Assembly: GCA_030390025.1 (NCBI GenBank)
Contig: CM059432.1
Location: forward strand, 92,692,001 to 92,756,000
DNA length: 64,000 bases
From: Squalus acanthias
Lineage: Eukaryota
Direction: 5' to 3'
A program made the translations under genes and the position numbers. Positions 1 to 64,000 of the stretch are shown piece by piece. A model generated the notes under the pieces. That model made no database searches and had not been told where the DNA came from. It worked only from the letters and a program-made list of their open reading frames with translations. Position 1 is the stretch's first letter. Each line of letters starts with the position of its first letter.

Positions 1-945
1 AATCAAATAGCATTAAAATATAACCCAGCAGAGTAAAATGCACTACAAAATGAATGCAAGCAAAAATTCAGTAGCAACTCTGGTCCAAGTTTAAAATTCT
101 AGTATACCGTTCCCATTCAGAAATCACAATCAATGCATAAAATGTCTTACAAAGTAGTCAAGCTTCAAGTAATCAAGATTCAACTGTAGAGAGGTTACAA
201 GTGTTAGTGTTAAGTGATCCATCACATAGGTTAAAAGGGTAAGTATATGCTGCCAAATTTACATATAATCCTAAAAGGAGAATTCCTGACATTTAGCAGG
301 GTTACTCAAGTCACATGATTACTGTATTTTATGCTTCAGAATTGGTGGTTAGAGGCAACTTGTAACAGATACTTGTTGAACTTCCCCCAAATATAACATG
401 GAAGTTCTGCTCCAGCACCATTATGAATGGTGTTTGTAGTCCACAATCCATTCAGTGTCAAACTGGGGCATGTCACGAATGTTTGTTTCCAGAGTGCTTC
501 CAACCAGCAGTCCCTACTTCTTTTTTCTCCCCCCCCACCCCACTCCTCAATTTTTCTTTCCTCATGGTTCTGACTTGAGATGGAGTATAGCGCTGATGCC
601 AGCAGCCCTCCAGTACCTCATGCAAGTGGCTATTCTTGGCACACAAGCCTCGACAATAACTGCCAGGCCATTTAACCAGAGGAGAAGGGCATCACAACAG
701 AGCCAGATCCTGCCCTCACATGATGAACTTGTGTACTTTCTGGTGTTGGTCACTAGAAAGAGATCAAAAGTGTCAACCCCTAAATGATTTCTTCCTCTAT
801 AGCCGAGTGGCATTGAAGCCAATTGCTACACCCCTACTGACGACCATATCACCTAAAACACCATAAAGCAGAACTTGGGACTTCTGAATGATTAGTACCT
901 AAATAGGTGGTGCATTAACCAGCAGTTCTAAAGCATAAAACAGTA

Positions 946-949
<4 letters not shown>

Positions 950-986
<37 letters not shown>
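950..986. repeat. (GA)n microsatellite
   Basis: Pure AG dinucleotide run. Confidence 0.95.
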
Positions 987-988
<2 letters not shown>

Positions 989-2719
989 AAATGTAAAAGT
1001 ATGTTCTTTCATAAAAAGGATTATGGCAAACTTCAGTAGAATATAATTCCTGTTTTGAATAAAGTCAACAGACAGGCAAATATCCTCATTATGCTATGAT
1101 TTGTCTGCAGCAGTACAATTGCAACACTTCAGAGGGCCTGAAAATCAATCCATTCAGAGACCGATCCAAGGTGGTATGCAGGCAATGAAATAATGCTGTG
1201 GCAATTCTAGCAATGCCTGGGCCCAAACATTCCTGTGGCCGGAGAGAGCAGAAGTCACATTTACACCCATGAGACAGAGGGAAGGCAGTTTATGGGCTGC
1301 ATCCCGGCTCATCCATCTCGTTTGGTCCAGACCTTTAAATTCCGGTCGGGTGGGGGAAGGGTAGGGAATATTTATCTGCCCTCTTCATACAAAGGGGGTG
1401 TTTTTGGGTAACTGTGGAATTCCCAAGCTTTCCTGGGAAGTTTCTCCCTTTATACCCTTGACAGACCTCAGCAAAACTCATACCAGTTAAAACATGGCAT
1501 GAATCCCTTTTGAGGCCTTTTACGGGCCCCAAACCTTCTCTACAGCAATGTAAAATAGATTGCAGAGGTGCTTCATTACCATCTCTAGTTGTAGTGGGAG
1601 CTGAAGAGATTTAACAAAAAAAAATTATTCATCCCACTTAGGCTTCTTTACAAAGGAGCATTGGCTCAATTTAGCATGGCCACCACTGATGTGCTCTTGC
1701 ATGTGCAGGTAGGCCACACTCTCTATGCAAAGGACCCGGGTCCGTGGAACATGTATGCACGCACACACATTTCAAGTTTATGAAAACCGGAAGAAAACTG
1801 TGCGCAATCAATATGTTTAATGCATTTCACTTGTGCAAACAGGTTAGTAAAAGAACCCAAATTAAATGTTTTTGAAAGAAAGCTGAAGGTTGCTCTCCTG
1901 GTGAGATATCTTGCTACAACAGAGATGCAGCAAAATAGGTGTATAGAGGTATAATGTCAATCCAGAAATAGAGTTCTTCCTTACTTCAAAAAAGGACAAG
2001 TCACAAGCACCAGTGAATGAGCTATCACTTCAGAGAATCACCATACCCGATTTCAGAAATTCTCTTTTGAAGGTTATATTTTTGGATTATTATATTTGTC
2101 AGCAATTAAGCACTGCAACAAACTCACTTCACACTTCATGTTCAGCAGCTGTTCAGTCTTGAAAATCAATACTAAACTACAGCAGTACTAAACTACATAT
2201 GTTCAGAACAGGACAAACATGATGTCTTAGGCAAGCCTTATAGGGCCAAAAAGTCTTAATACAGTATCTGCAAAACCTTACGATCATTTTTCCAAAACTA
2301 GAAAGGGAAAAACAAGTGTACATGCAGGAACACAATTTAACCAGCTGCTTACAGACATTACTAAGTTATTTTCAAATGGCAAGTCTGTGTGTCCAGAGCT
2401 GTAAGCTACTACATTGTTGGATATCCTTATTGGGAGAAGGGGGGGGGGCGGAGAAAGGAGAGAATACTATGGGTTTTGTGGCAAATAAAGCAGTAAGAAA
2501 AACAACTGCATTACCTGCCTTCAAATGGAAGCACCCTCTACATACTGGAGAAGGAAGCCCAAGTTGACAAGAGGGGAAAAGTGGGGTTCCTCCAAGACAG
2601 TGGGACATCATCCAAGTGAATTTTCCCCTCTGGTACTGTATAGAGATGCTCTTTTGGGAAAAGGCATCAGTTCGTTTCCAGACGTGGCAGAACACAAGAG
2701 TTAACTATTTTATAACATA

Positions 2720-3144
2720 CAGGAAACTTTCGTTTATCCGGCACCCAAATATCCGGAATTCTCGCTTAACCGGCAAAAATCATCCTCCGAAAACTCCTCT
2801 CAAATAACCGGCAATGTTGCCGAGTCGCAGTCGAGTCTCCGCGAACGCCGAGCACTCCGAAAACTCCTCTCAAATAACCGGCAATGTTGCCGATCCCGAG
2901 TCCGAGTCCGAGTCCGCGAACGCCGATTTAGTCAGTAGGGGTACTTTTCAAAAGTGCCACTACTCGGCCTCCTGGCGCTGTCGGAAGTCTGAAACACTGC
3001 AGTAGCAGGAGTTGATTCTCCCGCGCTGCCTGGAGTCTCTTTGTTAAAAATAGCCTCGGTAGATATAACTCTCCGTTATCCGGTACTTTCGATAAACCGG
3101 CACCACGCCGGTCCCGTCGATGCCGGATAAACGAAAGTTTCCTG
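2720..3144. mobile_element. Non-autonomous Tc1/mariner (pogo/Tigger-like) MITE
   Basis: Perfect 24-bp TIRs CAGGAAACTTTCGTTTATCCGGCA / TGCCGGATAAACGAAAGTTTCCTG flanked by TA (2718-2719, 3145-3146). CpG-rich, with an internal ~70-bp tandem duplication. Confidence 0.9.
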
Positions 3145-6100
3145 TATAATCCTCCAACAGGTTGAGTGAGATCTTGGTATGTAGAGGATACTTCCATTCA
3201 AGAAATGAAGACAAAGAATGTTTAGATTGCCTACCTTTGCTCTTCATTCCAGCATCTTCCACAGGTCACACTGTCAGTAGTATTTAAGAGGAGGGGTTGG
3301 TTGTGGGAGGAAAGGCAACCTTCTCAATCTAGACGAAACACCTTCCTCCAGAACAGACCTGCCAAAGTGCAAGTCATCCTTAACCAACAAACCCAAGGAA
3401 TAATGCTAAGAAAAACTATGGGTTGTTCCAAGTCACAGCCTTGCATATGCAGTTTATAGTAACCTAAAGGTTAGCCTACGATGCAGATCTAGTAGAATGA
3501 CTATTAAAATTCTACCTGAAGACTTCTACATGCTATATACTACAATGCAGAATACATTACAGCAGTTGTTTTTCCAGTCATTGTTTCAACCATAAATATT
3601 TGTTCCATGTGATACAAATAGTTGGCTAATAGTCTCGAACATCAATATAAGCCAAAGTCGTATTTGTAGCTATAAAATGGAATCTATGCTCGAACACATG
3701 TTCCTGAGGTGGAGGACAAGGTAAAGGGAAAATAGTTTTGCTGCAAATTAAACTAAATCACTTTGGTATAAATTTGAGGTAGCCAGAGGATATCTACCAT
3801 GCCAGACTAGATACAATTGTTTAAGTACCAATGCCTGGAGTTCACTTTTCCAGTTGAGACAAGCACAATGAGAAAAGGTGTTCTCCACAGTAGAAATTTT
3901 AATTTTTGAAATGCAAAAACTTGAAAAGAAAATACAGTACACAAGGTTACAAAGTACTATGTTAAATTCCCAAGGAAAAGTTGAAGGAACAAAGTAGGTC
4001 CAGATTTCCAAACTTCTTTCACAAAACAGAATACAAAATTATGTTCCTGAAAGTGAACAAGCTTGAGAAAAGCTAGGAAAGCTTGCATTAGCTGCATCAT
4101 GAAACCCCACTAGAACTTGGTTGTAGACCTAGGCTTAAAAGATGTTGAGCACACTCCAAAATATCCAAGATTTCACATGACAATAAATACATGTTCACTG
4201 AAACTAGATTGTAGCTAGCCAATCTCCCAAGGTAGACTGCATGAATAATTATCAATCTTCTTTTCATAGATGTTTGTGCAGTTTGTACAATACCCAATAT
4301 TTCTTCCAAGTTTTTTGGGGATCACAAGATAATGGAAACATAACCTTTCATTTCCTGACTGTAATGGCATTCGTTAAAAGGCAATTCCTGTATATGTAAG
4401 GAATTTCAAGTCAAAATAAAAGGGACAGACCTTGTTTCTGTATTGAATTCCACTAGTAAGGTGTGAAAAATAAACAGCTCCTCTCTGCACCCTCATTAGT
4501 CCCATGATGGAAGTGTCATTGGTGCCAAGGGATAGGGACTGGGTTTGGGCCAGATGGGTTAGACTTTTGTGCATATCTGCTGATTAAGGCAGGCCAGAAT
4601 GTTTCTTCTGCACAGTCCTTAAAGCGGCCTTAATACAAGCCTTTCCTTGATCTGCAGGCAAGAAAATATTCACCCGGAAATTTATTGCTGAGCCGCAGAG
4701 CATGTTCCTAAATTAGAAATAATAGAAGCATACGGCTACCAACATGGTACAGTGAAGCATGTAAATATGGTCTACTCTGGTTATCACAGCCCAACTCCTA
4801 CCAAGATGAAGTAGAACAAACTAGAGGAGCTTCAAGGCTCAAAAGAGGTGTTTAATTCCAGTCACCTAGTAAGCTATTTCAGTACTGTGCACTTCTTAAG
4901 CAGTTTTAAGAAAAACATACATTTGGTTAATGAATAGCAAATATAAGCTGCCCTTTTGTTGATCTTCCTGTAAACCTCAACATGGGCCCTGTTCAGCAAC
5001 AAGGACTTTTGGGGGTGTAATCACCAAACTTCACTAATGCTGATCTGTGGGGTGTACAGCGAGTTTCAAACAGGTGGTACACGGGGAGCTGATTAGAATG
5101 TACAAGTGGCATCAATAGTGTGCTGTCTCTAAGGTTTAAACACTACTTCAGATCAGAAAGTAGAGATTAAGCTCTTGAATGGGGCATGGGTGTAAGTTTT
5201 AAGGGACCAAGGTGACACTTTCACAATGTATTATGGCTCCTTTGACTTATACCTGTTGCAAATGCTACTATGAAGGACAGGCCGCCATCTCTAGAGCTGG
5301 TCATTTCTTATATACAGAAAGAAAGAATTGACAAAACAGGTTTGTAGACACTTATAGGGTGAAGTCACACCATGTGATGTTAGCATGCAAACAGGTAATT
5401 GCATTTGTATGCTAAAACCATATAGCATGATTTCATCCCATTGATTGTTCACCAGCAACTTTGAAAGTCAAAGAATATAATCTAACAGGTCTAGAAGAGG
5501 ATTTTGCCAATAACTTAGGAAAATTCTATGAAATCACCACCTTTGGAATGAAAAGAGTAACCAACTTTGGGAAAATTCCAGGGGGGAAAAAATAGCTTTA
5601 TACAGTACAGAGGAGAAAGATCATGACCACGTTCAGTGATTTTCCCTGTTGTCAACCTGGGTTCAACTCTAATGGTATTGGAATGAGCAAGAATATTGAG
5701 ATTCTCTTCAAAAATGATTTTAATTCCGAACGGAAAGCGATAGAGTGATGGATCAGAGCAGCTCAGATTTAAAATATTGCACCATTTTAAATAGAAAAAA
5801 AAAGTACATGCACAAGCGTCTGACTTGTAATCTGTTCCAATTCAGCGTATTTCTAAATTTTCTAATTTTGCATTTGTAAGTTTTCCATTTAGAATTTATT
5901 TCCAAATTTCTGGAGCTACTCTCTAGTAATCAAATGCTGTTGGCAACACTGGACATGTGGAAATTTCTGTTTGGTTGAATACAGTATTCCTGCATACATT
6001 TTGAAAATGACAATTTTTTTAAATCAATTTTGAAGTTTATAAATGGATATCTATTAATTTCAAGATAAAAGTCCCAAGAAAGAAGTAGAAGGGAAGCAGA

Positions 6101-8449
6101 ATTCATTTTGATTATATATTCAAATCTACTATATAAAATATTGAAACTAAATAATCTTAACAGTAAACATTTAATTTATTGTCAAGCGCAGAAAATGTGA
6201 GTTTAAAAATAAATATGTTCAACACGTAAATAGTAAAATACACTGGTAAGGGTGGGGGGGGGCGGGGGGGCGGTATGGAGAAGAGAAACCATGATACACT
6301 TAACTTCAGGCTACAAAATTCTCCGTGTGGAATGCAGGTTTTGAACAAACTACACAAATCTAGGAAGTTCAGATATTTCACTAGTAATCCAGACAATAAA
6401 AGCCAACAAAAGTATTGCATTAATAAAAAGATTCAAATTCTAGGATTGAATAACCACGAGAATGGTTACCATATTCTCATCCTTGTATTTCAATAGCAAT
6501 TACAAAATGGGCCCAATGTTGGTGTCATTGCACTAGCATAACTGGATGGTAAAGTGTAATTTTAAGCAACATTTATAGTATAGTAGAAAATAATTTTCCC
6601 ACCATCATACAGACAAGAATCTAGTTATATAAATCCAATTCAGATTCCACTGCCTGAAGATGTTAAAACTACCAAACAGTTGCTACGTTAAAGGGGAATT
6701 TTACTTCTCATTTTTCTTGGGAGCTGGGGGAGGAGAAGAAAGGAAAGAGGGAAGGAGAACAAAACAAAATGTGAACTTCTATTCCTTCAGATTCCAGTTA
6801 AATTTCTGATTTGATTTACAATAGCCTTTTTAGATATTTACACCACATACAACTTAACTGCTGCAAAATTTTCCATATTAAAGAAAACATCGGTTTATCT
6901 GTCCGTGATAAACCAAAATATCAAGATGCACAGGACTTAGTCTAAAATACTTTAACTTCAATATTAATAAGTTAATTGCTGTCACAGAAAACTGTAATGG
7001 TCTTCAAGTAGACCATCGTCATGGTCTCTAAAATTCATCAACTAAAGTTAATATATGCACCCCTCAAAACAGACGACAAATACACAAAGTTCTGGATTGT
7101 TAAAGCATTGGGTTGATTTCAACATTCAAATCATTCACAACAGCCAACTGACAGTTAATTTTACTTAAAACATTATACTCCAAAAAGGGTAGAAACATAA
7201 ATTTCTATGTATATCTAATCAAGTTTACTTGAGAAATTAGAGGTCTAACAAGAACTGGAGAGATCCTGGAAAACAACAAAATTATTCAGTTCTGTTCGGG
7301 CAATCTCAACAAAGTAGAAATCACTCGAGGTGATGCAGTAATAGGTATTTAAACTATTATTTTTGATACAGTTATGTGACCACTGCTGTAAACATGAAGG
7401 GCTATTATGGCAAAATAAGTTTTACTTGTTGGTTCATACTTCCAACTAGGTTAGGTCACACTTCCAGTTAAAATTTTAAAAAATTGCAACTACATCAATC
7501 CAATAAGTTTTATTGAATTTCATGTACCTTACAGTTGGGCATGCAGAATGTAACACTTCTCTTCCATGAAAAAGCACACAAAGTGATGACAGAAAATGTC
7601 TTCTGAAACAAGTATTGCATTAACAGAAGGGTGATGGAGCACCAGGAAAATCATGTGGTGGTCCAAGGCCTACAATGCGCCTGAAGAACCAGCAGCATGT
7701 ACAAATGAGATTGGCAGCCAGTGCGCAAGTTGTGCACCAGGTCTATTAGGCCTTTGACTTGTATTTGCATGGCGTTGCTTACCCCATATGTGGCAGAAGG
7801 CCAAAGCAGCAAAGCATCCATTTGGAACAGGTGCTGAAAGGGAAGCTGCCTACAAGTTAAAAACAAAATCAACCACCTCTGCACTTTGCCCCACCTTCAC
7901 CAGAAAAGTGCCCAGCGCATAATGAGCAGTCAGCCAGATGATGCAACTCTGAAACTCTTGCTGCACAAGAGACATGCCTGGACACAACTAATGCACAAAG
8001 GCTAACCACCTATTATTTGGGGAGGCCAGCTCATTTGTGCCAAGGTAATTGCGTGGCAATTAGGCAAAATCATCAGTCCCAGGATGTTTTATCATTTCAA
8101 ATGAGCATAGATAGATCACACTCTGCTCACCTCAGTTCCACAGTGCTGACTAGGTTAAAATGGGCAAGTGCAACCATAGTGCAGGACACAATTAAAATAC
8201 TCCACATAATTTCTATCACACATGTAACAGAAAGTCCATTATACCACCCATTGCCTTCTCCAAACAGATTCAGATCCATCTGCACCTCAGGAAATAAAAA
8301 TACATCATGAAAAGAAGGCAAGGTGTCCAACCTTTTGGAACAGGGGGCTAAAGCGACAATGCATAACCATTCAGTGGGCTGTTTATGACTCAAAATCCAA
8401 GTGCCATGTACAAAATCCAAATCCCCATGCTAAAAATTGAATCTTCCCA

Positions 8450-11215
8450 TGCAGAGACATGGTTGCAAGGTGGCCAAGGTTGGGAACGAAATGTTCCAGG
8501 GTACTTGACGTTTCGAAAACACAGGCAGAGTGGAAAAGGAGGACAGTAGCGAGAAAGGATCTTGGCTCGGACGATCAGGAAATAGAATCAGTATGGGTGG
8601 AGATAAGGAATAACAAAGGGCAGAAAATACTGGTAGTAGTAGTATATAGGCCCCCTAACAGTAACTGTACCGTTGGACAGAATATTAATCAAGAAATAGT
8701 AGGAGCATGCAACAAAGGTAATGCAATAATCTTGGGGGACTTTAATCTTCATAGACTGGACAAATCAAATTGGCAAAGTTAGTCTGGAGGACGGGTTCAT
8801 GGAATGCATTCGGGACAGTTTCCTAGAACAATGCGTCATGGAACCAACCAGGGAACAGGCTATTTTAGATCTTGTACTGTGTAATGAGACAAGGTTAATT
8901 AGCAATCTCATAGTAAAGGATCCTCTGGGGCAGAGTGATCATAATATGATAGAATTTCACATTAATTTTGAGATTGACTTGCCTAAGTCTGAAACTAGAG
9001 CCTTAAACTTAAATAAAGGCAATTACAGAGGTATGAGGGGCGAGTTGGCTAAGGTAGATTGGAAAAATAGATAAAAGGTATGGCGGTAGATAAGCAATGG
9101 CTAGCATTTAAAGAAATATTTCATAATTCGCAACAAAAATACATTCCATTGAGAAACAAAAACTCCACGGGAAAAGTGATCCAACCGTGGCTAACTAAAG
9201 AAGTTAAGGATATCATTAGATTGAAAGAAGTAGTTTATAATGTTGCAAAGAATAATAGTAAGCCTGAGGATTGGGAGAGTTTCAGAAACCAGTAAAGGTT
9301 GACCAAAAAAAAGATAAAAAAGGGAAAAAATAGAATGAGAGAAAACTAGCAAGAAATATAAAAGCAGATTGCAAGAGCTTGTACAAGTATGTAAAAAGGA
9401 AGAGAGTAGCAAAAGTAAACATTGGTCCCTTAGAGGCTGAGACAGGAGAAATTATTATGGGGAATAAGGAAATGGCTGAAACGTTAAACAAATATTTTGT
9501 ATCTGTCTTCACAGTAGAAGACACAAAAAGCATACCAAAAATGGTGGGGAACCAAGGGTCTAATGAGGGTGAGGAACTTAACGTCATGAATATAAGGAGA
9601 GAAAAAATACAAGAGAAACTAATGGGACTAAAACCCAACAAATCCCCTGGACCTGATGGCCTACATCCTAGGGTTCTAAGAGGTGGCTGAAGAGATAGTG
9701 GATACATTGGTTTTGATCTTCCAAAATTCACTAGATTCTAGAATGGTCCCACCGGATTGGAAGGTCGCAAATGTAACACCGCTATTCAAGAAAGGAGGGA
9801 GAGAGAAAACAGGGAACTGCAAGCCAGTTAGCCTGACATCAGTCGTCAGGAAAATGCTGGAATCCATTGTTAAGGAAGTGGTATCAAGTCACTTAGAAAA
9901 TCATAACATGATTAGGCAGAGTCAACATGGTTTTATGAAAGGGAAATCGTGTTTGACAAATTTATTAGAGTTTTTTGAGGATGTAGCTAGCAGGGTAGAT
10001 AAAGGGGAACCAGTGGATGTAGTATATTTGGATTTCCAAAAGGCATTCGATAAGGTGCCACATAAAAGGTTATTACACAAGATTAGGGCTCACGGGGTTG
10101 GGGGTAATATAGTAGCATGGATAGAGGATTGGTTAATGGACAGAAAACAGAGCGTAGGGATAAACGGATCTTTTTCAGGTTGGCAGGCTGTAACTAGTGG
10201 GGTGCCGCAAGGATCAGTGTTGGGGCCTCAGTTATTTACAATCTATATTAATGACCTAGATGAAGGGACCGAATGTAATGTATCCAAGTTTGCTGATGAT
10301 ACAAAGCTAGGTGGGACAGTAAGCTGTGAGGAGAACACAAAGAGTCTGCAAAGGGGTATAGATAGACTAAGTGAGTGGGCAGTAAGGTGGCAGATGGAGT
10401 ATACTGTAAGGAAATGTGAGGTTATTCACTTTGGAGGAAGAACAGAAAAACAGAATATTTTTTACATGGTGAGAAACTTTCAAATGTTGGTGTTGAGAGA
10501 GATATGGGTGTCCTCGTGCAAGAAACACAGAAAGCTAGCATGCAGGTACAGCAAGCAATAAGAAGGCAAATGGCATGTTGGCCTTTATTGCAAGGGGTTG
10601 GAGTACAAGAGTAAGGAAGTCTTGCTACAATTGTACAGGGCCTTGGTGAGACCACACCTGGAGTATTGTGCACAGTTTTGATCTCCTTATCTAAGGAAGG
10701 ATATACTTGCCTTGGAGGCGGTGCAACAAAGGTTCACTAGATTGATTCCTGGGATGATAGGGCTGTCCTATGATGAGAGATTGTGTAGAATGGGCCTATA
10801 TTCTCTGGAGTTTAGAAGAATGAGAGTTGATCTCATTGAAACATACAAGATTCTGAAGGGGATTGACAGGGTAGATGATGAGAGGTTGTTTCCCCTGGCT
10901 GGAGTGTCTAGAACTAGGGGGCATAGTCTCAGGATAAGGGGTAGGCCATTTAAGACTGATGAGAAGGAATTTCTTCACTGAGGGTTGTGAATCTTTGGAA
11001 TTCTTTGCCCCAGAGGGCTGTGCATGCTGAGTCTTTGAATATGTTCAAGGCTGAGATAGGTAGATTTTTGGACTCTAGGGGAAATCAAGGGATATGGAGA
11101 TCGGGCGGGAAAGTGGAGTTGAGGTCGATGATCAGCCATGATCTTATTGAATGGCGGAGCAGGCTCGAGGGGCGTATGGCCTACTCCTGCTCTTACTTCT
11201 TATGTTCTTATGTTC
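8450..11215 (+). mobile_element. CR1-clade LINE, near-complete ORF2 (APE endonuclease + RT), disrupted
   Basis: Motifs [46 protein letters not shown] and FADD occur across several frames. 3' tail tcttatgttcttatgttc. Confidence 0.93.
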
Positions 11216-12007
11216 AAAATCCAATCCTCACATGCAGAAAATCCAAGCACAGCCATGCAGTAAAACTCTTCACAAAAACACACAAAAAACTCTTAGCTTT
11301 CTTCTCTTTCTAAACTGCTTGCCTGCATCCTCTTCTACACGCCGGTCTGGTCCACTAAGGACTGCTCCTCACTGCCCCACAGTTTGCAAGTTGGAAACTT
11401 TCAAGCTCTAAACTTCCCTGCTCTTAAAGCTGCTCCCAGATTGGTTCAAAAATGTTGCTTCCTTGGTGCATTTGGACCGATAAAAGGAGCAGCATTTTTG
11501 AATGATTCATTCAGGAATCGCCTTTTCCAATCTTCAAGGCCCAGGGAGTTTGAACCACTATGGGAAGGGTTTGTTGCATGCAAACAGAAGGAGTGAACTG
11601 CAGGCAAGCAGAAGGAGGCTCGCAGGCTGTGTTGGACACTGCTGCAGTATCAGATTACAGGGGACAAACATTGGAACAAACTGGCTAAACATGTGAACTG
11701 CTACTACATGATTACAGGGCAAAAAGAATGGAATCAAAATGAAAGAGGGTAGGAGAGAGAAAAATACCACAGAAAACAAATGCAAATGCAAATTTGAGAA
11801 TGGACATAGAATTGGAAAGGAACTGTAAGGAAGAGAAGCCCCCTTTTGACAATTTTCAAGCTGGACATTAAAACCTGCTGAGCTGTGGCAAAGCAGCAAA
11901 ACCAGACGGTGCGATCAAGAAGGAAGTGTAGCTAAAGGAGACGTCTGTGTAAACAATAATGAGAAGTCGCACAACACCAGGTTATAGTCCAACAGCTTTA
12001 TTTGAAA

Positions 12008-12044
12008 TCACAAGCTTTCGGAGCGCTGCTCCTTCTTCAGGTGA
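12008..12044 (-). ncRNA. Mirror copy of the hammerhead motif, on the TPD52 sense strand
   Basis: Exact reverse complement of 12151-12187 within the palindrome. Confidence 0.7.
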
Positions 12045-12150
12045 AGTGAAGAAATACATATGGGCACAGCATAAATAGTCAGAGAACAATGCCAGTCGAC
12101 TGGCATTGTTCTCTGACTATTTATGCTGTGCCCATATGTATTTCTTCACT

Positions 12151-12187
12151 TCACCTGAAGAAGGAGCAGCGCTCCGAAAGCTTGTGA
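12151..12187 (+). ncRNA. Minimal type-I hammerhead ribozyme motif (Penelope-associated)
   Basis: UCAC-CUGAAGA-A-GGAGC(AGC)GCUCC-GAAA-GC-UU-GUGA: core boxes, stem II, palindromic stem III (AGCU), stem I UCAC/GUGA. Confidence 0.7.
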
Positions 12188-12548
12188 TTTCAAATAAAGC
12201 TGTTGGACTATAACCTGGTGTTGTGCGACTTCTCACTTTTGTCCACCCCAGTCCAACACCGGCATCTCCGCATCATGTGTAAACAATGAGGAATTAGACT
12301 TTGACGAGATAACAGAACTCAATGGGCCTCTTCAATAAACAATCCTCATCAGAAAGTTTGCCAGCTAGATGGTTGAGATTTGCGTGAGCTATCCAGCCAT
12401 TCAACTGTTAGTGGTCTTTACATGATGGAAATTTACTGAAAAGGAGGTTTTAGATCATGCGGGCTTTAACTTTTAAACAAAAATCGCGATATATTATTGG
12501 TTATCATGATCTAAGGCTATCATCGATAGGTCAATGAGGCCTTGGTGA

Positions 12549-13139
12549 TGTAACATCCTGTCCACCATTGAAAGGAAAAGATACAAGAGAAGCTGTTACG
12601 GTAACTTCATTACTGCAGTCGGAAGGTGGTGGCCTGGCCAGTCATCTCACCTACGAGGATCAGACTGCAGTCATGGGGTCGGAAGGAGAGCTGCAGTCAA
12701 CAAGAAGGGAAGCCGACCGATCATCGGAAGGAGAGCTGCAGTCAACAAGAAGGGAACCCGACCGATCATCGGAAGGAGAGCTGCAGTCGAGGGGTCGGAA
12801 GGAGAGTTGCAGTCAACAAGTAGGGAACCCAGCTGATAGTCAGAAGGAGAGCTGCAATCAACAGGAGTTGGCCACTTCGGGGTGATTGTATGACCAGTTA
12901 CTTAGAACATATTTGGGCATTGTATTGCTGGAGCATCTTTATTGCTGAGAGTAGACTAAGAAGGGCATTGTATTGCCAGGCAGACGAAGAAGGGCATTGT
13001 ATTGCCATGTAAATCCATAAGCATTTTTTTCCCCTTTTCTCTCTTCTTTTCCTTTAATAAACGACCTTATTTAACTTAAGAGCTTTTGGGTGATTCACTA
13101 ATTATTTCCCTTGTAATTCGCAGGTCAAAACGAACTACA
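12549..13139 (+). mobile_element. Possible solo-LTR-like element with internal tandem repeats
   Basis: TGT...ACA ends, AATAAA near 13056, a 45-bp tandem array and GGGCATTGTATTGC x3. No TSD found and boundaries are uncertain. Confidence 0.35.
12679..12865. repeat. 45-bp minisatellite (TCGGAAGGAGAGCTGCAGTCAACAAGAAGGGAA-CCGACCGATCA), ~4-5 full or partial units
   Basis: Units start at 12679, 12724, 12769 (partial), 12795 and 12840. Confidence 0.9.
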
Positions 13140-13916
13140 AGCCTGAGAATAGGACAGCAAGGCTTACAGAACATGCAAGCAAGCTCATTCAGTGGGAGGG
13201 GTTAGAAAAGGAAGATGTTTGAATGTAATAGAAAGATAACCTAGGGAGTGTTTCACCAGCAGGTAAATACTTAGATCATACTCTAATCAGGAACTGATTA
13301 CTTTTACACAGTACAGAAAACAGTCAATTGCAGATTGAGGAAGAGAGCAAAAAAACTAAACAGAAATGGGGAGGGGAGAAAAAAACCAAAGTGCTATGAA
13401 TGAACAAAATCTACTTGCATCTATGAAGCCAAAAATAACAAATATAGAGAGTGTAGTCTTCAAAAATTATGGGAGCAAAATGTATTTTGCTCACGACAAG
13501 AACAGGGTGGGGGAGAGGAGGAACAGACACAGAAATTGAAAGTTATATTTGGGTAAGGTAAGCAACAATTTACTAAAGACCTTTTGTAGTAGCAAGTCAC
13601 AGCAACATTAATTTACAATGGTGTTACCTGTATCAGTACATTCTAAAGGTACTGCAGCACTTGTAAATGTTCCAAACTATCAGATAATCCAATTTGACTT
13701 AAGCAGCTAGTACATTTACAAAGGAATACTTGAGTATAGACTCAGAACTGTGAACTTGTCACTTACGAACAATTTCAAATCATAGTCAAACAGGAAAACA
13801 AGCTTGAAATATATTCATGGTAATGTAGATGCAAGATTCTATCTTTTGGAACAGTTTTAAGTAAAAATGCAGCAAAAATTCATTATTTCTACTCGAGAAA
13901 ATAGCTTGAGACTTAC

Positions 13917-14018
13917 CTAACATCTTCAAATTTTTTGGTAATGGCAGAACCAAAATTAGTAAATGCAGAGGAAGCCTTCTGACCAGCCTGAGAGAGGGTT
14001 TCAGATGTCTTCTTGAAT
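13917..14018 (-). CDS. TPD52: TPD52 exon encoding the D52 motif
   Basis: ttctacag|A TTC AAG...GTT AG|gtaagt, 102 nt, phase 2-2. It reads FKKTSETLSQAGQKASSAFTNFGSAITKKFEDV(R), the D52-family signature. Confidence 0.93.
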
Positions 14019-14409
14019 CTGTAGAATTTAAAATTAAAAAAAATATCTTGCCTAAAGCCATCACATTTAAACATAGCACAAAAAAGGTGATAGGAAAATG
14101 TGTGACAACTTTCAGATTGGTTCCACGCTTGTTTCTCTGTACAAGTACATCTCAATTATTTCCAAATCCTAGGTCTGCTTCCCTTCTTAGATCTTTCACA
14201 TTTTCTATGCATAATGTGCTGAATTTACATCATATCCTGCAACTCACCCAAGAGCAAAGCCATGGGAAATATATAATACTAGCCAATCTCCCATAGGATG
14301 CACACAGGGAGACAAGACTCAGTGTAGTCTTCAGGTGAAGTGGGTTAGAAGGCAAAAGATAACTGTACTAGCGTTCACAAAGGAACACGTCGCCATTTTT
14401 TATCATATA

Positions 14410-17400
14410 TTCAAGGAACATCGGAACAGGAGTAGGCCATTTAGCCCCTCAAGCCTGTTCCGCCATTCAATGAGATTATGGCAGACCTGCGACCTAACTC
14501 CATATACCCGGCTTTGCCCCATATCCCTTAATACTTTTGGTTAACAAAAATCTATCAATCTCAGATTTAAAATTAACCATTGATCTAGCATCAATTGCCA
14601 TTTGCAGAAGAGTTTTCCCAAACTTCTACCACCCTGATGTGTAGAAGTGTTTCCTGAATTTCACTCCTGAAAGGTCTGGCTCTAATTTTTAAGACTATGC
14701 CCCCTAGTCCAAGACTCCAAAACCAGTGGAAATAGTTTCTCTCTCTACCCTATCTGTTCCCCTTAGTACCTTGAAAACTTTGATCAAATCACCCCTTAAC
14801 CTTCTAAATTCCAGGGAATACAACCCTAATTTGTGTAATCTCTCCTTGTAATTTAACCCCTGGAGCCCAGGTATTATTTTGGTAAACCTACGCTGTACGC
14901 CCTCCAAAGCCAATATATCCTTCCTACGGTGAACTGCTCGCAGTACTCCAGGTGTGTTTTAGCCAGGGCTTTGTATAGCTGCAGCACAACTTCTACCCCC
15001 ATTGTATTGTAGTCCTCTAGATAAAGGCCAGCATTCCATTAGCTTTTTTGATTATTTTCTGTATCTGTTCATGACATTTTAATGATCTATGTACATGGAC
15101 CCCCAATGTTTTTAGCTTTTCACCATTTAGAAAGTACCCTGTTCTATCCTTTTTAGGTCCAAAGTGGATGACCTCACATTTGCCTACATGGAAATCCATT
15201 TGCCACAATTCTCCCATTCACTTAATCTATCAATATTTCTTTGTAATTTTATGCTTTCATCTACACTGCCTGCAATGCTGCCTATCTTTGTGTCATCAGC
15301 AAATTTGGATATGTGGCTTTCTATCCCATCATCTAAGTCATTAATAAATACAGTCAACAGTTGATGCCCCAACACAGATCCCTGCGGGACACCACTAGTC
15401 ACATCCTGCCAATCAGAGTACCTGCCCATTGTCCCTACACTCTGTCTCCTGCCGCTCAGCCAATTTCCTAACCAAGTCAATAATTTGCCTTCAACCTTAG
15501 TTAACAGTCTCTTATGAAGGACTTTATCAAATGCGTTCTGGAAGTCCATATAAATAACATCCATAGACATTCCCCTGTCCACTACTTTAGTCACCTCTTC
15601 AAAAAATTCAATCAGGTTCGTCAGGCATGACCTACCTTTTACAAATCCATGCTGGCTCACTCTGATCAACCTGAAAATTTTCAAGGTGTTCAGTCACCCT
15701 ATCCTTATAGACTCTTAGTAATTTCCCCAACAACAGATGCTAGGCTAACTGGTCTACAATTCCCTGGTTTCCCTCTCACCATTCTTAAATAGCGGAGTGT
15801 ATGCGCAATCTTCCAATCTGAAGGAACGGTTCCTGAATCGAGAAAAATTTGGAAGATTATACTGTAGTTAAGGCATCGGCAATGTGCTCACCTACTTCCT
15901 TTAAAACCCTGGGATGGAAACCATCTGGTCCTGCGGATGTCACTCTTTAGCGCCATTATTTTCTTCATTATTGTTATTTTGCTTACATTACTTTTGTTGC
16001 ATCCCTGTCCCCGATTCAGTATCAGTTTCCTTGGGATTTCCGGCATGCTATCCTCTCCCGCTACTGTAAATACGGACGCAAAGTACTTATTCAACATGTC
16101 TGCCATTTCCTCATCATTGACAATATCACCGTAATCAGTTTTCAAGGGGCCAACATTGCTCCTGACCACCCTCTTTCCTAAACTATAAAAATTGTGTGTT
16201 GATTTTGATATCCCTTGCAAGTTTCTTTTCATATTCCCTTTTTGTAGCTCTCTGTTTTGTCACCCTTCACTGTTCTTTGTACCATTCGCCAGGATCTGTG
16301 TTTTTTTGCATTTTTGTATGCTTTTTCTTTTAATTTTATATAGTCTCTTACCGCTTCAGTCGCCCATGGCTTTCTTTTGGCAAGCAGAGCTCTTGCCCCT
16401 TACGGGTATAAACTGGTCCTGTATCACCTTAAATTTTTTTTTTTTTTTAAAAAACATCTCCCACTGATCTTCTGTCGTTTTACCCATTAACAGATTTGCC
16501 CAGTTTACTGTGGACAGTCTCTGTCTCTTTGCATTGAAATCAGTCGTACCAAAATGTAGAATCTTAGTAACTGTTTCACGTTTCTCCCTTTCAAACACTA
16601 CGTTGAACTCGATCATGTTATGATCGCTATTAGATAATTGTTCACACACCATTAGGCTAGTAACTAAATCTGGCTCATTACTCATTACTAAATCTAATAT
16701 GGTATGCCCATTGTTGGTTCTAGGTCATATTGTTGCAGAAAACTATCCCGGACACACAAGAAATTCACTACCTTTCTGACATGTGCCAGTCTGCTTATCC
16801 CAATCTATATGAAAGTTAAAATACCCCATTTAAACCACTCTGCCTTTACTACATGCCCATCTAATCTCTGCATTTATACAATCTACCACTTCACAGCTAC
16901 TACCAGGGGGCCTATACACAATTCCCACTAGTCTCAAATCCTTTTCTATTTCTTAATTCTATCCATAAAGTCTCCACTGCCTGCTTACCTCTCATTATAT
17001 CACTATTTCCTCGGGTAGAGGCAGCTGTTACAAGGGGGCATAACTATAAGGTGCATGGGGGGAGATATAGAAGGGATGTCCGAGGTAGATTCTTTACTCA
17101 GAGAGTGGTTGGGGTGTGGAATGGACTGCCTGCTGTGATAGTGGAGTCGGACACTTTAGGAACTTTCAAGCGGTTATTGGATAAGCACATGGAGCACACC
17201 AGAGTGATAGGGAGTGTGATAGCTTGATCTTGGTCTCGGACAATGCTCGGCACAACATCGAGGGCCGAAGGGCCTGTACTGTGCTGTACTGTTCTATGTT
17301 CTATATCCTCTCTTCTCACTGAAGTAATTTTATCCTTAATCACGAAGGCTACTCCTCCCCCTCTACCATTTTCCCTATCTTTCCTGTAGACCTTATAACG

Positions 17401-17495
17401 TGGTATATTTGGTTCCCAGTCCTGACTATCTTGCAGCCATGTCTCAGTAATGGCTACCATGTCATACCCTCCAAGTTGAATTTACGCCTGCAGTT
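14410..17495 (-). mobile_element. CR1-clade LINE ORF2, decayed, interrupted by another CR1 3' end
   Basis: Minus-strand fragments [40 protein letters not shown] and RRLRGDLI. Confidence 0.9.
17002..17301 (+). mobile_element. 5'-truncated CR1 3' end nested in a CR1
   Basis: FFTQRVVGVWNGLP motif, tail gttctatgttc, and apparent TSD TATATC on both sides. Confidence 0.8.
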
Positions 17496-18856
17496 CATAA
17501 AATGTTGGTGTCCAGAGAGAGTTTGGTGTCCTTGTACAGGAAACACAGCGAGTTAGCATGCAAGTACAGCAAGCAATTAGGAGGGCAAATGACATGTTGG
17601 CCTTTATTGCAAAGGGGGTTGGAGTACAAGAGTAAAGAAGTCTTCCTACAATTGTACAGGGCTTTGGTGAAACCACATCTGGAGTACTGTGCACAGTTTT
17701 GGTCTCCTTATCTGAGGAAAAATGTGCTTGCCTTAGAGGCAGTGCAATGAAGGTTTACTAGATTGATCCCTGGGATGAAAGGGTTGTCCTATGAGGAGAG
17801 ATTGAGTAGATTGGACCTATGGACTGGATTTTCATTGACCTGTGGAGGTGGGTTTGGAGGCGTGTGGGGGGTTAAAATTGCAAAAACTGGCGGGCGGGCA
17901 CAAGTCTGCCTCCATACAATTTTCATTAAATCGTGTCTGCTGGTCCCGACTGCGTCCCGCCTCAAGAGGCGGGATAGGCTGTTAAGGCCCTTAACGAGCA
18001 CTAAATTGCCTCTATAATGCCATTTTGAAAGGCCTTTGTGATTTTAACCATTGTTCTACGTGAAGCACGCCTGTTCTGAACCACGACTGTGAAACCTGGC
18101 GGGAGCACATTTGGATAGCTGACTATCAGTGGCTGGGCTGACTATCAGAGTGAGTGAGTGGCTGGCAGGCATCTGGGAGTGGTGGAGGAGACATATCTGG
18201 GAGTGCTGGTGCAAAAAAAAATTCTCTCTCTCTCTCTCTGACCTGCAATGCAGCAACAATGACGACATCATCAGAGGCGACTTTCAGACTGAAACCACTA
18301 ATTGGTTCATGGGTTCCCACATGCTGCAACTCAATTGCCCAATTAGGTGAAAATTGCATCAATCTCCCACATCCAATTGCAGTCGGGTGGATAACACGAA
18401 ATGCGGATCACACGACCCCAACCCGCCCCAGTATCAAAATCCAGCCCATAGTGTCTGGAGTTTAGAATGAGAGGTGATCGCATTGAAACATACAAGATTC
18501 TGAGGCAGATTCAAAGGATAGATGCCGAGAGGTTATTTCCCCTGGCTGGAGAGTCTAAAACTAGGGCATAGTTTCAGGATAAGGGGTCAGCAATTTAAGA
18601 CTGAGATGAGGAATTTCTTTACTCAGAGGGTTGTGAATCTTTGCAATTCTCTACCTCAAAGGGCTTTGGATGCTGAATCGTTGAGTATATTCAAGGCTCA
18701 GTTAGATAGATTTTTGGACTTCAGGGGTATCAAAGGATATGGGGATCGTGTGGGAAAGTCGAGTTGAGATCAAAGATCAGCCATGATCTTATTGAATGGC
18801 GCAGCAGGCTCAAGGGGCCGTATAGCCTACTCCTGCTCCTAATTCTTATGTTCTTA
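17496..18856 (+). mobile_element. CR1 3' fragment interrupted by a MITE
   Basis: LYRALVKPHLEYCAQFWSP and FFTQRVVNL motifs, tail tcttatgttctta. Same family as 8450-11215. Confidence 0.88.
17821..18447. mobile_element. Harbinger-type non-autonomous element (MITE)
   Basis: TIRs GGACTGGATTTT / AAAATCCAGCCC. Subterminal sequence resembles the ends of the large Harbingers. It splits the CR1 at GL|YSLEF. Confidence 0.75.
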
Positions 18857-20200
18857 GCACACCCACCATGCCTGAGTATTACTTTTAACCTATAAAACTG
18901 TAAAAGCATGTATATTTACCATTATACTTGCCTTTCATTCCTCCCAAATGCTAAGTGGTACAGCTGCATTGCCAAGCTCCATCTCCCAAAATTTTAATTG
19001 ATGTGGGCAAGGAGAAACTTTTAATACTTTAATTCATAAATGAAGCAGTGGGGTTGGAATCTGGTTGATACATATTTTGCAAGTGCCCTGACCTGCTGTG
19101 TTCTCATGTGACAGGCAGGCCAGAGTTCAGTCAGGAGCAGTGAACATAGGAAACGGGAGGGAGACGTAACAGAGCTTACCTAGTGGTGTAAGGCTTGCCA
19201 TTACAGCATGACAGCCAAATGCTAAAATAGGGCTTTTTCATTATAAATGCTAAAGGTATTTTAAAAAGACAAAAGTAAACAACCAGCCAGTCAACTCAAA
19301 ATAAGCTTACTGCAATGCCGCCACCATCTTCAGCTATTGGACAGCCCTGGATAATGACACTCCCTCATCTTGGCCTCTCAACCCTCATTCTCAAGCTATG
19401 AGCTCAGACTATATTTCAAGAGGAAACGGAGTGGGGAGAAAATAGCCCTTCCTTGGCACCATGGTTCAGCCTTGCTTACCAGTTTGGAATTACTTGATTT
19501 TTTTTTTAAAAATTGGTTCTCAGTAAAGACATTGCCCATCTGTAGTTGTCTTGAGAAGGTGGTGGTGGGCTGCCTTTTTGAAATAGCAATTGTTTGCATA
19601 ACCAAGTTGCTGGTTAGGTTACTTCACAAGGCATTAGATTCCCAAACATTAAGGGCATTAGTGAATCATTTTGGTTTTTAAATGATCTGACAAGTTTTAT
19701 AGTCAGATTTATTGAATTCAATTTCACAACTTGCCATGGTAGGATCTGAATTCATGACCAGAGCTCCTAGTCCAGTACCATAACTATAATGCTGTACTAA
19801 CTTTTAGTCTGTCATTTCAGAGTTTCTCAATTTCCTCTCCTCCTGCCATTATCCTAACCTCAAGCAACTTAAAAAAAAAACTTGGTACTTTGTATAATGT
19901 CATACTATTTCAAGCATGGCACCCAAGACCATCTGTTCTGTTCCCACATACAACGCAGCACAGCCTCTCTTGTATTAGATTGGTACTGCATAGAATAGGG
20001 TAGAATAACATGATTCTTCTATGCTCTGGCTCTTAATCATGACTGAGTGGAACAGGAAAAAAAACTGCTTTATGATTGCAATGAAATAGGAGCTCGCAAA
20101 ACCCATTGGTTGCAGATACCTTCTCCCTAGTATGGTGAGCAGATGCAGAAAAGGACTTAGTGGCACCCACATTTTTGGGCACTCTTCAAAAAAAAAGTCT

Positions 20201-20283
20201 GACTTAACCTGTGGAAGACTATGCACATAACAAACTTTGACAAATTCTGCTTAAGTTCACGTAGTGGAGCTAATCATAACTTT
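20201..20283 (-). pseudogene. Decayed tandem copy of the 3' half of the TPD52 coiled-coil exon
   Basis: tttgacaaattctgcttaagttcacgtagtggagctaatc aligns with exon sequence tttgacaaattctgtttaagttcatgtagtggagtcaatc. It translates KL*LAPLRELKQNLSK, and the aligned donor GTAAGT has become TTAAGT. Confidence 0.8.
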
Positions 20284-20650
20284 TAAATAATGGAGTCCTA
20301 GGGAAATCCAATTGCAAAATGTACCGACAAACTTTCTAAAGAGTAATTTCATGTAAATAATCATTTTAGTGTGGTGACATAATACCAACTTCTGAGGAGG
20401 GGAAGAGGGGAGAAACCTCAAGTATAATGCAAAACATGGGTCAGTATGAGCTTAAAAGCCAATATTTATCCCAGGTAGTTTTCTCTTAGATTCAAATGTT
20501 AATGAATTAATTTTTTTCTAGAGTTTGAACAAAAGGATACTAGTCCATTTTATAACTACAGGTCTACCTTACACTAAAGACAATAAATGTAATTTCTGTA
20601 CATTTATTCAATTTGTGGTTCTATTGCTCATTGCTGTACTATGCACTTAC

Positions 20651-20798
20651 GCTATGGAAGATTGTACATCTAACCAGCTTTTTGACAAATTCTGTTTAAG
20701 TTCATGTAGTGGAGTCAATCCAGCTTCTTCTTTAACTCAGCAACATGTCTTTCTTTAGCTGCAAGCACTTGAGAAAGTGTTTGGATTTCCTCCTCCAC
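20651..20798 (-). CDS. TPD52: TPD52 coiled-coil exon, with an apparent 1-nt deletion
   Basis: ttttatcttag|GTGGAGGAG...TCCATAGC|gtaagt. It reads VEEEIQTLSQVLAAKERHVAELKKKL, then [G]LTPLHELKQNLSKSWLDVQSSIA in the shifted frame. Length is 148 nt where 149 is needed to join the phase-2 next exon. Confidence 0.9.
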
Positions 20799-21754
20799 CT
20801 AAGATAAAACAAGAGGTGAGAGCTCAACACAGCACAGTAACACAAATAAAGATAAAAGTTAATAAATCAATTTTGCTGCTACTTCCTCCTCTTACTTTTT
20901 TTTTAAACTTATCTTTTAGAGCTCCCCCCATATAGAAAATAATAAGGAAGGGAAGAGAATTCCACTCCCAATTACTATCCAGTGACTCAAGTACCACCTA
21001 ACGAAGTAGGATTTAAAATGTGGGGTCGGGAGGAGTACCGCTGCTCCTCCTGGTACCACATTCAGGTTAGTAAATGTAAAAGAAAACCCTTAAGCTTGTA
21101 GGTTGCATCTGATCCCAATGTTTGGTTTCCACAATGGCGCAGGCCGTCTCCGGGCAAAAAAAAAATCTTGCAGTGGGGACCTCAAACATCTTCGTGTGTG
21201 GGTAAAGGACACCTATTTTCTTTTCCCAATATGGTGGGTGGAGCATTTCCGACCGATAACGTGCGTGCGCTTCCTGCCGGACACATTGGGGGCTTAGTAG
21301 ATCAGTTAGTGAAGAATGGGTGCTGTGTGGCCTGATTTATAGGCCATTGTTCTTAACTTAACTCTTTACTCACCTTTCAATGTGTGGCACTATTGGTATT
21401 TAAGAGATGTATATCTCTGCTGCTGGACAGTGTGCCCTCCAACTGGTGAGCAATGCCATGGGAGATCCATTAGTTTTAAAAGAAATCTTTGAACATACAA
21501 TTGGACCTTTATCATGCAAAAGTTGAGTCCACGTATTGGTTGTGGTTAGGGCATTTGCCCAACGCAGTCTATTCCTAATTCAAAGTTACTTAAATCAAAT
21601 TATCTAATAATTCAGATTTTAAGCACTAGATTTCTACTTTGTTACGTTCGTTATATTGCTTAAATCAAATTAGAGCTTTATTTTGCACTAAAAATGACAC
21701 ATTCAAAAGTCAAAAGCATTCAGATGATCCAAAACCTGAATCTTTATATGCATC

Positions 21755-22123
21755 ATACAGATGTAGAGGTTATTTCCCCTATCTAGAGAGTCTAGAACTA
21801 GGGGGCATAGTCTCAGGATAAGGGGTCGGCCATTTAACATTGAGATGAGGAGAAATTTCTTCACTCAGAGGGATGTGAATCTTTGGAATTCTCTACCCCA
21901 AAGGGCTGTGGATGCCGAGTCATTGAGTATATTCAAGGCGGAGAGATTTTTGGACTCTAGGGTAATGAAGGGATATGGGGATCCCGGGGTTGGGGGGGGG
22001 AAGGCGGGAGATAGAGTGGGGTTGGGGTCAAAGGTCAGCCATGATCTTATTGAATGGTGGAGCAGGCTCGAAGGGCCATATGGCCTACTCCTGCTCCTAA
22101 TTTTTATGTTATATTATGTTCTT
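21755..22123 (+). mobile_element. CR1 3' fragment
   Basis: MRRNFFTQRDVNLWNSLPQRAV plus the conserved 3' UTR. Confidence 0.85.
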
Positions 22124-22589
22124 ATCATGCCAAAGATATAAATGTCTAGGATTAGCAATCAAACATTCATGCTGTCAAAGCAAAGTCTACCAAGTTATTT
22201 ACAAGGGCAATGCTAGCAAAGCCACCTATTTTATTTGTAAATTGCCCAGGCTTGGCTCCAGCCACTGAGCGCTTTCTCCTGGATTTCCCACTGGCCTCAA
22301 TTCTGTTAAGTCTCCTTGACACCATACTCCGTCAAATACTGTCTTGACATTGAAGGCAACTATTCAACTCTGGCATTTAGCTCGGGTCCGTGTCTGGATC
22401 AAGAATGTGACAAGGTTTGGAGTCAAGTAGTTCTGGTAAAATCCAATGAACGTTAATTAGCAGGTGATGAGGTGGTGTCATTTGGTGACATTACTGATGA
22501 CTCCTTCCATAACTTTACTGCTAACTGGGAGGATGAAGGAGGTTAGATTTGTCTGTGCTTGCTGACCTACATTGGCTCACGGTTAAGCA

Positions 22590-22980
22590 ATGCCGGTTAA
22601 GCAACGCCTTGATTTTTAAATTCTCATCCTGGTTTTCAAATCCCTCCATGGCCTCGCCCCTCCCCATCTCGAACCTCCTCCAGCCCTGCAACCCTTGAAT
22701 TCTGGCCTCTTGCACATCCCCGATTTTAATCGCTCCACCATTGGCGGACATGCCTTCAACTTCATGCCTTCCAAGGCCCTAAGCTCTGGAATTCCCTCCC
22801 TAAACCTCTCCACCTCTCTTTCCTCCTTTAAGACATCCCTTAAAACCTACCTCTTAGGCCCTGTTCTAATATCTTCTGATGTGGCTTGGTGTTAAATTTT
22901 GTTTGATAACGTTCCTGTGAAGCGCCTTGGGACTTTTTAACGACGTTAAAAAGGTGCTATATAAATGCAAGTTGCTGTTT
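22590..22980 (+). mobile_element. L2-clade LINE 3' end
   Basis: FKILILVFKSLHGLAP-like coding remnant and tail gtgaagcgccttgggac...gctatataaatgcaagttgctgtt. The same tail recurs at ~49900-49962. Confidence 0.65.
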
Positions 22981-22984
22981 GTGG

Positions 22985-24045
22985 AAAATTGCCCAGGTAT
23001 GTCCTGTCTACATTGTCGGATAGATGCCAGCGTCATAGCTGCACTGGAACGTTGTCAGGATCCATAGCTTTCACTGTGCCCAATGTGCTCAGCCACCTGT
23101 TGTTCCATCCAAGGAACCAAAGTGGCTGGACACTGGCATCCATGATGGTGGGGACCTCAGGAGAGAGCAGAGTGGGATTCAGTTAGCACTTCTGACTGAA
23201 AACATTTGCAAACAGTCCAGCCTCACCTCCTATACTCATGTGCTGGGCTCTTCCACAGTTGAGAACTGTTAGTTGCTTGACTGTCCACCTCCATTGTTGA
23301 TTGGGATGTGGTAGGGCGGCAGAGCTTTGCTCAGATTTGTTGGTTGCTGGATCACTGAGCTCGGTCTATAGATTTCTGTTTTCTTTGTTTAGCATGGAGT
23401 TGTAGCTTCACTAGGTTGGTTCGTCATTCAAGGCAAGACTTCTGCTGTTCCTGGCACACCCCTCTATACTCCACACTGAACCAGAGTTTTTCTCCTGGTA
23501 TTGATGGTGATAGATATGCCAAGTTATAAAGTTGGATTACTGTGGTATACAATTGCGCTGCTCCCTTCATCACCTGACAGGCCTAGTTTGGCAGCTGTAT
23601 CCTTTGGGTCTCAGCCAGCAATGGTACTACTGAGCCATATTTAAGTTCACCACCCAGAGTGTGTTCTGTGTCCTTGGTTCCCTGAAGTGGTGTTCAACAT
23701 GGAAGAATACTGATTAGCACTAGGTGATCATCAGCAGGAAGTTTCCTTGGCTTTGTTTGACTTCATGGGGTCCAAGGGTACATGTTGAAGAATCACAGGG
23801 CCAATCCCATCTAACCATATATCACTGTACCCCCTCTGGTAGGTCTATTCTGCTAGTGGGACAGGACATACCCAGAAATAGTTATGGAGGGTCTACAATG
23901 TTGGCTGATAGATAGGATTAAGAGAATGACAGTCAGGGGGGTGCTTGACTCATACATGGGACAGCCACCCAACTTGGTCACTAGATCCAGATGTTAATAA
24001 GGATTTTGCATGGTTGGGAATGTCAGAGCTTTGTCCTGACCCAAT
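22985..24045 (-). mobile_element. Old, heavily decayed LINE (endonuclease region), probable host of Harbinger 1
   Basis: Weak APE-like remnants on the minus strand; it appears to continue at 31730-31805. Confidence 0.35.
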
Positions 24046-24568
24046 GGCCGGATTTTTCCCATTGCCGTGCGTGCGGGTTTGGAGGCGGGTTGGTAGTAAA
24101 AGTCACAGAAAATGGGAGCACGCCACCATCCCGCTTTTAACTCTGGCACGTTTGCCAGCATGCCACCGACCCAAACGACAGAGGCAGGCAACCTAATTAA
24201 TCTCATTAAAACCTTGTTGAGACCCTGAACAGGAATTTTAAGCAGACTTTTTGAATTTCACTGGATGACCACGGGAATCACGCAGCTCGGGAACCATGTC
24301 TGTCAACCTGAGGCGGAAGCTCAGTGGCCACTGAGTGAGGTCATTAATGTACAGCATGGAAATCCCAATAAATACTCCCACGAGACCTCATTACTTGCCG
24401 AAGAGAAAGGCTCTTGCAGACTCCATTTTGAGTACAGATATAGGTGTCTAGAGTTCGCAAGTCTTTTCTGCAACCTCGGAAGTCACACTCAACACACTGC
24501 TACTAACTATCACAATATTGACAGATTGCTCCTCTGATCTCTACTTGACCTGCCATTTATTATATCAT

Positions 24569-25741
24569 CATGGGTGCAGTCTATACTGTCTCACCATGGT
24601 CTGTCGAATCAGACTAGGATGAGCCCCAACACCAGCAGCAGCAACAACCTTCTCCTCAACGACCTGATGCTCCGCAAGACAGAGGGTATCAGTGTGGGGC
24701 TACACCGCGCCGGAGGCGATACCCACAACACAGGGTATCCAGGCAGAGGATGAGCTTCCTCAACATGGCTGAGCAGCAGTGCCAAAGGAAGTTCAGGCTA
24801 TCACGCCAGGTCATCGCAGACATTTGCAGCTTGTTGGAGCAAGACCTGCAGTCCAGAGGAGCTGGTGGACACGCCTTGCCAGTGGCTGTCAAAGTCACCA
24901 GCGCCTGCAACTTCTTAGCCTCAGGTTTGTTCCAGGGATCTGCAGCAGACATTTGCAGCATCTCGCAGTCGGCCGCCCACAGATGCATCACAAAGGTTAC
25001 CGATGCCCTGGTTGACAAGTCAATCAATTGTGAACTTTGCCACTTATGAAGCCAGTGTTACTGAGTGGGCGCTCAGCTTTGCCGCTCTGGCTGGCTTCCC
25101 ACAGATGCAGGGCATCATCGACTGCACACTTGTGGCCATCAAGGCACCCCCACATCACCCAGGAATGTTTGTGAACTGCAAGGGCTTCCACTCCCTCAAT
25201 ATACAGTTGGTCTGCAACCATAGGAAGATCATGCATGTGTGCGCCAAATTCCCTGGCAGCTGTCATGACTCATTCATCCTGCGCCAGTCCACCCTCCCTC
25301 AGCTCTTCGCACCGCCAAACACACTTACCGGCTGGCTGCTTGGAGAAAAGGGTTATCCACTGAAGACGTGGCTCATGACACCCTTGAGGAGGCCAAGCAA
25401 TGAGGCTCAAGAGCGTTATAATGAAAGCCATATTTCCACCAGATGGATCATAGAGCAAATAGGCATGCTGAAGATGCGCTTCAGATGCCTTGAAAAGCCC
25501 TTCAGTATGTACCAGCCAGGGTCTCCAGAATTGTCGCCGTCTGCTGCGCGCTGCACAACATAGCGCAGCAACGAGGATTACAGCTGCATGAGGAGCAAGG
25601 CACAGAGCGCAAACCCTCTTCAGAGGAGGAAGAGCATCAGCTGGAAGATGAGGAGGAACCTGAAGTCCAGATGCCAGCAGCATTGGAGCACACTGCTGCC
25701 TGGGAGGCTAGGGATAACCTCATCATGGCCAGATTTAGTTA
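24569..25741 (+). pseudogene. Harbinger DDE transposase (HARBI1-like), frameshifted
   Basis: [67 protein letters not shown] (catalytic D changed to E), [13 protein letters not shown]. Confidence 0.9.
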
Positions 25742-26011
25742 ATTTCCAACAATACATCCATATGGCTGCCAAATGCTGTGTCAGGTTTCCACCAACACCA
25801 TAAAGCATCCCTACAATCACCAAGCCATTCCTCTCAGTGACCCCCATTGCTGGAGGTAACGTTATGTCTCACCAGTCACTCCAACTTACGAAGCCACTTC
25901 CAAAGTAGCAGACAAAAATGGGCATGGGCATCAGCGGAAAGTGGTGAAAATAAATAGTTTGAGGTGTCATAACATAACACTTCTTTAAACACCCACGTGC
26001 ATCTACTTCGG

Positions 26012-29000
26012 TCACATTTTTTGTTTACGCTTGCTTCTACGAGGCGCAACTCCCCGTGGCTTCAGCAGAGGCAGCCTGCTCACTTCCCTGCTGCGACTAC
26101 ATAGACACGCTTGGCGGATGTCCTCTGGGTTTTGGAACTTGTGACGGCCCCACCAAAGTCTGCTACTCCTGCAACTGTGCAGCAGCAGTCTCGGCCATTG
26201 CAATCCGAGGAGGCACCTGGGGCTCTGACTGAGGGGGGGCGGGGGGGACCAGTGAGCGCGCTTTGATAGGAGCCCCCACTTCCATGTCCCCTCTCACCAT
26301 CATCCCTCTCATGGGCCACCCGCACTTCCCTGCTAGCAAGGAGCTGGAAAGCACCTTGCTGCACAGCAGTGGGGCCATAAGGACCCAAGTTTACGTTTAC
26401 ATCCCTCCTGGAGAGGAGGTCTATGAGCCTCTGTCATCTGCTTTCCATAGATAGCATGTGCTCCTGTGAGTGGAACATCAGCTGCTCCATGCAGGTGGCT
26501 ATCCTTTCTATGGAAGAGCATACCGTCCCCATCACCTGCAAGATGGTGGTGCTCATGTTGGAGATGAACTCCTCCATTCTCTGCACATTTGCAGACATAG
26601 CAGCCGAAAAACCTGACAGAGCCTCCTGAACCTCCAGGATCACCCTCTTTCTCGATGGTCCCCGAGGCTCAGCGTCTGCATGCAACTGAGCAGAGCTGGG
26701 AGCGTCCTGCGCCCTCCGGCGAGGAATCTCCACTGCTGTCCCTGTCTCAGGAAGGGGAGGGTGTGACGGTTAGGGAGCCGGGTAGCGGGGATTTACAAGA
26801 GGTTGAGAAGGAGGTCCCACAGACACTGGTCCTGTCCAACAGGTACGATGTACTCGCTACCTGTGAGGACAAGGAGAAAGACTGCAGGGAGGACAGTCAC
26901 AATGCAGACCAAGGCACCGTGGCTCAGAAGGCTGTCCAAGTTGGGGGTGGGGGGGGGGTGTGAAGAGAAAGGAGAGAGCAGAATAGAAATGTGGTAGTGA
27001 TAGGGGACTCTATAATTAGGGGGATAGATAGCATCCTCTGCAGCCATGAACAAGAATCCCGAAGGGTGTGCTGCCAGGGTAAGGGATATCTCACGCCAGC
27101 TGGAGAGCAACTTGGAAAGGGAGGGGGTAAATCCAGTTGTCGTGGTCCATGTTGGAATAAACAACATAGGTAGGAACAGGGAGGAGGTCCTACTGAAAGA
27201 GTTTCAGGAGATAGGCGTTAAATTAAAAAGCAGGACCTCGAGGGTAATAATCTCTGGGTTATTGCCCGAGCCATGTGCAAATTGGCATAGAAGCAGACAG
27301 ATCAGGAGAATTAACATGTGGCTAAAGGGCTGGTGTGCGAAGGAGGGGTTCTTTTTCATGGGACACTGGCACCAGTTCTGGGATAGGAAGGAGTTGTACC
27401 GATGGGACGGGCTCCACCTGAACCGGGATGGGACCAGTGTCCTACCGGAGGTGGCAAAGGCTTTAAACTAGTAAGGGGGGGGAGGGATCCACAAGAAACG
27501 TAAGCAGCCTAAATATAAACAGAACAGGAAAAGTGAGCATAGGAAAGAATAAAGTAAGGGAGGATATTAACGGCAAGGGAGCAAATAGAGTTATAGAACA
27601 GGAGTCTAAAAAGAAGGTTAAACATAAAAAGAGAGGAAATTCTATTAATAATGAGTTAAACTGTCTGTACAGCAATGCACACAGTGTCTGAAATAAAACA
27701 GGGGAGCTGGAGGCAATCATGCGTTGGGAGGAACTCGACATAGTACGGATTATTGAGACATGGCTGCAGAAAAATCAGGACTGGGAATTAAGCATTGCAG
27801 GGTATAACATTTAGAAAAGATAGGAGGGAAAAAGGGGAGGTGGAGTAGCTGTATTTATTAGGGATAACATAATGGCAGTAGAAAAAAGGGACGTAGATAA
27901 TATCAGCAAGACAAAAATAGAATCCATATGGATAGAGATAAAAGATAATAAAGGACCAATCACACTAATAGGCATAGTCTACAGACCACCTAATAGTGGA
28001 AGGGAGGTGGAGGAAGAAATATGCAGACAAATTAGAGAAATGAGTAAAAAACATAGAATAATAATCATGGGGGATTTCAACTACCCCGATATTAATTGGA
28101 CAGAAGAGGTAGGTAAAGGGGATAAGGGAATGGAGTTCCTACAATGTCTACAGGACTCCTTTCTCACCCAATATGTAAAAAGCCCAACAAGGAGGATTCG
28201 CTATTGGATCTAGTTATGGGGAATGAACCAAAGCAGATAAGAGAAGTAAAAGTAGGGGGAACATATACGCAATAGTGACCATAATATAATACGCTTTAAG
28301 ATGATAATAGAGAAGGACGTAACAATGACAAAAACCAGGTTAATAGATTGGAGAAAAGCTGATTGAGGGGCTGAGAATAGAACTTGGGAAGATAAAAAAT
28401 GGGCAACAATATTGGCAAACAACGATGTAGAACAGCAATGGGAAACATTTAAAACGGTGTTCAACAGAGTGCAGGAAAAATATATTCCACTAAAAGGAAA
28501 GAACAAACTAAACACAAATTGAGACTCCATGGTTGAATAAAGAGACATAAGGAAACAATTGCGGGTCAGGAAAGAGGCATACATTAAGTACATAGACAGC
28601 AGAGGAGTGCATGATAAGAGAGAATACGAAGGGATTAGGAGAGAAGTCAAAAAAAATTAGGAAGGCAAAGAGGAACTATGAAATTAAATTATCAAGGAAC
28701 ATAAAACAAAATATTAAAATATTTTACAGGCACAACAATAAAAAAGGTTGGGATGGGAATAGGGCCATTAAAGGGATGGACAGGACAATACCATAAGTAA
28801 CAATAGGGAGATGGCAGAAATATTAAATCATGATTTCGTTATCGGTATTTACCAGGGAGATAGAACAGGTGGACATGACATTGGATGATGAGATGAGTAA
28901 TGAGAGAAGTGCATTTAAAATAAAAAAAGGGGATATATTAAAATAAACTAATCAAACTCAGGATAAAACCCCTGGTCCGGATGGATTGCATCCACGCATT

Positions 29001-31438
29001 TTAAAAGAATCTAGGCAAGAGATAGCAGAGGTATTACTACACATTTTTAATAATTCGTTAGAAAAAGGTGTTGTGCCAGAGGACTGGCGGATACCTAACG
29101 TAATAGCTATATTTAAGGGGGATAGAACATGTCCAGGGAATTAGACCAGTCAGCTTAACATCGGTGGTAGGAAAAATAATGGAATCCCTACTAAAGGAGA
29201 GAATAGAAGAACATCTAGAAACAAAAAGTATAATAATTAATAGTCAGCATGGATTTTAAGAGGGAAAATCTTGCTTGACCGACCTCATTGAATTTTTTGA
29301 AGAGGTAACAGAGAGAATAGACAATGGTAATGCAGATGATGTAATTTATCTGGATTTTCAAAAGGCCTTCGATAAGGTACCCCATAATAGACTAATGAAT
29401 AAGGTCAGAGAATGCAGAGTCAAGGGACAAGTACCAGAATGGATTGCTAGCTGGCTTCAAGACAGAAAGTAGAGAGTGGGAGTAAAGGGTAGCTATTCAC
29501 AGTGGCAGAAGGTGGGTAGCGGTGTTCCACAAGGATCAGTGCTGGGACCACAGCTGTTCACAATTTAAAAGTAACAATTTAGACTTTGGAATAAAAACAA
29601 AATTTTAAAATTTACTGATGATACCAAATTTTGGGGAATAGTCAATACCGAGGAGGACTGCAACAAATTACAGGAGGACATTAATAAACTTGCAGAATGG
29701 GCAAATAATTGGCAAATGAAGTTCAACAGAGACAAATGTGAAGTATTACATTTTGGTAGGATGAATAGGGAGGTCACTTATCACTTGGAGGGTGCAAGTC
29801 TAGATGAGGTAGAGGAACAAAGGGATCTCGGAGTACAAATACAAAAATCACTAAAAGTTGCGCCACAGGCTAGCAAGGCCATTAAAAATGCAAACCAAGC
29901 ACTAGGGTTTATTGCTAGAGGGATAGAATTGAAAAGTAGGGAAGTTATGCTAAAGCTGTATTGAACCTTGGTTAGACCACACTTGGAGTACTGCGTGCAG
30001 TTCTGGTCGCCATATTATAAAAAGGATATAGAGGCATTGGAGGGGGTGCACAGAAGATTTACAAGGATGATACCAGAAATGCGAGGGTATACATATCAGG
30101 AAAGGATGAACAGGCTGGGTCTCTCTTCTCTTGGAAAAAAGAAAGCTGAGGGGTGACCTAATAGAGGTCTATAAAATTATGAAAGGTTTTGATAGAGTGG
30201 ATACAGAGAGAATGTTTCCACTTGTGGGGAAGAGCATAACTAGAGGCCATCAATATAAGATAGTCACCAAGAAAGCCAATAGGGAATTCAGAAGAAACTT
30301 CTCTACCCAAAGAGTAGTGAGAATGTGGAACTCGCTACCACAGGGAGTGGTTGAAGCTAATAGTATAGTGGCATTTAAGGGGAGGCTGGACAAATATGAG
30401 GGAGAAGGGAATAGAGGGTTACGTTGATAGATTTAGATGAGGAAAGACAGGAGGAGGCTCGAGTAGAGCATATACACCGGCATGGACTGGTTGGGCCAAA
30501 TGGCCTGTTTCTTTGCCGTATATCCTTTGTATGTAATCTGCTCTTGCTCACTTGTGACTTGTGAAACACCAGGTGACAACACTACTCTATCTCGCATAGG
30601 ACCCACCGAGGTGTACATATCTGCGCTGGTGCTAGGTGCGCTTAGGTCTGGTGATTGCGCACCCTCAGAGGCTGGAAGCTTCTCGGAAGAGTCAGCTTCC
30701 TCCTCCGGCTGGACAGTTGGGGCAGGTCTTGATGGACCTGTGGGAGAGTAGAGAGATGATTTAGAGAGAGGTCATATTAAGAATGGATAACTATACCATT
30801 GTGCACATGATGAACATTCACTGGCTGCTGACAGTCACAATATGAGTGACTGCTGTATGCCATGTGGCTGTCTGAAATGTAATTCTGTCACCAGGTTGCT
30901 GAGAGGTCCCCCTCTCTCCGTCTCCCACTGCCAGCAGCTCCGCAACTCGAGACCTCCAGGGCGACCTCCTCTGCTATAGTTGAAGTGGTGAAGGATGGAG
31001 GGCCACATCCAGTTCTCTCCTTCTCCCAGTTGTTGTGCGCTCTTTTCAGCTGCAAAGAGGGAAAGAGGAGAAGTTTGAGTGAGAGCGATGGCATGAGTGC
31101 AAGGAATGTGTGGGTTACATCTACAGAGAGTGACTAAGCGGGAATGTGGTGCCAATACCAAATGGCCTCCTTGTGTGGTGTTACTTGGTATAATGTATAA
31201 GGATGAAGGTGAGCTTGCCTTTGCACTCACCTTTCCTGATCGAGATCACTGAAGCGCTTCCGGCACTGCACCTAGGTCCGCCTCACCATATCCCTGCTGT
31301 TCACCTCAGCTATTTGGAGCCAGGCACTTTTTGTCTCTTGGGGACGAGGACCTCCCTGCGTTCACTGGCTCCCTCCACAAGAATATATAGGGAGTCATCG
31401 GAAAACCTGGGTGTAGCCCTCCATCTTTGTGAAGTCAT
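26012..31438 (-). pseudogene. Harbinger Myb/SANT-like accessory gene, spliced (exons ~31231-31438, 30892-31049, 30537-30737 continuing at 26012-26748)
   Basis: Exon 1 reads MTSQRWRATPRFSDDSLYILVEG...AWLQIAEVNSRDMVRRT*VQCRKRFSDL then gtgagt. Exon 2 reads LKRAHNNWEKERTGCGPP. The C-terminus is basic (RRSKRKQKM). Confidence 0.8.
26749..30535 (+). mobile_element. CR1 LINE with SGNH-esterase ORF1 remnant and ORF2, inserted in Harbinger 1
   Basis: ORF1 VIGDSIIR, VVVHVGINNIG, DGLHLN. ORF2 VYRPP, MGDFNYP, YLDFQKAFDKV, HLEYCVQFWSP. Harbinger sequence resumes on both sides, collinear with Harbinger 2. Confidence 0.92.
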
Positions 31439-31807
31439 GTTTTGAAGTGTGAGCAATAAGATCCTGCAATATCCTCCCTGCACACTCCCAGATGAACCTT
31501 TAAATGCGATGTGGCCAAGGCTACATTAAATTTCCCAGCTGGAAATGAGTCATCAATGACATCATCAGACCCGCACCATTTAATAGGGCCGGGAAACACG
31601 CATATCTGCCTTAATAGGCTCCATTAACTGAAAGTCGCTCTGAGGAGCAGGATCATTAGCACACCACTGTTTCGACCTGCCACATGGCCCACACGCACCC
31701 AACCCAACTCGGTGAGGAAAATTCCGAGCATTGCTTATGGGTCCATCTGATATTTCTCTTACGGACGATTTCTGTAGTAGCTTGCTAGGCCACTGCAAAA
31801 GGACATT

Positions 31808-32490
31808 ATGGACTAGAAATTGTATGATGGCGTGCCAGTTTTACAGGCGTCCAATATGGCGGCTGGCATGTGCATTGCCCAGCAGAAGTGCACCGCACAC
31901 CATGGGGGGAATTTTAACCTAAAAAACACGGGTGGGTTGGAGGTGTGGGTAGTTAGAGTTAAAAATCTGAATCCCGACCTGAACCCACCCACTTCCGGTT
32001 TTAACAGAGACGGGGTGTTCTGGAGGTCCCCCCCCATGCTGGTCCCGGTCCACAATCACTAATACACCCCACCCCCTGCTCATCCGGCCACCCCTCCGGC
32101 CCTCACACGATCCCTCCCTCTCCTGCTGCCTAGTGCCACAGGCCTACCCGCCTGGAGCTAGCCAGCGCCTCAATCTGGAGAGAAAAGAGGCGCCCAGAAC
32201 CCACGCTTGAAGCAGTCATTATTTACATATGCAATGGGCCTCAACGCCTGTTTCAGGTCCCCTTCCTGAAATTGATTTGCCCTGAACACCACTGGTGCTG
32301 GGCAGGTCTACTAATGGCCTAATCATTGGTCCTTAAATGCCACCAAAAGTGCATTTTAAAAAATAAACTTACCTGAATATGGAGCTGAAGACCATTGCCG
32401 GCCGCAGCTCGGTTCTCTCCCAATCACCAACCGCCTCCCAGGACCTACCCAAGGGCCGCTACTGGCAATGCAGTGGGCCGAAATTCAAAT
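31808..32490. mobile_element. Probable non-autonomous DNA-transposon remnants
   Basis: GC/CpG-richer segment starting GGACTAGAAATT, with motifs shared with the MITE at 54728-55340. No matching right end identified. Confidence 0.35.
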
Positions 32491-33677
32491 CTGATTCACC
32501 GGTTAGCTGCCAAGCACCAAGATCAGGTCTGCCTCAAGCCCATCTGTTCCAGTGCAGGGATCATTCCCTGCTCCCAGAAACAATTTCTAGGCCTAAGAGT
32601 TGGCCACATATTGTGGGTACTAGCACAGTACAATAGAATCACTGTACAAAGTATTGAAATACCCTTCTTAAAACCCATTTCTTGCAAGGTTTGCTAAGCA
32701 GTTGGACTTTAGGATGAAACATTCTTTTGTAGACCTTAGTGTAATATCGCACATGGATGAGAAATTTCCAGTACACCCATGGACATCAGATCTCCAGTCA
32801 CAACTAAAAACATGAGAATTCTCCTCAATCAGCCCAAAGGCCAATGAAGTCAGTTTATCAACCAACACCAAAACCCAAAAGCAGATTATCTGATCTTTTT
32901 TATCTGCTGTTCTTGCGACCTTGTTGTACACAAAATTGGCTGCTGAATTTACTGACAACAGTGAATTCACTTCAGAAGTGAACTATTTGTTATAAAGCAC
33001 TTTAGGTCATCCCAAGAACATGAAAGGCTCTACATAATACAATTTAATTCCTTATTTGATCATCCCAAACTTAGAATGCTGATGGGTTGACAGGTGTTTC
33101 CATATTTTTTTGGCCTTCTAATATTTTTGCAATGTATAATTTAATTAGCCTACAACAAAGCCTCTGGCGCTCAGAGGGCGGATTTGGAGACAGGTCAGGT
33201 GGTTTAAAAAAAGAAAAATCGCAAAAATTGACAGCGGGTTCCGATCCTGCCGTCAACCCGCCTCCGTGCAACTTTCCCAAAGGCGGCCTCCCAGACTCTC
33301 GATCGGTCCCGCCACCAAGCGGCGGGATAGGCCCTTAAGGCAGTTAACTGCTTGGATAATGCTATTTTGACAGCGGTTTTAGATTTTACCACTTTCTCTG
33401 CGTGTTCCACGCCGTTCCCAAACCATGCCAGCTGATTGTGGCGGGTTCACAAGTGGCTGCCTTCTTCACAGCTGCAGCTCCAGCATAAAAACGGAGCTCT
33501 CAACAAGGCTCAGTTGCAGATGGCAAAACTTTGTTTTTTCAGGTCTTGGAAAACTTTTTGCAGGTCTACTGATCTTGGGAGTGGTGAAGCCGAGATCCAT
33601 CCCCACTGTGACCTCCTGGGAAAACCTTCTCCCCACATTGACTGAGCGCTTCCTCAACTGAGCTATCTTCCAGCAGC

Positions 33678-34894
33678 ATGGGAACCATTTATTTCTTTTC
33701 ATCCTGGTCCTCAGGTTCGGAGGAATAGCAGCCGCAGCAGCAGCAGAACCAGGCACAACAGCAGCACCAACAGCAAGAGCGCCAACCTCCTCCTCACCCA
33801 CCTGATGCTGCACAGGGCAGAAGGAGTCAGCGCAGGGCTGCACGTCGCCGGAGGAGATACACACAACACAGGGTTTACAGGCTGAGGATGACCTTCCTCA
33901 ATATGACTGAGCAGCAGTGTCAAAGGAGGCTGAGACTTTCACGAGAGGTAGTCGCTGACATCTGCGCAATGCTGCACCAACACCTGGAGCCCAAAGGAGC
34001 GGCTGGACACCCCTTACCAGTGGCTGTCAAAGTCACCACCGCACTCAATTTTTTTGCTTCAGGGTCCATCCAGGGATCATCATCAGACATCAGCGGCATC
34101 TCCCAGTCAGCCGCACACACCTGCATCATGCAGGTAACCGATGCCCTCTTTGCAAAGACACACAATTACATCCACTTCTCCACAGATGAAGCAAGTGTAA
34201 CTGCGCGTGCGGTTAGCTTTGCAAATATGGCAGGCTTGCCAAGGGTGCAGGGCGTCATAGACTGCACACGTGGCCCTTAGGGCACCCCATCACAACCCAG
34301 CTGTTTGTCAACTGCAAGGGCTTCCACTCCCTTAACGTGTAGCTGGTGTGTAACCACAGGAAGGACATTTTGCATGTTTGCGCGAAGTACCCTGGCATTT
34401 GTCATGACTCGTTCATCATGCGCCAGTCTAGTGTGCCTCCGCTCTTCAATCCACCAAACCAACTTTCCGGATGGCTACTTTGAGACAAGGGCTATCCCCT
34501 GAAGACGTGGTTGATGACGCCGTTGAGGAGGCCATCGAACGAAGCTGAGGAGCGCTGCAATGCCAACCACATTTTGACCAGATCCATCATCGAGCAAACC
34601 ATTGGCTTGCTGAAGATGTGATTCAGATGCCTTAACAGATCAGGTGGAGCCCTACAGTACTCAGCAGCCAGGGTCTCCAGAATCATCGTGGTCTGTTGTG
34701 CACTGCACAACATTGCACAGCATCGTGGCTTGCAGCTGGCTGAGGAACAAGTGGCCCAGCGCATAGCCTCCTCAAATGAGGAGGAGGAGGAGGAAGACGA
34801 CCTTGCGGAGGTGGATGAGCAAGCTACAGCAGCACGCGAGCACATTGCTGCCCGGGATGCAAGGAATGCACTAATTTTTGCCAGATTCGCTTAG
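33678..34894 (+). pseudogene. Harbinger DDE transposase (HARBI1-like) with stops and frameshift
   Basis: [76 protein letters not shown] and an acidic tail. Confidence 0.9.
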
Positions 34895-35149
34895 GTAGAC
34901 GAATCAAACATGTGGCTGGCACCTTCTTATCACACCATAGACAATGGACAAGAACTTGTGGGTTCCGATCACTCAGACCATCATTACAAATGCAAGTCGC
35001 CCTAAGCCCTCAATGTGCAACTTCCATTTCCCAGATCACATAGGCCAGAACTTCAACTGTTTGCCATCGCTTCAGTTTATTCAATGCACGAATGGATGAC
35101 AAGGGCAAAAATTAAACAACAGAACACCCAAGTGACTACCCTCGTGACT

Positions 35150-37310
35150 AATTGTGCTTCATCTTCCTCTTACGCGTGCTTCTACGTGGTGCTTCCCCTG
35201 TGGCATCAGCAGATGTGGAAGCACCTTGCTCACGTTCATGCTGCTCCTGCTTCGACACCTTTGGCGGGCGTCCTCTGGGTTTGAGGGCTCGGCAACAGTT
35301 TGCTCCTCCTGCGCCTGTGCAGGGGCTGAGACACCCATCTCAGTTGGGTGCGGACTCTGGTGGGGCTCTGACCAAGGGCTACGCAGTGGCATGGAAGTGT
35401 GGGCGCTTGGAGAGGAGCCCCCACTTCCTTGTTCTCTGCCACCAACTTCCCTCTCATGGGTCAGGTCCACCTCAGCACTTGCAAGCAGCTTGAGAGCACC
35501 TTGCTGCACATCAGAAGGGCCATGGGGACCTGTATCTGCACTGGCAGTCCTACTCAAAAGAACATAAGAGCATAAGAAATAGGACCAGGAATAGGCCATT
35601 TGGCCCCTCGGCCCCGCTCCGCCATTCAATAAGATCATGGCTGATCTTGGGCTCAAAGCTACTTCCCTGCCTGCTCCCCATAACCCTTCACTCCCTTATC
35701 TTGCAAACCTCTGTCTATCTCCACCTTAAATGTATTTAATGACCCAGCCCCGGCTCTCTGGGGCAGAGAATTCCACAGATTTACGACCCTCTGAGAGGCG
35801 AGAGAGAAAAAGGACTTCCATGAAGCTCTGGTTTCTCTGCTCAACAGCTGCCCATCGCTCCTCCAGAGATGTCAGTCTATTCTGAACATTCATGTTTTCT
35901 TGACTCTGGCGACTTATTTCCTCCATGGCCGTAGCCAGCCTTTCCACGGAGGTTGCCATCCTTTCCGTGGTGCTGCGTTTTTGCGCCATTGCCTCCGCAA
36001 CAGCACTGCTCATGTTAGAGTTGGACTCCTCCATCCTCTCCACACTCGCAGTGACTCTGGAGACGAGACCGGTCAGAGACTCCTGCACCTGCTCCTGGAG
36101 TTCCAGCACCGCTCTCCTTCTGGATGGACCCAGAGGCACAGGGTCCACATGCAGCAGAGCAATGCTAGGAGAGTCCTGCGACCTCCGACGAGGACTCTCC
36201 ACTGCTGTCCCTGTCTCTACCACCTGCTGATGCTCACCTGTGAGATGTGATACACACGGTGACAACACTACTCTGTCCCGACGGTCTCACCGAGGTGTGT
36301 GTATCTGCGCTGGTGCTGGGTGCGCTTACATCTGCTGACGCTGCGTCCTCAGAGGTTGCAGGTTCCCGAGGAGTCTTGCTGCTCAGCCTCTTCCTCGTCA
36401 ACAGTGGGGTGGGGCTCTGTGGATGGTCCTGTGGGGGAGTAAAGGCATGGGTTAGGCATTTGACGGAAGTCTGGCATGCACATGCAATACTGCAGATGCT
36501 CAAGTGGCATTCTAATAATGTACACCAGCAGCCATTTCAGTCACTCAAGCAGTGTAAATGAGAGACGCAAAACTATTCTGTCACCAGCTTGGTCTGCATC
36601 GCCCGTCTGTCTGTCCCCCACTTCCACACCTGCGATGTCCAGGGCCGCCTCTTCAGCCTGGGTGAGAAGGGCTATGGAAGGTGGCCCTCCTCCTGTCTTC
36701 GCCCTTTCCCTTCTATTGTGGGCTCTCTTTTCCTGCAGTGAGGGAGACAAGTGGAGTTGGAGTGAGAATGGAGAGAGTATACAGAGTCCAGAGCATAGAT
36801 ACTTAGAAAGAGACAAAGATGGAGTGAGGTTCCATGTCCAAGGGCCGTCCCTGTGCGGTTAGTCGTCGTCATTGCATAACATTGAAAGGGAGTGTGAGGG
36901 CAGCATAGTCGAATAGTGAAGTGATTGGGTTCATAGAGTGAGAGGGATGGTGAAGGGTGCAAGGGTTGCAAGGGTAAAGTGGGATGTGGAGGAGGAGGTT
37001 GATAATGCAGAGTGCTGGTGATGAGAGGAGAAGGGGAGCAGAAGGAGGGTCAAGCTGAAGGTATACTCACTTTGCCTGATCTTACAAGGTCACTGAACCT
37101 TTTACGGCATTGCAGCCATGTTCTGCTGCACACTGATCTGGAGGTTATATCCCTTGCCAGCTAGACCCACACAGCCTTGGTTTCTTTGGGAGGCCTCTTC
37201 CTCCCAGATGAGGGGAAGAGCACCTTCCTGCTGGCTCTCGCCCCCTCAACCAGCATACCCAGCGCCTCATCTGAGAACCTCGGGGAGGCCCTTGCCTTGG
37301 AGCTGGTCAT
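35150..37310 (-). pseudogene. Harbinger Myb/SANT-like accessory gene, spliced (exons 37071-37310, 36585-36732, ~35150-36428)
   Basis: Exon 1 reads MTSSKARASPRFSDEALGMLVEG...VLFP...VWV*LARDITSRSVCSRTWLQCRKRFSDLVRSGK|gtgagt. Exon 2 reads cag|EKRAHNRRERAKTGGGPP. Confidence 0.85.
35558..35795 (-). mobile_element. CR1 3' fragment inserted in the Harbinger 2 Myb gene
   Basis: QRVVNLWNSLPQRA plus 3' UTR and tail (aagaacataagagcataag on +). Confidence 0.85.
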
Positions 37311-38799
37311 TCTTCAAGGAGATAACAGTTTGGAGGTGGTGCAGCATCGACCAAAAACCAGTGGAATGAGCCAAGGCAGCAAGCAGCCCTTAAATGAAGC
37401 TGGATAAGTGACGTCAGCAGGGGCGAGTTTCATTTCCAAAAGACTAATTGGCCCAGGGGAACCCACATCTCTGAAATCAACTGGCCAATTAGGGGAAAAT
37501 CGCAAATTTTTCCCACCTCTCAGTGGAGGCGGGTTTGGAACCCACCCAAACCGAAACCCGCCTCCATTGGGAAAATCGCACCCGTAGTATCTCAAAATGG
37601 AGGCATAAAGTGGACAAGAAAAAAAGTGCTTCCATTTTAATTCTAGATATTTCAGAACAGTCAGATAAAATACAAAAATGTTTGTATTTTGTTAGTACCT
37701 TTATTTTTGTGTTGTATCAAATGCAAGGCTACCAATGCCACTCTTAAGCAGGACTCCTAGTGCTGCACAATTCAGCAGCCAAGAATTAGCAGCAGGCAGT
37801 GCACAAGAGATACAGTATATAGTTGGCCGTTACAGTAAACAGTTTAGAGCAAATGCACAAAGCTTCTGTATTAATCAAGAAGTTATGATAAAAAGACAAA
37901 CCATCTCTTGCACCTCTGCTGCTGGTTCTTCTCCAGATATTGCGGTCACCACGATGATAATGGTTGCGCTGCTATTGTTTTCAAAACCGGTGGAATCCAA
38001 GCCCAAATTCTCTTGCTGGTTGTGGGCCAGCTGATGGTCCACTTCTGGTCTCTCTTCCTTGTTCAACCGCTGGTTGCTCTAGCTCTCGTTCTCTACTGCT
38101 CAGTATCCATCTCCTTTGCTCCTTCGGTACAGTAGGTTTATTGTTCAAGTAGCTTGCTCAAAACTTCCGCTTTTTAATTAAAAAAACTAAAAATGACACC
38201 ACATTACCAAGTGGTATACATAAATGATCTATATATGTTTATTAGAAGTGCAGATCACTTGGTAATATGCTCTAGAATCTATACTTGCAACTTTTTTTTT
38301 TTTTTTTACAGAAATCAGCCACTGAGTTCTAGGGACACCTTATTCTCAAGGCAGGTGATTACTCCCCCTCTAATTCTTACCTTCTCTGTGGCAGTGGCAA
38401 CTTATCCACTCAGCACCTCCTCATAGCAGCAAGACATATCAAAAATGTGAAGTTTGGGTGGGGATGGAAGTGGAAAAAACCCTGCATTTCACCACTACTA
38501 TAGTCCTGCATGTTAATTCTCCAAATCAATGCCCCACTTCTCCATCTTACCTAAAGTAATAAAGTACCATATAAGACAGCTTTATAGATGAAGCTCACAA
38601 AAAGATCACGGTTTTCTTGGACTACATTGTAGATCTAAAATCACTGATAATACATTTGGCAACAAGAGAAGTGCATTTTCAGAATTTGCAGAGATGGAGG
38701 TCACTTGACAAAATCTAAACGTTATAGATCTTCCAAGCACTTGGAATAAAATAAAGTTCCAGTACATGTCAGTCAGCTCCCAATCTGGTCATTCCTTAC

Positions 38800-38915
38800 C
38801 TTAGCAAGTTCGTTTGTCAGCTCTTCTCGCTCTTCATCCGTCATTCCACCTCCTAGAACAGCAGTTGCAGCTGCATCTTCTCCTACTTCAGGTGCTGGAT
38901 CACTTTGCAGCAGAC
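38800..38915 (-). CDS. TPD52: Tumor protein D52 family coding exon (N-terminal, start of coiled coil)
   Basis: Minus strand reads tttattgcag|GT CTG CTG...GCT AAG|gtaagg. The 116 nt translate to (G)LLQSDPAPEVGEDAAATAVLGGGMTDEEREELTNELAK, matching recalled TPD52 GLLRTDPVPEEGEDVAA...EELRRELAK. Phase 1 in, phase 0 out. Confidence 0.9.
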
Positions 38916-39364
38916 CTGCAATAAACAACAGAAACATGCACTATCAGCTGTTGCTCGCCACTACTTCAGTATCTGTTCTCTTAGGTACTCTAGGTTTAAT
39001 GTTCAAGTAGCTTGCTCAAAAAACTTTTTTTTTTTTTTTAAATAAAAAAAGTTAAAAATTAAACCATTATTACCAAGTGACATACCTACACGCAAGTGAA
39101 TTTTCATTACTGATGCACATCATTTTGCATTAATATTGAGACTAGTTAAATTTTAACCCAAAAGGGTGCAGTTTACAAAAAGATATTCCTGCAATCATTT
39201 ATTTTAAATCTAATTTAGTAATTCTAGCCTCTATAAGATGCTGCACTATGTTAATCGTGAGTAGCTAAAGCTTAAATATCAATCAATCGATGCACAAAAT
39301 TTTTAAACTTTCTGTGTAGAGTTAGTGCTCGTATGAAAATTAACGCCAACTCAGTGGCAAGAAA

Positions 39365-40250
39365 ATAAACCTCTCAGTCAACCCAACGTCAGTGGTGGGG
39401 AAACTTTTAAAGACAATAATGCAGGACTGAGAGGTTTATCCCACGCCCCTTTTTTGAACAGAGGTGTAATATTTGCAACCCTCCAGTCCACTGGCACCAC
39501 TCCCATATCCAGGGAGGATTTGAAAGATTGTGGCTAGGGCCTCTGCTATTCCCACACTTACTTCCCTCAGCAACCTAGGGTGCATCCCATCCGGGCTGGG
39601 TGACTTTTCTACTTTGAGCGCTGCCAACCTTTTCAGTATCTCATCTATTTTTATCCTATCCAATTTCTCTACTACCTCCTGCTTTACTGTGACATTGGCA
39701 GCATCACCTTCTTTAGTGAAGACAGATGCAAAGTATTCATTTAGTACCTCAGCCATGCCCTCTGCCTCCACAAGATGATCTATTTTTTGGTCCCTAATCA
39801 GCCCCACCCTTCTTTTGACTATTTATAGGTTTATAAAAGACTTTTGCATTTCCTTTAGTTACCCGTTAATCTTTTCCATAGAGTCTCTTTGCCCCTCTTA
39901 TTTCCTTGTTCAGTTCTTCTCTGCACTCTGTATTCTGCTTGATTATATTATGAATGACATTTATCATAAGCCTCCTTTTTGTTTCATTTTAATCTCTACA
40001 TCTTTAATCATCTATGGAGCTCTAGCTTTAGATGCCCTTCCTTTGCCCCACATTGGATGGTGTCTATTCTGTACCCAAACTATCTCCTCTTTGAAGACTT
40101 CCCATTGCTCATTTACTGTTTTACCTGCCAATCTTTGTTTCCAATCCACCTGGGCCAGATCCCTTTTCAGCTCACTGAAATTAGCCCTCTTCCAGTTGAA
40201 TATCTTCACCTTTGCTTGTTCTTTGTCCCTTTCCATAACTACTCTAAACT
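39365..40250 (-). mobile_element. CR1 ORF2 internal fragment ending in a micro-inversion
   Basis: MAEVLNEYFASVFT, KSPSPDGMHPRLL and PLFKKG on the minus strand. The following TSVVGKLL segment lies on the plus strand at 39380-39424. Confidence 0.85.
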
Positions 40251-42049
40251 TAAGACACATAAACAATTAGATTGGACTGCAAAGGTGGGCTGCCGTCATG
40301 GTTCAAGATTCTTTGACTTTTTTTGGAAAAGATTTGGACATGAGCTACGTTAAGACACGTTTCCCAGCAAAAGCTTGCCTAAAAGGGTTTAGCTTCCCAA
40401 GATGACCCCATGGTTAATTATGGATTGGTAGGGAGATGAATGGTAATTACAATGAGAGATGGAAATTTCTCAGGGACCGAAACAACCAGAAACAAGCTGT
40501 GTCTGGTTGTTCAGAAGACGCTGCACACCTTAGTGTTGGAAACATTTTGATCTCTGTGGGCACGGAGAGGGGCTTTTAAAATAGTTAGACACAGACAACA
40601 ACAAAAAAAAGGCCAGTAGCAAGAGGAAAATCTCTGCCCCAGTCAGGGAAAGTTTGCGCTTATACATTAATTAAAATGGCTCACTGAAGCAGGCTAGCAT
40701 ACACATGTTCTTGGTTTAATTTTGTAATAGGACACAAACAAAAGTTATACTGATTGTACCAAGTGTCTTAACATATTCAGTGTTCTATAAGTTTTGCTTA
40801 CTGTGGAATAAAGCAGCTTACGAATCAAAATGATATCTCGTCTAGCGTTAACTTGGTCCACCTTCAGAGAGATTGGAGAACACGTACGTAAGAGAACGGA
40901 GAGTCGGTCCAGAACACGAGTTTCACCACTATACCTTCATGTCCTATGTAGATATGACAGTGGGAGTAAACTTAAAAGGTGACCTAATTGGGAGTGACTA
41001 GTTTGTACAGGGTGCTAAACAATAATGCTAGGTAAATCATTTGATGGAGCTACTTCCTAAACTATTTGGTGGGTTGCTGATCTGGTCCATGTTGTTGGGG
41101 TAGTGAAAGATGGCTTTGTCGGCTCTAGTTTGGTCACTTCTAGTTTACACTGGAGAAAAGGCTGATCAAGGGTGAATCCAGGGAGATAGCAGAGGTGTAG
41201 AAAAATATTTAGAGTTGGAAATTATTTTTTTAAGCACAAAATGCAATTGAAGGGTATGAGAGTATAGTTTTTTTAAGTTTGGGACCATCAAAAGATGGCC
41301 TACAAAATGGTATTGTCTGGTCTGATGACTTCCAACATTTGAATGTATCATCCAGAATTATCCATTACATTTAGTGCTAATCTTAAAGCTAGCCGTCTTA
41401 ACAGACCACAAACTTTTCTGATAAATAGATAGTACCCAAGAGACAGAAATAAGTAACATTGCTTTCAGAATTGTGGCTTTTAGCTTCAGAAGACAAACTT
41501 TACTCGAAGGGAAACTTGGAAAAATGTTACACTATAGATCTGCTAAAAGAAAGACCCCAAGAGCATCATTAAAAAGTAAATATGCCAAGTAAAAGTAACT
41601 AAAAAGGTGAAAAGGGAAAAAGCTACTGTGTGAAGGGCACATGATCAATAATGCTCTGCACAGTAAAATTCTGGATGCAATGTCCCCATGCACTTGTTGC
41701 CATTGGAGTATGTACAATGAGAAATATATTTTAAAAGTTTTAGGTGAAATTTCAAATACATTTACAGAGTTTCAGAAAGGACAGAAACAGAGATTAACTT
41801 TTATTCCTCTCCCCCAGAATGTATTTTAAAAGGCATGAATGCCACCATTACTCCCAACCTTCCACCAATGCCAGCTATTAAGCATGCATCAGCAACCTAG
41901 GGATACCTCTATCTCAATTTTTTCATCCTTCTTTCCCCATCCTCTGCACAACAGTAAAGACCCAGTCCCTGCTCAGTGCATCCTCAGAAACACAATCACT
42001 TTAAATGAGATTGATCCATGTTACATGTTTACCAGACCAGCTTCAACTC

Positions 42050-42630
42050 CATATTCTTTGTCGGGGAACACTTCAGCAGTCAAGGACATTCAGCCTCGGA
42101 TCTGCGGGTAAGCGTTCTCCAAGGCGGCCTTCGAGACACACGACAACGCAAAATCATCGAGCAGAAACTGATAGCCAAGTTCCGCACCCATGAGGACGGC
42201 CTCAACCGGGATCTTGGTTTCATGTCACGCTACATGATGTAGAGTCATCCAGACTCGAGTTGTCGTTGGCTTGTTCACAGATGTGATTTCCAGTTTTTAA
42301 AAAAAGTAAAAAGCTTAACCATACAGACTGCAGCATTTGACACGTTGGACCCCCTGTGACCCCACCTCATTGTCTTAGCTGTATTTTGCTGTGTCTTTGA
42401 TGTAATGCCTTCCTGACTGACCTGATTGTATCTCTGCCGAGGTGTGATGGAGGGCAGTCAGAAGGGTTTACTGTAGTCGTCTGACATTGTATGCTACACA
42501 TTGTTCTCTGTCTATATATGCTTTGCTGATTTGTATTCCTTCACTTTACCTGACGAAGGAGCAGTGCTCCGAAAGCTCGTGATTTCAATTAAAACTGTTG
42601 GACTATAACCTGGTGTTGTGCGACTTCTCA
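42050..42630 (+). mobile_element. Penelope-like element 3' end (GIY-YIG C-terminal part plus terminal repeat)
   Basis: VGEHFSSQGHSASDLRVSVL...RKIIEQKLIAKFRTHEDGLNRD followed by a hammerhead-containing repeat. Confidence 0.8.
42546..42582 (+). ncRNA. Minimal hammerhead ribozyme motif
   Basis: UUAC-CUGACGA-A-GGAGC(AGU)GCUCC-GAAA-GC-UC-GUGA, with a CUC cleavage triplet. Confidence 0.7.
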
Positions 42631-45600
42631 TTTTTATATTCTTTGTACGCACTGTGCTTGCACACGTGCATCTGCACTTGTGTGCAGAAGAGCAAGAAAG
42701 GAACGAGAAAAAAAAATATATATATACACACACACACACACACATCCATCTTTTCTGTACCCTCCATAGAAGGAACATTGCGCAAGTGTAGTCATATGCT
42801 GGAGAAAAGCTCTGTATAAGGAAAGAAGAGAACTGCGATCACTTGTTAGTGGAGTATTGCTACAACTGAAGAGGCACTTTGAAAAAGAGATTTGGTTAGA
42901 ATCCCCAGAGAAAACCTCAGCTAAAAGAAACACAAACATACACACGTATCAAAGGATTAATTCAATTCTGAGGAATAGCAGCAAGAATTGGTAAACGAAG
43001 TGCAGAGATTACACTAAAAGATCTTTAAGTACATGAACTTCACCAAACTAAAACCCAAGAGATAGCAGTGTAAAACCACCCTCGCAAAATCATACATTGA
43101 AAGTCACCTGCACACAATTCAGCGATATGAAAATCATAAAATCTAGGACACACATTTCTTGTCCATAAACCTTATTTCCTGTTGTCATGATTTTGGCCAC
43201 GCTTTTCAGTCAACATTTACCACTGCAAATTGCTAATCAACTAGGGAATCTCCCAGAATGGAAGTGACTCTCCCAGGCACTGCTGCCCAGGATAAAAGTA
43301 AAAGTTCAAACCTGTGGTTTGTGCCTGCATACTTCCTTCTGCGCTCTCTGACCCACACTCTCAGACCTACTACTTAAAATATTGAAGCTCCAAAGACATG
43401 AACATTAGAATCAGGAGAGATACTACGTCTCAGACAAAGAGCAATCTGCTCTTCCACAGTGATGACATCTCAACCATAAAGACCCAAATCATTTCATTTG
43501 AATTCTCATTCTAGGAAAATAGTTTTGTAAATTTCCCCTTATGCTATGCAACTTTCCTTGACCAAAATGCTGGACAAGGTATTGTTCCCAGGATTCTGAT
43601 AGTGCCTTTTTAAAGTTGCTTGCAAGAGCAGCTGGGTGAACTGCCATTTTTGTTTTTTTCTTGCCTCTCTTCCCAGGTGAATTGCCTGGCTTTCACTCTG
43701 CCAACTTCAACAGCAAGGCATAAACTGTAAACCCACCATTTAGAGGGATCATCCCCAGGAACTACCATCATTGCACTCTTATGTTTCACCAACAGCATGG
43801 GTGACTTTGCAATCACATTATTAACTTTCGAGTAACTTTAACATTTCAGAGATGGCCACTCCCACGTAAATATGTTGATGAGTGTGTTTCACACTAACTA
43901 TTGGATTCATTCAATACCAATTGCAGTAAAGAATCTGAAGACTCACATCAGGCACACACATGGATCCTGGCTACAAAAAGAAGAAATGATGATTAAGGTC
44001 CAAGTTCTATTGGAAGGAGTAAACAAACCAACTCGTTTTCTCTTAGACCAGCATGTTGAAATGGACATGCCCACTTTGCATAATTGAGTATCCGCCCAAG
44101 GTCACAAATAACAGCAGTGACAGTCTGGTGGAATACTTCTCTTGACTTATTACTTTTGGACTACTTCCTGTTTTAATATCAGTCAACTTGGAGATTTTGC
44201 CATCAATACCAGTGTCCCGGCCATTGGTCTGTACTAAACATAGAAGGATCTGGAAACTCATCTCTGGGATACCCTATTTATATCCTTAGTTTCCTGATTT
44301 TAAACCAAATATCCATCTAGCACCACATTTTAACCCCTCATTTGTGATATCTTATATCAGCCAATAACCATCAATGTGGAACCTTGTCAAAAGCTTTCTG
44401 AAATCCAACTATATCAACTGTATTTTCATAATTATTACAATTGTAGAAGCAGGGCCTCAGGCTATCAGGTAGTGCTCTGGCAAAGCAGTAGTTGTAGACT
44501 TCATTGTTGGGGGTGGGGGGGAGGGGAGGGGGAAGGATGAGGCTGAAGACAGAACAAGAGGTTAAATTAACACTTTACATAAGGCAGTTTATAGAAGTTC
44601 AGAAATGGAAAAGGTATGTGTAGATGCAGTATTTATGATATTTATACAGCAATGAATTTAAGTACTATAGCAAACTAAGCTTCTTTTTACAGTATATGAA
44701 TTATTTAAAAGAGCAGCAAAACAAAATCAACTAACAAATTCCTTTGAAGAGTGTGTTGGAGGAGCACAAATATACATAGTCTATATTTGGGCAATGTCAA
44801 CATAATTTTAATCCACGATGAACATTAGAAATATTCTATTCACACCTGGTGCGAAGCACCTTTAACTTAATTTGTCTGCGTAGAAGAACGCAGTCGGTCA
44901 TAAGATTATGGGAGGTGTTGTCAACGGTTAAGAATTTTACAAATCAAGACATTAGTAACTCAAAAATTAAGAGAAAACAGTGAAGCCACAGACAAAATTC
45001 AATCCTTGCCACATCTACTGCCCACATTCTATCCTGCTCACCCATCACGGAAAAGGTACAAAGAATTGGACCCTGGGGTACATCAGAAATGGCCACAATG
45101 GCATAAAGGAGGAATTGTTGAAAGAGATGTAGTGGGTAGTGGCTTTGTAGAAAGAAATGTGATTGAGATCACTGGAAAATCTCAAATCAATAAAAGGTCT
45201 TGCATTATAACTTTAATTTCTTCATAACAGCTTTATTCATTAAAAAAAAGTCAGCTGTCCTATGAAGACAAACAGGAAATAAATCTGGAATGTGAATAAA
45301 ATTTATAAAAATTACAGTTCAATTTCATGTTAATATTTTTAATTCTGTTTTCTTTGGAGGGGGATCTTGATTTTAATAAAGGATGGAGTTATTAGTGAGT
45401 TTTTTTTTAAAAAGCAGAATTTACAACAAACACACTTTGTTTGTAGAGGGATTACAGTGAACAGAGTTGAAAAGGAATGTTTGAAATGACAAAACATTCC
45501 AAACAATAATTTTTGCAAAACATATGCACACAGAAGCAAAATGGAGCACAAGGAGTAGTCTATAAACATGTTAAACTGTATTTCAAACTAGATATGCAAC

Positions 45601-46558
45601 ATCAAAAGAAACTTTCATGATACTGCATCAGACAAGGACAAAAAAAAAAGTCAAGAACTTCGTTTTACAAGTTAACTTTTGCAATGCACAACTAAAATTA
45701 ATACAACTGTATGAGAATTGCAATTGGTGGTGCATGATTTTAAATACATGAAGTCAAGTTAATGTTTAAAGTTGTTCAAGCAAACACCAACTTTGATGTT
45801 GTATGTATGTATCTACAAGCAATAACCCAATTCCCCCCACCCCTCAAAAAAGGAACAAATTTGAACTATGATAAACATAAGATTTAAACTTCGGAGATAT
45901 ATGCAATACAGTGAAGTTTGGCAGAGCCATAATTCAAGCATGCATGACAGATTTCCTCTAAGAATTGCAATCCAAGTGCAAGAACAAATAGTACTTTATA
46001 CTTAGATTAAAATAAAAGATAGAAAATTAAATTTATGGATACAAGTAGCTTTTCATGAATAATTTGAGCGAAAAGCAGTCATATGAATTTATTTGGATCA
46101 CATGAAACAGTTCATTTAGTCCCAGGCCTTAGTAATCCTCGACACAAATTAAACCTCCAATTATTTTCCTGCAAAGCATCAGGTCCCGAGTGCAAATAAT
46201 GTTCATCACAAGTAGTTTTTAAGAGCAGTCATTCAATACCTATTTAACAAATGGGCCAAAATGACTAATCACTACACAACAGAAACATATATAGACAATA
46301 GGAACAGGAGTAGGCCATTGGGGCTACTAACCCTGCTCTGTCATTCTGATTAATCATGGCATCTCATCTGGTTAATCCCAATTTCCTGTTTTTTTTCCTC
46401 TCCATATTTAGTATTATTACCTCCCAAGCAAGTATCTGACTGCTAAAATCTCAACTTTGTATAGTTGACCTTCTAGAGTAGTGCGTTACACATTTTCACC
46501 CACTTTGTCAAAAAAGTTTGACTGATTCACTTTTAACCAGCTTAAACTAAGTTTACAA

Positions 46559-47845
46559 TCCTATCTCAACTCTATTTTTTCTCGCTGGCAGAAGCTGGTA
46601 GCTGTCCTTCATTCTGCCAGTGCATTTCACACTTCATTTAGCCTCAACTTGTTACATCAACACCTCCTCTTGCCTTGATTATCTCTTAATGTCTCTCAAG
46701 GTCTCCTAATCTCTCCTTTTGTTCCTTCATCCCCTCCCCCTTTTCCCAGCTTTATGCTTGCTTTAAATCTATTTCATTTCCTGCTTTTTTCCAGTTCTGA
46801 CGAAAGGTCTTCGACCTGAAACGTTAACTCTGTTTCTCTCTTCACGGATGCTGCCTGGCCTGCTGAGTTTTTCCAGCATTTTCTGTTGTTATTTCTATTT
46901 TTTCTCCCCTTGTCCAGTCTCTTCCCACCTACATCCGCGACTCTTCAGACACCCTCCACCACTTTAACAGTTTCCAGTTTCCTGGCCCCAACCGTCTCCT
47001 TTTCACTATGGACGTCCAATCCCTCTACACCTCCATCCCCCACCTGGATGGCCTGAGGGCGCTCCGCTTCTTCCTTGAACAGAGGCCCAACCAGTCCCCA
47101 TCCACCACCACGCTGAACTTGTTGTCACATTGAACAACTTCTCCTTTGACTCCACTTACTTCCTCCAAATTAAAGGTGTTGCTATGGGAACCCGCATGGG
47201 TCCCAGCTATGCCTGTCTTTTCGTGGGATATGTGGAACATTCTTTGTTCCAGTCCTAATCAGGTCCCCTCCCTCACCTCTTTTTCCAGTACATTGATGAC
47301 GATCGGTGCGGTTTCCTGCTCTCACCCTGAACTAGAAAATTTCATTCACTTTGCTTCCAATTTCCACCCTTCCCTCACCTTCACATGGTCCATCTCTGAC
47401 TCTTCCCTACCTTGACTTCTCTGTCTCCATCTCTGGGGATAGGCTATTGACAAAACATTCACTACAACCCCACTGACTCCCACAGCTACCTGGACTGCAC
47501 TTCCTCCCACCCTACCTCCTGTAAGGACTCTATTCCATTCTCCCATTTCCTCCATCTCCGCAGCATCTGCTCTGACGATGCCACCTTCCATACTAGTGCT
47601 TCCAACATGTCTTCCTTTTTCCTCAACCGAGGATTCCCCTCTGTGGTTGACACAGCCCTTGACCGCGTCAGTTCTATTTCCCGCCCCTCTGCTCTCACCC
47701 CTTCCCCTCCCTCCCGAAACCACGATAGGGTTCCCTTTGTCCTCACCTTTCACCCCACCAGCCTCCACATTCAACGGATCATCCTCCACCATCTCCAGCG
47801 TGATTCCACCACCAAACACATCATCCCCTCGTCTCCCCTTTCAGG
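46559..47845 (+). mobile_element. Penelope-like RT fragment with a nested terminal-repeat fragment (46584-46893)
   Basis: LPTYIRDSS, FTMDVQSLYTSIPH, GVAMGTRMGPSYA, YIDD and LRSICS motifs. 13-bp duplication TCTATTTTTTCTC at 46571-46583 and 46894-46906. Confidence 0.85.
46793..46829 (+). ncRNA. Minimal hammerhead ribozyme motif (second Penelope family)
   Basis: AGUU-CUGACGA-A-AGGUC(UUC)GACCU-GAAA-CG-UU-AACU. Confidence 0.7.
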
Positions 47846-48014
47846 AATTAGGGGGAACTGGGCTGGGAAGCACGAGGATGCACTGGCCACAATATAGAAG
47901 ACCTTAATTTTAGATACAAAATCCAAGGTTCCTTGCATTAGGAATTAGGTGAAGGGATGGCAATGGCGTTAATAGCCTTGAAAAATTAAGTGAATTCTGC
48001 TTTCCAAGATTAAT

Positions 48015-48930
48015 CATGGAACAGGAGTAGGCCATTTAGCATCTTGAGCCTGTTCTGCCATTCAATGAGATCATGGCTGATCTGTGACCCAACTCTGCCC
48101 CATATCCCTTAATACCTTTGGTTAACAGAAATCTATCAATCTCAGATTTAAAACAAACAATTGACCCAGTGTCAACTGCCGTTTGCAGGAGTGCGCCAAA
48201 CTTCTACCACCCTTTGCGTGTAGAACTGTCTCCTAGCTTTACTCCTGAAAGGCCTGGCTCTAACTTTTAAGCTATGTCCCCTAGATTCCCCAACCAATGG
48301 AAATAGGGTAGATCAGTTCCCCTAAATATCCTGAAAACTTCAATCAAATCACCCCTTAATTTTCTAAATTCCAGAGAATACAACCCTAGTTTGTGTAATC
48401 TCGCCTTGTAATTTAACCCTTGGGAGTCCAGGTATCATTCTAGTAAATCTACACTGCACTCTCTCAAAGGCCAATATATCCTTCCTAAAGGTGTGCTGCC
48501 CAGAACTGAACACAGTACTCCAGGTCTTTGTATAGCTGCAGCAGTACTTCTAATCCCTTGTATTCTAGCCCTCTAGATATAAGGCCAACATTCCATTAGT
48601 CTTTTTCATTTCTTTTTATACCTGTCCATGACATTTTAATGATCTATGTACCTGGACCCCCAAGTCTCTTTGGACCTCCACTGCTTCTAGCTTTTCACCA
48701 TTTAGAAAATACTCTGATCTATCCTTTTTCAGTCCAAAGTAGACAACATCACACTTCGATTATATTGCAATCCATTTGCCACAGTTTTGCTCACTTTGAG
48801 ATATTAATATCTCTTTGTAATGTTATGCTTCCATCAACACTGCTTACAATGCCGCCTATCTGTGTGTCTTCGGCAAACTTGGATATGTGGCTTTCTATCC
48901 AGTCATCTAAGTAGTTAATAAATACAGTGA
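48015..48930 (-). mobile_element. CR1 3' fragment, same family as 14410-17495
   Basis: Near-collinear with 14420-15360, including SHISKFAED and the 3' UTR. Confidence 0.85.
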
Positions 48931-49962
48931 ATCATGCAATAATGTGATTTTGTAGGGAGAGGGAGCAACAACACAATGAGGTATCTAGCTGGTGGACAGA
49001 CAAGCTAGATGAACACCGAGTGTATTCAAACTTGCAACCTACTGATTTAAACTATGGAGGGGAAATGGGCCATGCAGGATCAGAGGTAGACAATGGCAAT
49101 GAAAGTGGAGGGGAAAAAATGATGGAGTTAATGTCAGTGACAGGCCAACGGTGGGGGAGGTCCTAGAGACAATCTTGGGGATAGTTTTTCCCCCAAGGCA
49201 GAAAAAGCGATTAAGGAAGTGGTCAGAGTGCCTAGATCAATAACTGAAAACATAGGGACTTCAGGACCAAGTGAGACAAAAGTGAGGTAGCCTATGAATG
49301 GGAAAGTTATGTGGGAGGTAGTAAGAAGCATGAGCAGGGAACATAAATAGTGGACACAGGAGAGAGCAAATGTCACCGAGGAGGAAGAGCCCTCAGAGCA
49401 AAGGCAGAGGTCAGAAAGGAAAGAGGAGAATTCAATAAGGAAGGTGCTTGAAGCCAATAGATGAGTTTCAGAGGAGAGATAGACAACATGGTGGAAGGCA
49501 CATGCAAGGAAAAGATGAAGTCAGGGAATAGAGGAAAGATGGAGGTGGGATCCTACTGAGCGCTATTACATCACTGCAGCAGTTTGGTCAAGGGGCATGG
49601 TGCAACTAAGTCACGTGGGGTGGCTTCGATTAAAGGGAGGAGGTTTGGTTGAGGGCAGGTTGAGAGCATTTTGATGCTGAAAATGGACAGACTGGGCAGG
49701 GAAGAATTGTTCTCCATCTACCCTTAATTCCCTTTATTACTGTAAACAGCTCAAATAATCTTCAGGAAATAGATTATCCAGTCTCAATCCCAGATCTTTC
49801 TTCAAGACCACTATATGCTTCTAACAGATAGAGTAGCCATAACTGCAGACAACTGGGCCTATTTCCAATCATTGTTTTTTTTTTGTCTTTTAATACTCCT
49901 ATGAAGTGCCTTGGGACGTTTTACTACGTTAAAGGCGCTATACAAATACAAGTAGTTGTTGT

Positions 49963-49967
<5 letters not shown>

Positions 49968-50028
<61 letters not shown>
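49968..50028. repeat. (GA)n microsatellite next to an L2/SINE tail
   Basis: About 30 GA units. Confidence 0.95.
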
Positions 50029-50034
<6 letters not shown>

Positions 50035-52157
50035 CAGAGCAGCCACACTGGTTGCGTGAAAGCCAGAACCTGCCAAATTCTGTAGAACATAATTTACACA
50101 ACTTGGCCAAGCTCCCCACATGTTTTTCACGTGCACAAATTCATTGGGGTGGGAGGCAGTTAAGTTAAGTGCAGAAGCTTTTCAATATTTTTGCTGGAAA
50201 GTGACTATTAGCTCCTTCACCAAAAGAACCTGGAGACCTTGCAGGAGATAGTGACTCAGGAATGATGATGCCATCTTTGAGGCAGAGAGAACCCCACCTA
50301 ACAAGAGCTACTGATAGCTGGTACAGCAGGCATGGCAAAGAATGATTGTAGTTTCCGACATCCATAGGTTGAGAGAGCAAATGTGCTAGTTTTCAGGACT
50401 GAGGAAGAATGTCAAAAGTAGGCTTGAAGAAGTTAACAGAAAGGAAAAGAATGACTGTACTATGCATGCACCCACAGCATGGTGCCACATCAGCAAGGTA
50501 GTCTGTAAAGCACTTGTCTGAACCCTTACTTCTCAGATCTCCTCACTACTACCTCAGAAAACTCACAGCTCTAAATTTGTGCCAAAGGCCATGGTTTTCA
50601 TTCACTCACAGAACTGTTGCGTATTTGTTAATGCACTCACTATAGCTTCTCAAAACTCTTTCATGTTCTCCATTCCTTTCGTACCAGACGGGTTGCAGGC
50701 TAGGCAAAAGGCTGCATCTAGTCTTCAATGGTAATGCAGAAATTCTATTTGCTGTGTTTTTATAGAAGGTTGCCACAATGTTCACAAGACAACATGCATT
50801 GGGGTGGATCACCTAACCTGCAAATCACCTCAGCCTACACAAGAAGGTCTTTCAAATAACTGGCAGAGGCCACTGAAGGAGTTAGCAAAGGAGAAAAGTG
50901 GCTTTATGCAAAACCTGACAAAGACAGACCTCACTTCAACATTCTCCTTTTGTTAACATTTTACACTCAAATCACTCGTGGAATTTGATCAAACAGGACT
51001 AAAAGAAAATCCCAGAAAATTATCCAGAGTTTCAGTCAACTCAAATGAATAGGTTTGATAATGCATTGTGCACAACACTGTATAACACCACCACCATTTA
51101 TAGAATGTGTTCTCTTATTCTCCACAATATTAAAAATTAAATTTATATATAACTAAGACACCAGCCCTAATCTCCAGGGGACACCAATCATGCACATCAA
51201 TCAGGGAACGTTCTTTTCATCCAAATTTCTGCTATCCTCTAATCATCTATTCATGCCACGAGGCTGTCACTGGCCTCAATCTGTGTTTTCAAACCCTTGC
51301 ATAGATCAAATGCCTTCTAAAAAATCAACATATATAACATTCTTTAACCTCCTCTACCATCACCTTACTGACCAAAGTGTTCAAATTAGTTAAGCCTTTC
51401 ACAAAACTATGCTAATTCTTCCAGTCATCTTCCATCTTCTCCAGTGCTTAATCTGCCCCAATTATGGATTATAGCAATTGTCTCACTGATGGCATTAAAT
51501 TCACTGGCCTATAGTTTATTCAAAAAAGGAACAAAACCATAAAGATCGAACATTTGTTAACTTTTCTTGTACTATTTCCACAAGACTGGCTTTGTAATGT
51601 AACTAATACACCCCCAATTTCTCCATCTATTGAATACCCACTGACAGAAACTATATCCTCCTGGATATTTGTCTTGCTTCAATCCTATTATTTTATCCAT
51701 GACAATTTTTCTGTTTAAATTAATCTCTATGTTACTCTGCTTCACTAATCTCTCCTATACATTTCATATTGTAGCTGGTTTCTCCACTATCAAGATCATT
51801 TATCACTTCCATCTCTACTAGTCATACAAGTTTAAATTATTTTTCTTTTCCACTCTTCCCTGATGTACAATTTACTGTTAACTGAAAATTGGTCTAAAAA
51901 AATTAAAATTTCCACTTTCCTAAGCTAACATTTTGCTTCATTCGTTAATTCAAACTATTGAACAAAATTTTACTGCAAAAAAAACTTAGTATGCACTTAG
52001 AAAAACTTTATTTCTCTCTCCATGCCTTTTTATTGCTTTCTACAATCTTCCTTATTCTCATTCTTGCCACTTTTCTTCACCCTCACACAAGTCGCCGTCT
52101 TGTGATTAAACTGGTTCTAACACTACTCAGATCAAGTGCAGATCATCCCAGAAGTAC

Positions 52158-52911
52158 TTATACCTCCCCTCTTCCCACTGTCCAGGGCCCCAAACACCCC
52201 TTCCAGGTGAAACAGCGATTTACTTGTACTTCCTGCAATTTAGTATACTGTATTCGCTGCTCACGATGTGGACTCCTCTACATTGGGGAGACCAAACGCA
52301 GATTGGGTGACCGCTTTGCGGAACACCTCCGTTCAGTCCGTAAGGGGGACCCCGAGCTCCCGGTGGCCTGTCACTTTAATTCACTGCTTCACTCCCACTC
52401 TGACCTCACCGTCCTCGGCCTATTACACTGTTCCACGGAAGCTCAGCGTAAGCTCGAGGAACAGCACCTCATCTTTCGTTTAGGCACGCTACAGCCCTCT
52501 GGACTCAATATCGAGTTCAACAATTTTAGATCATAACCTCAGCTCCAATCACATTTATATTTTATTTTATCCACCCTTTTATTTGTCCCCCCCCACCTTT
52601 TTTTTCCTCCTAGAAGCTGGCAGCTGTCCTTCATTCTGCCAGTGGATTTCACACTTCATTCAGCCTTAATCTGTCACATTAACACCACCTCCAGCCTTGC
52701 ATATCTCTTAATGTCTCTTATTGTCTCTTCATCTCCCCCTTTGTTCCTTTATCCCCTCCCCCTTTTCCCAGCTTTACTCTGGCCTTAAATCTATTTGATT
52801 TCCGGCTCTTCCCAGTTCTGATGAAAGGTCATCGACCTGAAACGTTAACTCTCTTTCTCTCTCCACGGATGCTGCCTGGCCTGCTGAGTTTTTCCAGCGT
52901 TTTCTGTTGTT
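52158..52911 (+). mobile_element. 5'-truncated Penelope-like element (GIY-YIG endonuclease plus terminal repeat)
   Basis: FTCTSCNLVYCIRCSRCGLLYIGETKRRLGDRFAEH...PVACHFN...RKLEEQHLIFRLGTLQPSGLN. 13-bp TSD ATCCCAGAAGTAC at 52145-52157 and 52912-52924. Confidence 0.92.
52814..52850 (+). ncRNA. Minimal hammerhead ribozyme motif
   Basis: AGUU-CUGAUGA-A-AGGUC(AUC)GACCU-GAAA-CG-UU-AACU. Confidence 0.72.
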
Positions 52912-53414
52912 ATCCCAGAAGTACCACTTGCCTTTCACAGGTTCTGCTATTCCACGTGTTACATTTGTGAAGAAATTTCACCATTGGCCTGTAGTTGTAC
53001 CAGCTACTAATTTCCACACACCTTATTCTAGCCAATTACTAGAAAGTCAGCCTGGATAAAATCCAATACCTTCATTCATGACCTACTTTTCTTCACTTCA
53101 AGCAGGATACTAAACTCCCCCAGACAGTGAATTCAATCTTTTGATGGACACTGATCCCAAGATGCTTTTCTATTCCCAGATTGCCATCTATTTCTGGTGT
53201 CTTACACTTAACAGTTATACCATAATCTGCTTCCCTGTTGAGTTTAATGCTTCATATTCCCAATGCACCATGAATCTAAAACCCTTCCATCTGCTCCATC
53301 TCAAGTTACACATCGAAATATCTAATCTGCCTTTCTATGGAACCAGAAGTAATGCCAAAATGACTACTCTTAAGGGCTTTTACTACCAGGATATCCTGAC
53401 CTTAAATGAATCTT

Positions 53415-53755
53415 AAATAAAAACAGAAAATGCTGGAAATACTCAGCAGGTCAGGCAGCATCTGTAGAGAAAGAAACAGAGTTAACGTTTCAGGTCGATG
53501 ACCCTTCGTCAGAACTAGAAAAAGTTGGAGATGCAACAGGTTTTTCAGCAAGTGTAGGGGCAGGGAGAGGGGGGGGGGGGGGGAGGAAAGAACAAAAGGG
53601 AAGGTCTGTGATAGGATGGAAGGCAGGAGAGATTAAGAGACAAAAGGGATGATGGTGCAAGGCAAAAGGAGATGGTAATGGGACAAGTTAAAAAAAAGAT
53701 TAAAAAGTCGAGATGAGGTGTAAATGGCAGTGGCAGAATTATCAACAGCTGCCAA
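53415..53755 (-). mobile_element. Penelope-like terminal repeat fragment
   Basis: Reverse-complement homolog of 52620-52911. Confidence 0.75.
53480..53516 (-). ncRNA. Minimal hammerhead ribozyme motif, on the TPD52 sense strand
   Basis: Minus strand reads AGUU-CUGACGA-A-GGGUC(AUC)GACCU-GAAA-CG-UU-AACU. Confidence 0.7.
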
Positions 53756-54127
53756 GAATCTTTGTTGGCAGCTTTCTTCGAGGTCAGCGGCGAACGCCTT
53801 TGCTTCGCCAATGACCGCAAATTCCGGGCCAATCACGAGAGCCATCAGACCAGTCCACAAGCAAGATCCTTTGGCTTCTCATTAAGTGATTAGAAATGTA
53901 CTTTATAAAATGCTAACACACCCCCTTCAATTGAATCCACTCATACTTATGTTTTCACGACAGCACATACAGTTGTGAAAATATCAAATGTTAAAAAACT
54001 TGCGAATCTGCCTGTACATTATTAGGGTTATGATTCCACAGCACACAGCAGGTCTTAAAGTACTTTCTGGTGACACGACTCTGTTCATTGCTGAAATAGT
54101 CAAGCTTTTTAAACTAATTATGCAATA

Positions 54128-55520
54128 GGAGCCTCCTCCCACCCCTCTTCATCTAACCCGATCAACATATCCTTCTATTCCTTTCTCCCTCATGTGTTTA
54201 TGCAGCTTCCCCTTAAATGCATCTATGCTATTCACAACTACTCCTTATGGTAGCGAGTTCCACATTTTAACCACTCTCTGGGTAAGAAGTTTCTCCTGAA
54301 GTGACAATCTTATATTTATGGCCCCTAGTTTTGATCTCCCCCACAAGAGAAAACATCTTCCTCTATGTCTTCCATTTCATAATCTAAAAGGCCTCTACCA
54401 GACTGTTCAATCTTTCCTAATGTATATAATCTGTCAGTTCTGATATCATCCTTATAAATCTTGTTTGCACCTTCTCCAGTGCCTCCATATCCTTTTTTAT
54501 AATATGGAGACCAGAACAGTTCACAGTACTCCAAAGTGTGGTCTAACCAAGATTCTATACAAGTTTAACACAACTTCTCTGCTTTCAATTCTGTCCCTTT
54601 AGAAATGAAACCCAGTACTTGGTTTACTTTTTTTTTAAATGGCCTTATTTACCTGTGTCGCTACGTTTAATGATTTAAATAGCTGTACCCCCAATCCTTT
54701 TGCTCCTCTAGCCCATTTAGATTCTCAGGCCTGGATTTTAGCCCACAGATGAGTTTTGTGCTGGGGGCAGGGAGGGGGCACGCTGTTTAGAAGTTGAGAA
54801 ACCCAGAAGAACAGGTTTCCTGAATGTCCTGCAGTTTTTAACTACAGGGCTCCTTTAAATTTCTTTCCTGTTGGTTTCCTGCCCACAGGCAGTCTGATTG
54901 AAAGGCTGGAGATCTGTCAGGCAGGAAACCTGCAGAACAAGGCCGCAGCCAAAGAGATCAGGTAAGTCTAGTGGGGGGTGTTAAAGAGATCGTTGGGGTG
55001 GGGGTGTTTAAACTGTGTAGCGTGCTGGGCTGGGAGGAGACACTCCTGCTTCTCCTGGCCCATAAGAGTGCTGTAATAGCACTTAGCTCATGGAGTCAGC
55101 TCTCCTCACTCCTGCCTGGTTCCCCAAGGCCTGGGAAACCCGGCCAGCATGAGTTAAAAATAGAATAACTGTTAAATTGAAGGCAGGCAGCCTCATATTT
55201 AAATGAACAACCCCCCTCCCATGAGCGGATTGGTCACTCATCCCTCATCCGTCCTCCGTTAAAACCGCAAGTGGGTGTGTTGGGTTCCTGTTCGACTTTT
55301 GGCATTTTAACCTCCAACACAACAGCAGCCCAACTGTTTTTGGGAGTCAAGATTCAGCCCTTATTTTCCAAGGAGTATGTGGCCTCCTTATACTTACTAC
55401 CAAAATGCACCACCTCACACTTACCTATATTTAAATTAATTTGCCAATTACACACCCATTCTGCAAAATTATTAGTAATCTTGTATTTTGTCGCAATCTT
55501 CCTCAGTATTAACTATATTT
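54128..55520 (-). mobile_element. CR1 3' fragment interrupted by a MITE
   Basis: EYCELFWSPYYKK and KCEVVHFG remnants. Confidence 0.8.
54728..55340. mobile_element. Harbinger-type MITE
   Basis: Ends GGCCTGGATTTT / AAGATTCAGCCC with flanks TCA / TTA, interrupting a CR1. Confidence 0.65.
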
Positions 55521-55969
55521 TGTTAACATAAAAGACTGGCTTGTGTTCAAGGATTTTATGCAATATTAGACAGTGCAAAGAAGGGTTGCGGGGGAGGGGG
55601 GGGGGGGGAGGGAAAGAGAGAGAAAGAGCACAAGGTAGATAACTTCTCACATGGACTTGAATTTAATAAGAGGAACAGTCCCAGAAATGTATTCTGCTCC
55701 CATGGAAGATAGGCCCATCTCCAAGAATAAATGAAGATAGAAAGTTTGAACTTGCTTCTGTGTCAGGTGTCCCATTATATCTCTAGGCCATTGTCCGATT
55801 AGGATATGCTAATATTGGAGATTAGTCAGAACATTGGAAGTAGCAACTAGCAGACAGGTTGACTACATCCCATGTGAGGTGCAAGTATCAGGTATTGGCC
55901 AGAACAATGGAAGCACCCAAGTAGTATCACATTAACTATCTGGGATTGTGTCGGTCGTCCTGTTCCTTT

Positions 55970-56351
55970 TGTAATATTAAGGTCACATGTCAGGTTGAAC
56001 TGATTAAACCATCAAGATGGCTATTACGTCAAGTCTGGAGGTTTGGCGAGAAGGAACCTAGCTTCAATATACATTCTGGGCATCATGTGATATGACGCAC
56101 AAAAAAGGGAATACAAAGAACAGGTAACAGCTTCTTGAGTTAGAGCTCACTGGACGGTCGGAAGTCCAACACCTACGGAGGGCCAAGTTTGATCAGCTCG
56201 GGTCTGCAGGAAACCAGGTTGTATGAGTCTATTGTACAACTGTAATAGTTATTATACTATTGGTGTCTGAGTAATAAACTTGCATTTGGACAATACGCTC
56301 AAGCCTGAATCACGAGGAATCATTTAATTGAGTTTAAGAGATTTCCTTACA
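55970..56351 (+). mobile_element. Possible solo LTR
   Basis: TGTAA...TTACA termini and AATAAA near 56273. No TSD seen. Confidence 0.3.
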
Positions 56352-57149
56352 GAGAATCAAAAGGTGCACCATGGAATGATGGTATGCAGTTCAACTTCTA
56401 TCCTGCTGTATTGCTAATCTCAACAACATTTCAATACACAGGCACTGACTGCGTGAAAGAAATGAAGAATTAAATTCACTTCAGAAGGATTAGTCACCTG
56501 GCTACTTTCACATGCTTCCTACTGGCCATGTCAAAGAGTAACCTGGATAAAGGTCATCCATCACCTCTGCTACAGGAAAGGTACATTGATGGACAAGATC
56601 AGAAAATGGTGGTGAGGGAGGAAGTAGAAAATTATTACAGACAATAGGAAAAATGAGTGGCTTATTTGTACACATTTACCAATTCAGTTCTCAAGTCAAC
56701 TACTAGAAGCTGTGCAGGAGAATAGTTCTCAATTTCCCATGCTGTGGAAAGGAACCAGGAATTCATCTTCCTCCTCACCTCTGCCAAAAAAAAAGCCAGG
56801 GCTGTGGATTGAAGCCACAAATCCATCCCTCACTACTGGAGAATGCAATTTTCTAAAGCCATTCAAATGGCAGAGGCCTGGGAGCAGGTTGCCCATCTGT
56901 CATGTTGAGAAAGGATAGTGTTTGATGGGCAAGAACACTTTTATAAGTTATAGGAGAAAGGATTTTGATGAGAATGCTTAGCTTTTAGGGCGGGGGGGGA
57001 GATGGCCCAAGTTCTCTGACCAAAATGGATACAATGGATTGGAGACACCAGCAGCGACAGAGCATAAAACAGCAGGGGAAACAGAGTCGACCTGATTGGA
57101 GACACCAGCAGCGGCCGAACTGTCGACGATTACCAAAAAAACCGAAGAG

Positions 57150-60100
57150 TGACATGAGAAGTGTGAGGTGATGCATTTTGGCAGAAGGAACAGGGAGAGG
57201 CAATATACACTTAATGGCACAGTTTTAAAGAGTGTGCAGGGACAGAGGGACCTGGGAGTTAATGTGCATAGGTCCCTGAAGGTGGCAGGATATATTGAGA
57301 AGAGGGGTTAGCAAAGCATATGGGATCTTGGGCTTCATAAATAGAGGTATTGAGTACAAAAGTAGAGAAGTTATGCTGAACCTTAATAAAGCGCTGGTGA
57401 GGCCACAACTGGAGTTTTGCATCCAGTTCTGGTCACCACCCTTTAGGAAGGATGTGAAGGCCCTTGAGAGGGTGCAGAGGGGATTTACCAGAATGATAGA
57501 AACATAGAAGATAGGAGCAGGAGTAGGCCATTCGGCCCCTCGAGCCTGCTCCGCCATTCGATGAGATCATGGCTGATCATCCAAACTCAGTATCCTGTAC
57601 CTGCCTTCTCCCCATATCCCTTGATACCTTTAGCTTTAAGAAATATATCTAACTCATTCTTGAACATATTTAATGACTTGGCCTCAACTACCTTCTGTGG
57701 TAGAGAATTCCACAGGTTCACCACTCTCTGGGTGAAGAAATTCCTCCTCATTTCTGTCCTAAATGGCTTACCCCTTATCCTTAGATTATGACCCCTGGTT
57801 CTGGACTCTCCGACCATCAGGAACATTCTTCCTGCATCTAGTTTGTCCAGACCTGTCAGAATTTTATATGTTTCGATGAGATCCCCTCTCATTCTTCTAT
57901 ACTCCAGCGAGTATAAGCCCAATCGACCCAATCTCTCCTCATATGTCATTCCTGCCATCCCAGGTATCAGCCTTGTGAATCTTCGCTGAACTCCTTCCAT
58001 GGCAAGAACATCCTTCCTCAGATAAGGCGACCAAAACTGCACACAGTACTCAAGGTGTGGTCTCACCAAGGCCCTGTACAACTGCAGCAGACATCCCTGT
58101 TCCTATACTCAAACCCTTTCGCTATGAAGGCCAACATACCATTTGCCTTCTTCACCGCCTGCTGCACCTGCATGCTTACCTTCAGCGACTGGTGCACAAG
58201 GACACCCAGGTCTCGTTGCACTTCCCCTTCTCCCAATCTATTGCCATTCAGATAATAATCTGCCTTTCTGTTTTTGACACCAAAGTGGATAACCTCGCAT
58301 TTATCCACGTTATATTGCATCTGCCACGCTTCTGCCCACTCACCCAACCTGTCCAAATCATCCTGGAGTTTCTCGGTATCCTCCTCGCAGCACACACTCC
58401 CACCCAGCTTTGTGTCCTCTGCAAACTTGGAGATATTACATTTAGTTCCCTTATCTAGATCATTAATGTATATTGTGAATAGCTGGGGTCCAAGGACCGA
58501 ACCCTGCGGTACCCCACTAGTCACTGCTTGCCACTCGGAAAAAGACCCATTAATTCCTACTCTCTGCTTTCTGTCCGCCAACCAGTTCTCTATCCAAGTC
58601 AATACCTTGCCCCCAATCCCATGTGCCTTAACTTTACATGCTAATCTCTTATGCGGGACCTTATCAAAAGCCTTTTGAAAGTCCAAATACACCACATCTA
58701 CTGGTTCTCCCTTATCTATTTTCCCAGTTACATCCTCAAAAAATTCCAGTAGATTAGTCAAGCACAATTTACCTTTTGTAAATCCATGTTGACTTTGTCC
58801 GATCCTGTCACTGTTTTTCAAGTGCTCAGCTATTACATCCTTTATAATGGACTCTAGCATTTTCCCCACTACCGATGTCAGGCTTACTGGTCTGTAATTC
58901 CCCGCTTTCTCTCTACCACCCTTTTTGAATAGTGGGGTAACATTAGCTACCCTCCAATCCATGGGTACAGTTCCAGATTCCATCGAATGTTGGAAGATGA
59001 TCAGCAATGCATCTACTATTTCTAGGGCCATTTCCTTAAGTACCCTAGGATGTAGATTATCAGGCCCTGGGGATTTATCGGCCTTCAATCCCGTCAATTT
59101 CCCTAACACCATTTCCCTGCAAATACTGATTTCTTTCAGTTCCTCCCTTTCATCAGACCCCATGTTCTCCAACATCTCTGGGAGGTTATTTGTGTCCTCC
59201 TTTGTGAAGACAGAACCAAAATATGCATTTAATTGGGCTGCCATTTCTTTGTTCCCCATTATAACCTCCCCCGCTTCTGACTGCAAGGGACCTACACTTG
59301 ATTTCACTAATCTTTTTCTCTTCACATATCTATAAAAGCTCAGTCAGTTTTTATGTTCCCTGCAAGCTTACTTTCATATTCTATTTTCCCCTTAATTAAT
59401 CCCTTTGTCCTCCTTTGTTGAATCCTAAGCTGCTCCCAATCCTCAGGGTTACCGCTTTTTCTGGCCAATTTATATGTCCTCTCCTTGGATCTTATGCTAT
59501 CCCTAATTTCCCTTGTTAGCCACGGTTGAGTCACCCTTTTTGTTTTATTCTTATGCCACACTGGGATGAACAAATTCCGTAGTTCATCCATGCAGTCTTT
59601 GAATGTTTGCCATTGCCTATCCACCGTCAACCCTTTGAGTGACATTCCCCAATCAATCCTACCCAATTCGCGCCTCATACCATCGTAGTTTCCTTTATTT
59701 AAATTCAGGACCCTAGTCTCTGATTCAACTACTTCACTCTCCATCCTAATGAAGAATTCTATCATATTATGATCACTTTGACCCAAGGGGCCTCGTACAA
59801 CAAGATTGCTAATTAATCCTTTCTCGTTACATAATACCCAGTCTAAGATGGCCTGATCTCTGGTTGGTTCCTCGACATATTGTTCCAGAAAACCATCCCG
59901 TAAACATTCTAGGAATTCCTCCTCCACAGTATTTTTACTAATTTGGTTAGCCCAATCTATATGTAAATTAAAGTCACCTATGATGACTGCTGTGCCCTTA
60001 CTGCATGCTTCTCTAATTTCCCTTTTAATGCTGTCCCCAACCTCCGTATTACTGTTTGGAGGTCTAAATACCACTCCCACTAACGTTTTCTGCCCCTTGT

Positions 60101-60730
60101 TATTTCTCAGTTCTACCCATACAGATTCCACATCATCAGAGCTAATATCCTTCCTTTCAATTGTGTTAATCCCCTCTTTAACCAGCAATGCTACCCCACC
60201 TCCCTTTCTTTTTGCCCATCTTTCCTAAATATTGAATACCCCTGGATGTTGAGATCCCAGCCTTGGCCACCTTGATGATTCCGGGGATAGGGGGATCTTG
60301 GCTACGAGGACAGGATGGAGAAGCTGAATTTGTTTTCATTAGAGCAAAGGAGGTTGCGGGTTGATTTGATAGAGGTGTACAAGATTATGATGGGTTTGGA
60401 TTGGCTAGACAGGGAAAGGCTGTTCCCACTAGTTGATGGTGCAAGGACTAGGGAACACAGATTTAAGGTTCTGGGCAAGAGATACAGGGGGATGTGAGGA
60501 AAAACTTTTTAACGCAGCGAGTGGCGAGGACCTGGAATTCACTGCCGACGGAAGTGGTGGAAGCGGACACATTCAATGTTTTCAAGGGGAGACTGGATAG
60601 GCACTTGAGGGAAATAAACTTGCAGGGCTACGGGGATAGAGCGGGGGAATGGGACTGACTGGATTGCTCTACAGAGAGCCGGCACGGACTCGATAGGCCG
60701 AATGGCCTCCTTCTGTGCCATTATGAGACT
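57150..60730 (+). mobile_element. CR1 3' fragment (57150-57497 and 60275-60730) split by a younger CR1
   Basis: KCEVMHFG...LERVQRGFTRMI resumes after the insert as PG...LEQRRLRVDLIEVYK. Confidence 0.88.
57498..60274 (-). mobile_element. Relatively young CR1 LINE ORF2 (APE + RT), few disruptions
   Basis: ORFs of 282, 420 and 164 aa carry the RT motifs, with FADD changed to FAED. TSD ATGAT at 57493-57497 and 60275-60279. Tail tctatgtttct. Confidence 0.95.
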
Positions 60731-60732
60731 AC

Positions 60733-63700
60733 GACATCACAGGACAGCAAGTAGGTGATTGGTTGGTGAGTATTAAGGTTTTTTTTTTCCTCTCTAACCT
60801 TGGACAGTGGTTTAAACTAGGAGCGGGAAACTATAAAGTACATTAAAATGGACTGCAAAAGCTTCTATAAATATGTAAAAAGAAAGAGGTTAGTAAAAAC
60901 AAACGTAGGTCCCCTGCAGTCGGAAACAGGGGAAGTCGTAATGGGGAACAAGGAAATGGCAGATCAATTGAACAAGTACTTTGGTTCGGTGTTTACTGTG
61001 GAGGACACACACAACCTGCCGGAAATAAAAGGGGTCAGAGGATCTGGTAAGAGGGAGGAGCTGAGGGAAATCCTTATTAGTCGGGAAAAGGTATTGGGGA
61101 AATTGATGGGACTGAAGGCTGAAAAATCCCCGGGGCCTGATGGTCTGCATCCCAGAGTACTTAAGGAGGTGGCCTTGGAAATAGTGGATGCATTGACGAT
61201 CATTTTCCAACATTCCTTAGACTCTGGATCAGTTCCGATGGAGTGGAGGGCGGCCAATGTAACCCCTCTTTAAAAAAGGAGGGAGGGAGAAAGCAGGGAA
61301 TTATAGACCGGTCAGCCTGACATCGGTCGTGGGTAAAATGATGGAAGCAATTATTAAAGATGTCATAACAGACCATTTGGAAAGTGGCGACATGATAGGT
61401 CCAAGTCAGCATGGATTTGTGAAAGGGAAATCATGCTTGACAAATCTTCTGGAATTTTTTGAGGATGTTTCCAATAGGGTGGACAGGGGGGAACCAGTAG
61501 ATGTGGTGTATTTGGACTTTCAGAAGGCCTTCGACAAGGTCCCACACAAGAGATTGGTGAGCAAAGTTAAAGCACATGGGATTGGGGGTAATGTGTTGAC
61601 GTGGATTGAGAACTGGTTGGCACACAGGAAACAAAGAGTAGGAGTAAATGGGTACTTTTCAGAATGGCAGGCAGTGACCAGCGGGGTACCGCAGGGTTCG
61701 GTGCTGGGACCCCAGCTGTTTACATTATATATTAATGATTTGGACGAAGGGATTAAATGCAATATCTCCAAATTTGCGGATGACACTAAATTGGGAGGCA
61801 GTGTGAACAATGAGGAGGATGCTAGGAGGCTACAGAGTGACTTGGACAGGTTGGGTGAATGGGCAAATGTATGGCAGATGAAGTACAATGTGGATAAATG
61901 TGAGGTTATCCACTCTGGTGGTAAAAATAGAGAGGCGGACTATTACCTGAATGGTGGCAGATTAGGGAAAGGGGAGGTGCAACGAGACCTGGGCGTCATG
62001 GTACATCAGTCACTGAAGGTGGGAATGCAAGTGCAGCAGGCAGTCAAGAAAGCAAACGGAATGATGGCCTTCATAGTAAGGGGATTTGAGTACAGGAGTA
62101 GGGAGGTGATGCTGCAGTTGTACAGGGCCTTGGTGAGGCCACACCTGGAGTATTGTGCGCAGTTTTGGTCTCCTAACTTAAGGAAGGACATTCTTGCTAT
62201 TGAGGGAGTGCAGCGAAGGTTCACTAGATTGATTCCTGGGATAGCCGGACTGACATATCAAGAAAGATTGGGTCAACTGAACTTGTATCCTCTGGAGTAC
62301 AGAAGAATGAGGGGGGATCTTAGAGACATTTAAAATCCTGACTGGTTTAGACAAATTAGATGTGGGCAGAATGTTCCCAATGTTAGGGAAAACTAGAACC
62401 AGGGGTCACAGTCTAAGGATTAAGGGGAAGCCATTTAAGACTGAGCTGAGGAGGAACTTCTTCACCCAGAGAGTGGTGAATCTATGGAATTCTCTTCCAC
62501 AGAAGGTTGTAGAGGCCAGTTCGCTAAATATATTCAAAAGGGAGTTAGATATAACACTCACAACTAGGGGGATCAAGGGGTATGGCGAGAAAGCAGGAAT
62601 GGGGTACTGAGGTAGCATGTTCAGCCATGAACGCATTGAATGGCGGTGCAGGCTCGAAGGACCGAATGGTCTACTCCTGTACCTATTTTCTATGTTTCTA
62701 TGTATTAAATTTATAGCTTAACTAGTTAAACTATTTAATATAACTATAAATAATCATTGAATAAAGACTTCAACTAATTAAATAAATAAAATAAGGCTGG
62801 TCTAGGATTTGGCAGGGTAGGTTGCGTGTCTGGACTGCAGTTTGTGAACGGAGAGACTGTCCCAAGCAAACACGTCTGCAGGAGATGTCTCCATCTCGAA
62901 TCTCTCCGGCTCAGTGTCATTGAGCTGGAGACACTCCGACACATAAGGGAGGGGGAGGAATTTCTGGACAGTTTTATCCAGAATGCAGTCACACCCCAGA
63001 GGAAAGCACAGGTGCAGGAATGGGAGGGTGTGACTGTTAGGGAGACAGGTAGCAGGGATTCAGGAGAGGTTGAGAAGGAGGTCACGCAGACACTGGTCCT
63101 GTCCAACATGTACGTAGTGCTCGCTACCTGTGAGGACAAAGAGAAAGACTGTAGGGAGGACAGCCACAATGCAGACCAAGGCACTGTGACTCAGAAGGCT
63201 GTCCAAGGAAGGGGGGAGGGGGGGGGGGGGGGGAAAGAAAGGAGAGAGCAGAATAGAAATGTGATAGTGATGGGGGACTCTAATTAGGGGGGATAGATAT
63301 CGTCCTCTGCAGCCAAGAACGAGAATTCTGAAGGGTGTGTTGCCTACCCGATGCCAGGGTAAGGGATATCTCACGGCAGCTGGAGAGGAGCTTGGAAAGG
63401 GAGGGTGGAAATCCAGTTGTCGTGGTCCATGTTGGAACAAATGACATAGCGGGACCTCCTCCCTGTTCCTACCTAAAAGAGTATCAGGAGTTAGGCTCCA
63501 AATTAAAAAACAGGACCTCGAGGGTAATAATCTCTGGATTACTGCCCGAGCCACATGCAATTTGGCATAGAAGGAGGCAGATCAGGGGAATTAACACGTG
63601 GCTAAAGGGCTGGTGTGGGAAAGAGGGATTCCTTTTCATGGGACACTGGCACCAGTTCTGGGACAGGAAGGAGCTGTACCGATGGGACGGGCTCCACTTG

Positions 63701-63888
63701 AACCGGGATGGCACCCGTGTCCGAGCGAAAAGGGTAAATAGGGAGGTTAGGGGGTGGGGGGGTGGGGGGGGAAAAAGGGATCTACAAGAAACGTAAGCAG
63801 CCTAAATATGAACAGAACAGGAAAAGTGAGCATAGGAAAGAATAAAAAGTGAGGGAGGACATTGACGGCAAGAGAGCAAATAGAGTTA
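60733..63888 (+). mobile_element. 5' part of a CR1 (5' UTR, ORF1 with CxxC/zipper and SGNH esterase), same family as 26749-30535
   Basis: HVCRRCLHLESLRL, VMGDS, VVVHVGTNDI and DGLHLN. 63020-63888 is highly similar to 26750-27595. The putative UTR is split by the insert at 60848-62703. Confidence 0.82.
60848..62703 (+). mobile_element. 5'-truncated CR1 (RT) nested in the 5' UTR of another CR1
   Basis: ORFs of 141 and 334 aa with [21 protein letters not shown] and FADD. Tail ctatgtttctatgt. Apparent TSD ATTAAA at 60842-60847 and 62704-62709. Confidence 0.92.
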
Positions 63889-64000
63889 TTATTCTTCTTC
63901 GGCAGTCCCTCGGAACTGAGGATGACTTGCTTCCACATTAAAAATAGGAGTTCTCAGGTGACTGATGAGTCCAATGCAGGACCTACAGTCTCTGTCACAG
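63886..64000 (-). mobile_element. 3' end of a probable RTE-like LINE, running off the window
   Basis: Minus strand ends ...gagggactgccgaagaagaataataa, a short trinucleotide tail. It interrupts the CR1 abruptly. Confidence 0.45.

Follow-up and report, generated by a model that had tools for sequence, protein, structure and literature searches.

In the TPD52 gene of Squalus acanthias, a 30-nt, frame-preserving, exon-like element on the minus strand (2515..2544; positions are counted from the first base of the window, the whole 64,000-nt stretch analysed) may be a cryptic poison-type microexon that is silenced by two abutting predicted RNA structures, a tentative reading to which slightly less than an even chance is given. 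The predicted closure of both ends is likely to keep the element out of the mRNA, as judged from the folding models; we infer that it is spliced at some time and that this splicing is regulated. The stop-bearing exon of this intron that is demonstrably spliced is another one, 124 nt in length.

The earlier note on this DNA had read the TPD52 gene, the intron, the frame, the helix and its strand bias correctly, and its assumption that the region belongs to the phase-2 intron holds. The upstream constitutive exon (13917..14018, minus strand, 102 nt, phase 2) is 100% identical to Chiloscyllium TPD52 proteins over the matched part, and downstream exons of 27 nt (G000:C8:92691371-345), 42 nt (G000:C8:92691101-060) and 49 nt (G000:C8:92689988-940) are located just left of the window; the first two represent the small alternative exons that the note had placed at this point in D52-family genes. 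The body of the element (2544-2515), its candidate acceptor (2545..2587, minus strand, with a pyrimidine tract, an AG-free zone of 43 nt and a CAG) and its GTAATG donor are found on the minus strand as described, the AG of the acceptor being encoded in the genome. Spliced after the 102-nt exon (14018-13917), the element keeps the frame, also as claimed, and its sole stop is the TAG at 2540-2538 (in-frame UAG, 2538..2540), the A of which, at 2539, pairs with U. Premature stops elicit NMD when they lie more than 50-55 nt ahead of the last junction; the stop of the element lies at least 72 nt (23 + 49) ahead of it, provided that the last exon is the one at G000:C8:92688775-650. Microexon-like pairs of splice signals gave 49 matches, covering only 0.33% of the 568 kb scanned, under a rule tuned to include the 30-nt candidate; this rule, like the window used for the donor hairpin described below, was picked after the candidate had been seen.

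The acceptor side is covered by a helix of 25 bp. Its 5' arm (3177..3201, minus strand) starts 33 nt past the donor of the 124-nt exon, and its 3' arm (2521..2545, minus strand) comprises 24 nt of the element and the acceptor G at 2545, which is the first paired base. On the minus strand, 3201-3177 and 2521-2545 form 25 consecutive pairs, 21 Watson-Crick and four G-U, with a duplex energy of -37.0 kcal/mol on the sense strand of TPD52, while the other strand reaches -27.0 kcal/mol with internal loops; the unbroken 25-bp complementarity with its four sense-strand wobbles, proposed previously, is confirmed. In 150 dinucleotide shuffles of the 2574-nt MITE-free region, a helix of 25 bp was never reached (mean 15.4, maximum 21), and only two longer helices occur in 24 kb of sense strand, both repeat-derived. 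The complementarity of the two arms is beyond chance. The helix itself is a predicted structure: in the fold of the minus-strand region, the acceptor G and the UAG are paired, with predicted pair probabilities of 0.75-1.0 throughout the helix, irrespective of whether the MITE is included. An Rfam scan of 1-14500 returned four sub-threshold matches, none of them on the arms.

A second predicted structure lies on the donor side. A local hairpin of 9 + 5 bp (2480..2519, minus strand; -17.1 kcal/mol, z -5.2) buries the candidate donor; its energy was reached in none of 500 shuffles, and comparably strong folds are found in one of 1929 GC-matched windows and in two of 5053 non-MITE windows of 41 nt. 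The five real donors of the TPD52 gene, by comparison, fold at only -2.5 to -5.3 kcal/mol. The hairpin begins one base past the end of the 25-bp helix, so that the two predicted structures adjoin and between them extend over the acceptor and the donor, each of which would be locked.

The loop between the arms contains a 427-bp, TA-flanked MITE with a terminal helix of 30 bp (2718..3144). Its site is empty in sequencing run X1, it is absent in run X9, and its summed contig depth is ~10,000 in runs X1 and X5. The MITE is a recent insertion in the loop and no part of the device; it extends the loop from 204 nt to ~630 nt. The donor hairpin, the MITE between the arms and the 124-nt exon are all three absent from the earlier note.

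The 124-nt exon (3235..3358, minus strand) carries an in-frame TGA at 3276-3274 and is spliced in run X9, where a joint with CT..AC ends (L010 1671-5535) has a depth of 258 and a loose end equals the upstream exon. Its tail occurs in five proteins of shark and ray clusters (P0081, P0099, P0109, P0135 and P0160) out of 483 retrieved, a set that holds 120 of 2585 and 150 of 533 proteins among the matches listed and large clusters to 15 members; among named proteins of sharks and rays, four share this tail without a difference. The product is predicted to be an NMD substrate or a short C-terminal isoform, of 156 residues. A tail-only protein search with residues 117-156 of P0081, which covered cluster representatives and is silent on bony vertebrates, yielded no candidate.

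Sixteen runs were found, all in the form of contigs, and four of them (X1, X5, X9 and X10) were examined. Only X9 is informative on microexon splicing, at the level of contigs: it contains both the 27-nt and the 42-nt exon, at a depth of 508, the only joints there skip the 30-nt element, and a contig joins across it; the site of the UAG is covered by one X9 contig. Runs X5 and X10 have zero cover at the bins of the 42-nt exon and the candidate, and X1 has no joint at microexons, so that the silence of these three is no evidence. The junctions that the earlier note had proposed to look for are not listed in any of the four runs, one of which expressed the microexons. Likewise, the element is present, in either reading, in none of the 97 chondrichthyan-cluster proteins with this junction. 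The X9 contig that runs past the element and its absence from these proteins are what one would expect if the exon is silenced or cleared by NMD. A premature stop is not in itself enough to hide an exon in this intron, since the 124-nt exon is visible in contigs as well as in annotated proteins. Of the proposal that the element is either a structure-masked poison exon or an exon opened by editing, the masking part has gained from the predicted donor hairpin; both branches stay hypothetical, with no junction listed and 0/97 proteins.

In organism C, both arm regions are found on one contig. Counted over regions, 3 of 120 nt differ around the 5' arm and 19 of 284 around the element, relative to a background of 274 differences in 2599 nt (10.5%) in five pieces (P 0.0009 and 0.017, respectively); the best-conserved block, with 3/120 and 3/169 differences, contains the 5' arm of the helix. 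The matching introns of two paralogs on C9 and C11 of this genome have no comparable helix, the best being 21 bp with 13-15 Watson-Crick pairs. A short C11 match to the candidate acceptor was rejected as no donor is present there. Teleosts and this genome alike have a 33-nt exon in frame at the same position of the paralog TPD52L1; the reading of the candidate and the teleost TPD52L1 insert both start with S-M, a likeness too short for homology, and blastn with the candidate lists no match at the 33-nt exon on C9.

Silencing of the element could proceed in the following manner: Transcription would reach the upstream arm first, 33 nt beyond the donor of the 124-nt exon; after a further ~200 nt (630 where the self-folding MITE is present), this arm would pair with the acceptor G and the greater part of the element. 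The local hairpin would then close over the candidate donor, and the spliceosome would pass on to the 27-nt exon or one beyond it, the pattern observed in run X9. The locks might be relieved by a protein that binds the upstream arm, by a helicase or when splicing is faster. The element would then be included, and its stop, 72 nt or more ahead of the last junction, would direct the transcript to NMD; A-to-I editing in the helix, if any, would be a by-product.

A different role for editing, doubtful yet worth weighing, is that ADAR converts the UAG to UIG in the helix before splicing, in which case an edited transcript would encode 10 further residues after the ALPS-region exon and unedited ones would be degraded. 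For a poison exon, neither the 3n length nor the lone UAG, inside the helix and with the most favourable ADAR neighbours, is required; both fit this alternative better. Among the 13 adenosines of the helix, the A at 2539 alone has a UAG context, 6 bp from one helix end and 18 bp from the other; hADAR1 and hADAR2 prefer a 5' U and a 3' G neighbour (PMC3113232), and the earlier note had stated that ADAR favours UAG in duplex RNA. Genes with an A_deamin domain are present at six loci of this genome (ADAR type unassigned), the paralog TPD52L1 hosts its 33-nt exon at the same position, and NARF exon 8, with UAG to UGG at >97% (PMC1852406), provides a precedent. An edited, stop-free isoform, however, should be stable and visible, and the joints of X9 (one run, contigs) only skip the element; edited peptide motifs occur in 0/483 proteins (isoform lists incomplete), and hence no lineage is seen with a genomic Trp either. 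Many selective editing sites are A-C mismatches, whereas the A at 2539 is paired with U. Moreover, an A-to-G stand-in at this position, G approximating inosine, weakens the helix by only 0.3 kcal/mol, and thus editing alone would not unlock the acceptor. In its fullest form, which seems somewhat unlikely, this alternative would have a single-copy, 25-bp editing-complementary sequence and the donor hairpin hold the UAG exon unspliced until ADAR recodes the stop; ADAR activity would then decide whether TPD52 transcripts decay or yield a membrane-trafficking isoform longer by 10 residues, next to the conserved 124-nt truncating exon, in a non-repeat setting in cartilaginous fishes.

As no splicing of the 30-nt element is observed, there may be no exon at this site. 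The structures could serve the 124-nt exon by tuning its donor, shortening its downstream intron or hiding a decoy acceptor and donor, with the element never an exon; although quite unlikely, this would accord with a 5' arm just past the donor of that exon and inside the best-conserved block of organism C, with its splicing in X9 and its identical tail in the four named proteins, and with the X9 contig that joins across the element. Neither the persistence of intact, frame-keeping splice signals under the structures nor a separate hairpin exactly on the candidate donor would be explained. The donor hairpin is equally left unexplained by a neutral relic, i.e. an inverted duplication of some age, or the degenerate ends of a transposon, together with a chance pseudo-exon, which is decidedly improbable. 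Such an origin would be in line with the two young foldback elements in the same intron, with the lack of a similar helix in the two paralog introns and with transition-type decay, which presumably yields G-U-compatible differences fairly often. The arms do not behave as terminal inverted repeats of a DNA transposon, the origin that the earlier note had named as fatal to its proposal: each arm region has one match in the genome, itself (lower bounds; the search skips very common words, and lone 25-nt matches would escape it), no contig pile-up occurs at the element, where contig depth is low, and no target-site duplication of 2-9 nt is found at the outer arm ends, except for 2 matching nt that are offset by 3 nt. 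The raised conservation in organism C also argues against neutrality.

If the reading as a silenced poison-type microexon is true, the trafficking protein TPD52, for which isoform choice is a key gap according to a 2026 review (PMC12896813), carries in sharks and rays a level of stop-bearing exons that has so far gone unrecognised: one, of 124 nt, is spliced and almost invariant, and the other is locked by two RNA structures, making it a small, experimentally tractable example in which structure masks the acceptor as well as the donor of a single microexon. In the titles and abstract starts of the open-access literature, no paper on the element was found (TPD52 with editing, ADAR or poison-exon terms), and no exon of TPD52 appears in one supplement of PMC11632617, which lists TPD52L1 exon 6b.

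The known inserts of the D52 family (PMC12896813), a serine-rich neural exon and a 14-3-3-motif exon, share intron and phase with the element and are both present here, as the 27- and 42-nt exons; in contrast to the element, they are stop-free coding exons across vertebrate proteins, and no stop-bearing or edited insert is described in the accessible part of that source. The GluA2 Q/R duplex (PMC3553965) is similarly an exon-intron helix with editing coupled to splicing, but its exon is constitutive, the recoding is sense-to-sense, and the duplex is long, imperfect and formed with a downstream partner. In humans, an enrichment of flanking complementary regions is seen at cryptic poison exons (25% vs 13%; PMC11632617). 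Structure-controlled poison exons of the BRD2/BRD3 type resemble the element as cryptic, PTC-bearing exons in a conserved intronic block, with long-range pairing predicted to promote skipping. Their complementary regions, however, are both intronic and loop the exon out, whereas in the present case the body of the element forms one of the arms and the donor lies under a further predicted hairpin; their inclusion and control were tested, while the present case is known from sequence and prediction. NARF exon 8 (PMC1852406) is likewise an in-frame exon with a UAG that lies in a duplex formed with intronic sequence upstream and is read as Trp on editing, and the element shares with it an editable in-frame UAG as the only stop and, by prediction, the location of this stop in sense-strand dsRNA in an ADAR-preferred context. 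The NARF duplex differs in being a long, primate-specific Alu-Alu duplex, and editing also creates its AG acceptor; the element has a genomic AG and a 25-bp duplex of single-copy arms, and its editing and inclusion are hypothetical. Should editing open the element, vertebrates would have a stop-removal exon that relies on a single-copy duplex dedicated to it; the primate Alu exon of NARF is the only vertebrate precedent found.

The 3.7-Gb genome searched (G000) contains the window at G000:C8:92692001-92756000, in which the upstream exon at 14018-13917 (minus strand) matches Chiloscyllium TPD52 proteins at 100% over the aligned part. The earlier note had assumed that the region still lies in a phase-2 intron, and this proved correct: the known alternative 27-nt and 42-nt microexons and the constitutive 49-nt exon were found just outside the window, which therefore places the candidate within the phase-2 intron of the known alternative inserts of the D52 family (PMC12896813). 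Also in this gene, two neighbouring stretches at ~20703 and 20258 (minus) resemble one and the same TPD52 exon segment, each at its beginning; a second search gave two overlapping matches. They are probably one exon end and a partial duplicate. Annotated proteins of sharks, rays, birds and lizards include TPD52 isoforms fused to an MRPS28 domain (PF10246; P0005, P0006, P0033, P0047 and others), suggesting an old read-through transcript.

The acceptor, 30-nt body (2544-2515, minus), donor, frame and single TAG (2540-2538) claimed for the candidate are all present in the sequence. Microexon-like signal pairs of its quality make up 0.33% of 568 kb (49 matches, real exons among them), a figure that depends on a rule tuned on the candidate itself. 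The claimed inverted arm likewise holds: 3201-3177 forms 25 unbroken pairs with 2521-2545 (21 Watson-Crick and 4 G-U), and the proposed sense-strand bias is reproduced at -37.0 kcal/mol, against -27.0 with internal loops on the opposite strand. Such a helix arose in 0/150 dinucleotide shuffles of the 2574-nt MITE-free region (longest helix 15.4 bp on average, maximum 21), and only two longer helices, both within repeats, occur on 24 kb of the sense strand. Predicted pair probabilities are 0.75-1.0 with or without a TA-flanked 427-bp MITE with a 30-bp terminal helix (2718-3144), which lies between the arms; their distance without it is 204 nt.

The arms are not the ends of this MITE, nor do they behave as transposon terminal repeats, which the earlier note had allowed they might be: each gave one match in G000 (a lower bound, at least one each), with no target-site duplication. 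In both X1 and X5, the summed contig depth over the MITE is near 10,000; together with an empty site in one X1 contig and its absence from one X9 contig, this indicates a recent insertion. The MITE is young and high-copy, and runs from organism A and from organism C, the latter the source of X9, lack it at this locus. Elsewhere in the intron, a near-perfect 138-bp hairpin with a 4-nt loop (11958-12237) is a foldback repeat present in many copies, with 86 match rows in G000, and a likely hyper-editing substrate; its Rfam miRNA matches fall below threshold.

The candidate donor is predicted to be paired as well, in a local hairpin (2519-2480) starting one base past the end of the long helix. Its -17.1 kcal/mol (z -5.2) was matched by 0/500 shuffles, and -17 was reached by 2/5053 41-nt windows outside MITEs in the 16-kb intron region and by 1/1929 GC-matched windows, namely the hairpin itself, although these rarity figures overstate the case since the stretch tested was chosen after the fold was seen. 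The five real donors of TPD52 fold at -2.5 to -5.3. Helix and hairpin would jointly cover acceptor G, body and donor. The A at 2516 (minus), two bases ahead of the donor, sits inside the predicted hairpin, in a geometry resembling that of the AMPA-receptor R/G site.

A spliced neighbour was found at 3358-3235 (minus), a 124-nt alternative exon bounded by an X9 contig joint (5535 to 1671 in the local coordinates L010, CT..AC ends, depth 258) and a loose end at 5661 that is the end of the upstream exon. It shifts the frame and stops after 27 codons, and its joint is roughly half as deep as those of the 27- and 42-nt exons (508). Its tail terminates at least five retrieved proteins: four named records (Chiloscyllium/Hemiscyllium, Heterodontus, Mobula, Narcine) are identical and differ from the window by one residue, and the fifth has two further differences. 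Near-invariant in sharks and rays, the 27-residue tail was found in none of the bony-vertebrate proteins retrieved; the exon may be read as a poison exon or as a short isoform.

The 5' helix arm begins 33 nt behind the donor of this exon, and it is conceivable, if unlikely, that the structures serve the 124-nt exon and that the 30-nt element is never spliced. The X9 isoforms skip the element, judging from contig joints and from the loose ends listed. No joint at it occurs in the complete joint table of 4 of the 16 runs found, of which only X9 expressed the microexons, and contigs drop rare forms. A neutral relic appears least probable. One X9 contig covers both arms, and in this single-organism comparison, gaps left out, organism C differs from the window at 3/120 nt in 3145-3264 around the 5' arm (binomial P 0.0009) and at 19/284 nt in 2390-2673 around the element (P 0.017), against a background of 274/2599 nt over five pieces; another X9 contig differs at 3/169 nt in 3332-3500 (P 1e-5). 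The stretch 3145-3264 is partly the 124-nt exon, its intronic share differing at worst at 3/90 nt (P 0.011).

An editing-gated coding exon, in which the UAG is recoded, is somewhat more plausible than either but still doubtful. The element is 3n long, its sole stop holds the one adenosine in UAG context out of 13 in the helix, U-A-G is the preferred editing context (PMC3113232), deaminase-domain genes occur at 6 loci of G000, and NARF offers a precedent for an editing-dependent exon (PMC1852406). A stable edited isoform, however, was seen neither in X9 contigs nor in retrieved proteins: the truncated or edited reading is borne by 0/97 chondrichthyan-cluster proteins with this junction and 0/483 overall, among the isoforms listed. 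Moreover, the UAG adenosine is paired as A-U, whereas A-C is favoured at editing sites, and a G stand-in costs the helix only 0.3 kcal/mol. In a TPD52L1-like paralog, a 33-nt phase-2 microexon candidate (G000:C9:77808953-77808921, minus) lies 317 nt into the matching intron and reads as the start of the P0343 insert; teleost D53 isoforms carry an insert of the same size beginning S-M. A coding microexon can thus occur at this place in the intron. The comparison with the candidate is one of intron position rather than of homology; no comparable helix was found in the matching introns of either paralog.

The reading that we tentatively rank as most likely is a cryptic stop-bearing microexon that long-range helix and donor hairpin would keep silent, and whose inclusion, on release of both structures, would lead to NMD; this ranking is a judgement. 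Among titles and abstracts listed, no paper on the element was found. The candidate may act in the manner of the BRD2 and BRD3 poison exons, which are under structural control (PMC10789245). With inclusion and conservation still putative, it is likened to them rather than assigned, and it differs from them in that the exon body itself would be paired directly.
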